Shown: piece by piece, positions 1 through 64,000 of the stretch
Layout: the number at the start of each line of letters is the position of its first letter
Numbering within the stretch: the first letter of the stretch is position 1
NCBI GenBank assembly: GCA_963754875.1
Contig: CAVWHO010000016.1
Location: forward strand, 256,001 to 320,000
Reading direction: 5' to 3'
Origin: Nitrospirota bacterium
GTDB taxonomy: Bacteria; Nitrospirota; UBA9217
DNA: 64,000 nucleotides
Position numbers and translations under genes: made by a program
Notes under the pieces: model-generated
What the model saw: only the letters and a program-made list of their open reading frames with translations
What the model was told of the DNA's origin: nothing
The model's database searches: none

Positions 1-153
1 TGCGAGATGCAGGCGACTCCATGATTCATTGATAGCACAATATATTTGAGTATTCAAGAGAATTCATGGTATAGTGCGTCCGCACAGGCAGAGGGCCGAA
101 GCAGAGGGTTTCCCCATGCTCCAAGCTCTCTGCTCCATGCCGTTGAAACTCCT

Positions 154-1017
154 ATGATCAATCTCCGCCTTCTGTTCGTAGCCCTTGTCTGGGGCATCAA
201 CTTCTCCGTTATCAAGTTCGCCATCGCGGACTTCCATCCTCTTGGTTTCACCGTCGTCCGTTTCGCACTTGCGGCGCTGTTTCTGATCGCCGTTATGCTC
301 GTAAACCATGAACCCTTTGCAATCGAGCGTCGGGACAGCTTTGCTATCATCCGGCTCGGGTTCCTCGGGATCACGCTGTACAGCATCCTGTTCATGTACG
401 GCCTGAAGCTCACGACGGCGGCAAATTCAGCCCTTCTCATTTCGCTGTCGCCCTTGTTCGGTGCGCTTTTCAGCGCCGCTTCCGGCAAAGAACGCCTCAC
501 CGTGCGCATCGTCGCCGGACTCGCGCTGGCAACAGCGGGCGTCGTGCTCATTATCAGGAGCCATCACGGCGAACTGAGTTTTTCTTCCTCGGAAGTTGCC
601 GGGGACCTTCTGACGCTCTGTGCGACAATCACCTGGGCGCTCTACACGATCACCGCGAAGCCCCTGCTCGAAAAATACTCGGCCGTCAAAGTCACTGCTT
701 ATAATATGGCAGCCGGCAGCTTTTTGCTTTTGCCCGTGAGCATGAACGGACTTATAAACCAGCCCTGGTCCTCGATATCCCTGTTGTCGTGGGCTGCCAT
801 GGCCTTTGCATCGTTCATCGCGGCCGGTGTTGCCTACGTCTTTTGGTACCAGGGCGTGAAAGAGATCGGCGTCACCCGCACCATGGTCTATCATTATCTC
901 ATGCCTTTCGCCGCGGTGCTCTTCGCCGCCTTCGCGCTGGGCGAGCGGATCACCCTCCTCCAGTGCATCGGAGGTGCGGGAATTCTTTCGGGTGTCTACC
1001 TGGTGCAGAACAAATAG
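154..1017 (+). CDS. DMT/EamA family transporter
   Basis: About 10 hydrophobic segments in two EamA repeats (VWGINF..., ALGERITLLQCIG); ATG at 154 preferred over ORF-track start 46. Confidence 0.9.
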   Translation: MINLRLLFVALVWGINFSVIKFAIADFHPLGFTVVRFALAALFLIAVMLVNHEPFAIERRDSFAIIRLGFLGITLYSILFMYGLKLTTAANSALLISLSPLFGALFSAASGKERLTVRIVAGLALATAGVVLIIRSHHGELSFSSSEVAGDLLTLCATITWALYTITAKPLLEKYSAVKVTAYNMAAGSFLLLPVSMNGLINQPWSSISLLSWAAMAFASFIAAGVAYVFWYQGVKEIGVTRTMVYHYLMPFAAVLFAAFALGERITLLQCIGGAGILSGVYLVQNK

Positions 1018-1105
1018 CCGTAGTCCTGCAGGAGAAAAGCGAACCGGCGACGCCTGCATCCGATCCCCGATTCACCGTTTCCCTCAACGTTGCCTCTTTC
1101 CTGAA

Positions 1106-2456
1106 TTACAGCGAGTACCCCGCTTCACCATGCTGGCTGATATCGAGCCCTTCCGTCTCGTGTTCCCCATGGACCCGCAGGCCCGTCGAAAGATCGAGCG
1201 CTTTCAGCAGCACATAGCTTACGCCGAAGGAATAGACAGCTACGAGCCCTACGGCCCCTGCCTGCACGAAAAACTGTTTTATGTTGCCGAAAAATGCGCC
1301 ATTCGCTCCTGCTGCGTTTATCGCCACGGAAGCGAACAGACCCGCTGCAAGCGTTCCGAGCGTACCGCCGACGCCGTGAACACCGAAGGCATCGAGGGAA
1401 TCGTCATACCCGAACTTCGTCTTTGCGTTCAGCGCAGTGTAGCAGACGATACCTGCCGCTATGCCTATGAGCAGGGCCGGCACAGGACCGACGAACCCGG
1501 CTGCAGGGGTGATCGTCGCGAGTCCCGCAATGGAGCCTGTTGCCGCGCCGAACATCGTCGGTTTGCCGCGGTGGTACCATTCGACAATGACCCACGTGAT
1601 CGTGGCAGAACAAGCCGCAAGATGGGTCGTCAAAAACGCCATGGTGGCGAGCGTCCCTGATGAGAGGGCGCTCCCGGCGTTGAATCCGAACCAGCCGAAC
1701 CACAAAAGTCCGGCGCCGAGGACCGTCATCGGCAGGTTATGGGGCGGCATGTGTTCATGCAGGAAACCCTTGCGCTTTCCGATATAAAGCGCTGCCGCAA
1801 GTGCGGAAAAACCCGAGGTGGCATGTACGACGATGCCGCCTGCAAAATCGAGGACCCCGCGGTCTTTCAGCCATCCGCCGGTACCCCATACCCAGTGGGC
1901 CACCGGATCATAAACGATCGTGGTCCAGGCCAGGGTGAAAATAAGGAACGTCGAGAACTTCATTCGTTCAGCTACTGCACCGCTGATGAGCGCCGGAGTG
2001 ATGACCGCGAACATCATCTGGTATGTCATGAACAGCAGATGAGGAATGGTCGGCGCATAATCCGCGTTCGGCGTGAGCCCCACGCCATTCAACCCTGCCC
2101 AGCTCAGAGCTGCCGATCACGCCTTTCACATCAGGGCCGAACGACAACGAGTACCCGAACAGGACCCACTGAAGACTGACTAACGCAATGGCGATAAAGC
2201 TGTGCATAATCGTTCCGAGCACGTTTTTTTTACGCACCATGCCGCCATAGAACATGGCGAGTCCCGGCGTCATCAGCATGACAAGCGCCGTTGAAATCAA
2301 GATCCACGCTGTGTCGCCGGTGTCTATTCTTGCCGCCGGAACCGCAGCGGCAGGCGAAGCGGGGACCGCATCCTGGGCCATGACTGCAAGCGGTACGAAT
2401 ACCGCCAGTGAGAGCAGCATGACTAAAAAAATTTTGTACAAACGTCTTTCATCCAT
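1106..2456 (-). CDS. amtB: Ammonium transporter, copy 1 (apparent 1-nt frameshift near 2105)
   Basis: ORF 1968..2456 gives DTGDTAW...[13 protein letters not shown] 1106..2092 gives DFAGG, twin His (VVH, GVHG) and [11 protein letters not shown]; frames join near 2105. Confidence 0.92.
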
Positions 2457-2572
2457 TGAGCACTATCCTCCCTTTAGATTTACCAAACCATTTCAGTTTT
2501 CAAAGAACAGGTTCACAGCACATATTTTTAAAAAAATATGCAGATCTTCTGAATAAGGCTTTAAACATAAAT

Positions 2573-2588
2573 AGCAAGGCCTGTGCCA
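2573..2588 (-). promoter_or_regulatory. sigma54 -24/-12 promoter of amtB copy 1
   Basis: Minus strand TGGCACAGGCCTTGCT matches TGGCAC-N5-TTGC. Confidence 0.85.
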
Positions 2589-2680
2589 TTGATCGTATTT
2601 TTTGCACGATAATAACTAGCTGATTTTGCAGGCTTATTGTTACTTGCAACGCAGTCCTGAAATTTTTACAGAAGCCTGTC

Positions 2681-2716
2681 AGCTGATATTTTAGGCATCT
2701 GATTAATAATTGTGCA
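2681..2716. promoter_or_regulatory. Tandem 17-bp putative NtrC-type activator sites (amtB copy 1)
   Basis: AGCTGATATTTTAGGCA-tc-TGATTAATAATTGTGCA, ~100 bp upstream of the sigma54 site; similar motif at 8720..8755. Confidence 0.65.
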
Positions 2717-2831
2717 AACAAAAATTACCCTTCAGCGTATTTATAGTCTGATATTATGTCATAGAAATGCGCATACAATGTGGGTATATTTTCAAGAGTC
2801 AATAAAGGCATTCTTTTATCTGATAATTAAA

Positions 2832-2882
2832 TTATAATTATTATTGACAAACAATTAATATTATATTATAATCGTTACTATT
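2832..2882 (+). promoter_or_regulatory. Consensus sigma70 promoter overlapped by PerR/Fur-like boxes
   Basis: TTGACA (2844-2849)-N17-TATAAT (2867-2872); TTATAATTATTATTG and TTATAATCGTTACTATT overlap the -35 and -10. Confidence 0.8.
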
Positions 2883-2899
2883 GAAATCGTAAATCAAAC

Positions 2900-3316
2900 A
2901 TGGCCATTAAGAACAAATATCGAGACATCGGAATTAAGCTCACGCCCCAGCGGCTTGCCATACTTAACTATCTGGAAGGAAATACCCGGCACCCGTCTGC
3001 TGACGATATCTATAAAGCTGTGTCGAAAAAGTTCCCGACCATGTCTCTCTCTACGGTGTACACAACGCTGGGGGCACTCAAGGAAAAAAGAAGCGTGCTG
3101 GAATTGACGATAGATCCTGACAAGAAGCGGTATGACCCGGAAACAGCAATGCATAACCATTTGATCTGCACTTCCTGCAGGCGGATCATCGATATTCCCG
3201 CCGTAAATATCGTCGATCTTCCGGACACCATCAAGCAGGACTTTTCCGTCATCGGAAGTCATGTTGAGTTTTACGGGCTATGCCCTGAATGTAAAAAAAA
3301 TAACGCTAAAAACTAG
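2900..3316 (+). CDS. perR: Fur family repressor, PerR-like
   Basis: TPQRLAIL, HPSADDIY, STVYTTL, HNHLICTSC, FYGLCPEC; heads a SOD/rubrerythrin cluster. Confidence 0.85.
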   Translation: MAIKNKYRDIGIKLTPQRLAILNYLEGNTRHPSADDIYKAVSKKFPTMSLSTVYTTLGALKEKRSVLELTIDPDKKRYDPETAMHNHLICTSCRRIIDIPAVNIVDLPDTIKQDFSVIGSHVEFYGLCPECKKNNAKN

Positions 3317-3328
3317 AGGAGGCTGTCA

Positions 3329-3782
3329 ATGTGCGTAGATCATAGTTTGAATTGTTCCTGCGGAAAAACTCATGCAAGCTTTCATTTTCGTGATGAAGTG
3401 CTGCCTTTCAAAGTCGTAACCAAGCTATACTGTCCTGACTGTTCCGGCGAAGTGATCCATAATCCCGAGACCATGGTAGCCGACAATGGATGGCTGATCG
3501 AGTACGATATGGACGTCGCCCGCTTTATGATGCAACAAAAAAGCCCCTGCTTCTTCCGTTACCCCCGAGTATCTTTTCGATGAAGGCTTTTGTACGTGGC
3601 GCGGAATGACCCCGACGGACCATATCGACTCCGTCAAAGAACGCGAAGCGATTGTGCAGATTGCCAAAACCGATCGGAAGCGATATTTCGAGGCAATCAA
3701 GTCCTGGGGAAACAGTCGGATGGAACGCCTTGCGCGGGAAGGATGGAGGAAAGCCAATGAGAGAGAACCTGCACAAACATAA
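3329..3782 (+). CDS. Cys-containing hypothetical protein (frameshift near 3543)
   Basis: RBS GAGGAGG; MCVDH..CSCG..CPDC; a second frame continues TPEYLFDEGFCTWRGMTP... to TAA at 3780-3782. Confidence 0.7.
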
Positions 3783-3942
3783 TGGAAAGAGGTCTTCCGC
3801 ATACCCGGCTGCCGTCGAAAGCGATATAATTACCTCCTGTCCCAAGTGCGGTGGAGAGGTGAGCGTCTGGTCGGAAGAGCCGGAGACCCTTTGTATTTTT
3901 TGTCAATATCGTCTATTCGAAAAAGAGAAGACGGTGCATTAA
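3757..3942 (+). CDS. Small zinc-ribbon-like protein
   Basis: CPKCG-x13-CIFC; start uncertain (3757, or coupled ATG at 3782 with one missing A). Confidence 0.55.
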   Translation: MRENLHKHNGKRSSAYPAAVESDIITSCPKCGGEVSVWSEEPETLCIFCQYRLFEKEKTVH

Positions 3943-4198
3943 CCATTCACGTAATCGCCTTCAAGCATCAACGTTGCGATTAAAAAACGGCATGCGGCTG
4001 CATCAGGCATTCGCAATGTAGGGATAAGTACTGAGTAGCGCCATCGCGCGGCTGCGTGATGAACGTTTATTCGGGAAGGAATACTGTGCCTGGACTGATC
4101 ATGCAAGATAGTGCGCTTGAAGAAAGGGCTGCTCTCTTTTTTCTGGTATACTAATACTATTGTGAAAATTTAATCCTACACCAATGGAGGAAATCAAC

Positions 4199-4777
4199 AT
4201 GCCGTACGCCGCAAAGGATTACGCAAAACTTGTCGGGATGGAAGGATTCAGCGAAACGCTCTTGAAGAATCATTTTACGCTATACCAGGGATATGTGACA
4301 AACACGAACAAGGTGCTCGACAACCTCGACCAGATGTCCAAAGACGGTAAGACCGCAACGCCCGAATTTGCAGAACTCAAACGCAGGCTCGGGTGGGAGT
4401 TCAACGGGATGCGGCTGCACGAATACTATTTTGAAAACCTCGGCAGCAAGGGCGGCATCGACAAGAACGGCAAACTCGCCAAAAAGCTGGCCGAGACCTT
4501 CGGCAGCTACGAGGCCTGGGAAAAGGACTTCAGGGCCACCGGTTCGATGCGCGGCATCGGCTGGGTCGTCCTGTACCAGGACGCCGTCTCGGGAAGGTTC
4601 ATTAATTTCTGGGTCAACGAACACGATGTTTCCCATCCTGCAGGATGCAATCCCCTGCTCATCATGGACGTCTTCGAGCACGCGTTCATGTTGGATTACG
4701 GTTTAAAGCGGGCCGATTACATCGAGGCCTTTTTCAAGAACATTAATTGGTCCACGGTCGAATCGCGGCTGAAGTGA
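4199..4777 (+). CDS. Fe/Mn superoxide dismutase family protein (ChrC-like)
   Basis: HFTLYQGYV, LHEYYF, GIGWVVL, DVFEHAF; RBS GGAGG at 4186. Confidence 0.92.
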   Translation: MPYAAKDYAKLVGMEGFSETLLKNHFTLYQGYVTNTNKVLDNLDQMSKDGKTATPEFAELKRRLGWEFNGMRLHEYYFENLGSKGGIDKNGKLAKKLAETFGSYEAWEKDFRATGSMRGIGWVVLYQDAVSGRFINFWVNEHDVSHPAGCNPLLIMDVFEHAFMLDYGLKRADYIEAFFKNINWSTVESRLK

Positions 4778-5329
4778 ATTACCCCGCAGCAGAGCTGCGG
4801 GGCATCCTAAATGCGCTAGAACCTAAAGCCAACTTGCTCATCATGCTGATACCGAATATACTTTCTTATAACTTCTGCCGTTACTTTGTCGCCAACCGAA
4901 CGGACAAAGTAGCCGTCATTCCAGAGTTCTCCTCCCCAAAGTTTTTTCTTTATCTCGGGGAATTCTCGAAACATCATCTTTGCCGATATGCTTTTGATTA
5001 TCTGTACTACCCTCGCTGGAGCATACTTCGGTGGCACAACCAAAAACAAATGCACATGATCATCCATTGCTTCCATCGTATCTATTTCAAATTCATATCG
5101 CTCTGCGATCTCACGAAATATCTCTTTCAGTCTCGTCGTCATTCGATCGCTGAACAGCTTCCTTCGATATTTTGGTATCCATACAAAATGGTACTTCAGA
5201 TCATAGACGCTATGTTTGCTTCTTCTCAATGGGCTCATGGCCCGTATTGTAACAGATTCTCATCCTGACTTCGTCAGGATATCCTTTTCATCCCAGCAGC
5301 AGAGCTGCTGGGTATTTCAGGATGTTTTT
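4774..5329 (-). mobile_element. IS200/IS605 family element, tnpA only, ~556 bp
   Basis: Subterminal hairpins CCCCGCAGCAGAGCTGCGGGG and CCCAGCAGCAGAGCTGCTGGG; TTAT 5' of the left end; right end ...TTCAC; no target duplication. Confidence 0.85.
4816..5238 (-). CDS. tnpA: Y1 HUH transposase
   Basis: YHFVWIPKYR, HUH motif DHVHL, LWNDGYF, catalytic Tyr in KYIRYQ. Confidence 0.95.
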   Translation of the reverse strand: MSPLRRSKHSVYDLKYHFVWIPKYRRKLFSDRMTTRLKEIFREIAERYEFEIDTMEAMDDHVHLFLVVPPKYAPARVVQIIKSISAKMMFREFPEIKKKLWGGELWNDGYFVRSVGDKVTAEVIRKYIRYQHDEQVGFRF

Positions 5330-5472
5330 ATAAACCATTTTTTATTCCCCCAATGGTGGGGGTGAACGACCAATATTCATTTCCACAATTCCTTCTCTAT
5401 CGAAGGAGAGACAAGAAGCTGTTCTACAGACCTTCAGTAATCAACTATTTCAGAGAAAAGGAGAAGAGACTT

Positions 5473-5967
5473 ATGTCAAAGACTGAGCAAAATCTGATGA
5501 ACGCTTTTGCCGGAGAATCGCAGGCAAACAGAAAATACCTGGCCTTTGCCAAAAAGGCGGAGGAGGAAGGCTACGCACAGGTGGCAAGACTTTTCCGCGC
5601 TGCGGCAGCAGCCGAAACGATTCATGCCCATAACCACCTTAGAGCGCTCGGCGCTGTTAAATCTACGAAGGACAATCTGCTGGCCGCCATCGGTGGTGAA
5701 ACCTATGAGTTCCAGAAAATGTATCCCCCCATGATCGCCGACGCAAAAGAAGACGGCAACGACAAGGCCTTCATGAGCTTCCTCGGCGCAAATGAGGTGG
5801 AAAAAGTCCACGCCGCTCTTTACCAAAAAGCGCTCGATAGTCTCGGCACAAACGTTGTCGCAGATTATTATGTATGCTCGGTTTGCGGTTACACCGCGGA
5901 AGGTGATGCCCCGGATGAATGTCCGGTCTGTAAAGCAAGGAAGAAGGCGTTTCACAAGGCAGAATAA
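5473..5967 (+). CDS. rbr: Rubrerythrin
   Basis: AFAGESQANRKY, ETIH, EKVH; C-terminal CSVCG...CPVC rubredoxin-like domain. Confidence 0.93.
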   Translation: MSKTEQNLMNAFAGESQANRKYLAFAKKAEEEGYAQVARLFRAAAAAETIHAHNHLRALGAVKSTKDNLLAAIGGETYEFQKMYPPMIADAKEDGNDKAFMSFLGANEVEKVHAALYQKALDSLGTNVVADYYVCSVCGYTAEGDAPDECPVCKARKKAFHKAE

Positions 5968-5970
5968 AGT

Positions 5971-6540
5971 GTGAAGGTTATCGCATTGAACGGCAGCCCG
6001 CGACGCGGCGGGAACATCGAGGTCCTGCTGAATGAGGTCCTTAAGCCGCTCCGCGAAACAGGGCATGATATCGAAGTATATCCCCTGAATCTTCTGAGCA
6101 TCAAGCCCTGCCAGGACTGCGGCGGTTGTACGGGAAGCGGTCTTTGTATACATTCCGACGACATGAGCAAAATCTATGATGCTATCCGGGAGGCCGAGAG
6201 GATAATTCTCGCCTCCCCGATTTTTTTCTACAGCTTGAGCGCGCAAACTAAAGCGATGGTCGACCGCTGCCAGTCCTTCTGGAGTGAAAAATACCTCTTG
6301 AAAAAAAGCATCCCCGCCGGTCCCCGGGGAAGAAAAGGGCTCCTTCTTCTCGTTGGCGGTATGAAAAAAGATGACGGCAGGCAGAGTGCGGAGGTTGTGG
6401 CAAAAGTTTTTCTCAGGACCGTGAGCGTACCTGAACACGAAACATTGTTCTTTGGCGGTGTAGACGCCAAAGGAGATGTCAGTAAACATCCCACGGCGTT
6501 GCAAGAAGCCTATGAGGCCGGGAAGAGGCTTAGGAAGTAA
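5971..6540 (+). CDS. Flavodoxin family / iron-sulfur flavoprotein
   Basis: GSPRRGGN, CQDCGGC-x5-C, SPIFFY. Confidence 0.88.
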   Translation: MKVIALNGSPRRGGNIEVLLNEVLKPLRETGHDIEVYPLNLLSIKPCQDCGGCTGSGLCIHSDDMSKIYDAIREAERIILASPIFFYSLSAQTKAMVDRCQSFWSEKYLLKKSIPAGPRGRKGLLLLVGGMKKDDGRQSAEVVAKVFLRTVSVPEHETLFFGGVDAKGDVSKHPTALQEAYEAGKRLRK

Positions 6541-6684
6541 TTTCAGGCGATATCAGTCCGATGTGTCCCCGAGGAGATCATTAAGAGAAAGCAACCTTGC
6601 TGTCGCCTGCACAAATACACGAGTCAATTTCGTCCTGCGATAAAACTCTCTCAATTCTTGCTCGACCCTTCCACCTATGTTAAT

Positions 6685-6719
6685 AAAAAAGGCCGGCACG
6701 CAATGGAACGTACCGGCCT
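6685..6719 (-). terminator. Intrinsic terminator after glnK
   Basis: AGGCCGGTACG...CGTGCCGGCC followed by a T-run on the minus strand. Confidence 0.75.
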
Positions 6720-6742
6720 AAGGGAGGATAAACAGCGATCTC

Positions 6743-7120
<378 letters not shown>

Positions 7121-7192
7121 TCAAGTGCAGATTTACAAGTCAGCTGTAAAGTCCCCTGCTTCTTCTGCGTCCTCTGCGATGAAATGGGCCAG

Positions 7193-8551
7193 TTAATTGT
7201 AGGCTCGCTCGCCGTGTTCGCTCTCGTCGAGTCCGATGGTTTCCTCTTCAGTACCGACCCTGAGTCCGACAGTCGCCTTGATGATCATGAAGATCACGAA
7301 GGTCATGACGCCGCTGTAGACGAGCGTTACGAGTATGGCAACGATCTGCGTCCAGAGTTGTCCGGGATTGCCGTACAGGAGGCCCTTGCCTGCCCCGTTG
7401 ATGGCCGGATCGGCGAGCACGCCGGTCAAGAGAGCTCCCACGGTCCCGCCGACGCCGTGAATGCCGAAGGCGTCGAGCGTATCATCGTATCCGAACCTGG
7501 GTTTCATCATTGCGACGGTGAAGAAGGGGATAACGCCGGCCGCGATGCCGATTATGAGGGCGCCGCCGATATTTACGTACCCAGCTGCCGGCGTAATCGC
7601 GACCAGCCCGCCGACCGCGCCAGAGGCAAGGCCCAGGACAGTGGGTTTGCCGGAATGCATCCACTCAACCGCCATCCACGAGATCGCCGCCATTGCCGTT
7701 GCCGTGTTGGTATTGATGAAGGCCGCACCTGCAAGGCCGTTTGCGGCAAGCGCAGAGCCGGCGTTAAACCCGAACCACCCGAACCAGAGGAGGCCGGCAC
7801 CTGTCACGACCAGAGTCAGGTTGTGAGGGATGGTTGCCTTGTCTTTTCGTCTGCCTAAAACGAGGGCACCCACGAGTGCAGCAATACCTGCGTTAATATG
7901 AACGACCGTGCCCCCTGCAAAATCGAGCGCGACCCTTGACTGAAGGAATCCGCCGCCCCACACCCAGTGCGCAACAGGAAGGTACACAACGGTGAACCAC
8001 AGCACCGTGAAGATGATCCAGGACGAGAACTTCATGCGCTCGATGTAGGCGCCGCTCGCCAATGCCACGGTAATCGCGGCAAATGTGAGCTGGTAGGCGA
8101 TGAAAATGTACTCGGGGATCGTTTTTGCCGAATCAGCAATACTGTTCGGCCCGATACCTTTCAAGAACAGCCGCGATGCGTTGCCGATGAGCCCTCGGAT
8201 ATCTCCGACAAAAGAAAAGGAATAACCGTAGATGATCCAGAGCACGCTAACGATACAAAACGTCACGAACGTCATTGCCATCGTGTTCAACGAATCCTTG
8301 CGCTTTGCAAGACCGCCGTAGAACAGTGCCAGCCCCGGGATGGACATGAGCATGACGAGGGCGGTAGCCACGGTCATCCACGCCGTGTCGCCGGTATCGA
8401 TCTTCGGCGCAGGAGCTGGTGCCGGGGCCGCTGCTGCTGCCGGAGCAGGCGCTGCTGCTTCTTGCGCCATTACCAGTGCCGGCGCGTATATTGCTGCAAG
8501 CACCAGGAATACTGCTACAAGCACAAACGATTTCATCACTACTGCCTTCAT
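7193..8551 (-). CDS. amtB: Ammonium transporter, copy 2
   Basis: Signal peptide, [31 protein letters not shown]. Confidence 0.96.
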   Translation of the reverse strand: MKAVVMKSFVLVAVFLVLAAIYAPALVMAQEAAAPAPAAAAAPAPAPAPKIDTGDTAWMTVATALVMLMSIPGLALFYGGLAKRKDSLNTMAMTFVTFCIVSVLWIIYGYSFSFVGDIRGLIGNASRLFLKGIGPNSIADSAKTIPEYIFIAYQLTFAAITVALASGAYIERMKFSSWIIFTVLWFTVVYLPVAHWVWGGGFLQSRVALDFAGGTVVHINAGIAALVGALVLGRRKDKATIPHNLTLVVTGAGLLWFGWFGFNAGSALAANGLAGAAFINTNTATAMAAISWMAVEWMHSGKPTVLGLASGAVGGLVAITPAAGYVNIGGALIIGIAAGVIPFFTVAMMKPRFGYDDTLDAFGIHGVGGTVGALLTGVLADPAINGAGKGLLYGNPGQLWTQIVAILVTLVYSGVMTFVIFMIIKATVGLRVGTEEETIGLDESEHGERAYN

Positions 8552-8608
8552 GGTAGACTTCCTCCTTGTTTGATGATGCCATGATCAATTATTCTGCAAA
8601 TGGTATAA

Positions 8609-8624
8609 AGCAAGGCACATGCCA
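8609..8624 (-). promoter_or_regulatory. sigma54 -24/-12 promoter of amtB-glnK
   Basis: Minus strand TGGCATGTGCCTTGCT. Confidence 0.85.
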
Positions 8625-8719
8625 AAAAATGAGTCTGCCTTCATGGAGAAAACAGCTTTGATTTTACGTGATAATTTTATCATGACTATTCACCGTGCAT
8701 TTGCTGATACGTTAAGCAG

Positions 8720-8755
8720 AGATGCTATTTTAGGCAGATGACCAAATGGTGAGCA
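8720..8755. promoter_or_regulatory. Tandem 17-bp putative NtrC-type activator sites (amtB copy 2)
   Basis: AGATGCTATTTTAGGCA-ga-TGACCAAATGGTGAGCA; first site matches 2681..2697 at 15/17. Confidence 0.65.
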
Positions 8756-8934
8756 TCAAATACTGATGAGCTTCACCGGGATACCCTAGCTCACAAGACT
8801 TCTGCGAGCATGTGCCAAACAATACTAGTATCCCTCCCTGCGCTGTTGCTCCTGCTATACTTATAAAATACTCGTTAAAACAAAATGCTTGAACCACATG
8901 CCCTAATAGAAGAATTCCATGACGGAGGTTACCA

Positions 8935-9849
8935 ATGGCGAAGACAAGGAAAATAAAAAAAGTCATCAAAAGCAAACCCACTCTCGAAGGCGCCGGAGTG
9001 CACCTCAAACGGGTTTTCGGCAATAGCGAAGTGCCGCTGTTCGATCCCTTCCTCCTTCTCGATGATTTTCGAAATACCGATCCCTATCTTTATATCAAGG
9101 GATTTCCCTGGCACCCCCATCGGGGGATCGAAACGATCACCTACGTTTTAAAGGGCGATGTGGAGCACGGTGACAGTATGGGGAACAAAGGCGTCATCTC
9201 TTCCGGCGACACGCAGTGGATGACTGCCGGCAGCGGCATCATCCACCAGGAAATGCCCAAGGGGATGATGACGGGGTCATGGAAGGGTTTCAGCTCTGGG
9301 CCAATTTGCCGAAGTCGCACAAGATGATGGACCCGCGGTACCGCGACATAAAAAGTTCGCAGGTCCCGGAAGTCACGTTAAAGAACGGCGCGAAGGTAAA
9401 AGTCATTTGCGGGACGTGGAGGGAAAGCGGGGCCGGTCAAGGACGTTGTTATCGATCCGGAGTATCTCGACATAACGCTCCCCGCGCTGACGGAGTTCGT
9501 CCATCAGACAAACACGCGGCCATACGATCTTCGCCTACGTCATCGGGGCAAAGGCCTCTTCTGCAACGAACGAATCCCGTTTGCTTACGATGTCGAAGGA
9601 GTCAATTATTTCGACATGGAACGAGATACCTATGTACGGAATGGGATGCTCGTGCTTTTTACGACGGCGACCAGGTATCGGTCTCGACGCAGGGCGAGGC
9701 CGTTCGCTTCCTGCTTGATCTCCGGAAAGCCCATCAAAGAACCTGTGGCCTGGTACGGCCCGATCGTGATGAATACGGAAGAAGAACTGCGGGACGCTTT
9801 TGAAGAGTACCGGGACGGAACGTTTATCAAGGATAGAGGCAAAACATGA
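8935..9849 (+). CDS. Pirin family protein (several apparent frameshifts)
   Basis: DPFLLLDDF, HPHRGIETITY, WMTAGSGIIHQE, FQLWANLP, EPVAWYGPIVMN spread across frames. Confidence 0.85.
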
Positions 9850-9893
9850 TTTAAACGCCTGCTTCTCAGGCGATCGCTCTCGGGTAGCTCGGT

Positions 9894-9965
9894 CGTCATC
9901 CCCGTGAAAACGGGGATCCAGTAACAAAGTGAAAAGACTGGCTTCCCGCCTGTGCGGGAATGACG
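9894..9965. repeat. CGTC-type REP-like palindromic doublet
   Basis: CGTCATCCCCG-N4-CGGGGATCCA...TGGCTTCCCGC-N4-GCGGGAATGACG; sister copy at 49849..49920. Confidence 0.8.
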
Positions 9966-10012
9966 GAAAAGGAGCGAAGATCTTTTTAATCAGTTCAAGG
10001 AGGGGAACTTTC

Positions 10013-10519
10013 ATGACATTCATTGGAAACAAAACCGGAGCTGCTCACGGACAACCCGTTCAAGCTCATCGGGACGGACTGGATGCTCGTCACGTCGGGC
10101 ATGCCGGAGAAGTTCAACACCATGACCGCAAGCTGGGGCGGGCTGGGAATCCTGTGGGAGCGAAAGGTCGCTTTCTGCTTTATTCGTCCCACACGCTACA
10201 CGTACGAGTTCATCGAACACTCGCCAGGTCTTCACGCTTTCCTTTTTCGAGGAGCGCTATCGCAAAGCCCTCAGTTACTGCGGCTCCCACTCCGGCAGGG
10301 ACACGGACAAGATGAAGGGAGCGGGACTCTCTCCGGTAGCGGATGACGGCTTTCGTGTATTTTGACCAGGCGAGGCTCGTTCTGGCCTGCAAAAAACTCT
10401 ACTACCAGGACATCGGGCCGGAGCGTTTTTTGGACCAAAAGATTGAGACCATGTACCCGCTGAAGGATTACCATAGAATGTACGTCGGTGAGATCGTGAA
10501 GTGCTGGCTGAAAAGCTGA
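10013..10519 (+). CDS. Flavin reductase family protein (frameshifts)
   Basis: NPFKLIGTDWMLVTSG, NTMTASWGGLG, RPTRYTYEF; YCGSHSGRD and DYHRMYVGEI in other frames. Confidence 0.8.
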
Positions 10520-10666
10520 TACTTTTCAAGACCAATTGTTGTAAAGATTTGAGTATTACACGAGGCTGGCCTACAGGAAAGCTGTTGATAGGGCACCGCA
10601 CAAGGCAACCTGTCAAGGCTTTGGGGCCACGACAGGACGCCGTCTGACAGTCATGAAAATCCGGGT

Positions 10667-11074
10667 TTACTTTTTCTGTTTGTGGTACTCGATGCTTACT
10701 TCGTAAGCAATACTGGCATGACCAAGCCGGAGGCTGTCGCTTTTACCGTTGCACACGATCTTACCGGCAACCGATTTTTTACGGCTTTTCACCAGCCCGG
10801 TGACGACCGGCGTCAGGTCGAAACCGCCGTTGGTGCATTCATCGCGCATGCAGTCCATGCGAAAACAGGCATAATCAGTGGGAAGGAAGTGGACCGTGCG
10901 CTTCATAAGAACGGGGTCGGACGTTCTCTGCAGATAGGTCATGCGAAGTACGATACTCGAAACAGCGGGCATGCGATCAGATACCAAGCCGGCAGCCAGC
11001 ATGGCGCTCTTCTTCAGCTCCTGCTTTTCAATGTAATTTTGCTTATTCGTCACGATTCCTTTTTTTAAAGCCAT
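10667..11074 (-). CDS. Hypothetical protein with Cys motifs
   Basis: Protein-like ORF with CMRDECTNGGFDL and a downstream C/H; start uncertain. Confidence 0.6.
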   Translation of the reverse strand: MALKKGIVTNKQNYIEKQELKKSAMLAAGLVSDRMPAVSSIVLRMTYLQRTSDPVLMKRTVHFLPTDYACFRMDCMRDECTNGGFDLTPVVTGLVKSRKKSVAGKIVCNGKSDSLRLGHASIAYEVSIEYHKQKK

Positions 11075-11461
11075 TGTATTTTTGTTAAAAAACCGGGGAA
11101 ATGCCCTTTTAAACCTTTCTTTATTGTTTCCAATGTCAATATTATACCATATAATCACACGTTAGGGCTCTAAAGTCAATATTTGATTGCTGAAACAGAA
11201 ATAATCAGCAAATAAATGTGCAAAAAACAGCATTTAAACATCAATATATTGCACTCTTACCGAATTGTTTATGGTTTGATTGGCTGTCGGAATAATTTCA
11301 TCGGGCCTCACTCCAGGCAGACCTTGGTGTCCCCGACACGAAAGCTGCTGAAACGAGGATGCTCCGTGATCGCAGGACGTCCCTTACTTGGCTCGTCCCC
11401 GATGAGGAAGAAGTATTTCTTTCCCGGATTCCCGGAATCTGACTCGATAGGGCAACCTTTT

Positions 11462-12447
11462 TTATATATAGTCTTCCCTTCTAACAATGCCGACAATCTT
11501 CTCTCCCCGCAGAAACCGCATTACATTTTCCATTGCCTGACGCGTACTTTCCTCGTTTATTCCGGGAACGATGGCCGAATTGTGCGGCGAACCGATCACG
11601 TTGGGCAGTGCGAGAAAAGGAAAAGTCGTTTTGAACTCTCCATGGCAGAACGGTTCGATCCACCAAGCGTCGATGCCTGCCTTGAAATCGGGGTGGCCGA
11701 CCAGGTGATGATAGAGTGCATCTTCGTCAATGAGGTGTCCCCGTGCGACATTGATGAGCATGGAGTCGCTCTTCATCCATTCCAGCTCACGCTTTCCGAT
11801 TAAACCACGCGTCGCTTTCGTGAGGGGCATCGATATGACCACCACGTCCGCTTCGGAGAGAACGGTAGCGAAGGTCCTTCAACGTGCCGATGAAGTCCAC
11901 CGGTTCATCGGTCCTGCCGCTCGTATTCAGGGCAAGGATCCGCATTCCGAGACCCGCGCATCAATCGGGCCGCGGCGCGACCGATACCGCCGAAACCGAT
12001 AATAGCGCACGAAAGACCGCGCACCCTGCGATTGAGCGACGCTTGGTTGAAACTCCCCTTGCCGAGGTTCTGATGCTCCCGCACAAGGTTCTTAGACAAG
12101 GCCAGTATCATGGCGAGAATGTGCTCGGCCATGGGTTCGGCATAGGCCCCTACATTGCTGGAGATCGTGATATTCGCGAGGAGTTCCCTATAGGGAACGT
12201 GGTCGGCGCCCGCGGAAAGAAGCTGGACCAGTCTCACGTTGTTCAGCAGGGAGAGTTCGCTCGGCCCTACCTCCTTCGGCAGGTTCCAGGTCAGGAGCAC
12301 TTCTGCAGCGATAAGCGTCTGCTCCCGCAGGCCTGAGGGCATGTCGCTCAGAAAAGAAAGTTTCGCAATATCGCCTGCGATTTTTTTCAGAAGTTCGCGC
12401 CGTTCCTCGTTGACCTTGTAGGTTATCACAATGTTGTGTTTGTCCAT
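11462..12447 (-). CDS. D-2-hydroxyacid dehydrogenase (frameshifts ~11860-11950)
   Basis: SAGADH, GFGGIG, INVARG, DAW, SPHNS. Confidence 0.85.
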
Positions 12448-12694
12448 TGAGCTCCCCTGCCTGACCTCATACTTAAGTCACTTTTCGCTTTGCATCCCTC
12501 TTTAAAACGTAGCACAGGCCCGCGAGATGTCAACTCGTTGGTATGCAGTATAGTATAATAGGATTATCCACAAGGAGAAGAACTATCTACGCCGCAGGAC
12601 ATTACTCGGGCACTGCCTTCTTAGCGATATTCGCTGAACAGCGGCGGTGTGACGGCTCACTGCGGAGAGTAGATGCTCCCCGAAGGAGGCCATC

Positions 12695-13078
12695 ATGAAT
12701 CGTGTTATCCATTTTGAACTCGGCGTGGACGATCCTGAGCGTGCGATCGGTTTTTACGAGAAAGTTTTCGGATGGAAGGTCGATCAGTGGGGCGGTCCGG
12801 AAAACTACTGGCTCGTGACCACCGGCCAGGACGGAGAGCCCGGCATCAATGGCGGAATGATTACAAACGAGTTCATGCACCGGACGGGCATCGAGCGGGC
12901 TGCGGTGAACACGATCGACGTTGCCTCAATCGACGAGTTCGTTCAGAAGATCGTTCGCGCAGGCGGCAAAATCATCATACCTAAAAACGCGATCCCTGGT
13001 GTCGGCTGGCAGGCTTACTGCGAAGACACGGAAGGCAATGTCTTCGGCATCCACCAGACCGATCCTGGGGCGAAATAG
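12695..13078 (+). CDS. VOC/glyoxalase family protein
   Basis: VIHFEL, FYEKVFGW, GINGGM, DTEGNVFG; RBS AAGGAGG. Confidence 0.9.
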   Translation: MNRVIHFELGVDDPERAIGFYEKVFGWKVDQWGGPENYWLVTTGQDGEPGINGGMITNEFMHRTGIERAAVNTIDVASIDEFVQKIVRAGGKIIIPKNAIPGVGWQAYCEDTEGNVFGIHQTDPGAK

Positions 13079-13194
13079 CAATACAGAACGGACTTCTTTT
13101 GTTTGCCAAATTCATTACAAGATGGTTGCTGTCGTCCAAATAAACCCGACGCCTGAAACAAACATGCGGGGATGATGGTTACCGGGAAACCGAG

Positions 13195-14100
13195 ATGCCC
13201 GAACTGCCTGATATTACCCTCTACCTGGAAGCGCTTCAAAACCGGATTCTGCATCAACCGCTCATCCATGCGCGCATATCCCACCCATTTTTGCTGCGCA
13301 CTGTAGAACCACCCCTGTCGATGGCGGAAAATAAAGAGGTGCGGCTGCTTCGACGCATCGGGAAACGCATTGCCATAGGATTTGAAGAGGAGCTGTGGCT
13401 CGTCATTCACCTGATGGTAGCAGGCCGGCTTCATTGGCGAAAACCGGGCGCAGTGCTTCGTGGGAAAGGCTATCTCGCTGCTTTTGACTTTCCCAAGGGC
13501 AGCCTGGTCCTCACCGAGGCTGGGACAAAAAAGCAGGCTTCGCTTCACGTCGTTCAGGGAGAGGAAGCCCTTTGCTCCCTTGATCCCGGCGGAATCGAGG
13601 TTCTTGAATCCGACGCAGCAACGTTTGCCAGAATGCTCACAGGAACAAATCATACGCTGAAACGCGCGTTGACCGACCCTCGGCTGTTCAGCGGCATCGG
13701 CAATGCCTACTCCGACGAGATCCTTTTTCGTGCAGGCCTCTCTCCCGTAGCCTTGACACAGAAGCTCTCACGAGAACAGATCCAGCAGCTTTTTGAAGCG
13801 GCACAGGAGACGCTGACGGAGTGGATCGACAGACTTCGCCGAGAAACCGGCCCTGAGTTCCCGGAAAAGGTCACTGCCTTTCGCAAGGACATGGCGGTCC
13901 ACGGCCGCTACGGCGAGCCCTGCCCTGTCTGCAGCTCACCAATCCAGAGAATTCGTTATGCAACGAACGAGGCCAACTACTGCGCACGGTGCCAGACGAA
14001 CGGAAAATTGCTTGCTGACCGTGGGCTTTCGCGGCTGCTCAAGACAGACTGGCCAAGGACACTCGATGAGCTCGAGATGCGGCGCAGAACCTCAGGATAA
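13195..14100 (+). CDS. Fpg/Nei family DNA glycosylase
   Basis: N-terminal PELPD, HLMVAG, H2[17 protein letters not shown]...CARC zinc finger. Confidence 0.92.
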
Positions 14101-14149
14101 AGGTCTTTCTTTCCTTTACATTCATACCTTGATGTGCTAAAAATTCTTC

Positions 14150-16930
14150 ATGAAATCTTCGCTTTGGCCGGCAGGGGTGCTGCTCCTCTTGCTGCTCTTT
14201 TCTTCAGCTTACGCAACCCCCTCCTCCTTCTCCGGCTTGACTATTACCCGGATCGACGTTCAAGACGACCAGGGCCGTCCGTTGCAAAAGCCCGACCAGA
14301 TCATGCAACTGATCAGTCTGAAAGCCGGCGACCCCTATTCGGGCCCCATGATCCGGCAGAGTCTTTCGCTGCTCTATTTGAAGGGAACGTATAAGGACGT
14401 CCGCGTCGAGGCTGTCCCCGACAACAGGGGACTGCGGCTCACGTACGTACTCGTGCCGATCACTATCGTCGAAAAACTCGTGATAAAGGGGAACTCGTCG
14501 GTTTCAACCGATGCGATCAGGGAGGTCGTTCCCCGGATCGAAGGCAAGGAACTGCACGAGGAAAAATTCCCATTGCTCCGGGCCGATATCCTTGCGCTCT
14601 ACCAGGCCGAGGGGCTCTATAATGCCGTCGTGGACTTCCGGGCGGAAGCCCCCAGCGATCCTCACCGCGTTGTCCTGCACATAGACATCCGGGAAGGCGC
14701 ACCCACGCTCATCGCGGCGATCAATTTTACCGGCAATACCATCCTCCGCGACAAAAATCTCCTTGCCGTCATGAAAAGCAGTGTTGGCGACAGGCTCAGG
14801 CGTGACCAGCTGCTCGATAAGGACATGGAGGCGATCCTCAAAAAGTATTCCGAAGCCGGTCATCCTACTGCCAAATCTGGTCCGGTTGATATCAGTTTCC
14901 GCGATCAGAGAGCGTATGTCCGTATTTCCGTGTCCGAGGGACCACGCGTGAACGTGCGCTTTTCCGGCAATAGGTCAGTCAGCGCAAGCAAGCTCCGGCA
15001 GTCGCTTCTCATCTGGTCGGAGCACGACGTTTCGAACGACGCGATCGACAGCAGCGCCGACAAGATAAAACGTCTGTATAAGGAACAAGGATATTTCGAT
15101 GTTACCGTGGCCGTCAAAAAGTCCGAGGGGCCCGGCGTCCTCGACCTCGAATTCGTCATTTCCGAGGGACCTCACGTCACGACCGGGAAGATCGATATCC
15201 GGGGCAATACCGCGTTCACGTCCAAGGAGATCAAAGGCCAGTTGGCCCTGCGTGAACCGGCATGGTCGTGGTCGTGGTCCTTCCCCTTTTTTGGGTATTG
15301 GTCCTTTCCCTTCCGTGAGGACTTTTTGGACAAGGATGTCGATAATCTCCGCGACCGGTATCTCGAAGCGGGTTACCTCGCCGCGACAGTCAAGCGAACA
15401 GTGGCGAGGAGCGCCGGCGGCCGCACGGCCGACGTGGTGATCGAGGTCGCCGAAGGGACCAGGACCGTGACCGGGAGCGTGACCTTCGAGGGCAATACGG
15501 TCTTTACCTCAGCGGATCTCCTGAACAAGTTGAACCTCAAGTCCGGCGCGCCCTTCAACGACCGGATCCTCGACGAGGACAAATACCGCATTCTGTCCGC
15601 CTATACGGACAAGGGATATCTCTACGCCCGGGTGGAGGTTGAAAAAATTCCAACAGACAGGAGCATCAATATCCGCTACCGGATCACCGAAGACCGTCCC
15701 GTCACTATCGGTAAAATCATCCTGCGGGGAAACGTGCGTACACGGGACTCCGTCATCATGCGCGAACTGCTCGTAAAACCCGGCGATGTCTACGATTACG
15801 GCGCCATCCTGGCGAGCCAGCAGCGGATCTATCATCTGGGATACTTCAGTCTTGCCAAGTTCGAACCCGTCCATCCCGGTGAAAAAGAATACGCGAAAGA
15901 CATGCTGCTGACCGTGGACGAGCGGCCGGCGGGCGCCGTAGAAGTCGGCGCGGGCTACGGCGACCTGGACAGGCTCCGGGGCTACGTGGAACTCTCGCAC
16001 CGGAACCTCTGGGGGACGGCGCGTTACACCAGTCTGCGGTTCGAAGAGAGCGCCATCCTCAAACGGGCGATCTTCAATTTCCAGGAGCCCTGGCTATTTA
16101 ACCGTGATATGGACGGCAAACTGAGCCTTGTATGGTCCGATTCCGAAAAACTGAACTCCGACACCCGCGAACTCTATTACAAAACGCGCAAGACATCCGC
16201 TTCCTTCGGCGTCGAAAAATCCTACGGGAACCTCAAGCCGTCTCTCACCTACCAGTTCGAAAATGTCGTTAACTATGATGTGCTGCAGGCAGCGCAACTC
16301 ACGCCCGAAGACAGCGGTCGCGTCCTCGTCAGCAGCCTGAGCCCTGCCCTGCTGCTGGACTTGCGTGACGACGTTTTCAATCCTCGTCGGGGCGCGCTCT
16401 ATGGAATCACCTTGAAGGAAGCACTCCGGGAGCTGTGGTCCCAGGCGGACTTCAGCAAACTAACGGTCCAAGGCAGCTGGTTCCTGCCGATCGACACCTC
16501 CGTCATCGCCCTTTCAGCGCGTGCCGGCATGGCATGGCCCTTCCGCGGAACTGCAGAAGTACCGCTCCACGAGCGTTTCTATGTCGGTGGCAGCACGACG
16601 GTCCGAGGCTTTACCCAGGACGCCATCGGTCCCAGCTCAGTGGATGCAAACGGGAACCTGATCCCGCAGGGCGGCCAAAGCATGGCCATCTTCAATATCG
16701 AGCTGCGCCTGAACCCTGGTGAAGGCCTTGGCTTCGTGCTTTTTACCGACGCTGGCAATGTCTGGCCTAAACAGGAGATCGACATCAACGACCTTCGCGC
16801 CTCCTACGGCGTAGGACTCCGCTACGGCACTCCCATCGGCCCCTTGCGGATCGACTACGGCCAGAAAATCCGCCGCCAGCCCGGCGAAAGTCCCGGAGAA
16901 ATCCATTTTAATATTGGAAATACGTTCTAA
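14150..16930 (+). CDS. Omp85 family (BamA/TamA-like) protein, ~7 POTRA domains
   Basis: Repeated I.F.GN...GY...I.EG units, VRGF motif, TPIGPLRIDYG, C-terminal Phe. Confidence 0.9.
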   Translation: MKSSLWPAGVLLLLLLFSSAYATPSSFSGLTITRIDVQDDQGRPLQKPDQIMQLISLKAGDPYSGPMIRQSLSLLYLKGTYKDVRVEAVPDNRGLRLTYVLVPITIVEKLVIKGNSSVSTDAIREVVPRIEGKELHEEKFPLLRADILALYQAEGLYNAVVDFRAEAPSDPHRVVLHIDIREGAPTLIAAINFTGNTILRDKNLLAVMKSSVGDRLRRDQLLDKDMEAILKKYSEAGHPTAKSGPVDISFRDQRAYVRISVSEGPRVNVRFSGNRSVSASKLRQSLLIWSEHDVSNDAIDSSADKIKRLYKEQGYFDVTVAVKKSEGPGVLDLEFVISEGPHVTTGKIDIRGNTAFTSKEIKGQLALREPAWSWSWSFPFFGYWSFPFREDFLDKDVDNLRDRYLEAGYLAATVKRTVARSAGGRTADVVIEVAEGTRTVTGSVTFEGNTVFTSADLLNKLNLKSGAPFNDRILDEDKYRILSAYTDKGYLYARVEVEKIPTDRSINIRYRITEDRPVTIGKIILRGNVRTRDSVIMRELLVKPGDVYDYGAILASQQRIYHLGYFSLAKFEPVHPGEKEYAKDMLLTVDERPAGAVEVGAGYGDLDRLRGYVELSHRNLWGTARYTSLRFEESAILKRAIFNFQEPWLFNRDMDGKLSLVWSDSEKLNSDTRELYYKTRKTSASFGVEKSYGNLKPSLTYQFENVVNYDVLQAAQLTPEDSGRVLVSSLSPALLLDLRDDVFNPRRGALYGITLKEALRELWSQADFSKLTVQGSWFLPIDTSVIALSARAGMAWPFRGTAEVPLHERFYVGGSTTVRGFTQDAIGPSSVDANGNLIPQGGQSMAIFNIELRLNPGEGLGFVLFTDAGNVWPKQEIDINDLRASYGVGLRYGTPIGPLRIDYGQKIRRQPGESPGEIHFNIGNTF

Positions 16931-16935
16931 AAGCC

Positions 16936-17022
16936 AGTTCAGAGTTCATAGTTCCTGGTTCAGAGAAGAACTGCAATGCAGCAATGATTTTCTCTTCTGC
17001 CTCTCACTATGAACTCTGAACT
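16936..17022. repeat. 17-bp perfect inverted repeat made of 7-nt units
   Basis: AGTTCAGAGTTCATAGT (16936-16952) / ACTATGAACTCTGAACT (17006-17022). Confidence 0.8.
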
Positions 17023-17133
17023 TTGAACTTTGCATATGTACTCTCTTTAGCGAACGTGGTATTATTTCGAGTATGAACGGGTAGTTTCGGCCGGGTAACT
17101 GCGCCTGACGCAAGCGAAAGGTTTGTTCGAATC

Positions 17134-19065
17134 ATGAAGGTACATAGAAAGATCATAGCCCTCGTCGGATTGGGAATGGTGCTGATCATCGCGATCACGC
17201 TCGTGGCCCTCGATGACATCAGCGGGGCCCTTTCCCTGACTACGCAGGGAGTGGGAGAACTGTTCGCAAAGGATCAGCGGATCGACACAATTGAAAAAGG
17301 CGTTGCCGGCATGTCGCTCGCTGTTCATGACTACAGGGAGACCGGGAACATTCATTTTTGGGACGCCTACAGTGACGCACATTCGCACGTACGGGAGTCA
17401 CTGCGACTTGATGATGAGCTTGAGTTCTCGCCGGCGGAAAAGAAGATCCTTGCACAGCTGGCTGACGATATTCAATCCATGGACAGAGAATCAGAACGGT
17501 TTTTTTCACTGGAGGATCTCCGCGGTAAGGACCGGATTCCGGCAATTGCGCTTGTTCGCAGCATTGACGTCAGTATCGCATCCATAGAGCAGGATATAGA
17601 TAATTACCGTGAGCAGAGCGTCCGGCGGATGGGTGAAATCGTCCTCCTGCTCCGGAGGAACAAGGTACGCGTTAACGATTATTTGCTGCTCATACTTCTT
17701 GCGTCAGGTACGGTGCTCCTTTACTTGGGTATTTATGTCCACCGGAAAATATCCGCTCCCCTGCGGGATCTGTGGAGGGGCGCGACCGAGATCAGCCAGG
17801 GCAATCTTGAATACCGGATGCAGATCCAGAGCACAAGCGACGTCGGACAGTTGGCGGAACGTTTTAATGAGATGGCCCAACAGCTCCGTCGCTCCTATTC
17901 TGAACTGGAGAAAAAGCTGCTCGACCGCACGAACGAACTTGCCGCCATCGACTCCGTCGCTCTCACCCTGAGCCAGTCGGGCAACCTCAGGGGCATGCTT
18001 GCCAAGTCCCTGGGCCAGATCCTGGACAGCCTCGCAGGACTGGACCCGAAAGGCGGCATCTTCCTTACCGATCCGGACGGCGAAACGCTGCGCCTCGTGG
18101 CCTCCCGGGGGCTATCGCAGGACTTCGTCCGGAACGAGGCAACGATCAGGATCGGTGAGTGCCTCTGCGGGGTTGCAGCCCAGACCGGTGAGATCCTGGT
18201 AACGGAGAAAAGTTGCAACGACCCCCGCCACACGCGCTGTCTCGGCAGCGGCGATCATGCCCACATCATTATTCCGATCAAGTCGCGCGGGATCGTGCTC
18301 GGCGTCATTTTCCTGTACCCCGAGAAGCACTTCACGCTGAAGCCATCCGACCTCCAGATGCTGGACACCATCGGCGCACAGCTCGGCCTGGCCGTCGAAA
18401 ACCTGAGGTTCTACGCCGAGGTCAAGGAATCGAGCGAGAAATTCTGGGACCTTTTCGAGAATTCACGCGACATCCTTTTTACCATGGATTCCAAAGGTAC
18501 GCTCACGGCCGTGAACAGGGAGGCGGAAAAGTTCAGCGGATACGCGAAGAGCGACCTCATCGGCATGAGCGTTCTGGATTTCCTAACGCCGGAAGGCGCA
18601 GAAACCGTGAAACGCATGCTGGACGGCGAAGGTCTTACCGCTCGGCGGGTGGTCGAATTTGAAGTGATCAAGCGGGACAACAGCCGCGCATTCATCGAGA
18701 TGAGCGCACGGAGGCTCTCGAAAAAACGGCTGCCTGCCGGGTTCCAGGTTTCGGCCCGCGATATGACCGAACAAAAATTGCTGCGCGAGAAGCTTCTCAC
18801 GGCGGAACGGCTCGGTGCCATCGGCGAGGTTGTGATTACCGTACGGCATGAGATCAACAACCCGCTCACGACGGTCATCGGCAATGTCGAACTGCTGCTT
18901 GAACGCTACGGTGAGAAGGACAACGACCTGAAAACTCGTCTGGAAACCGTGCTGACCAATTCGCTCCGCATCGCAGAGATCGTCCAGAAGCTGCAGGCGA
19001 TCAGGCGGGACAAGGTCGTGGAGTACGTCAAAGGCGTTGCGATGACCGACCTGAAACAGGAGTAA
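17134..19065 (+). CDS. Membrane sensor: 2TM-HAMP-GAF-PAS-HisKA, no ATPase domain
   Basis: Two TMs, HAMP (LAERFNEM), GAF (GECLCG), PAS, H-box RHEINNPL; ends ~70 aa later. Confidence 0.85.
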   Translation: MKVHRKIIALVGLGMVLIIAITLVALDDISGALSLTTQGVGELFAKDQRIDTIEKGVAGMSLAVHDYRETGNIHFWDAYSDAHSHVRESLRLDDELEFSPAEKKILAQLADDIQSMDRESERFFSLEDLRGKDRIPAIALVRSIDVSIASIEQDIDNYREQSVRRMGEIVLLLRRNKVRVNDYLLLILLASGTVLLYLGIYVHRKISAPLRDLWRGATEISQGNLEYRMQIQSTSDVGQLAERFNEMAQQLRRSYSELEKKLLDRTNELAAIDSVALTLSQSGNLRGMLAKSLGQILDSLAGLDPKGGIFLTDPDGETLRLVASRGLSQDFVRNEATIRIGECLCGVAAQTGEILVTEKSCNDPRHTRCLGSGDHAHIIIPIKSRGIVLGVIFLYPEKHFTLKPSDLQMLDTIGAQLGLAVENLRFYAEVKESSEKFWDLFENSRDILFTMDSKGTLTAVNREAEKFSGYAKSDLIGMSVLDFLTPEGAETVKRMLDGEGLTARRVVEFEVIKRDNSRAFIEMSARRLSKKRLPAGFQVSARDMTEQKLLREKLLTAERLGAIGEVVITVRHEINNPLTTVIGNVELLLERYGEKDNDLKTRLETVLTNSLRIAEIVQKLQAIRRDKVVEYVKGVAMTDLKQE

Positions 19066-19076
19066 GGCGGGGGAGT

Positions 19077-19775
19077 ATGAGATTGCCAGCCCACAATTTA
19101 CACTTGCACGGTACTCGCGTTTTCTTTTTCTTGAAATCCGTTCGCACCGGCTTGTTCATTGCCGTATTTGTCCACTTTCTTTTCTTCGCACCCTCACGGG
19201 GAGAGGCGGAGCTCGTAGACCATGTTGTTGCCGCTGTCAATAACGAGGTTATCACGGCGAGCGAGCTCTCCCAGGTCGTCGCATTGAACGAGCAACTCGG
19301 CTCCGGCGGCGAGGACCGCTCTGCCCTGCGAACACAAACGCTCAATGGCCTGATCACCCGTCAGCTGCTCGTCCAGGAGGCCCGGAGGCTTCGCTTCGTC
19401 GAGGTCTCGGATCAGGAGATCAATGCAGAAATCGACAAGCTTAAAAAACGATTTCCTTCCGGCGCGGCCTTCGACGCTTTTTTAAAAACGCAGGACATGA
19501 CCGAACAGGAGCTCTCCCGCATGCTGGGCGAGCGGCTCCTTGTCGAGCGGTTCGTGGAGAAGAAAGTGGGCCTCTTCGTACGTGTAAGTCGCGACGAGGC
19601 ACAGGACTATTTCGACACGCATTCCGAGCAGTTTAAAGACAGGCGTTTTCAGGATGTCCAGAAGTCCATTACTGCATTTCTCATGGACCAGAAGATCGGC
19701 CAACAGCTCGAACAGTATGTGTCCGAACTGCGCGCTAAAGCAGATATCCGGATCAACCCGTCGGGGCCGAGATAA
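19077..19775 (+). CDS. SurA N-terminal domain protein
   Basis: VDHVVAAVNNEVIT...LLVQEARR...LRAKADIRI; no parvulin domain visible. Confidence 0.75.
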   Translation: MRLPAHNLHLHGTRVFFFLKSVRTGLFIAVFVHFLFFAPSRGEAELVDHVVAAVNNEVITASELSQVVALNEQLGSGGEDRSALRTQTLNGLITRQLLVQEARRLRFVEVSDQEINAEIDKLKKRFPSGAAFDAFLKTQDMTEQELSRMLGERLLVERFVEKKVGLFVRVSRDEAQDYFDTHSEQFKDRRFQDVQKSITAFLMDQKIGQQLEQYVSELRAKADIRINPSGPR

Positions 19776-19912
19776 AAGGAGAAGCAGATAACCTGATAAA
19801 CACGGGAAGAGAAAAACAAGTATTCAGGAAGCACCACCTGCAAATTACCATCTCGCTTCTTACACCGCGGTGAAAGATTTTGACACTACGTTCGGAAGAA
19901 CAGGGAGGCTCT

Positions 19913-20857
19913 ATGAATAAAACGCTCGTACTGCTGTCCGCCCTTGTACTCCTCTTTGGCTCAGGAGGTTGTACGCTGCTGAAAGTTTCCGTCGGCGAAG
20001 AAGTGCAACCCTTCACCGAAAAAGTGATCGCCGGCGAGGGTCGGGATAAAATTCTGCTTCTCGACATCTCAGGCGTCATTTCTTCCAGCACTGAGGGCGG
20101 CTCGTTCTTCGGCGGGAAAAAAGAACCTGGCCTGCTGGCTCAGGTGCGGGAACAATTGGACCGGGCGCGGTCCGACCGGGCGGTCAAGGCGCTGCTGCTC
20201 CGCATCAACAGCCCGGGCGGCGGGGTGACGGCATCCGACGTGCTCTATCATGAGCTGGTAAAATTTAAACACGAGACAGGCGTTAAGGTCCTGGCCCACA
20301 TCATGGACATAGGGACCTCGGGGGCCTACTATACGGCCCTCGCAGCGGACCGGATCACGGCCCAGCCAACGAGCGTGACCGGCAGCATCGGCGTGATCAT
20401 GTACAGTTTCGATGGCGCGGGCTTGATGCAGAAGATCGGGCTCCAGGCTGTCGAGATTTCCTCGGGAATCCGAAAGGGCATGGGTTCCCCCTTCCGCCCG
20501 CTCGCTCCTGAAGAACGGGCCATTTTCCAAAACGTGATCGACAGTCTCCAAGGACGGTTCGTGAATACCGTTATGGAATCCCGGAAATTGCCGCTGGAAA
20601 CGGTGAAGAAACTTGCTGATGGTCGCATTTACACGAGTCAGGAAGCGCAAGCCGCAGGTCTCATCGACAGCATCGGCTATATCGACGACGCCATCGACCA
20701 GGCCAGGAGCCTGGCGCACCTGGAAAAGGCTTCCGTAGTGACCTACATTCGTCCGGGAGAATACCGCTCTAATCTGTACTCGCTCAATCTCGTCAATATT
20801 GACATGGGAGAGGTCATGGGGCCCGGAGCGCACTTTATGTATCTGTGGTGGCCTTGA
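19913..20857 (+). CDS. sppA: Signal peptide peptidase SppA (S49)
   Basis: RINSPGG, SGAYY, GSIGV, DGRIYT; lipoprotein-like N-terminus. Confidence 0.92.
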   Translation: MNKTLVLLSALVLLFGSGGCTLLKVSVGEEVQPFTEKVIAGEGRDKILLLDISGVISSSTEGGSFFGGKKEPGLLAQVREQLDRARSDRAVKALLLRINSPGGGVTASDVLYHELVKFKHETGVKVLAHIMDIGTSGAYYTALAADRITAQPTSVTGSIGVIMYSFDGAGLMQKIGLQAVEISSGIRKGMGSPFRPLAPEERAIFQNVIDSLQGRFVNTVMESRKLPLETVKKLADGRIYTSQEAQAAGLIDSIGYIDDAIDQARSLAHLEKASVVTYIRPGEYRSNLYSLNLVNIDMGEVMGPGAHFMYLWWP

Positions 20858-20931
20858 CCGAAATGCGCGATGATGGTTGACAGCAGCGCAGTTGCTATGC
20901 TATCGTAGCACTGTTCAGAGAGGAGGCAACC

Positions 20932-21402
20932 ATGAAAATGAAACCTATTCTGTTGGTGGCTGTGCTCGCACTGTTTGTTTTGATTCCCCTGCTGGGACTG
21001 GCGGAAGAGGAGCTCTTCGATACCAAAGCGGCATCGCAGCATCTCGACCAGGGTGTCGCCTATTTAAAGGCCAAAAATTTTGATGCTGCCATCAGCGAAT
21101 TTGAGACCTCCGCGGGTATTAATCCCGATGCCGAAGCCTACTACTACCTTGGCTATGCCTATTATCTCAAGGGCAGGACCGGCGATGAAGAAAGCAGGAA
21201 CAAGTCCCGGGAAAATTTCGAGCGGGCCTATGAGATAGACCCGAACTTCTCACCGTCGCGGTTCAAGCCTACGGAGCAGGTCCCTGCCCACGTGAAGGAA
21301 CCGGAAGAACCCGCGCCACCCGCATCAGAGGCAACGCCGACACTGCCCGGCCCGGCCCCGGAACAGCAACAGCCCGCGCAGCCCGCAGACCAGGCGAAAT
21401 AA
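20932..21402 (+). CDS. Exported TPR protein with Pro/Gln-rich tail
   Basis: Signal peptide, AEAYYYLGYAY, FERAYEIDP. Confidence 0.8.
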   Translation: MKMKPILLVAVLALFVLIPLLGLAEEELFDTKAASQHLDQGVAYLKAKNFDAAISEFETSAGINPDAEAYYYLGYAYYLKGRTGDEESRNKSRENFERAYEIDPNFSPSRFKPTEQVPAHVKEPEEPAPPASEATPTLPGPAPEQQQPAQPADQAK

Positions 21403-21462
21403 GGGTCCCTCAACACCTCGCCTGCCCCCTGAAGTAGCCCGCTCCGCAAAGGCAATAAGAAA

Positions 21463-21495
21463 TAAAAAACCCCGGTTGCGTTTCACAATCGGGGC
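21463..21495 (-). terminator. Intrinsic terminator after csp
   Basis: CCCCGATTG...CAACCGGGG then T6 on the minus strand. Confidence 0.7.
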
Positions 21496-21523
21496 CGATT
21501 ATAGATTGCGGAGACTGTAGTGA

Positions 21524-21724
21524 TTACAGTTTCACGACGTTGGTCGCCTGGGGACCTTTCGGTCCCGCGCTCACTTCGAATTCAACGTCCTGATCCGGCT
21601 GCAGGGACTTGAACCCTTCGCCTTGAATGGCTGAAAAATGCACGAAAACATCTGTGCCGGTATCCTGGGTAATGAAGCCATAGCCTTTGGCGTCATTGAA
21701 CCACTTTACTTTACCTTTCACCAA
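21524..21724 (-). CDS. Cold-shock protein (TTG start)
   Basis: [12 protein letters not shown] (RNP1), DVFVHFSAI (RNP2). Confidence 0.95.
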
Positions 21725-22052
21725 GCAAATTCCCTCCTTTTCTGCAAAATCCGAGGACGATGCCCTGTCCTGGGCCCGATCAGTGCTGCTTAGACAGCCG
21801 CATCACCGCTCAAACACGTTAACACTATCAAAAAGTTTTTTTTGTGTCAAGCGTTTTCAGATCGGGACAAACGGGCATGACAAGTAAAAATAGGTTCGAT
21901 GCCGGGAGGAGCCCCACACCCTCGGCCGGCGCTGCTGCTGCCGGCACGAACCGCGGACTCCGTCATCATGCTCTTTCCGCCCCCCGATGAGGGAATCGTA
22001 TCAGCCACGTGCCGATTTCGATCATCGCGATCAAATAAGCACGAGGGCAATC

Positions 22053-22331
22053 TTACCAAGCAGTCAGTTCTTCCAGCTCGGTAAGCAACTGCAGAGCTTC
22101 CGCCCTGTTTTTCCCGCACATATCCGATGTCTGGTAGGAACCACACACCGCCGGCCGGTCCGGCGTGCCGTAAATCGCGCAGAGGTTGTTCTGCGTCAAT
22201 TGTATGCACCGGACTCCTGCGGGTTTTCCACCGGGCATGCCCGGAACGTTCGACGACAGAGAGGGCGCAATACAACAGGCGCCGCATCCGGCGCGGCAGA
22301 TAAATCTTTGTGCATCGGGGTTTGTATTCAT
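22053..22331 (-). CDS. YkgJ family cysteine cluster protein
   Basis: CRAGCGACC...C..L....LCAIY...RPAVC. Confidence 0.85.
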   Translation of the reverse strand: MNTNPDAQRFICRAGCGACCIAPSLSSNVPGMPGGKPAGVRCIQLTQNNLCAIYGTPDRPAVCGSYQTSDMCGKNRAEALQLLTELEELTAW

Positions 22332-22394
22332 GAAAAAAAACGGTCTTCGCCTGCGGCCGAGTTCCAGGACCACCCCTGCATCAAAATGAAATAA

Positions 22395-22508
22395 TCACTG
22401 GACCTTGAGCTTCTGCTTCGTAAAGGAGATGAGGGTTTTCATCTGGGCGAGCAGGCTGTCGAATTCCTTGTCCTTGGCAGTTGCCGAGTGGTGAAGTACG
22501 ATCAGCAT
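22395..22508 (-). CDS. Putative 37-aa small protein
   Basis: GGGAG RBS 7 nt before ATG; MLIVLHHSATAKDKEFDSLLAQMKTLISFTKQKLKVQ. Confidence 0.5.
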   Translation of the reverse strand: MLIVLHHSATAKDKEFDSLLAQMKTLISFTKQKLKVQ

Positions 22509-22596
22509 GCAGTTACTCCCGGATTACGTGATGGTCACGCCGGGTCAGGCCAGTATAATGTTTCATGACCGGGCGTAGAAAAAAACCGCCGCGTTT

Positions 22597-22812
22597 TCAT
22601 TTTTTTTCTCCCCGTTCCCGTTTCCGGCGCACCGTAATGCTCTCACCGGCAATGCCCCAGTTATCGGTATCCACTTCTTCGATGACCACGACCGTGGTTT
22701 GCGGGTTCTTTCCGAGGATATCCTGCAGCATGGTGGTCACTCCCTGGATCAGCTTCGCCTTCTGTTCCGTTGTGGCGCCTTCTTTGGTTATTTTGATGTT
22801 TACGTAGGGCAT
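22597..22812 (-). CDS. 4-oxalocrotonate tautomerase family protein
   Basis: Catalytic Pro1 (MPYVNIK), EQKAKLI, NWGIAG. Confidence 0.9.
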   Translation of the reverse strand: MPYVNIKITKEGATTEQKAKLIQGVTTMLQDILGKNPQTTVVVIEEVDTDNWGIAGESITVRRKRERGEKK

Positions 22813-22853
22813 GCAAACCTCCGCAATCACGTGATGACGTCATACGACGTGCG

Positions 22854-23639
22854 CTAAAAAACCGTACCGCCGATATGCGCCATGGTGAGGCCTTTTGTGA
22901 TCTCGCGTTTGATATAGACTTTGATCACGCTTTGATCTTCGGGGTTGATGCGGACAAACTTTATTCCCATGCCCGAAGTTTTCAGCGGGCCTTCGCCGCG
23001 ATGGAAACTGTAAAGCACCATTCCCTCGACCTTGATTTTCAGGTCTTCCAGTAATATCGTGATGGGGATCTGGAGCCCTACAGGTTTGGGTTTTGATGTG
23101 CTGATATACATCCCCTGTTCCGACAAGGCAGTGATGTAATCTCCGCTCCCGGCAAATTCCGCGGCTTTGTCATCTCCCACGATGACGTTCAACGAAGTAT
23201 TAAGCCGGATATACTGGCGTGGCCGCGATTCCGTCGCTTTCTGTATCGCCGCGTACAGCACATCGGGCTCCACCGGCTTTTGCAGGTAGGCGGCGCACCC
23301 TTCCTGCAGAGCGGCGGCTTTGACCGCCTGGTCTTTTGACGACGTAAGCATGATGACCGGCACGGAAAAGGACTGCGGATTGCGTTTGATCTTTTTCAGG
23401 AGTTCAACACCGTCCATCCCGTTCAGGGATATTTCCGTCAAGACCAGTGCGGGATGGGCAACGCCCACGATCTCCAGTGCGTCTTCCGCGGTTTTCGCCG
23501 TATGGATATTGTATTCGAGCCGTTGCAGCAGCATGCTTGTATAATACAGATGTGCGTTGTTGCCGTCGACGACGACAAGGAAGCGTTTTTCCCGGTCCCC
23601 GGATTTTACCGCCGCATTTTGAACAATTGTGTCAGCCAT
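22854..23639 (-). CDS. Atypical receiver + PilZ domain protein
   Basis: Receiver fold with E at the phospho-Asp position (VLTEISL); RQYIR...LSEQG...GMGIKF. Confidence 0.82.
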   Translation of the reverse strand: MADTIVQNAAVKSGDREKRFLVVVDGNNAHLYYTSMLLQRLEYNIHTAKTAEDALEIVGVAHPALVLTEISLNGMDGVELLKKIKRNPQSFSVPVIMLTSSKDQAVKAAALQEGCAAYLQKPVEPDVLYAAIQKATESRPRQYIRLNTSLNVIVGDDKAAEFAGSGDYITALSEQGMYISTSKPKPVGLQIPITILLEDLKIKVEGMVLYSFHRGEGPLKTSGMGIKFVRINPEDQSVIKVYIKREITKGLTMAHIGGTVF

Positions 23640-23726
23640 CGCTGCGCTCCTTGCTGTGTGATTTCCCTAGGAAGATCATTCGTTGCTTTTGTTCCCGCAT
23701 CTCATGGTTCTTACGCCCCAAGGGGT

Positions 23727-24339
23727 TTAAATCGGCAGCTTGATTTTATACCGGATGGCGAGCATCCGCAAGATGAAAGTTACGCCGATGCAGGCGCTGA
23801 CCGCCGCAATATCGTTGCCGCCGGTATGGGTGACGATCAAATAGACCCACGCGCCCAGGAAGGCGCAGGTCGCGTACAGTTCGGTGCGCTGAAAAACATA
23901 GGGGATCTCATTGCAGATGATGTCACGCATCACGCCGCCGAAGACGCCCGTAATGACGCCGAGGAGGGATGAAACGAAGGGGGCGCAGCCGAGCTGGTCG
24001 GCGAGCGACGCGCCCGAGGCACTGAACGAGCCGAGCCCCAGTGCATCGAGCATAAGAACGAAGTGCATCACTTTCTTTTTGTTAAAAAGTTGCTCGATCT
24101 TCATCGTCGATACCATGGACAAAACGAGAAGAAGGACGGCATACTCGTAATGCTGTATCCAGAACAGCGGGTGACGGTCGAGCGTCAGGTCGCGCACGGA
24201 CGCCGCCGCCGAAGGCCGTGATCATGCCCACGGTATAGACGCCGACGATGTCCATTCCCTTCTTCCGCGCCTCGTAGATCCCCGTAAGGGCAAAGGCGAT
24301 GATACCGAGGACCTCGATTGTTTTAATGAGCGTGTTCAT
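23727..24339 (-). CDS. Trimeric intracellular cation channel (YadS-like) protein (frameshift near 24198)
   Basis: AFALTG, TAFGGG..RD, DALGL, TGVFGGVMRD, ELYA. Confidence 0.85.
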
Positions 24340-24806
24340 CAGATCACGTCATTTCTCCTGGTATGTTCCTCCGGGCTCACTTTAAAGTCGAGGATCTGCC
24401 ACTGGCTGCCGTGCTTAATCAGCGAAATTTGCATCTCCACCGATCCCGCCTCGAAATCCGCGCTCGCGGTGTAGTCGGCAGTGATGTCATATCCGCTCAG
24501 GGAAATGGTTATATTGGAATCTCCGGTCGAACCGTTATACCCCTGGAACTTTCCCAGTTCCTGGAGCGATCCGAAGTAGTCCTCCACATCATCGTAATCT
24601 ACAGAAGCGTCGAGTTCAGGACTGGCGCGTTTTTGAAGTTCCTCGACGTCCCAGTCGGCAACAATCGCAGGCACAGCAGCGTCCACAAAGGCCTTGCTCT
24701 CTTTGTCCAGCTTCTTTCCGATGATTGTTACGGACGCGATCGTGGCGGCAATGACTACGATGAGGGTCAAAAAAATGTAGCCCAGAATCATGATCGTTTT
24801 TTTCAT
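24339..24806 (-). CDS. Hypothetical single-TM protein
   Basis: N-terminal TM, acidic domain ending WQILDFKV; stop overlaps next start. Confidence 0.7.
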   Translation of the reverse strand: MKKTIMILGYIFLTLIVVIAATIASVTIIGKKLDKESKAFVDAAVPAIVADWDVEELQKRASPELDASVDYDDVEDYFGSLQELGKFQGYNGSTGDSNITISLSGYDITADYTASADFEAGSVEMQISLIKHGSQWQILDFKVSPEEHTRRNDVI

Positions 24807-25090
24807 GGATGGTCCTGCTCCTGCTGTTTAACAGCGGGGCTCTTCTTCCTTACAATAATAACACGATTTTTCATTCTGTATGGTATATCTTGCCGGATGG
24901 CCGGGAGAGCCTCAGGTCCTCCTCGGGACGATGTCGCTGCCGACGGCTCGGCATCGGGTAAGGAATGCGCAGCGGGCGCTGCGAAACCTAGTGGAGCCCT
25001 CCGGCAGGAGCCGGAGGCTCCAAATACATACACGACCTCCCGCCTGCACCCGGCGTTTACGGGTGCAATAGCACGAATGCAGGGCGCGCG

Positions 25091-27073
25091 TTACGGCGCG
25101 TTCCTCCCCCGGCGGGGGCCGGGGGATTCCAAGTCGCGGGATCGGGCCATGCTCCCAAGCTCATCGAGCAACGTTCCTGCGCTTCCCGGATCATGGAAAG
25201 CCGCGGCCTTTGCCTCGTTCCACCTGCGCCGGAGCTTCTTCACCTTCTCGCCCCTTGCCTCTTTCTTCTTCAGGAGCCGATCCAGTACCTTCAGCCGGGC
25301 ATGGTCAGCCTGCAGATCTCTGCTAAAACTGCGGTACTTCACAGGATCGGCTTTCGGAATCGAAAAGTCGCCCTTTGTCTTCCAGATGTCGCCCAGATGG
25401 AGCCATGCGGCAAAAGCGGTCGTCTTTTCATCAGCCAGAGGAACGATCTTCGATGTGGCCCTGATGTCCGTTACGTGAAGTCCGTTCTTGTCCGCTACAA
25501 CTTTCTGGCTGCCGGTGAACGGCTCTGCTCCCTGCGTATCAAAATACTTCCACGTCACCCGTGCGATTTGCGTCTCTGAGCCATGGCAGCTTTCACAGGT
25601 GCGGGACTTGCCGTAAGGATGCGCAACCTCTTCCACCTGAAGCCACGCAAGGTAATTGTTGTTCCCGCTGGCAACTCTGAATGTTCCGAGAAGCGCATAT
25701 GCGTCGTGGGTCTCTCCCTTTGGCCAGCGGAATGTGAGCCCCGGTGTCGGTTTGATGACTTCTTTGATGCCGCCTGCGCTGTTCGGCCAGATCTTCGTCG
25801 GCATCCACCTGCCGTTCTGATCTTTGAGCAGGATCGGCGGTTCCTGCGGTCCATAGTACAGCGAATACTTTTTGAAGGGATTCGGTTTGGAGAGGATCTC
25901 CCCGGGTCCCCAGGAGGTCATCTCATAGCCGCCGAGGACCTTCACGTGGCAGGCAGCACAGGCAAGGTTCTTGTGAACGCTCGTGGCCATTGCCTGTTCT
26001 ACTTCGACGTGGCAGTCCTGGCACGTCGCCTTTCGGTCAATATGTCCCATGCCGCCTGGCCCGGTTTCGTGACAACCGACGCACTCGATCTTCTGGGCGA
26101 CGTGGACATCTTCAGGCAGACCGGCTGGCTCCGAGAAATCTTTGCCGAGATAGCTGTCCCCGCGCCTTCGCTCCATGGTCCCGGCATGACACACGAAAGT
26201 GCTCCGCCCCCCTCCGGTGCAGTTCGGCGACGGCGGGATGCGGCTGAACGCGTGGACGCCCTGCTTCGGCGTGGGCGCATAATGACAGTCGAGACATCCC
26301 GCGTGGCAGATGTTGCACGCCTTCTGCTTCGCGATCGCCTGATCGTGAGAGAGCGGGAGATTTATCTGTTCAATAATCTTTTTTGTATTCTCGAAGGAGA
26401 ACTTATTTCCTTCTGCCCTGCCGACCGGCTGGGTGTCCGCAAAAGACGGCCCTCAATTATTCGGGCCGTGAATATCGTCCCAGACCCGCATGGACCGCTG
26501 CCGGAAATTCGCGCCCATGATGCTCGTACTGAATTGCTTCACTTCTTCGGGATGGCACGAAGACTGGCCGCAGGTCTTCTGCGCGATACGGGGATCGTAG
26601 CCTAAGGTGAGCGTGTTCCGGTCGTGATACAGGATCGTGCCCACGTCGTAATCGAGCGACCCGTCAGCAAGGCGCGGAAGCATGTTCCGCAAGCGGTCTC
26701 CTCCTGAAGGAAGGAGCTGATTGACATGGTTTTTGCGCGGTATGATGTTCAGGTCATTGTCCAGCACGATGAGCTTGAGCATTCTCTTGTGCGCCCTGTC
26801 GGGATCATCGGACAGGCCGTTGCCGAGGTGGCAATCGCGGCATTCGGTGTTCGGGTGGCGGGATTCCTTCTGCACCTGCTCGCGGGTCATCACGAACTGG
26901 GGGTAGCCGAGCTTTGTCATGCGTGCTTTGTCCGCATGGCAGGCAACACACTTGTCGCTGGATTGGTAGCCGGAATAGAAGAAGAGGAACAGCAGAACGA
27001 GGGCGAGTTGGAGGAGAAGGATGCTCATCCCGCGCTTGCTTCCGAAAAAATTCCAGAGTCTTCCAATGGCCAT
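25091..27073 (-). CDS. Membrane-anchored multiheme cytochrome c, probable selenoprotein (UGA codon 207)
   Basis: ORFs 26453..27073 and 25091..26194 share a frame and are separated only by TGA 26455-26453; 8 CXXCH plus CX4CH and CX9CH; SECIS-like hairpin follows the UGA. Confidence 0.8.
26409..26446 (-). promoter_or_regulatory. Putative bacterial SECIS element
   Basis: UCUUUUGC-ggacac-CC-a-GCC-GGUC-GGC-a-GG-GCAGAAGG starting after a 6-nt spacer 3' of the UGA; G-led apical loop ~26 nt downstream. Confidence 0.7.
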
Positions 27074-27131
27074 AAGAGGTTCTTTTAGATAAAAGTTAGA
27101 ATTTTCTTTTCCTGGTCGATTTGCGGCGCTC

Positions 27132-27446
27132 TTATTCTACGTTCCACTCGCCGGGTTTTAAATGCGTGAAGATATCCCGGCTCCCATGGATGACGGCAAC
27201 GATGGAACATGATGTATCGCTCGCTTTATAGATTATTCGGTAGGCCCCATAAATAAGTTCCCGGATGGATTGATCGTTGAATTCGGGAACTATGCGGCCA
27301 AGGAAGGGAGACTGTTGAAGTATGCGCGGTGCTTGAACAACACGCACGCCGAACCGTTCTGCATAGACGACGGAGTCTTTGGCAATATACTCAATGATGC
27401 TCTGAAGATCGTTCAGCGCCGGTTCTGTCCAGACGACTTTAGCCAT
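27132..27446 (-). CDS. RelE/ParE family toxin
   Basis: VVWTEPALNDL..I.EYIAKDS, GRIVPE, YRIIY, VIHGSRD. Confidence 0.9.
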   Translation of the reverse strand: MAKVVWTEPALNDLQSIIEYIAKDSVVYAERFGVRVVQAPRILQQSPFLGRIVPEFNDQSIRELIYGAYRIIYKASDTSCSIVAVIHGSRDIFTHLKPGEWNVE

Positions 27447-27619
27447 CCCTCAACCCTTTTTTCAGCCTCTTTCTGTGTTACCACGCGTCCTTCGTCAATT
27501 GCTTTCAGGCCGTGCTCCACTTTTTCCCGTACGTAGAGGTGATAATGAATATCCTCCAGGGTTGAGTCTTCGGGAAGGGACTTGATGAGCTCGATCACTT
27601 GTTCTTTTACATGTGCCAT
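27413..27619 (-). CDS. Putative cognate antitoxin
   Basis: 68 aa, overlaps toxin start; LPEDSTLEDIHYHLYVREKVEHGL. Confidence 0.8.
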   Translation of the reverse strand: MAHVKEQVIELIKSLPEDSTLEDIHYHLYVREKVEHGLKAIDEGRVVTQKEAEKRVEGWLKSSGQNRR

Positions 27620-27756
27620 ACCGCCACCTCCAACTGCATTATTCTAACATACCTCTGCGTGTTTTCACATAAAAATAAATTGTCGAGCATACTGATTTCA
27701 AGCCCAGCAGTGCGTCCATCCCAGGCGCGAGGTTCCTGTTCGCTTGAGCCAGGAAC

Positions 27757-27789
27757 GTAGGTCGGGTAGAGCACAGGGCAAACCCGACA
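27757..27789 (+). repeat. GTAG-type REP element
   Basis: GTAGGTCGGGTAGAGC...AACCCGACA. Confidence 0.8.
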
Positions 27790-27837
27790 TCATTCATTTC
27801 GCTAATTTCACGGTAAGGTTTGTGCTGCGCGACCGCC

Positions 27838-28833
27838 CTAGTAAAAATCCCGCATCAGAAAAAATCGTTCTTTCACCTTAGCTGATTCCATCGGCCGAAA
27901 CGTTCTGATCTGACCCTGATTCTCACTATATCGTATCTCATAAGGTTGACCGAGCACCTGCGTTAAGTGATAGAACGTCACAAATTCGGCAAAATCCTCG
28001 GCCCAACTCATGCTTCCATATAATGAGGCAAAAGGCGTCTCCAGAAGCTGCTCGTAGATCCGGACAGCGTCGGAGATTTCTATCTTCGGCTGAACGCTGT
28101 AAAATGCAATGTTTTTCCTCATCTGAAAATCGTATTGAGGCAATGGCGTTGTAGGATCGACCCAGGTATTTCCGGTAAAGGACGTCGCTGTCGTCTTAAC
28201 TCTCTTAATAAGCTGGATGTGCTTTTCAGCATAGGGGGTATACGATTCGACATAATCTACAACATGAGTCGCTTCGTGGATAAGCGCGTAGATAAAGCCG
28301 GTAAATTTCGTGCCGCAATTTACTTCTATTTTTACGTCCAACGCGTTCCTTATAAAACAGGTATTTTCACGATAGGTCAGCCATTTTGACAAGTCCGTCT
28401 TCAGCGTGTCCGGGTTGAACAGCATGACGGTGTAGATATTACTTTTCTCATCGAGAACATAATCCGTTGCCCCGCTCCCCTGCAGGTTATGAATGAAATA
28501 GATTGCGATGAGGCGCTTCTGAAGCACTTCTTTGTGACGCCGGGGGAGTTTTTCCATATAGTCCCCGATCATGCGCATCTCTTTCTGCGTCGGCATGTAT
28601 GCGGAATAGTTCGTGACCTTGTCCGTCTTATTCCAGAAGCCCACGACGAAATCGGGGGCTTGTTTTACTCTCGAAAGGATCGTGGACGTATTGTCGAACG
28701 CATACGCTTTGAGGTTCTTCGCCGGTATTGAGGCAAGGGTATTGAGAAGTTTCGTGCGGGGACTGGTTTGACACGAGAGAAGCGAGAAGAGGGCGATGCA
28801 TAGTAAAAAAGATCCGGCAATCTTATTCTTCAT
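27838..28833 (-). CDS. Lipoprotein, putative zincin metallopeptidase
   Basis: Lipobox LLSC; HEATH (HEXXH) and downstream EDFAE. Confidence 0.7.
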   Translation of the reverse strand: MKNKIAGSFLLCIALFSLLSCQTSPRTKLLNTLASIPAKNLKAYAFDNTSTILSRVKQAPDFVVGFWNKTDKVTNYSAYMPTQKEMRMIGDYMEKLPRRHKEVLQKRLIAIYFIHNLQGSGATDYVLDEKSNIYTVMLFNPDTLKTDLSKWLTYRENTCFIRNALDVKIEVNCGTKFTGFIYALIHEATHVVDYVESYTPYAEKHIQLIKRVKTTATSFTGNTWVDPTTPLPQYDFQMRKNIAFYSVQPKIEISDAVRIYEQLLETPFASLYGSMSWAEDFAEFVTFYHLTQVLGQPYEIRYSENQGQIRTFRPMESAKVKERFFLMRDFY

Positions 28834-28939
28834 AATTATTTCCTCTGTGCGCCCGTTCATCCGTGGAATTCAAGCAACTTTACCGTGCCGCTGTGCAGTT
28901 CGAACAACGTGTCGCTTTAGGCGGAGTCGGGCCGGGCCC

Positions 28940-29512
28940 TCATTCCAGTACTATGTCGTACTGGCTTAACAAACCGGCTATACCGGGAAAGGAAAACTTC
29001 GCTTTCCGAACAGTGTTCATTTCAAGGTTAATCGTGTAATTGCGAGACGTTTTAAAATCAGCTTGGCTCAAGTTTGTGCGCCTAAAAACAGTGTTCGAGA
29101 GGTCGCAGTTGTCAAAGGAGGCGCCTGTCAAGTCCGCTTCGGTGAAGTCCGCCTCCCTGATGCTACATTCTTTGAATCTCGTTTTTTTCAACTTGTTCTT
29201 GATGAAAATAGAATAGTCCAGGCTACATTTCTCAAAGCTCACCGCAAACAGGAGGGGGAGACATCTACTAAAGTCGACTCCAACTACCTTGCAGTTCAAA
29301 AAAGTCACATTTCTCATCCCAGCACGGTTGACCTTCGTCATGCTCAGATTGCAGTCAATAAATTTGCAGTCAGTAAAGCGCGTGTCGGACAGGTCGCTCT
29401 CAGAGAAATCGCAGTTTATGAAGGTGCAATCTTCGAATTCCTCACCCGCCAATCCGGTTCCTGCATAAGAGACCTTCTCGAAAACCTTATCAGCGTGTGA
29501 TACTTCCTTCAC
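28940..29512 (-). CDS. Pentapeptide repeat protein
   Basis: Repeated (A/C)(D/N)(F/L)xx pentapeptides. Confidence 0.9.
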   Translation of the reverse strand: MKEVSHADKVFEKVSYAGTGLAGEEFEDCTFINCDFSESDLSDTRFTDCKFIDCNLSMTKVNRAGMRNVTFLNCKVVGVDFSRCLPLLFAVSFEKCSLDYSIFIKNKLKKTRFKECSIREADFTEADLTGASFDNCDLSNTVFRRTNLSQADFKTSRNYTINLEMNTVRKAKFSFPGIAGLLSQYDIVLE

Positions 29513-29549
29513 CTAAATCCCCTTGCTGCCCGATATCGTCGTGCCGGCG

Positions 29550-30032
29550 TTATTGTTTCGGTTTGATTGGTATCCATATTTCCTCTTCTGAATTTGGGTC
29601 TTCATTTTTATATTTTTCACCTAATAGTTCGAAATGCGGCCTATTGTCTAAAGAGTAATCAGAATTTGGCAACCAAGTCCCGAAAATATACTGAAATGTT
29701 TCTCGTCCTGCGCTTGCAGCTCCTTTATGTAAAAAAACGGCATAAAGTCCGCCTGACAATGTAATGGTTTCCATTTCATGAGGAACCGCATTAAAGTCCG
29801 TCACTTCAATAACCGCCCATTTTTCAAATTCTGTGTTTGGGTTAAAATTCCTAAAATACAAATCATCATACACTTGCAATGAATAAAGTTCCGTGCCAAT
29901 GTTGTTTTTTATTTCTTTTCGCATGGGCATAAAGTTTCGCCATAGTTCACCTGTTTTATTGTCGGACAAAGACATTATCATTCGTTTCCCAATTAATTTT
30001 TTTTCGGTTAATAGTTCCATCCTCGCTTTCAT
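29550..30032 (-). CDS. GyrI-like small-molecule-binding protein
   Basis: GGLYAVFLHKG, IFGTWLPNS, RPHFE, EEEIWIPI; AT-rich relative to flanks. Confidence 0.88.
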   Translation of the reverse strand: MKARMELLTEKKLIGKRMIMSLSDNKTGELWRNFMPMRKEIKNNIGTELYSLQVYDDLYFRNFNPNTEFEKWAVIEVTDFNAVPHEMETITLSGGLYAVFLHKGAASAGRETFQYIFGTWLPNSDYSLDNRPHFELLGEKYKNEDPNSEEEIWIPIKPKQ

Positions 30033-30108
30033 AATGAAATGGCTATTCCTTTTTGTTGCCAATTTGTCCTGCCGTGTCGGTTCGCTTGCACCTAACCAGA
30101 CAAAGTCC

Positions 30109-30304
30109 GTAGGTCGGGTAGAGCGCAACGCAACCCGACATCCTTTCTAAACATCGTTTCTTAACACAGGACTCCCTGTCGAGAGACGTGTTGCCAAACA
30201 ATGGTCTTTGTTTACGGTCAGACAGATAGCGCGGCGCCGGTCCTCCTTACAAGGTGACACTTACAAAAGCGTCGGCTTTCGCGACGTCGCTCTACCCGAC
30301 CTGC
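30109..30304. repeat. Inverted pair of GTAG-type REP elements
   Basis: 30109-30140 (+) and 30271-30304 (-) share (GT/GC)AGGTCGGGTAGAGC. Confidence 0.8.
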
Positions 30305-30340
30305 TGGCTGGTCAGGCGTGCTGTATCTCATCACTTTTTT

Positions 30341-30730
30341 TCAGGAGTTTTCCTGACCCGATTCAGCCATGACCTGCTTACGAATCTCGTCGCGCAGATA
30401 ATCCAGCAGCTCCTGAGAACTCAGGCCTCGCCGTTGAGTCTCGGTTCTGACCCAATCTAACAACAACAGCCGCTGGGGAAGCGGCATGCCTTCAGTGCTA
30501 AGGGCTAGAGTGGAGCCGCAAGGACAATTCGTCAGCGCGACAGACCCAATTGGCCGCATGGTGTGCCAATTGTCCAATTCTGCATCGTAGGACATGGACG
30601 GCCCAATACGTTTGGTGATCAGAATATACTCGCGCAGCGTGGTAAAACAGCGGTTACAATTTGGGCAGACCTTGGGGAAAAGCCCTTCAAAGTGTTCGCG
30701 TAGTGTCTTGATAACCTCATCTTCTGTCAT
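30341..30730 (-). CDS. Hypothetical protein with CPNC and CPCGSTL motifs
   Basis: 129-aa ORF with putative metal-binding Cys motifs. Confidence 0.7.
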   Translation of the reverse strand: MTEDEVIKTLREHFEGLFPKVCPNCNRCFTTLREYILITKRIGPSMSYDAELDNWHTMRPIGSVALTNCPCGSTLALSTEGMPLPQRLLLLDWVRTETQRRGLSSQELLDYLRDEIRKQVMAESGQENS

Positions 30731-30772
30731 AGCGGGAAAAGTTGAACCAATGTCTCCGATCTTGCCGCTCGT

Positions 30773-32017
30773 TTATATACTTCTCTCGTATCCGCAGAAG
30801 GGGCACCGCCAGGCCTTCTCCTCCTCGTGCCAATTCATTTTCTTACGGCAGGCCGGACAAGTCTTTTTTTTGGGCGATGGTTGGTGATGGGACGTTGATG
30901 ATCTCTTTTTTGGTTCCTGGTATTCGTTGAACGGCAGGTCCGCCAAAGGGACGGCAAAGGGCGGAGATGGATCGGAAATCGGCCCCGAAGCCGGAGCGGG
31001 TTTAGGTGCGTTCGTATGTGCACTTTTCTCTTCGTTTTTATCCTGAACGTCACCCTCTTTTGATTCTTCGTATGCGCAGGAAAAACAAATCCACTTTTTC
31101 TCATTAATGTAGAAATCCATTCGCCCCCCGCACATAGGGCATTTTTTCTGCCATTCTGTATCCTGCGGCGCAGAAGGCTCAGGGATTTCGTTTTTCTGCT
31201 CGCTGCCTCCCTTTTCCTCTTTTAATTCTTCGTATGCGCAGGAATAACACCTCCACTTTTTCTCCCTAATGTTGAAGTCCATTCGCCCCCCGCACATAGG
31301 GCATTTTTTCTGCAATTCCATATCCTGCGGCGCAGAAGGCCCAGGGATTTCGTTTTTCTGCTCGCTGCCTCCCTTTTCCTGGCTGGGAATATCACTTTTA
31401 ATGGAATCCCTGGGCAGGATTGGCTGAGAGGCCGCACTTTCAGCAGCTAGACTTCCGCGACTTTCTTATTGATATAGGTTATCTCTGCCGCAATATCCGC
31501 GAAGAGTTCCCCCACTGCCTTCGAGACGAGTTCCGTATCCTTTTCCCGCGCCGCCATGCCGGTGAGGATCTCTTTTTCTTCGCTCTCAAGCCGCCCTATT
31601 CTTTCCCGCAGTTTCGATATCTCTTCTCTTATCTCCCGCGATTTGGCTTCCATGACTTTAAGCTCGTCGCGCCAGCCGGAGAGGAGCGCTCAATAAGCCC
31701 TTCTCGAGTATTTTAAGCTCCTCAAGCTGATTGTTAACGGCCTTAGCGATATCTTGCCGGCTTACCTTCGAAGTCGTCGATAACGCTTTGATAGCGGCAT
31801 TATAACGCTGTTTCTCGTCAGGAATGATTTCCCGGAACGATTCCACGAGTCCGTGGAATTTCCCGAATATCGTATCCTCACTTTCAATTATTTTTTTTAT
31901 TTCATCGCGAAGACGGTGGATTTTGGATGACAGCTCTTCGCCTCCCTTCGTTTTCACAAAGAGATCGGCAGCTATCCGGGAAAGGATTTCGTTCCTGTTT
32001 TTTTCTTCAGCGCCCAT
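30773..32017 (-). CDS. Coiled-coil plus three zinc-ribbon protein (2 apparent frameshifts)
   Basis: Abutting ORFs 31658..32017, 31447..31653 and 30773..; CPxC...WxCxxCxYE three times. Confidence 0.6.
31064..31380. repeat. Intragenic tandem duplication, 162-bp period
   Basis: 31064-31218 and 31226-31380 are highly similar, each encoding linker + Zn ribbon. Confidence 0.9.
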
Positions 32018-32136
32018 TCATTTTCTCGTTTTAAAGCCCAACTTGTTTATCTTCATGTTATCGTGAGAAATATGATAGCATGCGTTACAGGTGTGGTCAA
32101 TGCTTTAAAGAAAAACTTGGTTCTGCGCCGTTCTGT

Positions 32137-32547
32137 TTACTTGAGGTCAATGCGGCGCCTTTGCGCCAGATACCCCCCGGCCATCCCGGCCGGAAGCATA
32201 CCAACGAACCCTGCGATATCGAACCATGTCGGGATGCCGCCTTCCCGGAAGATCAGCGCAACGATCATTCCGAGGGCCGCGACCAGCACTCCGTGCAGGA
32301 CCTCTGCCCGGTCTGCCATTCTGCCGGCGACGTACCCGCCAAGGACAGTGCAGCCCAGGCCGACGATGAGTCCCAGCAGCAGGCCGCTCATGCTCTTCAT
32401 CCGGTTCATGACCTCTCCCTCGGAAAGGCCTTTTGACAAAAGCGTGCTCGCCAGGATCGCCATAAAGAGCAAGGTCCCTGCGTTGTCCACGAGTGCCCCG
32501 ACAATGACAGCCTTGAACTTGATATCGGAAAGTTTAGGCATCGGCAT
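32137..32547 (-). CDS. Hypothetical 4-TM membrane protein
   Basis: Gly-rich hydrophobic helices (GGYVAGRMA, GGYLA). Confidence 0.7.
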   Translation of the reverse strand: MPMPKLSDIKFKAVIVGALVDNAGTLLFMAILASTLLSKGLSEGEVMNRMKSMSGLLLGLIVGLGCTVLGGYVAGRMADRAEVLHGVLVAALGMIVALIFREGGIPTWFDIAGFVGMLPAGMAGGYLAQRRRIDLK

Positions 32548-32562
32548 ATACGTCCTCAGTTC

Positions 32563-32600
32563 GTAGGTCACGTTTCGAGACGTTGCTCTACCCGACCTAC
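32563..32600 (-). repeat. GTAG-type REP element
   Basis: Minus strand GTAGGTCGGGTAGAGCAACG... Confidence 0.75.
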
Positions 32601-32635
32601 CCGGCTGATGTGTGTGAGCCTCCAGCGCAGAGCGC

Positions 32636-33094
32636 TTAGACTGCTACCTTCACCACGATCTTTCTCACCAGGCACACCCGTTCAGTTGCAAGTCGCGGTG
32701 CATGGCCATCTTCGGGCCAGAGCACGGCAAGCTGCCCGGCAACGAGACGTACGGGCGACCATTTCCCCGGCTCCATCAATCCGTAACAGACGTCCTGGCC
32801 TTCGTCATAGTTGAACGACGCAGTCATCCCGTCCGCTGGCGCCCATCCTATGATCTCCTCGCCGGAAAGAATGTACTGCAGATCAATGTACTTCCGGTGG
32901 TATTCGAACTTCGGCGCCTCGAAGTGGGCGGTCCGATACCGCTGGAGAATGGCAAAGACGCGCTTCTCCTCGATGGGAACGTTACCGTCCGGTAGGTCAA
33001 GAAGGTCCGTTCGGCGCAGGAAATCGATGGCCTGCTGCATCGAGTGGGTCATCAGTATCTGCCGATCAATATGCTTGAGGTCCGTGACGATCAT
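32636..33094 (-). CDS. YhcH/YjgK/YiaL family protein
   Basis: EYHRKYIDLQY, GEE.IG, PEDGHAP, KIVVKV. Confidence 0.9.
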   Translation of the reverse strand: MIVTDLKHIDRQILMTHSMQQAIDFLRRTDLLDLPDGNVPIEEKRVFAILQRYRTAHFEAPKFEYHRKYIDLQYILSGEEIIGWAPADGMTASFNYDEGQDVCYGLMEPGKWSPVRLVAGQLAVLWPEDGHAPRLATERVCLVRKIVVKVAV

Positions 33095-33285
33095 CGCTCT
33101 CCTCCCTGCCGCACAGAAGAATCCTCGTCCTTGGGACTCGTAGTCTTCGGAATAAGTCCACTTAGGACACATCGTCCAAAAATGTCCATTTCTTTAGGCC
33201 AATGCCGCTGCGTTCAACCAAAAACGGCGGTTTCGATCACCGTAGGTTCAGCAAGAGAAATGTACAGGGGTCGTTCAATAGACGT

Positions 33286-33594
33286 TCAGAAAGTTTCGTA
33301 GACCTCGTACATTCCCGGCTCGAATCTAGCTATTGATAGTGCCTCTTCCAGATAAGGAGTAGGAGTCTTACGCATGGTTTGATAGTCGTCTGCGCTCTGC
33401 CATTGTGCATACATGGTGACCTTGGTACCGTCAAGACCGCGATGAAGGCTGGCTGAAACAAAGCCCTTGGCGCGACGTACAGAGGTCTCTGTGGCTCTGG
33501 CAAGCAAATCCAGAAGCTGTTGCTGGTTTACAGGCTCAACGATGAAGACGTTGATGATTGTTATAAGTTTATTGTTTTTTGAGATCGTTGGTAT
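33286..33594 (-). CDS. Antibiotic biosynthesis monooxygenase family protein; ATA at the expected start
   Basis: ITIINVF, GFVSASLHRGLDG, YAQWQS; GGAGG-N7-ATA. Confidence 0.7.
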   Translation of the reverse strand: MPTISKNNKLITIINVFIVEPVNQQQLLDLLARATETSVRRAKGFVSASLHRGLDGTKVTMYAQWQSADDYQTMRKTPTPYLEEALSIARFEPGMYEVYETF

Positions 33595-33670
33595 GGCTAA
33601 TCCTCCTATTGTATTGCTGTAGTTGGCAGCCAAAAGTTGCGTGTCAAGTCATAGCCTCGTTTTTTTGGAA

Positions 33671-33724
33671 GCCTAACGCGAGGGTCAGGCGCTGTCAAGC
33701 GTCGCCTGCACCTTCTTGTTGGCC
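33671..33724 (-). mobile_element. Integron attC recombination site
   Basis: GGCCAAC-N5-GGTGCAGG...CCTGACC-N5-GTTAGGC, with an extrahelical G in L''. Confidence 0.78.
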
Positions 33725-34231
33725 ATCCGCTTTGAATGCTTCATGGAACGTGACGGTTCCCTGCGGAATATGTCCATCAAAAGACAGAGCGAAGAAGACC
33801 TCCTGTGGCACTCCCTCATGCACAAGTCCCGGCACGTTCTTGAACCCGAATTTTCTGTAGTAATCCGGATGCCCCACAAGACACACTCCTTGAGCATGCA
33901 GGCTTTTCAGCCGTGACAAACCCTCCTCGATCAACGCTTTGCCTATACCCTGCCGCTGGTACTCCGGCAACACTGACACAGGTCCAAGCCCGTACCAGTT
34001 CTTAGTCCCGTCCGAAATGGTCACGGGTGAGAAGGCGATGTGTCCTACAACCCGGCCATCAACTTCTGCGACCAGCGATACTGTTAGGGACTTAGCGGCG
34101 CGTAGTGCCGCGATGATGAACTGCTCTGTGTGACTGCTGATCTCCAGGGTCTTAAATGCAGAGACGGTCACATCCCTTATCGTGTCAACATCAGCGGCTG
34201 TCTCGCACCTGATAACGACCTTTGGATTCAT
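33695..34231 (-). CDS. GNAT N-acetyltransferase (YhbS-like), probable gene cassette
   Basis: VVGHIAFSPV, LGPVSVLPEYQRQGIG, VGHPDYYRKFGF; stop codon lies inside the attC. Confidence 0.9.
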   Translation of the reverse strand: MNPKVVIRCETAADVDTIRDVTVSAFKTLEISSHTEQFIIAALRAAKSLTVSLVAEVDGRVVGHIAFSPVTISDGTKNWYGLGPVSVLPEYQRQGIGKALIEEGLSRLKSLHAQGVCLVGHPDYYRKFGFKNVPGLVHEGVPQEVFFALSFDGHIPQGTVTFHEAFKADGQQEGAGDA

Positions 34232-34319
34232 AGATTCCGCCTTGATTAAAGGTGATGCCTATTGATCGTCCACAATGACGAACATGCGGGTTACTTACAG
34301 TTCTTTTTTATAGTTTTTT

Positions 34320-34544
34320 TTACTTTGAAATAAGCAGAGGCAATAAAACTTCTAAAAAGAAAAGTCCCCCGAGAATGATAAAGACTATCAGCATTATACG
34401 ATTTGTCTTCTTGACAGTTTTCTTAAGTTCATTTTTTGGCATCGGCGATCGTTTGATTCCTGCATCTCGCAGTATTTCTCCTGCACGATCTGTACAGGGC
34501 ATGGTCGGATCGTGATGCGCTCCGCATATAGGGCAGAAACTCAT
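34320..34544 (-). CDS. Small membrane protein with CPICGxxH N-terminus
   Basis: 74 aa, C-terminal TM, GGAG upstream. Confidence 0.55.
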   Translation of the reverse strand: MSFCPICGAHHDPTMPCTDRAGEILRDAGIKRSPMPKNELKKTVKKTNRIMLIVFIILGGLFFLEVLLPLLISK

Positions 34545-34758
34545 AGCTGACTCCGTAAGAGATAATTCATAGTAGATCTTTCATTTAACCAGTGATTGAG
34601 CAGTTAGCGCCTGGCATCCAATATTAGATACTTTCGAGGCATATAGTATTATATGCTTTTGAATCTTTCAGTTGCTTGCAGAGGCATCTAATACTATATG
34701 CTTTTTACGTACAGTACCTGCCCTTTTGAATGAGTCAGTCCGATCACGGTCTTCCGGT

Positions 34759-36132
34759 CTAAAATAGCCTTTCCATCGCCTCATCCACAGTCCGCACACC
34801 CATGAGTTCCATCTTCTTAACCGCTGCGGACTTCTCCATCTTCTCGACGTTGAGCATCGGCAGCACGCAACGCGTAAACCCGAGCTTCGCAGCGTCTTTG
34901 ATCCTCGACTCCGCCTGGCTGATGGCGCGCACTTCGCCTGCAAGTCCCACCTCGCCCATAACCACGGTCTGGGCATTGATGGCCTTCTCACGGAAGCTCG
35001 ACGCCACGGCAGCGATCACGCCGAGGTCGATGGCAGGCTCATCGATCTTCAGCCCGCCTACGATGTTCACGAACACATCCATGCCCATGAGGTGCATGCC
35101 CACACGCTTTTCAAGCACAGCGAGCAGAAGAGAGACACGATTGAAGTCCACGCCGATGCAGGTCCGCCTGGGCATGGTGAGCTTCGACGGCGCCACGAGC
35201 GCCTGGAGCTCGGCAAGGATCGGCCGAGAGCCTTCCATAGACGAAACCACGACCGAGCCCGTGGCATCGGCAGGCCGCTCGGCAAGGAACAGCTCCGACG
35301 GATTGGCCACTTCGGCAAGGCCGCCCTCCTTCATTTCGAACACGCCGATCTCGTTCGTGCTTCCGAAGCGGTTCTTGACTGCCCGCAGCACGCGAAACGA
35401 ATGTCCCTTATCTCCCTCGAAATAGAGCACCGTGTCCACGATATGTTCGAGCACCCGCGGCCCGGCAATCGCTCCGTCCTTGGTCACGTGTCCGATGAGG
35501 AACGTGGGCACGCCTGTTTTTTTGGCGTGGATCATGAGCCTGCCCGAAACCTCGCGTACCTGGCCCACGCTTCCCGGTGCAGACGGAAGCTCAGGCGTGA
35601 ACATTGTCTGGATGGAATCGATGACAAGCACCTGCGGCTGGAGACCGTCGGAAGCGTGGAGAATATCTTCAAGCTGCGTCTCGGCAAGGACATAGAGGTT
35701 GTCGGTCTTAACGCCGAGTCGCAGCGCGCGCATTTTGATCTGGGACGGCGATTCTTCGCCGGACACGTAGAGCGCCTTGCCCCGGAGCTCCAAGACCTGT
35801 TTGAGCATCTGAAGGACAAGCGTGGACTTCCCGATGCCCGGGTCACCGCCGATAAGGACCACGGAGCCGGCAACGATCCCGCCGCCGAGCACGCGGTCCA
35901 GTTCGCCGATCTTCGTCACGAAGCGGTCTTCGTCCTTGGCCTGGATCTCTCCGAGCAAGAGCGGCTCCGACCCGGCCGCTCGCTTCGCGCTCCCGAGGTC
36001 CTTGGGCCGTTCCATCTGCTCTTCGACCATGGTGTTCCACGCCCCGCAGTCCGGGCACTTGCCCATCCACCGCGGAGACTGGCTGCCGCAGGACTGGCAC
36101 ACATAAACGGTTTTGGTTTTCGATGGCTTCAT
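34759..36132 (-). CDS. radA: DNA repair protein RadA/Sms
   Basis: C4 zinc finger, GDPGIGKST, KNRFG. Confidence 0.97.
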   Translation of the reverse strand: MKPSKTKTVYVCQSCGSQSPRWMGKCPDCGAWNTMVEEQMERPKDLGSAKRAAGSEPLLLGEIQAKDEDRFVTKIGELDRVLGGGIVAGSVVLIGGDPGIGKSTLVLQMLKQVLELRGKALYVSGEESPSQIKMRALRLGVKTDNLYVLAETQLEDILHASDGLQPQVLVIDSIQTMFTPELPSAPGSVGQVREVSGRLMIHAKKTGVPTFLIGHVTKDGAIAGPRVLEHIVDTVLYFEGDKGHSFRVLRAVKNRFGSTNEIGVFEMKEGGLAEVANPSELFLAERPADATGSVVVSSMEGSRPILAELQALVAPSKLTMPRRTCIGVDFNRVSLLLAVLEKRVGMHLMGMDVFVNIVGGLKIDEPAIDLGVIAAVASSFREKAINAQTVVMGEVGLAGEVRAISQAESRIKDAAKLGFTRCVLPMLNVEKMEKSAAVKKMELMGVRTVDEAMERLF

Positions 36133-36234
36133 GCAAAGTATTCTATTGGTTCATGGCAGGATTGTCAACGCCATTTGCAGCGTGCGTGGTGCGGTACGGG
36201 ATGAGGCGCTGTCACTTTTCATAATTTACCGCCG

Positions 36235-36459
36235 CTACAGCGGGTCGTTGTCCAGGGCTTCCCGCACCCGTGCGACGAGATCTTTCGAGGAAAAAGGTTT
36301 CATGTTAAACCGCTGCCCCTTATCAAGCAATCTCCCTGTTCTGGATCAGGTCCTCAGAGTATCCGCTCGCAAACAACGCTTTCACTTTTGACTTTTTTTC
36401 CCTGTTCGCAGTGTAAGCCTCTATGCCGTTCATTCTCGGCATGATCACGTCGAGGATCA
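36235..36459 (-). pseudogene. Receiver-domain remnant
   Basis: ILDVIMPRMNG...ASGYS.../...KPFSSKDLVARVREALD; 5' part missing and frame broken. Confidence 0.65.
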
Positions 36460-36511
36460 AATATCGAAACAAAAGAATAGGCCCGGCAGGGTATTTTTAG
36501 GGTATGGTTGG

Positions 36512-37000
36512 TCAGAGGCTTAATACGCGGTCTTTCCGCTTAAACAGGACGACATCATAGGGCATGATGTCGTCAACTGACCTACGTTCCAGCTCAACGA
36601 ATTGAGCAGGGATGTCGGGGAAAAAAGCGTCCCCCTCGATCTCCCGGTGGATAATAGTGAGATAAATTTTATCCACCTGGGCAATAGTCTCGCGAAAAAC
36701 GACTTCACCACCGCAGATGAATGCCTCGTTCGCCCCGGCGCATGCGGCAAAGGCCGCGGCCAGGTCGTGGACGACAGTACACCCGGGAGCGGAATAGTCC
36801 TTTCGGTGTGTAAGTACAATGTTCGTTCTCAGGGAGAGCGGCCGACCGATACTTTCGAAGGTCTTTCTTCCCAGGATGACCGGATGCCCCCGGGTGATCC
36901 TGTGGAACCGTCTCCGGTCCGTGGGCAGGTCCCAGGGCATTTTATTATTCAGACCGATCACGCGGTTCTCGGCCATGGCGGCGATGATGGAAATGATCAT
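36512..37000 (-). CDS. folA: Dihydrofolate reductase
   Basis: AMAENRVIG, MPW, GRKTFESI, GDAFFP. Confidence 0.93.
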   Translation of the reverse strand: MIISIIAAMAENRVIGLNNKMPWDLPTDRRRFHRITRGHPVILGRKTFESIGRPLSLRTNIVLTHRKDYSAPGCTVVHDLAAAFAACAGANEAFICGGEVVFRETIAQVDKIYLTIIHREIEGDAFFPDIPAQFVELERRSVDDIMPYDVVLFKRKDRVLSL

Positions 37001-37076
37001 GGTCCTCAGTGCTAAGATGGCGATTCCTGAGAAATGCGGCCTCTTTTCAGTATTTAATCATATTATACCTGATTAT

Positions 37077-38327
37077 TCAACATGAACAAGTGTCCTCCTC
37101 GATAAACCTCGCACAGACAAAACAAAAAACCGCCGCCACCAGGATCATACCGGGTGTAATCATGAGCGCGGCCCTCAACCCTCGCAAATCCGAGATCCAC
37201 CCGAGCACGGTGGGCGAAACAGCGTCTCCCAGCGCGTGGATAAAAAAGATGTTCAGGGCAAAAGCCATGGCGCGCATACCCGGCCGGGTCACGTTTACAA
37301 TCACGGTGTTGAGCGGCCCCGTATTCAGGAACAGGAAAAATTCTGCAAAGAACATTGCCGCGATGCATCCGGAGAGCGAATGCGTAAGCAGCGACCATGC
37401 CGTGATCGGCGCACCGAGGAGGAACCCCCAGCCTGAGACCATCAAATACCCTCTGCCGTGCTTCTTCTGAAAATGATCGCCGAGCCACCCGCCGGTCAGC
37501 GTGCCGCTTATCCCTGCAACTACCGTGATGCCTCCGAACAGCGTATTCGCTTTTGCCACATCCAGCCCGTGTTCACGAAAGAGGAACGTGGGCATCCATT
37601 GGGCAAGCCCTCCAAGCGCGAACGTCATGGCCGCCATGGCCAACGTGTTCAAAACGAACGAGCGGTTCGAGAAGAGCGATCGGTAGCTGTTTCCCGTACC
37701 CGCTGCGGGGTACGGTGCATGCGCTTCCCTTCCTCCCCGGACAGGCTCGTGCAGAAGCCAGAGTGGGATCGTAAGCAACAATCCGGGAACGCCTGTTAGG
37801 AGAAAGGCCGCATGCCAGCCGAACAGGTGTCCTAAAACGCCGCCAAGGAGATATCCCAGCGCACTGCCTACGGGAATCGCAAGAAAGAAATAGGACAAGA
37901 CGCGGCCGCGAAGTTCCCGGGGGTAGTAATCGGCAAGGAGTCCCGGCGATACGGTGCCGAAGCTTGCCTCGCCGATGCCCACGGTCGTGCGGGCAGCAAA
38001 GAGCGCTGAGTAGCCGGCAGCAAAACCGGCCCCGCCAGTGGCAAAGCTCCAGATTGCAAGGCCTCCTGCAGCGAGCTTTACCCGGCTCATCCGGTCGCCG
38101 AGCCATCCGAGAATCGGCGCAGATACCATGTAGCAGACCATGAAAGCGCTGCCGAGAAAGCCAAGAGCGGTATCAGAAAGATGAAAATCTTCTTTGATCA
38201 AAGGAAAGACTGCATACAGGACCTGGCGGTCGATATAGTTCAGGAGGTTGACGGAGAGGAGAAGCAACATGGCGTAGCGGCCATAGTTAGCAGGCATTTG
38301 ATATTTTTCAGATTCATCATATCGCAT
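37077..38327 (-). CDS. MFS transporter, spinster-like
   Basis: NLLNYIDR, GWLGDRMSR, GIGEAS, ~12 TMs. Confidence 0.9.
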   Translation of the reverse strand: MRYDESEKYQMPANYGRYAMLLLLSVNLLNYIDRQVLYAVFPLIKEDFHLSDTALGFLGSAFMVCYMVSAPILGWLGDRMSRVKLAAGGLAIWSFATGGAGFAAGYSALFAARTTVGIGEASFGTVSPGLLADYYPRELRGRVLSYFFLAIPVGSALGYLLGGVLGHLFGWHAAFLLTGVPGLLLTIPLWLLHEPVRGGREAHAPYPAAGTGNSYRSLFSNRSFVLNTLAMAAMTFALGGLAQWMPTFLFREHGLDVAKANTLFGGITVVAGISGTLTGGWLGDHFQKKHGRGYLMVSGWGFLLGAPITAWSLLTHSLSGCIAAMFFAEFFLFLNTGPLNTVIVNVTRPGMRAMAFALNIFFIHALGDAVSPTVLGWISDLRGLRAALMITPGMILVAAVFCFVCARFIEEDTCSC

Positions 38328-38452
38328 GAGTTATTTACAGTGATGTTCGTCATCAAGAATCAGCGATTGAGCACGGGTTTTGTAAACTGCGTCGAAATTT
38401 CTATGGTACGTTTTTCGACTTTCGACGGTACGCTGGCCACTCTTGTTCGAAA

Positions 38453-39157
38453 TCACATCTTTCCCTCAAGGTACTTTTTCCTTTTTCTCTCAGGGAACCG
38501 CTCGATCGCATACCGCAGCATGGTTCGCGGCATTATTCTATAATGCCGTTGCAAGAACTTCTCCTCGGCTCGCAGATCGCGCTTCCCGACCTCTCGCAGC
38601 ATCCAGCCGACCGCCTTGTGGATCAGGTCATGTTCATCGTTCAGGAGTAGTCGGGAGATCTTCAGCGTGTCCGAAAAATCATTCTGCCTGATGAATGCAG
38701 ACGTTGCCAGGATCGCTATCCGCTTCTTCCAGAGGTCTCGTGAGGTTGCAAAGCGGTAGAGCGGCTGCCTGCCTTTGTCAAGGAGGTGCTGTCCCACGAT
38801 GTTCGGGGCTGAAAGATCAACAAGGTCCCAGTTGTTGATAAAGCGCGTATTTTTGAGGTAAAGGGAATAGATTTTCTTTTTTTCTGCATCATCGCCGTGA
38901 ACGTAAGCGCCCACGAGCAGGAAGAGCGCGAGCACCCTCTCTTCGTGAATTGACGATTGGAGAAGCGTCATCATATCGTCAACGGATGTATTTCGGCAGT
39001 CTTTGACAATTTTTCTGAGCACGGGAACGGTAAGACCCAGGAAAACATCGCCCTCGCCGTACTGTCCCGGCCCGGTTTTGAAAAAACCCTGAAGTAACTT
39101 GGCCTTATTCTTGTCAGCAAGTTTGCGGACTTTCTTTCGGATTTCAAGTAGCGTCAT
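38453..39157 (-). CDS. DNA alkylation repair protein (AlkD-like)
   Basis: FFKTGPGQYGEGD, NNWDLVD, HKAVGWMLREVGK. Confidence 0.9.
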   Translation of the reverse strand: MTLLEIRKKVRKLADKNKAKLLQGFFKTGPGQYGEGDVFLGLTVPVLRKIVKDCRNTSVDDMMTLLQSSIHEERVLALFLLVGAYVHGDDAEKKKIYSLYLKNTRFINNWDLVDLSAPNIVGQHLLDKGRQPLYRFATSRDLWKKRIAILATSAFIRQNDFSDTLKISRLLLNDEHDLIHKAVGWMLREVGKRDLRAEEKFLQRHYRIMPRTMLRYAIERFPERKRKKYLEGKM

Positions 39158-39208
39158 GGAAACCCTCTGAATATCTTGGCCTCAATGCAAATAGAGAATA
39201 ACTTCATC

Positions 39209-39988
39209 TTATGTGCAGTTTCCCGCTGGCTTTTGCCGTATCTCCGAGGACTTCCGCGGCAACTGAGAGGCCTGTATGTTCTTCTCCTGATCCAAACGGC
39301 CCACAAGCGCAGGAAAAAAGGGCGGTACTTCTGAAGTGAAGGAGAGTTCCTTCCCGCTGAAGGGGTGCCTGAAAGATATCGACCGGGCGTGAAGCGCCAT
39401 GCGCGGCTGCGCGTCGTCTGCTTTTCCGTACTTGATATCGCCGACGATCGGGTGCCCGATGCCGGCCAGGTGGACCCGTATCTGGTTCTTCCTGCCCGTG
39501 TGGAGGGTGAGTTCCAACAAAGAATATCTTTTCGTCATCCGAAGCACGGTATATGCGGTTTGAGAGAGCTTGCCTTTGGTGCTGTCCGATGTCGTATAAA
39601 CGTTATACTGTTTATCCTCCGCCAGGTACGAAGTAATCGTGCCCGAACTCTTTTCACACCTGCCGTGCACAACGGCAAGGTACTTCTTCTCGGTCTCTTT
39701 CCATCGGTCCTGCAAACGGAACTTCGCTTCTTCGCTCTTCGCAAAGATAAGCGTCCCCGAGGTGTCCCGGTCCAGCCGGTGGACGACGAAAAGCTGTTTC
39801 CTGGATCTGCCGCAGCCCTTGCGGATGTAATCCGTCAGGATAGAATGTGCAGTGCGCGATTTTTCCCGTTCCGTCGCAACGGTCAGAAGGCCGGCAGGCT
39901 TGTCCACCACGAGGATGTCTTTGTCCTCGTACAGGACTGCGAGTCCTTTCGGCAAAAATTTCAAACTTGAGGATAATGGTTTCCGCAT
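39209..39988 (-). CDS. RluA family pseudouridine synthase
   Basis: VDKPAG, HRLDRDTSG, TGRKNQIRVH, HPIVGD. Confidence 0.93.
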   Translation of the reverse strand: MRKPLSSSLKFLPKGLAVLYEDKDILVVDKPAGLLTVATEREKSRTAHSILTDYIRKGCGRSRKQLFVVHRLDRDTSGTLIFAKSEEAKFRLQDRWKETEKKYLAVVHGRCEKSSGTITSYLAEDKQYNVYTTSDSTKGKLSQTAYTVLRMTKRYSLLELTLHTGRKNQIRVHLAGIGHPIVGDIKYGKADDAQPRMALHARSISFRHPFSGKELSFTSEVPPFFPALVGRLDQEKNIQASQLPRKSSEIRQKPAGNCT

Positions 39989-40133
39989 AGCAAATATTCT
40001 CTTATCAATTATCGGGTGTACTTGGGAAGTCGCAAAAGATTTAGCTGCCCTTCGGAAAGGACCCAATCGCGGCAAATTTCATCTAGGAAAAAGAACTGTC
40101 TCCAAACTCAATTAGCTGCGATATCATCTCGAC

Positions 40134-40952
40134 TTACGCGTATTCCGCGTGGTCCTCGCCGAAAACATAGTGGATGATCTCCCATGCTGTTTCTTCGATG
40201 GATTTATTCGTCGTGTCCACGACTTTCCAGCTCCGGTGTCGCTTAACGAGGTCCTGGACGAACTCGACTTCGGCAAAGACTTTCCTGAAGTCGCTGTAGC
40301 TGGATTTAAGCCCGAATTGTTTTTGGCGGGCCAGTCTCACTTTCTGGAGGGTCTCAGGGTCGACACTGAGACAGACGATCTTGTATTGGTCGATCTTGAA
40401 GAGCTCCTCCGGCAGGTCGATGCCCGGAACGATCGGCACGTTGGCGACCTTGTAACCCTCCTGGGCCAGGAAGAAGGAAGTCGGCGTCTTTGACGTCCGC
40501 GAGAGACCGACGATGACGATGTCCGCCTCCCTGAGGCGCTCGGCATCCCTGCCGTCGTCGTGTCCGAGCGTATATTCGATCGCCTCAATGCGTTTAAAGT
40601 ACCGTTCATCGACCTTTCTGAGCAGGCTCGGGGTTTCGAGCGGTTCCTGCTGCAGATAGGACCCGAGATTGTTTATGAGCGGACCTAATATGTCGAGATA
40701 GAACATGCTGTTCTTCACGCAATACTCGCTGGCGGAGTCCCTCATCTCTTTTTTGACGAACGTAAACGCGATCAGTGCCTTCTCGGACTTGGCCTGGAGA
40801 AGGACCTTTTTCAGACCGGCTTTTGAATCGATATCGTGAAAAAGTATTATCTTGGTGTGGGCATGTTCGAACTGCACCAGGGCCGCCCTCAAAATGTGCA
40901 GGCCGCTCTGGCCCGTGGCATCGGAAATGATATAAATTTTTTTTGCAGGCAT
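40134..40952 (-). CDS. ppsR: PEP synthase/PPDK regulatory kinase-pyrophosphorylase
   Basis: SDATG, YFKRIEAIE, HDDG, GLSRTSKTP. Confidence 0.88.
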   Translation of the reverse strand: MPAKKIYIISDATGQSGLHILRAALVQFEHAHTKIILFHDIDSKAGLKKVLLQAKSEKALIAFTFVKKEMRDSASEYCVKNSMFYLDILGPLINNLGSYLQQEPLETPSLLRKVDERYFKRIEAIEYTLGHDDGRDAERLREADIVIVGLSRTSKTPTSFFLAQEGYKVANVPIVPGIDLPEELFKIDQYKIVCLSVDPETLQKVRLARQKQFGLKSSYSDFRKVFAEVEFVQDLVKRHRSWKVVDTTNKSIEETAWEIIHYVFGEDHAEYA

Positions 40953-41187
40953 TTTATGTTCTGTCCGTGAATCGATAATAGGATTACAACGTCTTTTTCT
41001 CCCGTAGTACCAGCGGGGGAAGATAATGGATACAGCGGGATGCTGCTTTCATAAATGACCATAGCAAATCAAAAACAGCCTGTCAACGAAAATAGGAACC
41101 AGGGCTTCAGCTCATCGGTCGGAGCTGGACAAAGACCACGGGCGCAGAACATAATGTCCGCCCTGCGCCCGTGAAGAGAGGTACCTT

Positions 41188-41994
41188 TTATTTTTTGAAA
41201 ATTTCTCCAAGGAACGTCTTCATCTCTTTCCACGACTCCTCGTCGGCCTTTTTGTTGTACGCCAGTGGAATATTAAACTTCTTCCCGTAAGCAGTCGCGT
41301 CGGGATTGGTGAAGCTATGAAGTGCCCCGGGATAAGCGATGAATTTATAATCTGCCTTCGCGTCGGTCATTTCTTTCTTGAACGCCTCGATCTGTTCCGG
41401 GGTCGTGAACTTATCGTCAGCGCCGTGGAGCACGAGGACCTTTGCCTTGACCATTCCCGGTTCCGCCGGTTTGACTGCTCCCAGCATGCCATGGAAGCTG
41501 ACGACCCCTTTCAGGTCCGCACCCTGCCTCGCCATATTCAACACGACACCGCCGCCGAAACAGTAGCCGATGGCCGCGATGCGGTCGGGATCAACAGTCG
41601 GCTGTTTCTTTAACAACTCTTCCCCGGCCATGAACCGCGCTTTTGCCGTATCGAAGTGCATCATGACTTCCGAGGAGAATTTCCCAGCATCATCGGGATG
41701 CTTTGCCTGCTTTCCTTCTCCGTACATATCGACGGCAAGGGCCGTGTACCCGAGTCCGGCAAGCATCCGCGCACGCTTCCGGGCATAGTCGTTCAGGCCC
41801 CACCACTCGTGGACCACCAGAATACCGGGGGCTTTGCCCATTATTTTACTGTCATAGGCAAGGTACCCTTTCAATGTCACGCCGTCGGCCGTGTACTCGA
41901 CATTCTTTCCAACGACCTTGGCATGCGCTGATGATAATCCCATTGCCATGATCATCACTGTCACGGCAACTGCAAAAATTGTAAATCGTTTCAT
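41188..41994 (-). CDS. Exported dienelactone hydrolase family protein
   Basis: Signal peptide, HEWWG, GYCFGG, HSFT; hairpin at 41137-41173 downstream. Confidence 0.92.
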   Translation of the reverse strand: MKRFTIFAVAVTVMIMAMGLSSAHAKVVGKNVEYTADGVTLKGYLAYDSKIMGKAPGILVVHEWWGLNDYARKRARMLAGLGYTALAVDMYGEGKQAKHPDDAGKFSSEVMMHFDTAKARFMAGEELLKKQPTVDPDRIAAIGYCFGGGVVLNMARQGADLKGVVSFHGMLGAVKPAEPGMVKAKVLVLHGADDKFTTPEQIEAFKKEMTDAKADYKFIAYPGALHSFTNPDATAYGKKFNIPLAYNKKADEESWKEMKTFLGEIFKK

Positions 41995-42163
41995 AACCGC
42001 CTCCTTGATGTGGTTTTTGTGTGACTTAAGACATAGCACAGGAGCGAGTTGGAGCATCCTTGCCCCGCAATCTTCTTTCTCGAAGCAAAGCACCACCCAT
42101 CGCCGTGCCTCTGCGTTATCGTTTTATGACTTAATTGTACCAGAAGAGAAAAGCAGGTGGGGG

Positions 42164-42631
42164 TTACCGGTTACGCTCTTTTACGACACGTTCTACTTCG
42201 CGCTTCGATTCTTTTTCCTTGATCGTCTCTCGTTTGTCAAATGCCTTCTTGCCCTTGGCGAGACCGATCAGGACCTTGGCCTTGCCCCGCACGAAATAGA
42301 TCTTGAGCGGGATGAGCGTGAACCCTTTCTGTGTCATTTTCCAGGTAAGTTTGCGGATCTCCTCCTTGTGAAGCAGGAGCTTACGCGTCCGGAGCGGCTC
42401 GTGGTTCATGATGTTGCCGTGGGGATAAGGGCTGATGTTCGCGTTGAAAAGGAACATTTCCTCGTTCTTCACGAGGGCGTAGCTGTCCGTCAAATTCGCG
42501 AGGCCCAGGCGCAGCGACTTCACCTCCGTGCCCTGGAGCGACATTCCTGCCTCGAAGGTCTCTTCGATGAAGTAGTCGTGGTATGCCTTGCGGTTCGAGG
42601 CGACCGTGGTGTCTTTTTCTTTTTCAGCCAT
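42164..42631 (-). CDS. smpB: SsrA-binding protein
   Basis: NRKAYHDY, GTEVKSLR, RKLLLH, DKRE. Confidence 0.97.
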   Translation of the reverse strand: MAEKEKDTTVASNRKAYHDYFIEETFEAGMSLQGTEVKSLRLGLANLTDSYALVKNEEMFLFNANISPYPHGNIMNHEPLRTRKLLLHKEEIRKLTWKMTQKGFTLIPLKIYFVRGKAKVLIGLAKGKKAFDKRETIKEKESKREVERVVKERNR

Positions 42632-42691
42632 GGTATGAGTTATTCAGATCCCGAACGTCAAGTTCCCGGTGCAGATTCATGTCAGGACAGA

Positions 42692-43111
42692 TCAGGGGTG
42701 CAGCATTTCGATTCCGTCAATACCCTTGAAATGCTTCCGGTCAAAGGTAAAGACCGCCCGGACTTCAGCTGCTTTGGCAAAAGCGACAATCCACGCGTCG
42801 ATAAAATCGGCCGTCCCGTCCCGGTACAGAGCAATAGCGTCAGAGACGACAGGCCTGTCGCTGACGTCGACGCCGTGCGTATGCAAAATCGCGTTCAGAA
42901 GCGGCACAATCTCTCCGCGCTCGAGTTTATAAAAGCTTTGAAGCACCCAGACCAGCTCCGCGATCACCACAGAAGGAATGAGGAGCCTTACCTCGTCCTG
43001 CGCCGCCCTGATCAGAAGGCTCTTGACGTCGTTTGCCTTGGACGGATCGTCCTCGGTCAAGTAACGGACCAGAATATTGGTGTCGATGACGGCGCGCTTA
43101 CGATCGTCCAC
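42692..43111 (-). CDS. vapC: PIN-domain toxin (VapC)
   Basis: IDTNILVRYL, AELVWVL, DFIDA, TFD; GTG start overlaps the antitoxin. Confidence 0.88.
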   Translation of the reverse strand: MDDRKRAVIDTNILVRYLTEDDPSKANDVKSLLIRAAQDEVRLLIPSVVIAELVWVLQSFYKLERGEIVPLLNAILHTHGVDVSDRPVVSDAIALYRDGTADFIDAWIVAFAKAAEVRAVFTFDRKHFKGIDGIEMLHP

Positions 43112-43358
43112 CGCGCTTGCCCGCCTTTCTCCCGACATACGTTCTGGCCGTTTCCCGGACAATGTCGACGTCGGCGGATTTGGTCCGTCCCCTGAGGTAC
43201 CCTTTATAATCCAGAAGGGATTGAGCTGGCTTGATCACGATCCTGTCATCTTCCTGCTCGAAAACAACCACGCCGCCCTCCCGGAGATGAAGGAGATCCC
43301 GTACTTTTTTGGGAAGCGTAATCTGACCTTTCGACGTTATCTTCGCCGTAACCGTCAT
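43098..43358 (-). CDS. AbrB/MazE-fold antitoxin
   Basis: AKITSKGQITLPKKVR. Confidence 0.9.
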   Translation of the reverse strand: MTVTAKITSKGQITLPKKVRDLLHLREGGVVVFEQEDDRIVIKPAQSLLDYKGYLRGRTKSADVDIVRETARTYVGRKAGKRGGRS

Positions 43359-43483
43359 AGTCTGGCTCCTTACTTTTGCTCTACTTCCTTACTTATGATT
43401 GTAACCAATGCCGGGGGAATTATCAAGCGGAAAGCAGGTCGTAACTATACCGGAGTTCAAAGTGCGGACTACTCCCAAGCATC

Positions 43484-45658
43484 CTACATTAGATTCACTG
43501 GGTCGACATCAATAATCACCTTGCACTTCCTGCCGTACTTCTCTTCCACCGCCTTTTTCCCTTCGAGGGCAAGCATTCTTATCTTGTCGCGCTGCTGCGA
43601 CAGGAGCAGGAGCTGGAACCGGAATTGACCGCGCACGCGGGCGATGGGCGCCGGGGCCGGTCCGAGGAGCATGGTGTCTTTTCCCCGCATCAGGTGACGG
43701 ATGCGGTTCTGGGCCGTCGTCGCCGCCTCCGACGCCTGCTCTTCTTTCGGGCTTTTGACCTCGATTTTGATGATCCTGCCTATAGGAGGATAGTGAAGTT
43801 CCTTGCGGAAAACGATCTCTTCGTCATAAAACCCCTCGTAGTCGTGGGTCGTGCTGTGTCGGATTGAATAGTGGTTCGGGTTCATGGTCTGGATGACCAC
43901 CTCGCCGCCCAATTCGCCCCTGCCTGCCCTGCCTGCTGCCTGGGTGATGAGCTGAAACGTCTTTTCCGCGGACCGGAAATCAGGCAAATTCAGGCCCACG
44001 TCCGCATCAATGACGCCCACGAGCGTTACAGCGGGAAAGTCATGGCCTTTTGCGATCATCTGCGTCCCGAGAAGGATGTCCACTTCCCGTTGGTCCACCT
44101 GACGTAATAATTTTTCGTAGGCATCTCTCCCCTTGACCGAGTCGCTGTCCATGCGTCTAAGCCGCGCGTCGGGAAAAAGCGCCTGCAGTTCTTCTTCGAT
44201 TTTCTGGGTTCCGGAACCGATCAGTTTCAGTTCGATACCCTGGCATGAGGGGCACCTGTCCGGAGGCTGCGAAAAAAAACCGCAGTAATGGCATTTGAGC
44301 TTCCCTTCGCTCTTATGAAAAGTGAGCGATACACTGCAGCTCGGGCATCTGATGGCTGTTCCGCAGTCCCGGCAGATGAGTACCGATGAAAATCCCCGGC
44401 GGTTCAGAAGGAGCAGCGTCTGTTCGTTCTTTTCAAGCCGCTTCTTGATGTCTTCGATGAGCCTCGGTGAATAGAGATTGTTTCTCGGGAGCGTCTTGAC
44501 ATCGATGATCAGCACGTCGGGCATGGGGCGATGGTCCACCCTGTTCGCCAGCCGGAGATAGCGATACTTTCCGTTCTTCGCATTGTAAAAGCTCTCCAGG
44601 GACGGCGTGGCGGAGCCGAGCACGGCAACGGCATTCTCGAACTTGGCCCGCACGATTGCCACGTCCCGGGCATGATAGCGGAGCCCTTCGTCCTGCTTGT
44701 AGGAGTTCTCGTGCTCTTCGTCGACGATGATGAGCCCGAGTTTTGCAAAAGGCGCAAAGATCGCGGACCGCGCACCGACGGCCACGTCCACCTGGCCTGC
44801 CTGGATGCGGCGATACTCGTCGGCTCGCTCCCGGTCGGTGAGGCCGCTGTGCAGGACTGCCACGCGGTCCCCGAAGCGGCCGCGGAACCTGTTCAAGAGC
44901 TGCGGAGTGAGGGCGATCTCCGGAACGAGCACGATGGCGCCCTTGCCGGTCCCTGCCAGTCCTGCAATCGCGCGAAGATAGACCTCGGTCTTGCCGCTCC
45001 CGGTAACGCCGTGAAGAAGATAGACTGCGAAAGTTTCACTGGCAAGCGTTTCATGGATTCTGGCTACTGCTTCTCCCTGCTCGGCCATAAGCTCGGGAGA
45101 TGTTGTGAGCAGGACCTTGTCCTGCTGTGCAGCCGGTGCTTCCTGTTCGAAGATTTCGATATGACCCGCGTGAGCGAGCGATTTGATCGTTGCCGACGAA
45201 AATCCCGTTAACCTGTCAATCGCTGTCTCGCCCTGCTCCCTCAGCACATCGAGCAAGGCAATCTGCTTCTTCCCCTTCACCCGTTCCTTGTCCGGGGCCG
45301 AGGCCGGCACGAGGCGGATGAATTTTTGCATTTTCGGTTTCGCACGGCCCACGGCTTTCGGCACAACAGCCTCAATGGTCTGGCCGAGCGGGTGCAGGTA
45401 GTAGTCCGCCATCCAGCGGGCAAGAGCGAGGAGTTCGGGAGAGAGCGGGTTGTCGAGGATTTCGATGACGGACTTCAGGCCTGCGACGTCAGCCCTGGCC
45501 GGGAATCCGACGACTGTGCCGATGATGCGCCTGCTGCCGAAGGGGACGAGCACGCGCGTACCGGGCGCAAGGGTGCCCTTCATCTCTTCCGGGGCACGAT
45601 AGTGAAATGTTTTGTTTACGGAAACACCGACGGCTATATCAACGACGAGGTCGGTCAT
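43484..45658 (-). CDS. priA: Primosomal protein N'
   Basis: GVTGSGKTEVY, DEEH, four CxxC, KGHDFP, DVDP. Confidence 0.97.
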   Translation of the reverse strand: MTDLVVDIAVGVSVNKTFHYRAPEEMKGTLAPGTRVLVPFGSRRIIGTVVGFPARADVAGLKSVIEILDNPLSPELLALARWMADYYLHPLGQTIEAVVPKAVGRAKPKMQKFIRLVPASAPDKERVKGKKQIALLDVLREQGETAIDRLTGFSSATIKSLAHAGHIEIFEQEAPAAQQDKVLLTTSPELMAEQGEAVARIHETLASETFAVYLLHGVTGSGKTEVYLRAIAGLAGTGKGAIVLVPEIALTPQLLNRFRGRFGDRVAVLHSGLTDRERADEYRRIQAGQVDVAVGARSAIFAPFAKLGLIIVDEEHENSYKQDEGLRYHARDVAIVRAKFENAVAVLGSATPSLESFYNAKNGKYRYLRLANRVDHRPMPDVLIIDVKTLPRNNLYSPRLIEDIKKRLEKNEQTLLLLNRRGFSSVLICRDCGTAIRCPSCSVSLTFHKSEGKLKCHYCGFFSQPPDRCPSCQGIELKLIGSGTQKIEEELQALFPDARLRRMDSDSVKGRDAYEKLLRQVDQREVDILLGTQMIAKGHDFPAVTLVGVIDADVGLNLPDFRSAEKTFQLITQAAGRAGRGELGGEVVIQTMNPNHYSIRHSTTHDYEGFYDEEIVFRKELHYPPIGRIIKIEVKSPKEEQASEAATTAQNRIRHLMRGKDTMLLGPAPAPIARVRGQFRFQLLLLSQQRDKIRMLALEGKKAVEEKYGRKCKVIIDVDPVNLM

Positions 45659-45676
45659 GGGGTATGATCACGGCGG

Positions 45677-46229
45677 TCAGGAATCCAGGGGCAAGGATAA
45701 CTTTTCCGGTTTCTGACTTTTGTCTTCGGTCTTTTGCTGTTTTTCTGCAGGGATGTCTTTCACCGTCTTCGTTTCCTTGTTGTTCAGGATGTCCTTCAGC
45801 TCGCTCATGAACTCGTTGATGTCCCGGAACGAGCGGTACACCGAGGCGAACCGCACGTAGGCCACCTCGTCGAGTCCGTGGAGCCGTTCCATCACTTCTT
45901 CGCCGATGGCAGTGCTCGGGATCTCCTTGAACCCTTTTTCCTGGAGCGCTTTCTCGATCTCATCGACGGTCTTCTTCGAGCACGTCCAAGCTGATCGGCC
46001 GCTTCTCGCAAGCCTTCTTGAGGCCGTTCAGGATCTTGATGCGGTCGAAAGGCTCGCGCCTGCCGTCCTTTTTTATGACCGACGGCAGCACATCTTCGAC
46101 GCGCTCATAGGTCGTGAACCTGCCCCCGCACATGAGACATTCACGCCTCCTTCGGATGGAATCCCCTTCCTTTCCCATCCGTGAGTCGACGACTTTGTTG
46201 TCCATACTGGAACAATGGGGACAGCGCAT
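45677..46229 (-). CDS. nrdR: Transcriptional repressor NrdR (apparent frameshift near 45975-45990)
   Basis: [31 protein letters not shown]. Confidence 0.92.
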
Positions 46230-46320
46230 AAATCTCCGCAAAAGAACGACGGGTGATAGACGATGGACGCTTCTGGACGATGCGTTTGCGCCTCTTTCGT
46301 CCTTCGTCACTCGTCTCGCG

Positions 46321-46779
46321 TCACTGTTTTTTATACTGCGTGATCTTGATGCCGGACTCTTTCAGCATCTCGGCGGCGAGCGCGTCGGGGTAACCGTCCT
46401 CAAAGATGAGGTGTTTGACGCCCGCGTTGATGATCATTTTGGCGCAGATGCCGCAGGGTTGGTTCGTGCAGTAGAGCGTCGCGCCGTCGATGTTCGTCCC
46501 GTGCTTGGCGGCCTGAATGATGGCGTTCTGTTCGGCGTGGAGGCCCCGGCAGATCTCGTGCCGTTCGCCGGAGGGGATGCCCATCTGCTCACGCAGGCAC
46601 CCGCGGTCGAGGCAGTGCGTAATGCCGGAGGGCGTGCCGTTGTAGCCCGTGGCAAGAATGTTCTTGTCCTTGACGATCACGGCTCCCACCTGGCGGCGAA
46701 GGCAGGTGGCGCGCTTCTTCACCAGGTGTGCAATTTCCATGAAATATTCGTCCCACGAAGGGCGGGTATGTTTATCCAT
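46321..46779 (-). CDS. dCMP/cytidine deaminase family protein
   Basis: [20 protein letters not shown]. Confidence 0.92.
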
Positions 46780-46933
46780 AATTCACCTTTGCTACTGAAG
46801 CACTGAGACATGAAAGAAACAAACATTTTTAACAGGATAACAGGATGAAATCTGATTAAGGCTCCAAGCCAAATCTTGTTAATCCTGTGATCCCGCCGAA
46901 GAGAATTCAGCTTTCCTCTCTGCAGTAAGTAAT

Positions 46934-48187
46934 TTATACCTGTACTTTTTCCATCGCGAACATCGGGAACTTGCTGCAGAACGCCTTGGTCCGTTCCTTG
47001 ATCGCGGCGAGCTTTTCCAAGGAATGGCCGTTGGCGAGCGTGTCGCAGATGAGATCGCCGACCACCTTCATGTCGGCCTCGCGCATGCCGCGCGTTGTCA
47101 CGATCGGCGTGCCGAGCCTGATGCCGCTCGTCGTGACCGGCGGCTTCTGATCGAAGGGGATGCTGTTCTTGTTGCACGTGATGCCCGCCGCATCGAGCCA
47201 GGTTTCGGCGTCCTTGCCCGTGATGTTCTTGGGAGTGAGGTCCACGAGCATGAGATGGTTTTCCGTGGTGCCCGAAACAATGCGGAACCCGTCTCCCGTC
47301 AGGCGCTTTGCCAACGCCTGCGCGTTTTTCTTCACCTGACGCTGGTAGTCCTTGAACTCGGGAGCAAGTGCTTCCTTGAACGAGACCGCCTTGGCCGCGA
47401 TCACGTGGACAAGCGGCCCTCCCTGGATGCCCGGGAAAATGACCTTGTCCACGGCTTTGCCGAACTTCTCTTTGCACATGATCATGCCGCCGCGCGGGCC
47501 GCGCAGGGTTTTGTGCGTCGTCGTGGTGACGAAGTCGGCCACAGGCACCGGGTTCGGGTGTTCATCCGCCGCGACCAGTCCTGCTATGTGCGCGATGTCG
47601 GCCATCAGGTACGCGCCGACCTTGTCCGCGATCTTCCGGAACCGGGCGAAGTCGAGGATCCTCGAATAGGCGCTGTAGCCGCACACGATCATCTTGGGTT
47701 TGTGCTCGACAGCCAGCCGCTCAACCTCGTCGTAATCGAGGAGTTCGGTTTTCTTGTCCACGCCGTAGGAAAAAGATTTGTAGAGCTGGCCCGAGAAACT
47801 GACGCTTGCCCCGTGGGTCAAATGTCCGCCGTGCGGGAGCCCCATGCCGAGGATCGTGTCTCCCGGCTGGAGCACGCTGAAGTAGACGGCCATGTTCGCC
47901 GAGGAACCGGAATGGGGCTGCACATTCACGTGCTCAGCGCCGAACAGCTGCTTAGCCCGCTCGATCGCCAGCGTTTCCACGGCATCCGCGAACTGGCACC
48001 CGCCGTAGTAGCGGCGGTTCGGGTAGCCTTCCGCGTATTTATTAGTAAACACCGAGCCCTGCGCTTCGAGCACGGCATTGCTCACGTAATTCTCTGATGC
48101 GATGAGAACGATCTTGGAGAGCTCGCGCTCCTCCTCGCCTTTGATCGCGTTGTAGACTTCGGGGTCCGTTTCTTTCAGTTCTGACAT
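46934..48187 (-). CDS. glyA: Serine hydroxymethyltransferase
   Basis: [26 protein letters not shown]. Confidence 0.98.
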
Positions 48188-48393
48188 GGTGTTGTCCTTT
48201 TTATCCTGAGAAAACATGCAACCACGGATGAACACGGATGCGGCGTTGCCGCACGCACGGGAAAGGTTCCAGGATTTTAAAGCCAAGGCCTTGGTTCTAT
48301 CCGTGTGGCGAAGCCCCGTGTGAGCGCCCGCCCCGGTTCACAATCAGCATATGACGCGGGCCGGGGAAGCTCCTGTGGTTATCGCTGCTTGTT

Positions 48394-48846
48394 CTACAGG
48401 TTGAGTGATTTTTCGATGTCGCGTATCTTGTCGAGCCGCTTCTGGTGCCTGCCGCCGGCGAACTCCGTATCGAGCCAGGTCTTCGCGATCTCCAGGGCCA
48501 CGCCCTTGCCGATGACCCGCTCGCCCATGACGAGGACGTTCGCGTCGTTGTGCTCACGGCTCATCTGCGCTGTGAAGTGATCATGGCAGAGCGCGGCGCG
48601 CACGTTGGGGTAACGGTTCGCCACGATCGACATGCCGATGCCGGTGCCGCAGATCAAAATGCCACGGTCCATCGCGCCCTTTGACACGGCCTCGGCCACC
48701 TTGGCGCCGAAATCCGGGTAATCAACGGACTCCTTCCCTGCAGGCCCGAAATCAGAGACCTGGATATTGGCTACCGTCTTGATGAATTTGAGGATTTCTT
48801 CCTTGAGTTCAAAGCCGCCGTGATCGCAGCCGATCGCCAGTTTCAT
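48394..48846 (-). CDS. rpiB: Ribose-5-phosphate isomerase B
   Basis: DHGG, DYPD, CGTGIG, HNDAN, GGRH. Confidence 0.96.
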
Positions 48847-48934
48847 GCACTGCCCGCCTTTCCGGTGAAAGTGATATTAACATCTCAGCTGTTTTTGTGT
48901 CAAGGAAAATACCCGGGGGAAATACTCATGTCCG

Positions 48935-48999
48935 GTAGCCGCAGGCTGAAGCCCGGTTGATTATGAAGGGATTTCGCACACCCTGAGCGGCGCGGCTGC
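48935..48999. repeat. Degenerate GTAG-type REP doublet (second family)
   Basis: GTAGCCGCAGGCTGAAGCCCG...CACCCTGAGCGGCGCGGCTGC. Confidence 0.55.
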
Positions 49000-49009
49000 C
49001 TGCCGGATG

Positions 49010-49780
49010 TTAGAGAAACTCGTATACGATCATGCTGAGCACTGCCACTGCAGCAGTCTCGGTACGGAGGATGTTCGGCCCCAGGCTGACGAGATGGAAG
49101 CCCTTGTCTTGCGCCGCCATTGCCTCGGCTGACGAATACCCGCCTTCAGGCCCGATGAGGACGACAACGTCCTGCGCTTCAGGATTCTGACGCAGGATAT
49201 TTTTGATAGGCTCGGTCCCCTCTTCCCAGGGAAGCAGTAACAGGGGCCGGGGTTCAGGGACTGGTGATGCGGGGTCAAGGGTCAAGGGGCCGGGGGCCAG
49301 GGAAGAAATAAAATCACGGAATGAACGGATCTGTTCTACTTGCGGTATGTTAGTCCTGTTGCTCTGCATGGCCGCTTCCCGGGCGATCTTCTGCCACCGG
49401 CTAATGCGCTTCTCTTCGTCTTTGACCTTTACGATCGTTCGTTCGGTGATGATCGGAGCAATTACGGCGACACCTAGTTCCGTGGCTTTCTGCACGATAA
49501 AATCCATTTTATCTGATTTGGGCAGGCCTTGTCCGAGAGTAATCCGAAGATTAGGAAGCTCTTCTTCCGACTGGTTCACGATCTCCGTTTTGATATCAGA
49601 TCTGCCGATAGTAACGATCTCGACCGTATACTCGGTCCCCTTACCGTCGCACAGCAGGAGTTCCTCGCCCGGCTTCATACGCATGACCATCGCGATATGC
49701 CGGACGTCTTCGCCGGCGATCGTAATAGCGTTGCCGGAGACCTGGTTGGGCGATATGAAAAACCGGGGAAGTCTAGACAT
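49010..49780 (-). CDS. rsmE: 16S rRNA m3U1498 methyltransferase
   Basis: QKATELG, EAAMQS, IGPEGG, LGPNILRTETA. Confidence 0.95.
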   Translation of the reverse strand: MSRLPRFFISPNQVSGNAITIAGEDVRHIAMVMRMKPGEELLLCDGKGTEYTVEIVTIGRSDIKTEIVNQSEEELPNLRITLGQGLPKSDKMDFIVQKATELGVAVIAPIITERTIVKVKDEEKRISRWQKIAREAAMQSNRTNIPQVEQIRSFRDFISSLAPGPLTLDPASPVPEPRPLLLLPWEEGTEPIKNILRQNPEAQDVVVLIGPEGGYSSAEAMAAQDKGFHLVSLGPNILRTETAAVAVLSMIVYEFL

Positions 49781-49848
49781 AGGACATAGGTCTTAGTGCA
49801 AAGCGCAGAGTTCAACGTACGAAGGCTGTGTTACAGAACGCCTCATGC

Positions 49849-49920
49849 CGTCATTCCGGACTCGATCCGGAATCCAGTTATTTTTAGAACCTCTGGATTC
49901 CTGCCTTCGCAGGAATGACG
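49849..49920. repeat. CGTC-type REP-like palindromic doublet
   Basis: CGTCATTCCGG-N6-CCGGAATCCA...TGGATTCCTGC-N4-GCAGGAATGACG. Confidence 0.8.
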
Positions 49921-50015
49921 AACGAAGCGACCACTTTTTTCCTCAGATCTTCGAGTCCTCTGCCACCCGGCGTTTACGAGTGCATGCGAGAGTGCAGGGT
50001 TCGGTAAATTACTTC

Positions 50016-51548
50016 TCAGCTCTTCGGCTTCGGCCCTTCCTGCTTCCCTCTTCTGCCGCTTCTCCGCCTGCGCCGCATCGGCCGTGCTTTGTGCCCGGCT
50101 CTTTTCTGCTTTTCCTTTTCCTCGCTGCGCTCCTCGCCGGCTGGGACCGGATTGGCCTTGATAAAATCCTTCCACCAGGACCGAAGCTCTTTCCGTTCGC
50201 CCGTGACCTCGCTGGTAAAACGCAGATACTCATAGGCGTCTTCAAAACCCGGCCGCCGCAGGAAGTAGCGGGGATGCCGCCCCTCCCGCTTCTCGAACCG
50301 GTGCTGGTTCCAGTACATGTCTCGCATCGGCAAGCCGACCTTTCGCGGGATCATCACTCGCCGCGCCTGCTCGGAAAGGGACTCTGCAACTGCCTTCGTC
50401 ATGGCGTCCAGCGCAGGGGAACCGGATTCCATAAGAGCAGCGGATTTTCCCTCGATGTACTGGCCGAACATCAGGCCGAAAAGGATATGGGGCTCTACCT
50501 TCCGGCCTGCTTGCACGCACGTATCGACCCATTCCAGGGCCTTGCCGATCCATATGTGCGGGAAACCGCTTTCCTCGGTATCCACCCATTCATTGAGACG
50601 CGGAAAGATCACTCCAAAGAGTCCGGTCTTGCGCAGGAGCTGGTAAGTCTTTTCTCCCTCGCCGAGCAGGAAGAGCTTCAGCACTTCTTCGTACATGCGC
50701 GCGGGCGAGGCGAGCGCCACCTTGTCCTTCAGCTCGAGCATGGCATTATACGTTTTCTCTTCGATCTCGAACCCGAGCATGGCGGCAAAACGCACGGCGC
50801 GCACCATTCGCACGGGGTCCTCGGTGAACCTTATGAGAGGATCGCCGATGGTCCGGATGAGCCCGTTTCGCAGGTCTTGCATGCCTCCGACATAATCGAT
50901 GACCGAGAAATCAGCGATGCTATAGAAAAGGGCGTTTACCGTGAAGTCACGCCTGAGGGCATCTTCTTCGGGTGTACCGAAGACATTGTCGCGAAGGATC
51001 ATGCCGCCCTCGGTCTTGAGCATGCGTGGAGTACGGGGTTTGGCGGGGACTGCTGCGGAAACCGCACCAGCCAGGGCTTCCGGTTCAACCGCCGAAGGCT
51101 GCATCGTGCCTTGTCCAGGCGGTTCGGAGGAAGTCGGCGCTTCCCGTCCTGTTTGTCCGGGGACGAGGACCGGCGGTACCTGCTCAACAGGCACTTCCGC
51201 TGCCTCTGCTTCTTCCGGGGCATTGGAGCGAAAGGTGGCGACCTCGATAATTTCGTCGTGGAAGTGGATATGGGCCAGGCGAAAACGCCTGCCGATGAGC
51301 CGGCAGTTGCGGAAGATTTTCTTCACCTCGTGCGGCTTGGCGTCCGTGGCAATGTCGAAGTCCTTCGGCTCGCGCCCGAGCAGGAGGTCGCGCACACCGC
51401 CGCCGACGAGGTAGGCATAGTATCCCTGCTCTTTCAGACGATAGAGTACCCGGACTGCGTTAGGACTGATCCACTTGCGTGAGATGTCGTGTTCATTTCG
51501 GGGGGTGATTGCAGGTTGAATAGGACTCACGGGAAGGTATACTATCAC
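50016..51548 (-). CDS. pcnB: Poly(A) polymerase I
   Basis: GGGVRD, DFD, PAP signature LIGRRFRLAHI, RRDFTVN, EDPVRM, Arg-rich tail. Confidence 0.93.
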   Translation of the reverse strand: MIVYLPVSPIQPAITPRNEHDISRKWISPNAVRVLYRLKEQGYYAYLVGGGVRDLLLGREPKDFDIATDAKPHEVKKIFRNCRLIGRRFRLAHIHFHDEIIEVATFRSNAPEEAEAAEVPVEQVPPVLVPGQTGREAPTSSEPPGQGTMQPSAVEPEALAGAVSAAVPAKPRTPRMLKTEGGMILRDNVFGTPEEDALRRDFTVNALFYSIADFSVIDYVGGMQDLRNGLIRTIGDPLIRFTEDPVRMVRAVRFAAMLGFEIEEKTYNAMLELKDKVALASPARMYEEVLKLFLLGEGEKTYQLLRKTGLFGVIFPRLNEWVDTEESGFPHIWIGKALEWVDTCVQAGRKVEPHILFGLMFGQYIEGKSAALMESGSPALDAMTKAVAESLSEQARRVMIPRKVGLPMRDMYWNQHRFEKREGRHPRYFLRRPGFEDAYEYLRFTSEVTGERKELRSWWKDFIKANPVPAGEERSEEKEKQKRAGHKARPMRRRRRSGRRGKQEGPKPKS

Positions 51549-51607
51549 ACCAGGGTAGGGAAGGTAAAGGGGGAAGTGCAGGAAAGGCCGTAGGACAGGG
51601 GCTCTTG

Positions 51608-53215
51608 TTAAAACAATCCCATTTGTTTATCCGGCTCTTTCTTCTTTTTCACCTTATCCGGCACAACAATGTTTTCTTTGATTTCATCGGGAATCTCTCT
51701 GAGAAACGGCGACGGCGACGGCGAAAGCCGCTGGCCGTACAAAAAACGGCTTCGAACATGAAGCAGAAAGAGCTCTTCCTTTGCCCGTGTCATTCCCACG
51801 TAAAAAAGCCGCCGCTCCTCTTCGATGTCCGTATCGCCCTTCGTTATGGTAAAGGGCACGAGGCCGTCCTCAACGCCTGTTATGAACACGACCCTGAATT
51901 CGAGCCCCTTTGCCGTATGCATTGTCGTGAGCGTGACTGCGTTGGCCCGGGGATCGAAAAAATCAGCAGCGGTCAGCAGCTTTGCTTCATTATGCTCGGA
52001 CTTGTTGGATTCTGATTCATCAAGACCAGCCAGGGAATGCAGATAGGCAACGGTCGCCTCCAGTTCCTTTGACTGCAGGCTGCTCTTGCGGCCTATCACC
52101 TGGTAAGGAATTCCCGATGCGCTGAATGCTTCCTCGATGGCCTTTGCCTGGGCATTTGTCCGATAGACCACGCAAAAGTCGGAGAAACAGAACGACGCTG
52201 AGGAGCTGTCCTTCTCCCGATTGGACCGTGACATCTGGTAATGGCTCGTTCCGCCGATCTTCTCCTCGATCTCCTGAACGATGACCTCACCTTCAGTACG
52301 TTCATCCGGCAAAGAAAGCACATTGATCCGGCTTCCCTGCCCCAGAACAGGGATGATGGTTTTATCGATCCTTTTTTTATTATTTTTGATCACGCTGTTC
52401 GAAGCAGAGAGGATGCCGGCAGAGGACCGGTAATTTTTCGTAAGCAAGACTGTTGCGGCGTTGTTGAAATCCGAACTGAAGCTCAAAAAGCTGCTTGCGT
52501 CAGCGCCCCGGAAGCCGTAGATCGCCTGGTCGGAGTCGCCGATCGCACAAGTGCTGTCGCTCTTTTGAGAGAGCAGCCTGATCAGTCGGTACTGCGCAGG
52601 GTTGATGTCCTGGTACTCGTCAACCATGATGTGGGTGAATTTGCTTACGAACGGGGCTGAAGAATTCTGCTGAAGGATGGTTATGGGTGTGCAGATGAGG
52701 TCGTCGAAATCAACAGCATGATTGTTCTTGAGTGCAGTTTCATACTCGTCGAACAGCTCCTTAATTTCTTCATCAAGCTGATCAACGAAGTTCTTGATTC
52801 CAAAAATTTTTTCTACAAGATCCCGGACGCGAGCATTCGTCTTTTTTGAGAGGTTTTTTATCAGCTCGATCTGCTCTTCCCTGCCATACACCGTGAAGTC
52901 GACGGACGAGGCTTCCCTGATGATTTTGAGCCCGAGCAGATGGAGCGTGCCGATGAATATCTTCGATGCAGCGCGTCCGAGGAGCGTTTCAGTGCGCTCC
53001 CGCATCTCCCGAGCCGCGCGGTTGGTAAACGTCACGGCAAGAATGCTTTCCGGTTTTACTCCCTGGTTGATGAGCCACGCAATCCTGCGGACAATGGTCA
53101 GCGTCTTGCCTGCCCCCGGTCCGGCCACGATCAAGAGCGGGCCGTCAGTTGCGGTCACGGCCTTTCTCTGAGATTCATTCAGGCCGTCGAGTATGAGAGA
53201 GGCATCCGGGTTCAT
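51608..53215 (-). CDS. UvrD/PcrA-like SF1 helicase, short form
   Basis: AGPGAGKT, DEYQD, GDSDQAIYGFRGA, HTAKGLEF, EERRLFYVGMTRA; 535 aa. Confidence 0.92.
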   Translation of the reverse strand: MNPDASLILDGLNESQRKAVTATDGPLLIVAGPGAGKTLTIVRRIAWLINQGVKPESILAVTFTNRAAREMRERTETLLGRAASKIFIGTLHLLGLKIIREASSVDFTVYGREEQIELIKNLSKKTNARVRDLVEKIFGIKNFVDQLDEEIKELFDEYETALKNNHAVDFDDLICTPITILQQNSSAPFVSKFTHIMVDEYQDINPAQYRLIRLLSQKSDSTCAIGDSDQAIYGFRGADASSFLSFSSDFNNAATVLLTKNYRSSAGILSASNSVIKNNKKRIDKTIIPVLGQGSRINVLSLPDERTEGEVIVQEIEEKIGGTSHYQMSRSNREKDSSSASFCFSDFCVVYRTNAQAKAIEEAFSASGIPYQVIGRKSSLQSKELEATVAYLHSLAGLDESESNKSEHNEAKLLTAADFFDPRANAVTLTTMHTAKGLEFRVVFITGVEDGLVPFTITKGDTDIEEERRLFYVGMTRAKEELFLLHVRSRFLYGQRLSPSPSPFLREIPDEIKENIVVPDKVKKKKEPDKQMGLF

Positions 53216-53754
53216 CAGCGCTTATGGCCGTCGTCGATCACGATTTCATAAGACGTGAAGCTCTCCCGGGAATAAAGGCCGGGCATGGCATGATCGCCGG
53301 CATTAAATATGAAGTTGACCGCTTTGATGCCGGGATTTTCAGTAAGCGTAAAGGTGACTTCGGCAAGATAGTCCTGCGCCCCGTCTGAGCCCATGTTCTG
53401 CGTCAGATACCGATCGTTCGTGATCTCGACATTCGCTGTCTGCTGTTCGATCTTCTGCAGATTGATCTGCGGAAATTCCGTTTTCACCGCGTCCGTTAGT
53501 GGATGGGTCGTTTCAAAACCTTCTACGGACTTATTAAGGGCGCTGACCAATTTGCGTGCGTCATTCTTGATATGATCAATTTTATTTCCACGGACCAGCG
53601 TCTCGACACCGGCAGCCGTATCCAGCTCAGCATGCCAGGTGTAGTTCTTGTTATAGACTACGGTTTCGTTGTTCTTGAGCAAGTTCATGACGATGAAGAT
53701 TGCGCCGATGAACGCCACAGCCAGCATAGCAGCGACAACCATTTTTTTTGCCAT
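53215..53754 (-). CDS. Single-TM hypothetical protein (GerMN-like C-terminus)
   Basis: N-terminal TM; YLAEVTFTLTENPGIKAVNF; stop overlaps helicase start. Confidence 0.65.
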   Translation of the reverse strand: MAKKMVVAAMLAVAFIGAIFIVMNLLKNNETVVYNKNYTWHAELDTAAGVETLVRGNKIDHIKNDARKLVSALNKSVEGFETTHPLTDAVKTEFPQINLQKIEQQTANVEITNDRYLTQNMGSDGAQDYLAEVTFTLTENPGIKAVNFIFNAGDHAMPGLYSRESFTSYEIVIDDGHKR

Positions 53755-53774
53755 ATACCCTTCGTCCTCCCCGA

Positions 53775-55051
53775 TTACAGCAGCTTCAATTGCCCCTTGA
53801 TCTCTTTTCTTTCCACTTCCTCAAAAATCCTGACTTTCCCGAATTCGCCGTCATACCCCGGCGCGATATGGACGTTGCCCGCGCGCATGCGCGAGATCGC
53901 CTCGCGGATGAGCGGCGTGCCTGCGCGCTCGATATCGTCGAGCGGAACGTCCAGGAGAATCTTGAATTCGTTGCCGAGCTGTTCGAGCAAGGGGAAATAC
54001 AGCGCATTCACTTTTTTCGTGTTCACGCCGCACTTCCAGGCCTTCGGCAATGATCTCCGGCAGGGGAATGATGGACGTAAATGACAGGCGCGTTCGGGAG
54101 CCTGAAGCCTTCTTCCCGGTCCGCAAGCTTTTCGACGCGGTGCATCACGCCGACGGTCACCTTCCTGTCGCAGACCGGGCAGAGGTAATCATGATGGATC
54201 GTTTCTTTCGGCGTACAGGCTCACGCCGCAGTCCCGGTGGCCGTCGTAATGATACTTCCCCTCTTCGGGAAAGAACTCGATGGTCCCGAGAAATCCTTTT
54301 CGCGTCTTGATGGCTTCATGATCGCCGGATAGGAGATTTCCGTGTCGAGGATATTCGCTTCGCGCCCGATCTTTGCCGCCGAGTGGGCGTCGGAGTTCGA
54401 GACGAGCGTGATCCGGTCGAGAGCGGAAAGCCGCCAGTTCATGAGCGGGTCGGACGACAGGCCGGTCTCGATGGCGTAAATATGCGGCGTCAGTTCTTCG
54501 TAGCATTCTTCGAGGGAATCGAAACCCGAGGCCGCGCCGAAAACGGAAAAGTGCGGGCGTCCAGGCATGGGCGGGGATGAGCAGAGCCTCGGGCGACGCG
54601 TCGAGGGTGATCCTCAGCAGCTTCTTTGCATCGAGCCCCAGGATCGGTCTGCCGTCGGACTTGAGGTTGCCGATCTTCGAGAGCGCGAGATTCAACCGTG
54701 CAGCAGCTGCGAAGTCCGGCGCGAGGATGACGGAATGGACCTTCCGCGTCTTTCCGTTCTTGCTGTAGATGCAGCTGATCTCGGCGGAGAGGATGAATGA
54801 GACCTCCGCCTTGCAGGAAGCGGGAACATCATCCGGTCTGATATTCCTTTTTGAGTGTGAACAAACCATTGTCCTGCCGGTCAAGCTTCTCGTCAAGCTC
54901 CTTGAGCCAGCCCGGATGGGTGAAGTCCCCGGTGCCGATGACCGGTGATGCCCTTGAGCTGCGCCCATTTCCAGATGCCTTCAGGGCACATGTCTTTGCT
55001 CGTTGCGCGGGAGTAGTGGGAGTGGACGTGGAGGTCGGCAATAAAACGCAT
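53775..55051 (-). CDS. Endonuclease Q family PHP protein (several frameshifts)
   Basis: MRFIADLHVHSHYSRA, GTGDFTHP, DGRPILG, PAHAWTP, ETGLSSDP, NSDAHS, EGKYHYDGHR, PGYDGEFG across frames. Confidence 0.85.
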
Positions 55052-55357
55052 GGGGGATTATAGCATGAAATTTATTTTTTGCCACGCTTATCAAGAACTA
55101 CTAATCCATGGTTTGGCCGATTTAAGGTTAGCGGACTGACGGTGTGTTGAAAGATGACAATTTGCTTGCAATTTGCCATGCGAAACGACATACCCGCATT
55201 ATTATATCGATATTTTAAACGAAATCGATTTTACAAAAAAGGTCATTTCTGCTACACTCACAAATGTTGCGCAATAACATAGTTAGCTACTATTTTTAGG
55301 ATGTCAGGTTGAGTGAAGCACAGCCCACTGGATTTTATCGGATTTCTTTTCAGTTTC

Positions 55358-55389
55358 GTAGGTCGGGTATAACAAAGTGAAACCCGACA
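55358..55389 (+). repeat. GTAG-type REP element
   Basis: GTAGGTCGGGTATAAC...AACCCGACA. Confidence 0.75.
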
Positions 55390-55442
55390 AATGATTCTAT
55401 CCATTCACGTCAACACATAGCAGACCGCAAGTAAGGTTTCAC

Positions 55443-55835
55443 ATGAGTAGAGAAATAAGAACATTTGCAAAAAGTGCCATCATCACAGGTTATGCGCTGA
55501 TTGGATGGCTGTACTGCGCTGCTCTTATCGGGATTGGAAGGCAGTTCATGTCTTTGCACGCAACTCTTATCCTGCACGCGATTGGAGCACCTCTCGGTTT
55601 TTCTCTTGTATCTTTTCTCTATTTCAAGCGCTTTGCCTTTACCAGCCCGCTTCAAACAGCATTCTTATTTCTGGGCATAGTCGTCACAATGGATGTCTTT
55701 GTGGTAGCATTACTCTTAGAAAAAAGCTTCGCAATATTTACAAGTATCATCAGCACGTGGTTGCCCTTCGCTCTCATTTTCAGTGCAACCTATCTGACCG
55801 GGACACTCACAAAATTTACAGAAAAACCTTCTTAA
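55443..55835 (+). CDS. Hypothetical 4-TM protein
   Basis: 130 aa, hydrophobic, AT-rich. Confidence 0.7.
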   Translation: MSREIRTFAKSAIITGYALIGWLYCAALIGIGRQFMSLHATLILHAIGAPLGFSLVSFLYFKRFAFTSPLQTAFLFLGIVVTMDVFVVALLLEKSFAIFTSIISTWLPFALIFSATYLTGTLTKFTEKPS

Positions 55836-55846
55836 GGAGATTAGTC

Positions 55847-56617
55847 ATGAACGTGAAGAGTATGATTTTCGGGTTGTTCATTGTTGTTATGGCTGCAACG
55901 TCTGCACTGGCTATCCCGACGCAGATCACCGTGCGCGTGAAAGCCAAGGATGCCAAGTTTGTGGGGACCAGCATGGGAGGCGTCCTGATCACATTGAGGG
56001 ACGTGCAGACAGGAGAACTCCTGGCCAAGGGCTACACTTCCGGCGGTACGGGCAACACCGTCAAGATCATGAACACACCACTATCGCGAGGCGCCGCTAT
56101 TTCCGATGAGAGCGCCGCCAAATTCACGGCCACCATCGATATCGCTGAACCGACCAATGTCGAAGTGACCGCCTACGGTCCTTCGGCAGGCCTGCAGTCC
56201 GCGAGCAGGGTTTCCGCCACCCAGTGGGTGGTGCCGGGAAAAAATATTATAGAAGGTGACGCCTGGCTGCTGGAGATGCCCGGGTTTATCGTAAACGTCC
56301 TGGCCCCTCCCACACACTCGATGCTTTCAGGTGCGCCGCAGGTCATTACCATTAAGGCCAATATCATGATGATGTGCGGTTGCCCGATCACTCCGGGCGG
56401 CATTTGGGATGCGAATAAAATAGAAGTAAAAGCCCTTTTGAAGAAAAACGGGCAACAGGTCGGCGTCCTGCCCATGCAATATGCCGGCAGTCCCAGCCAG
56501 TTTTTGGGGATCTGGGATATACAGAACGCAGGGACATATGAAGCGACGGTGTATGCCTACGACGCCGCCACTGGCAATACCGGAATAAACAAAGTGACAT
56601 TCATGGTCGGACAGTAG
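55847..56617 (+). CDS. Exported beta-rich protein with MMCGCP motif
   Basis: RBS AAGGAG, signal peptide, AKDAKFVGTSMGG, MMMCGCPITPGGIW. Confidence 0.8.
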   Translation: MNVKSMIFGLFIVVMAATSALAIPTQITVRVKAKDAKFVGTSMGGVLITLRDVQTGELLAKGYTSGGTGNTVKIMNTPLSRGAAISDESAAKFTATIDIAEPTNVEVTAYGPSAGLQSASRVSATQWVVPGKNIIEGDAWLLEMPGFIVNVLAPPTHSMLSGAPQVITIKANIMMMCGCPITPGGIWDANKIEVKALLKKNGQQVGVLPMQYAGSPSQFLGIWDIQNAGTYEATVYAYDAATGNTGINKVTFMVGQ

Positions 56618-56647
56618 CGCTGGCTGATACAAGGAGGGCAACGTTTC

Positions 56648-57082
56648 ATGGCAGAACAACTGGAAGTTGCTGTCGAATTAACGAACCAGAAGGTGCAGTT
56701 TAACGGTATCTCGATGTCCAATCCCGACATGCCGATAACGTTCGACTATAAGCCGCCGATCGGTGACGGACAGGGTTACACGGGCCTCGAACTGCTGCTC
56801 ATGAGTTTTGCCGGCTGCAGCGGCACGTCGGTTGTGTATTTGCTCAGAAAAATGGGGAAGAACATATCCGGGTTTAATGTTCGTGCGAAAGGCGTAAGGC
56901 GCGACCAGCCGCCGTTGACGTTTCAGAAAATATTCCTGGAATTCATCATCCATTCCAAAGACACGGAGGACGCGAACGTTCAAAAGGCAATCGAGATGTC
57001 AGAGGAATCAGTCTGCCCGGTGTGGCAGATGGTGAAGAACAATGTCGAGGTTGAAACGGGATTTAAAGTCATCGCTCACTGA
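56648..57082 (+). CDS. OsmC family protein
   Basis: ELLLMSFAGC...CPV. Confidence 0.88.
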   Translation: MAEQLEVAVELTNQKVQFNGISMSNPDMPITFDYKPPIGDGQGYTGLELLLMSFAGCSGTSVVYLLRKMGKNISGFNVRAKGVRRDQPPLTFQKIFLEFIIHSKDTEDANVQKAIEMSEESVCPVWQMVKNNVEVETGFKVIAH

Positions 57083-57143
57083 AGAGCAAAAGACTGAAGC
57101 CGACTGTCAGGCTCCGGCTCAGCCCCTCTGTCTTCCTGCCGTT

Positions 57144-57174
57144 ACAAAAAAAGGGATGGCCATGCCATCCCTTT
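57144..57174. terminator. Hairpin terminator, copy 1
   Basis: A7-GGGATGGC-CAT-GCCATCCC-TTT. Confidence 0.75.
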
Positions 57175-57248
57175 TCGCGTTTCATCTTGCTTCCGACTCC
57201 TTGTGCCGTTGTTTCCAGCAGCACATGCGACGACGCAGCATGCCGGGG

Positions 57249-57728
57249 TTACATGTGATGATGGTCCATGGGCATGTCCATATTCATGTCGCCCTCAAGC
57301 GTGAGGGGTATTGTCTTTTCTCCCGACTTTTGAAAGACCAGAGTCAGGTTGAATTTGGAGTCTTTTTTCATGGTCTTGGGCAGAGCTTCAATCATGACGT
57401 GGCTGCCCCCCATCTTGAATTCAAGGTTGCTCTTGGACAGCACTTCCACCATGTCTACAGCCACCATGCGCTGTCCTTGCATCACATGGAGTGATACCTT
57501 TGCCCCGGGAATGTCCGTCTTCACCGCCTTGAGAACGTCCGAGCCGCCCTGGTTGACTATGTTCATGGTCACCATTGCCTCGCCTATGATCGCCGGCGAC
57601 AAAACGGCCTTGGCGTCCGTGATCGATATCTGTGGCGGCCCGCTGTGGCATGAAGCGAAGATTGCCATTGAAGAAAACAAGACCAGCGAACCTAACAAGA
57701 ACTTTCCCGGTTTTTTCATTGCTCTCAT
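57249..57728 (-). CDS. Copper chaperone PCu(A)C family lipoprotein
   Basis: Lipobox FASC; H-x6-M-x21-H-x-M; Met/His-rich tail. Confidence 0.85.
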   Translation of the reverse strand: MRAMKKPGKFLLGSLVLFSSMAIFASCHSGPPQISITDAKAVLSPAIIGEAMVTMNIVNQGGSDVLKAVKTDIPGAKVSLHVMQGQRMVAVDMVEVLSKSNLEFKMGGSHVMIEALPKTMKKDSKFNLTLVFQKSGEKTIPLTLEGDMNMDMPMDHHHM

Positions 57729-57827
57729 GATACCCCTCCTTCTGATTTTCTAACTGGATACCTGTTGAGAAATTACTACAAACAGGAGGAAAAGGCAAGC
57801 AGAGTTCGCGGCTTGTCTTTCTCTACG

Positions 57828-57858
57828 ACAAAAAAAGGGATGGCCATGCCATCCCTTT
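57828..57858. terminator. Hairpin terminator, copy 2
   Basis: 31/31 identical to 57144..57174. Confidence 0.75.
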
Positions 57859-57887
57859 CGCATATCACCTTTGCAAGAAGCCCGCCC

Positions 57888-58208
57888 CTACTTACCGTAG
57901 ACATGGACCGTATACTGGTTCCAGATGTGAAGAATGCTGAAGTACTCAAGGTCCGCAAAGTAGAGTTCATTGAGCCCCTTCTTCTTTGCTATGTCTCCGA
58001 TGGACGCATCATCCCATGCCGCACTGAGCGGCGGGTACAGAAGCACTAAATGTTTGATGTCTCCTTCGCCGCTGGTGGACGCGACTTTGGTAGAGTGCAT
58101 ATCGAGCGTCAGCGGCTGCCATGTGTGAGTATAGATAATGCCCACGCTGCATCCCGACGCCAGCAGGGTCACGGCCAGAGCAAGCAGCAGGAACTTGACC
58201 TTTTTCAT
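57888..58208 (-). CDS. TRL-like small lipoprotein
   Basis: Lipobox ASGC; WDDASIGDIAKKKG...TVHVYG. Confidence 0.7.
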   Translation of the reverse strand: MKKVKFLLLALAVTLLASGCSVGIIYTHTWQPLTLDMHSTKVASTSGEGDIKHLVLLYPPLSAAWDDASIGDIAKKKGLNELYFADLEYFSILHIWNQYTVHVYGK

Positions 58209-58220
58209 GGCCCGCCTCCC

Positions 58221-58517
58221 TCAGTCGCCGTACACGATCGTCGTCGTCTCGGTATATATACCGAAGAGCACGTTCAGGAACTCCCGGTCCATGTGGTTCA
58301 CGACTCCGAGCCCTCCATCCTTGGCCGCCGCTGCAGTGCTTGCATCACCCCAGGCAACAAGCCAGAGGACGGAATGCATCGCAGCTGTCCCCTTTTTCTG
58401 GCCGAGGACCGTTTTGTCGAGGTTCGTATCATAGGGCGTCAGCACATGAGTGTAGACACAACCGGTCACGAGAAACATCGCAAGAATTGCCGCCATAAAA
58501 AGTTTAACTATTTTCAT
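58221..58517 (-). CDS. TRL-like small lipoprotein
   Basis: Lipobox VTGC; AWGDASTAAAAKDGG...TIVYGD. Confidence 0.8.
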   Translation of the reverse strand: MKIVKLFMAAILAMFLVTGCVYTHVLTPYDTNLDKTVLGQKKGTAAMHSVLWLVAWGDASTAAAAKDGGLGVVNHMDREFLNVLFGIYTETTTIVYGD

Positions 58518-58583
58518 AATCTGCCTCCTGTTGGACGATGAAGTGGCTAGCAGAAGTATAGCATATTATTTTATGAAAAAAGA

Positions 58584-59684
58584 TCAGCGGGAATGCGCAA
58601 ACTGCGCGACAATAGAGGACAGGCGCTCCTGAACAACCTCGATGCTTTCAAGCAGCTTGAACTGCACCCGTGCGCGATGAAGGTTGTGGTCGGGATAGGT
58701 GGTCCTGAAGTAGGTGTCGCCCCGGAGATAATCGGCGAGAAAACGTATGCCCAGTTCGAAGGTGATGACCTTTACTGACAGCGGCAGCAGCGCGATCTCC
58801 GTTTTCGTGAGGAACGCTCCGGCCTCGCGAAGATAGCCGCCTGCAACGGCTTCAAAAAGCGTCAGATCGATCCTGACGGCAGCGAGGTCAAGTGCGTCCT
58901 CTCCCTCGGGGTTTGCCGCGGACCGGATGCAGTCTCCGAAATCGAAATGCACGATCCCCGGCTTTACCGTGTCCAAATCGAGCATACACAGGGCCTTGCG
59001 CGTGTCAACGCGGATCATGACATTGTTCACCTTGGGATCATTGTGGACGACCCGAATCGGTATCTCGTTCGACGCGATATGGCCGGTCAGCGCCGGTGCA
59101 AGCGACCTGCGCAGGTCAACGAACTCCTGTTCAGCCACGGTCCCGCCCATCCTGTCTTGCACACCGGTCTTGAGCGTATCGTCGAATTCACTCAGATATT
59201 TCGGCGTATCATGAAAACCCGGGAGCGTATCGTACAGTTTAGCGATCGGCAGATCGGCGACAAGTGCCTGAAACCTTCCGAGCCCGCGGCCGACTTCGTA
59301 GGCATGCTTCACGTCCACGATCGTGTCGAAGACCGTGCCGGACTCGATGAAATGGAACATCCGCCAGTATGCGGCCGAATCGTCGCGAACGTACGGTTTG
59401 CCGTTTTTTGTACGGACAAGCGCGGGCGTAACCAGGGAAGGGTCTGCGATGCCCTCGGCACGCAGCTTTCTGTCAATATGTTCGGTCACAATCTCCACAT
59501 TTTCCATGACCTGATCAGGACGGGTGAAGACCGATGCGTTGATGCGCTGAAGGATGTATTTGCGGGTAGTTCCGTTGTCATTGAACTCGCAGAGGTAGGT
59601 ATCATTGATCAGCCCCGTGCCGAAGCGCCCGACCTTCCGGAAGATTCCAGTGACGGAGAATTGTGAGATGATGGAGTCAAGCAT
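58584..59684 (-). CDS. APH-fold kinase (N-acetylhexosamine kinase-like)
   Basis: GLINDTY, LQRIN, HNDPKVNN, DLDT, DFGD. Confidence 0.88.
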   Translation of the reverse strand: MLDSIISQFSVTGIFRKVGRFGTGLINDTYLCEFNDNGTTRKYILQRINASVFTRPDQVMENVEIVTEHIDRKLRAEGIADPSLVTPALVRTKNGKPYVRDDSAAYWRMFHFIESGTVFDTIVDVKHAYEVGRGLGRFQALVADLPIAKLYDTLPGFHDTPKYLSEFDDTLKTGVQDRMGGTVAEQEFVDLRRSLAPALTGHIASNEIPIRVVHNDPKVNNVMIRVDTRKALCMLDLDTVKPGIVHFDFGDCIRSAANPEGEDALDLAAVRIDLTLFEAVAGGYLREAGAFLTKTEIALLPLSVKVITFELGIRFLADYLRGDTYFRTTYPDHNLHRARVQFKLLESIEVVQERLSSIVAQFAHSR

Positions 59685-59702
59685 ATATTCTGAAAGGCTT
59701 GT

Positions 59703-59727
59703 CCTTCGACAAGCTCAGGATGAACGG
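59703..59727 (+). repeat. Single REP-like half element
   Basis: CCTTCGACAAGCTCAGGATGAACGG resembles a widespread intergenic palindromic repeat; only one copy here. Confidence 0.45.
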
Positions 59728-59758
59728 ACATTGCCCCGAAGGAAAGCTAAGGCTATTA

Positions 59759-60391
59759 TCACTTCTTCGCTGTAATCAAAAATACGGGGAATTCCCCCCC
59801 CCTTTTTCCCGGGACATCCTTGATCATCGTCGTTGCCGTCATATCCAGAACATCGTGGAAGCCGGCTTCCTGAAGCATCGCCTTGAGCTTCGATCGGGCG
59901 AAGCCGAGATGAAACACTCCGGTATTATCGCCGTGGAACGAACCGTCCTCACTGTCAAGATCGGCAAAACACAACCAGCCACCCGCGGCAAGAAGGTGGT
60001 TCCACTGGCGGAACAGGGCGCCGGTATCAGGCACATGATGCAGCGTCATGCTGCTCACGATCACGTGAAACACGCCCTCGATTCGATCGCCTTTTTCGAA
60101 ATCGACAAGCCGGGTCTGCACGTTCGTCAGCCCCCCGGCCCTGACCTTGCCCCGAAGAACTTCGAGCATGCCCTCGGAACTGTCAACGCCGGTGATGGTC
60201 TTTACCAGCGGCTGGAGCCTGAGCGTCACCAGCCCGGTGCCGCAGCCGAAATCGAGCGCGTCCATATCAGTCGTAAGCACCATTGTCCTGAGGACCGCGT
60301 CTGCCACGTCGTTCGCGAGTTTCACGCGCCCCGGATTTGCGTCCCACTGCGCGGCTTCCCGGTTAAAATCTTTCCGTTCTTCTGTTTTCAT
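59759..60391 (-). CDS. Class I SAM-dependent methyltransferase
   Basis: LDFGCGTG, SMTLHH. Confidence 0.9.
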   Translation of the reverse strand: MKTEERKDFNREAAQWDANPGRVKLANDVADAVLRTMVLTTDMDALDFGCGTGLVTLRLQPLVKTITGVDSSEGMLEVLRGKVRAGGLTNVQTRLVDFEKGDRIEGVFHVIVSSMTLHHVPDTGALFRQWNHLLAAGGWLCFADLDSEDGSFHGDNTGVFHLGFARSKLKAMLQEAGFHDVLDMTATTMIKDVPGKRGGEFPVFLITAKK

Positions 60392-60596
60392 GATCCACCC
60401 TGCCTCACTTTTTGCTGGATGTCATCGCGGTCTGATGATCGGTATTATAGCACGATGGCGTTTTCCATACAAAAAATTCCCTTTTATTCTGTGCAACGGG
60501 TTGGGCAGTAGTGTTATAATAACATGCTAGAAATCGATGCCCGGGAAGGATTTCAAATCACCGACCGCATTTCGCTTCTGCCATGAGATCCATGCC

Positions 60597-61244
60597 ATGA
60601 TATTTAAGGACCGTACACAGGCTGGTGAAAAGCTCGCGCAGGCACTGAAGGACCTCGCACTCAGTGACCCCATCGTCCTTGCTCTTCCCCGGGGAGGCGT
60701 TCCCGTGGGGAAAGCCGTCGCGCACGTGCTAAACTGCACGCTCGACGTTATCCCGCTCATGAAAATCCCCATCCCCTGGAGTCCTGAGGCGAACTACGGT
60801 GTTGTGGCAATGGATGGGACCATTGCATTGAACTCACCGCTGGTAAACAGGCTGGAGTTGTCGGAACGGGAGCTTGAGGTCGCCACGTGCATGATGTTGC
60901 AGGAAGCTCAGAGGAGAGAACAACTTTACCGCCGGAGAAAACCCTTTCCCCATCTGGAAAACAGGACCGTGATCCTTATCGATGACGGGCTTGCCTCGGG
61001 CTACAGCATGCTGGCCGCCGTCAGCGTTGTGAAGAAACGGCGGCCCCATTCTATCATTGTCGGCGCACCCATAGCATCCGATGTTGCTTTTCGCATGCTT
61101 ACCGCTGACAAGGAAATTGCCGCACTCGTCACCCTCGTGAATGATGCAGAACCGTTCTTTTCACTCTCGGCATATTACCGGGAATTCGGTTCACTTACGG
61201 ACGACGACGTACTCCGTGATCTGGCCTCATCAACACCGTCATAG
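60597..61244 (+). CDS. Phosphoribosyltransferase family protein
   Basis: FKDRTQAG, LPRGGVPV, ILIDDGLASG. Confidence 0.9.
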   Translation: MIFKDRTQAGEKLAQALKDLALSDPIVLALPRGGVPVGKAVAHVLNCTLDVIPLMKIPIPWSPEANYGVVAMDGTIALNSPLVNRLELSERELEVATCMMLQEAQRREQLYRRRKPFPHLENRTVILIDDGLASGYSMLAAVSVVKKRRPHSIIVGAPIASDVAFRMLTADKEIAALVTLVNDAEPFFSLSAYYREFGSLTDDDVLRDLASSTPS

Positions 61245-61373
61245 CCGTGACCGCTGCCAACACCACGTTTTCGTCATACTACCTGTTATCCGCGGGATTT
61301 AGTGAATCTTACAACCGTAATGCTGTATTCTGCCTTGGAATGTCGGCAACAGATGTTGACGGAGAAGGAGTGG

Positions 61374-61718
61374 TCAGCAGGTGATATGGAAAGCGGCAAT
61401 GACGGTGTTCTTCTTGCCCTGTAAGGAATTGTATAATTCGACAGCCTTTGCTGTTCTGGAGACCCGGACTTCAATCCCTGAGGAGGTGATGCGGTCCAAG
61501 GTGCTCTTCGGCACCGTCATCATCCCAAAGTATCCCGTTCCTATGATCAGGATATCGGGCTTCGCGTGCAATACATCAGTGATGTCTTCCGGATACAGAG
61601 TGTGGCCTTCCTTCCTCCACCACGACGAATCCACGCGGTCGAGAAAGATAATGACATCTGAAGTAAATGCTTTCCCTTCAATTTCGATATGCCCGAATGA
61701 GTAAGAACCGATCTTCAT
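61374..61718 (-). CDS. Mth938-like domain protein
   Basis: YSFG, WWRKEGH, IIGTG, AFHITC. Confidence 0.88.
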   Translation of the reverse strand: MKIGSYSFGHIEIEGKAFTSDVIIFLDRVDSSWWRKEGHTLYPEDITDVLHAKPDILIIGTGYFGMMTVPKSTLDRITSSGIEVRVSRTAKAVELYNSLQGKKNTVIAAFHITC

Positions 61719-61822
61719 GATGCTTCTCCGGGTGAAATCCAGATCCACTCCGATAGGCTTCTCTGCTCAGCCCCGGCTCCCGTTTATCCGATAGATAGCG
61801 CCGTGGTAGTGAAGTCGTCCTG

Positions 61823-62143
61823 TTATAGTTGCGTAAAAAATTCCTGATACTCTGAACCGCTTACCATCACGTAGAATACATTCACCGACCTGCTGATTCG
61901 CCTGATAGGTAACAATCCGTCATTTCGCTTTACCTGACCGGTAAAACTATAAATTTTGCCGCCATTCTTGGCCGTAATCTTCATCCGCTCTCCTACCATA
62001 AGTTTAAGTGTTGTTCCGCCTAAACGAAGTCCCTGGGGAGAAAAATCTAATGTATAGATCTGACTATCCGAATCGTTGATCGTGATTTGAAACTCACGGG
62101 CCGGTCGATTTCTGGAACGCCTGTTAGGACCGTAAATCGTCAT
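61823..62143 (-). CDS. PilZ domain protein
   Basis: RRSRNR (RxxxR) and DFSPQG (DxSxxG). Confidence 0.7.
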   Translation of the reverse strand: MTIYGPNRRSRNRPAREFQITINDSDSQIYTLDFSPQGLRLGGTTLKLMVGERMKITAKNGGKIYSFTGQVKRNDGLLPIRRISRSVNVFYVMVSGSEYQEFFTQL

Positions 62144-62841
62144 ACTGATCTCCTGATAGGTTAGGGAAATTTCCATTAAAGAGCCTCACTAGTGGAGCCT
62201 GCTCTTGCGAAAATGCGGCCATGAATGAGTGCAGGGCTTGGTATTCGACGCATTCCCCCGGCAAGGAGCCGGCGGATTACAAGTCGCGGGATTCAACAAA
62301 CAACATGATTACATAATTTGTTCATTAATAAGGTATGTCTTATGAATAGAGCTTAACAACAATTTTTTGTAAAGTCAATAAATTTATGTAATTTGGGCGG
62401 GGTATTTTCAGGGTATATGTTCCAAATTTAAACGCTGGACAATAGTTTCGAAAGATTTGAATAACGATCAGGTAAAAAGAACCGCCAAAACAGCGAGAAG
62501 GGCCTGGCCAATCTTCCTCATCTGTCCAGGCTAAACATTATTTGTAAGCCAAGAAAAGGCTAGAATAAATAGCAATATTAATGATATTGCATTGTCTCCT
62601 ACTCGCGGCCCTCAGGTCTGAGCAAACATACTCACTGGTTGGTTGTGTGGCTCATGCTGTCCATGGCCCGGACGCCCATTTCAGTCTTGGCCCTATCTTT
62701 CACTTCGACGAGCTGTAGTTGCGCCACATTACTGATCACTCTCCCCATCACGACCGCTGCTTTAACAATGAGAGTGAGATCGTCTGTGCCACCCAGCAGC
62801 TTATGAAAGGGTCAGCGTCCTGCACTGCCAAAGTTATTGGT

Positions 62842-63048
62842 TCATCCACGAGAGATGAAGTAAGCTAAACCAGTTAACATGAGTTCAACTATTACGATCG
62901 GCGTGACAGCGCGAGCCAAAGAGAACCCCGGCATCATTACGAACACGAGGAACACTAACCCTCCAATTGTTGCGCCTATCTTCACTCCCGTTACTATCGA
63001 CTCGTTCTTCATGATTTTTTCTTCTTGTATTTGAATTTTTTTATTCAT
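62842..63048 (-). CDS. Small membrane protein, possibly truncated
   Basis: GVKIGATIGGLVFLVFVMMPGF hydrophobic ORF. Confidence 0.45.
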   Translation of the reverse strand: MNKKIQIQEEKIMKNESIVTGVKIGATIGGLVFLVFVMMPGFSLARAVTPIVIVELMLTGLAYFISRG

Positions 63049-63412
63049 TTTATGGCTCTTTTGTTATTTTGCTGCAGCCATCGATGTCTTTTCTGACTTT
63101 TGCCAACCCTCAGCACTCTGGCGACGAGCCAGCCCATTGTGGCAGTGGCAATTACGATCGTGTAACATTGTCCGCATATTCGGAAAACAGACTTCCAAAA
63201 GCCATTATTTCCGAGCCACGGTGAGGAATATAGTGTCTATTTTAGCAAATTACCATGCAACCTTGTGTTTACTGACGGCATGCTATACTGTGTTCATGGA
63301 CTAACCGTACTGGCGTTCAAAGAAAATCTGCTGTTTGCGAAGAATGGGGAAATTAGTAAATGACCGTAAGGATCAGGATCTCCCTAAACCCAATGCCGCA
63401 CACGAAAAAGTG

Positions 63413-64000
63413 ATGAATAGGATAAAGATAGCCTTCTTCGTGGCCAGCACAATGTTAGTATTCCTCCTGATGACCGCGCCTGTTCTTGCACAGGGGTCAA
63501 TTGATGCGGAGAGCCGGCTGAGGCACGGCATATCGCTGTTCGCGCGTGGCAGAATTGATGATGCCATAGAGGAATTTCAGAAAATCATTACGGTAAGGCC
63601 GGAATATGTACCGGCATACGTGAATCTCGGTTCTGCTTATCGTCAGAAAGGCCAATTCGAGAAGGCTCTTGCAGTCCTCGGGAAAGCGAAAGAAGTCGAT
63701 CCGAAAAACGCTGTGGTACACTCCCAGGTCGGAGCCGTCTATTTAGACCTTGGGAAATTTGATGATGCCGCAAAAGCATACGGGACCGCGATAGAAATCG
63801 ACCCTGCCGACGCAGACGCCCTCGCAAATCTGGGTCTCGCCCTCGCCCAAGACGGAAAAATCCAAGGCGCATTACCCTATTTCAAGAAGTCCCTTTACCT
63901 CAATCCCAACTCCCCTTCGACGAGAAAAAGTCTTGGATACGCCTATTCGCTCGTGAAGAACTGGCATGCAGCGATTGACGAACTTTTACGTGCACGAGCC
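63413..64000 (+). CDS. Exported TPR protein (runs off the window end)
   Basis: Open from ATG 63413: signal peptide, AYVNLGSAY, ALANLGLAL. Confidence 0.85.
   Translation, partial: MNRIKIAFFVASTMLVFLLMTAPVLAQGSIDAESRLRHGISLFARGRIDDAIEEFQKIITVRPEYVPAYVNLGSAYRQKGQFEKALAVLGKAKEVDPKNAVVHSQVGAVYLDLGKFDDAAKAYGTAIEIDPADADALANLGLALAQDGKIQGALPYFKKSLYLNPNSPSTRKSLGYAYSLVKNWHAAIDELLRARA

Follow-up and report, generated by a model that had tools for sequence, protein, structure and literature searches.

We identified a gene for a ten-haem c-type cytochrome, on the reverse strand of the window (the whole 64,000-nt stretch of Nitrospirota DNA that was analysed), whose internal UGA is almost certainly decoded as selenocysteine (Sec). 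Our reading of the whole, which we hold with a probability of about 55%, is that the product is a Sec-containing, anchored periplasmic ten-haem cytochrome with the fold of octahaem tetrathionate reductase (OTR), in which Sec207 lies at the catalytic haem and acts in the cleavage or formation of S-S bonds in an inorganic sulfur compound. The cytochrome family is uncharacterised and distantly related to OTR. The gene and the recoded codon are:

25091..27073, reverse strand: gene for a ten-haem c-type cytochrome of 660 aa with Sec at codon 207 (translation, homologs, AlphaFold model)
26453..26455, reverse strand: in-frame TGA at codon 207, predicted selenocysteine (Cys in homologs, TGA recurrence)

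Translation of positions 27073-25091 yielded a single frame of 660 codons, and its sole internal stop is the TGA of codon 207, in the context HGPNN-stop-GPSFAD. The two called ORFs, 26453-27073 and 25091-26194, are pieces of this one frame and are separated by 86 open codons. The original prediction, i.e. two cytochrome ORFs that form one frame broken only by the TGA at 26455-26453, with 86 stop-free codons between them, agrees with the translation in both respects, and the intervening codons show synonymous variation. There is almost certainly one gene, not two, at 25091-27073. Assembled contigs from two runs cover the TGA, with no variant at 26453-26455 among the matches listed; this observation is not counted as evidence.

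A homolog database search found 577 proteins, and the following counts for column 207 refer to the 120 that were listed. Cys is present in all 86 listed homologs that cover the column (84 of them longer than 600 aa), and in 85 of 85 of the listed full-length sequences of >600 aa, with the query counted as C. The original statement that homologs carry Cys at this position was therefore correct for the full-length proteins among the matches listed. The other 34 listed homologs are shorter and do not include column 207; they are 70-83% identical to the query and their starts are scattered over residues 215-247, which is the pattern expected of genes split at a stop. All 13 distant homologs (29-40% identity) retain Cys at 207, and some of these belong to a cluster with members named Hydrothermarchaeota archaea. 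The cultured species Dissulfurispira thermophila has a member in the P0034 cluster, the representative of which has Cys. Four distant homologs that retain the Cys, P0138-P0141, are 712-1152 aa long; P0141 has a fused N-terminal five-haem domain with a weak match to ExtKL.

The codon itself was read in genomes. The 33 GTDB loci with the motif have TGA in 21 and TGC/TGT in 12 cases, and no other codon (locus L039, which lacks the motif, is outside this count). In a scan of 301 Nitrospirota genomes, a match to the gene was found in 118. Of the 50 close matches of the gene's own family, including the genome under study, 47 contain a TGA, as do the matches in six genomes of a second family, so that TGA at codon 207 recurs in 53 of the 118 gene-carrying genomes. 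At every locus read, the position of the TGA is codon 207. A genome labelled Betaproteobacteria also contains a copy with the TGA (L009 / G302:C77:4757-6652), which shares 91% identity with the query segment; this reflects either mis-binning or transfer.

These data bear on the possibility that the TGA is a true stop, i.e. that the locus encodes two separate proteins or represents a pseudogene or an assembly error. Such a reading would account for the many C-terminal halves that databases contain as separate proteins, but it is very improbable: in 53 genomes the stop is always TGA and always at an invariant Cys, the 86 codons between the ORFs are conserved with synonymous variation, the downstream half has neither a conserved start nor an export signal, and the downstream hairpin described below is gone when the codon specifies Cys. 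Still less probable is a reading of UGA as Trp or Cys through an altered genetic code or suppression, for which no supporting point was found. The only tRNA with a TCA anticodon in the genome is tRNA-Sec and the tRNA-Trp has the anticodon CCA, homologs show Cys and never Trp, and close orthologues of the cytochrome gene use TGA as an ordinary terminator.

The genome encodes the machinery for selenocysteine incorporation. The genes selA and selB as well as the tRNA-Sec are located on contig C20, and selD, itself with an in-frame TGA, is on contig C13; selA, selB, selC and selD are all present. Among the other 52 TGA genomes, selA was detected in 48, in one of them as frameshifted pieces. The four genomes with undetected selA, which would be compatible with a true stop, are 68-89% complete, and two of them show tRNA-Sec; in the other two, G127 (89% complete) and G236 (68%), neither selA nor selB nor tRNA-Sec was detected. 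As selA was also found in 25 of 28 Cys-form genomes tested, the machinery is permissive and not diagnostic. Together, the Cys column, the conserved TGA, the hairpin linked to it and the sel genes all agree with the selenoprotein that had been predicted.

The recoding of the UGA would very likely proceed via a hairpin bound by SelB, for which two elements were delineated:

26416..26433, reverse strand: SECIS-type upper hairpin, CCC-A-GCC / GGUC loop / GGC-A-GGG, the loop beginning 26 nt past the UGA (fold, frozen synonymous sites, comparison of TGA and Cys loci)
26409..26446, reverse strand: possible lower SECIS stem, weakly supported (minimum-free-energy fold of 60 nt only; 83% of cells paired, one pair mostly broken)

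The minimum-free-energy fold of 60 nt reproduces the hairpin of the original prediction, with a stability no better than that of shuffled sequences (z -0.18), and the lower stem is absent from folds of 80 or 100 nt. The case for the hairpin therefore rests on the conservation of the upper stem-loop and not on folding energy. At 22 of 22 TGA loci, codons +7, +9 and +10 are identical though four-fold degenerate, while flanking four-fold codons vary. We also applied a simplified hairpin test of our own (not bSECISearch), modelled on the bacterial SECIS constraints published in PMC13188914, by which the hairpin has an energy of -9.4 kcal/mol and the loop GGUC. Of the distinct TGA loci, 44 of 45 satisfy the test, compared with 4 of 17 Cys loci; these counts are not independent because the loci are related to one another. 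As a background, 386 of the 7401 TGA codons that end long open frames in this genome pass (~5%). Only modest covariation was found: two-sided change occurs at 4 of 13 pairs, a number reached in 9 of 500 shuffles, the covariation score is matched by 31 of 500 shuffles, and the remaining measures do not exceed shuffled values. Hence, of the proposed SECIS element, the upper stem-loop is supported by its conservation among TGA loci, and the lower stem is weakly supported. Rfam gave no match within window positions 20000-32000.

In the second family, the six loci with TGA have another hairpin, with a three-base loop at an equal distance from the UGA, and five of the six pass the test. In a quick maximum-likelihood tree of 68 sequences, Sec occurs in two groups, with well-supported Cys branches between them; seven label changes are needed, at least four of which are forced by supported branches, and there are several returns to Cys inside the gene's own family. 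The two groups in the tree and the two hairpin types suggest that Sec may have been gained twice, in two clades with different hairpins. In the second family, the Sec and Cys forms share the rodZ-cytochrome-rnr locus. The idea that genomes revert to Cys after losing the Sec machinery was rejected: G111, which has the Cys form and in which selA/selB were undetected, keeps tRNA-Sec and a TGA-bearing MccSep, so that an assembly gap is likely.

The architecture of the protein was derived from hydropathy, motif scans and alignments, and includes the following features:

26975..27034, reverse strand: N-terminal hydrophobic segment, residues about 14-33, predicted membrane anchor (hydropathy; single segment)
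26828..26950, reverse strand: haem motifs 1 and 2 (C42-H46, C78-H82), an N-terminal extension without OTR counterpart, in common with ExtM-like proteins (alignments)
26552..26572, reverse strand: haem motif 3, CX4CH (C168-H174), equivalent to OTR haem I and a plain CXXCH in distant homologs (alignments)
26303..26317, reverse strand: haem motif 4 (C253-H257), equivalent to the catalytic haem II of OTR (C74-H78 of 1sp3), predicted active-site haem (alignment, 1sp3 numbering)
26282..26296, reverse strand: haem motif 5 (C260-H264; alignment)
26159..26221, reverse strand: haem motif 6, CX9CH (C285-H296), which includes an invariant R290 and precedes an invariant R303-R304 (152 of 152 rows of the alignment)
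25946..26083, reverse strand: haem motifs 7-9 (C331-H335, C351-H355, C372-H376; alignment)
25583..25597, reverse strand: haem motif 10 (C493-H497), equivalent to OTR haem VIII (alignment)

The expected 660 aa with eight CXXCH, one CX4CH and one CX9CH motif and a single N-terminal transmembrane segment were recovered, and the protein is likely to be membrane-anchored on the periplasmic face. We count ten haem sites because the CX4CH is replaced by CXXCH in distant homologs and the CX9CH aligns with the canonical CXXCH of OTR and of ExtM-like proteins; haem would accordingly be predicted to be attached at both unusual motifs as well. The genome encodes cytochrome c assembly proteins. Residue 207 lies outside the haem motifs, as had been stated, and is the only Cys/Sec position outside them. 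A count of the candidate distal ligands fits residue 207 both as a ligand and as a non-ligand. An AlphaFold model of residues 32-641, which is haem-free, has a mean pLDDT of 93.1 and a pTM of 0.92.

We assign an OTR-type scaffold to haems 3-10 with high confidence. The hhalign comparison with an OTR profile, built from 28 OTR-like sequences of the same phylum (Nitrospirota), gave 98.4% with an E value of 1e-14 over residues 152-521, and haems 3-10 correspond one to one to OTR haems I-VIII. The best fold match in both searches was the OTR structure 1sp3, with an E value of 1.2e-3, a probability of 0.97 and a low TM-score of 0.20-0.27 in Foldseek, and a Z of 10.1 and an rmsd of 3.8 for 244 aligned residues within residues 160-575 of the model in VIA; nearly all remaining VIA rows match the C-terminal helices only. 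The OTR model TIGR04315 did not match the cytochrome at an E value of 0.01, nor its own genome at 1e-20.

In OTR, catalysis takes place at haem II, which has a Lys ligand (PMC3769277, PMC13562315), and the second haem motif, the lysine and a cysteine are named as conserved catalytic features (bioRxiv 10.1101/2023.04.20.537704). In 1sp3 numbering, Lys56 and Cys64 lie between haem I and haem II (C74-H78). Residue 207 is in the same inter-haem segment, 33 residues past the haem-3 His, compared with 30 for Lys56 and 38 for Cys64, and aligns between the two or just before Lys56, the register shifting with alignment settings. By this alignment, Sec207 is probably situated in the pocket of haem 4, which we infer to be the active site. 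The original proposal of an axial ligand or catalytic residue would thereby be placed in the loop of the OTR catalytic haem. In the alignment, the invariant R303-R304 falls on a part of OTR that follows haem IV and that we take to line the haem II pocket.

The OTR genes themselves show a comparable replacement. Another phylum, to which G301 belongs, was scanned over 331 genomes; of the 67 OTR matches listed, 23 contain one in-frame TGA. Of 30 OTR loci that were read, two Cys rows of which were registered by eye, 15 have Cys, and in the other 15 the Cys64 codon itself is TGA and is followed by a hairpin of one of two types (L129, L131, L132, L136, L137, L143-L145, L148-L151, L153, L154 and L156). 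Taken with the TGA at codon 207, these loci indicate repeated use of Sec in this loop among members of the superfamily. Of the 15 Sec-type OTRs, 12 have an additional Cys two positions ahead of the haem II motif, compared with a single one of the 15 Cys forms; this Cys may form a pair with Sec or may simply be dictated by the SECIS element. Selenoproteins with c-type haem are less rare than the original prediction implied, since MccSep has been characterised and Sec-bearing OTRs are common.

For the function, the sulfur assignment is made by analogy with MccSep and because of the distribution with dsrA, and on this basis a sulfur substrate is somewhat favoured. MccSep provides a precedent for polysulfide reduction by Sec plus haem, with Sec325 proposed as the attacking residue, and the introduction of the same report names TsdA for catalysis at a His/Cys-ligated haem (PMC13510729). 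The gene dsrA, for dissimilatory sulfite reductase, is present in 108 of the 118 carriers of the cytochrome gene, 44 further genomes have dsrA without the cytochrome gene, and 139 of the 301 Nitrospirota genomes have neither; among the families listed, none without dsrA carried the cytochrome gene. This co-occurrence follows lineage and is weak evidence for a sulfur role.

In the proposed mechanism, haems 1 and 2 would take electrons from a quinol-linked partner and relay them through the other haems as far as haem 4. At this site, the selenolate is proposed to attack the S-S bond of an anionic substrate of the polysulfide, polythionate or thiosulfate type, held by the invariant Arg/Lys/Tyr residues R290, R303, R304, Y383 and R449, and the adduct would be discharged by electrons via the other nine haems. 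With the lysine absent, haem 4 might be His-ligated with Sec nearby, or might be ligated by Sec itself. A more far-reaching version is that Sec207 replaces the OTR lysine and ligates the haem-4 iron directly, so that a selenolate-ligated c-type haem would be the catalytic centre of a widespread sulfur-cycle enzyme that evolved from Cys forms on two occasions in Nitrospirota, with a separate SECIS element in each case; we regard this version as conceivable and rather doubtful.

Two other functions were weighed, both of which we judge unlikely. The first retains the selenoprotein and the OTR-type site but has a nitrogen oxyanion, sulfite or selenite as the substrate at an open haem iron, with Sec in the second sphere. 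The physiological substrate of OTR is described as unsettled: in vitro, OTRs are mainly nitrite or hydroxylamine reductases, and sulfite reduction has been proposed (PMC12949373). A weak match to an NrfA profile, over ~80 profile positions around haems 7-9 (6v0a, E 3e-7), points in the same direction. Against such a substrate are the lack of conservation of the OTR haem-II lysine and the absence of the cytochrome gene from the dsrA-lacking families searched; judging from what is described for MccSep (PMC13510729), selection of Sec in two clades would also fit chalcogen-chalcogen chemistry better. A related assignment, of the CX9CH to the CXXCK active site of NrfA, was dropped, as it was based on an alignment with an E value of 0.13 and motif 4 emerged as the catalytic haem from the OTR match.

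The second alternative is an ExtM-type electron carrier without catalytic function, whose Cys/Sec207 would serve as a permanent axial ligand and keep the haem at a very low potential. ExtM-like proteins, which are often fused to cytochrome b, are indeed the closest profile relative (99.9%, E 2e-31, 383 columns; the profile used 79 of 119 matches, those of <700 aa) and share the haem order and most candidate distal ligands (H/M73, H95, M186, H274, H324, M342, H367, H485). However, the invariant Cys207, the CX9CH, the RRG and the Tyr/Arg residues have been gained and are not conserved in ExtM-like proteins, the OTR catalytic-haem motif is kept whereas the carrier MmcA is reported to have lost it (bioRxiv 10.1101/2023.04.20.537704), and the neighbourhoods scanned contained no cytochrome b partner. 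Membership in ExtM proper (NF040943) was rejected, with a score far below the cut-off and no ext-type operon with cytochrome b in the same neighbourhoods.

The genes around the cytochrome gene have housekeeping functions (radA, a TRIC-family gene, rodZ and rnr), and no operon was evident from the gene neighbourhoods scanned. Rhodaneses flank 1 of the 19 loci listed: at L093:2624-4027 (G048), two rhodanese-domain genes immediately precede a Cys-form homolog, and no other neighbours related to sulfur were observed. A TRIC/glycine-transporter-family gene (PF03458) follows the cytochrome gene in 19 of 34 loci. In the window, within 23727-24806 on the reverse strand, the copy of this gene is apparently 5'-truncated (156 aa versus about 203), and an unrelated ORF of 155 aa lies between it and the cytochrome gene. 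A ParE/RelE-type toxin gene (27132-27446, reverse strand) is located directly upstream of the cytochrome gene, with no antitoxin ORF of ≥100 aa listed next to it. Past the end of the cytochrome gene and overlapping it, at ~24985-25110, is a dispersed GC-rich repeat of ~55-120 nt; BLAST gives 16 rows for it in the genome, one of them the self match, its depth in read sets is raised, and it looks REP- or MITE-like.

Family libraries contain no name for the cytochrome. NCBIfam and Pfam gave only weak matches to ExtN/ExtO and cytochrome c7, a PDB sequence search with the single protein gave nothing at an E value of 0.001, and PDB profile searches gave short NrfA matches only. The ESM Atlas contributed only unnamed clusters of the family itself and ExtO-like clusters. 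Of the 119 prokaryotic selenoprotein families tabulated in PMC13188914, the c-haem entries are ExtKL, GSU2204 and a GenBank-annotated OTR-family protein, and none of the NCBIfam models for these three matched the cytochrome. Word searches of the main texts on BSepDB (PMC13326102), deep-Sep (PMC12013277) and SelCysML (PMC13745706) gave no mention of cytochromes or haem, and no publication on the ten-haem family was among those listed in literature searches.

The results would add a further family of multihaem-cytochrome selenoproteins, the gene of which is split in two by gene callers across dozens of Nitrospirota genomes. Within a single loop of the OTR fold, Sec would have arisen repeatedly, i.e. 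in OTR itself and in two clades of the family described here. As the reaction of OTR is unsettled, the natural Cys/Sec pairs at the rodZ-cytochrome-rnr locus give a direct handle on the role of this residue, and the member in the cultured D. thermophila makes the family open to bench testing.

Among known systems, the cytochrome was compared with OTR (S. oneidensis SO4144, PDB 1sp3, TIGR04315). The two share an eight-haem core in the same order, the same predicted fold and the swap of Cys to TGA; each has a conserved Cys/Sec in the segment ahead of the catalytic haem, with a relative register that varies with the alignment mode. They differ in that identity is only ~19% over the aligned structure, that two N-terminal haems, a membrane anchor, the CX4CH, the CX9CH and a C-terminal helical extension are specific to the new protein, and that the spacer from Cys to haem is 45 residues long instead of 9 in OTR. 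An equivalent of OTR Lys56 is lacking, as 31 aligned family members have no conserved Lys in the haem 3-4 segment before or around residue 207. Given the missing Lys, the two extra haems and the failure of the OTR model, the protein would work like a Sec-OTR but is not one. The ExtM/ExtN-like cytochromes (NF040943, NF040967) line up with it at all ten haem sites and at most candidate distal ligands; unlike the Sec207 cytochrome, they do not have Cys207, the CX9CH and the RRG, contain extra haems and often carry a cytochrome b fusion.

MccSep/ExtKL (GSU2937-2936, NF040886), as described in PMC13510729, is likewise a periplasmic multihaem c selenoprotein of sulfur-cycling bacteria and is common in Nitrospirota. 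It has five haems, with a His/Cys-ligated haem and a separate Sec, whereas the Sec207 cytochrome has ten motifs and one free Cys/Sec. Identity of the two was rejected, with no NF040886 match, 4.4% in hhalign and the genome's own MccSep at another locus (C13:139614-140888, L040), with an in-frame TGA. The 60 nt downstream of that TGA fold weakly (-9.7 kcal/mol), with no clear hairpin of the tested type. MccSep did not appear in the lists of fold matches, to which we attach no weight. MccSep is present in 76 of the 118 carriers of the cytochrome gene and absent from 42. For a bond between selenolate and haem iron, the natural precedent is a Sec-ligated cytochrome P450 (PMC11703216), a monooxygenase of the P450 fold that is unrelated to c-type multihaem proteins; if Sec207 ligates iron, natural selenolate ligation would be extended from P450 to c-type haem.
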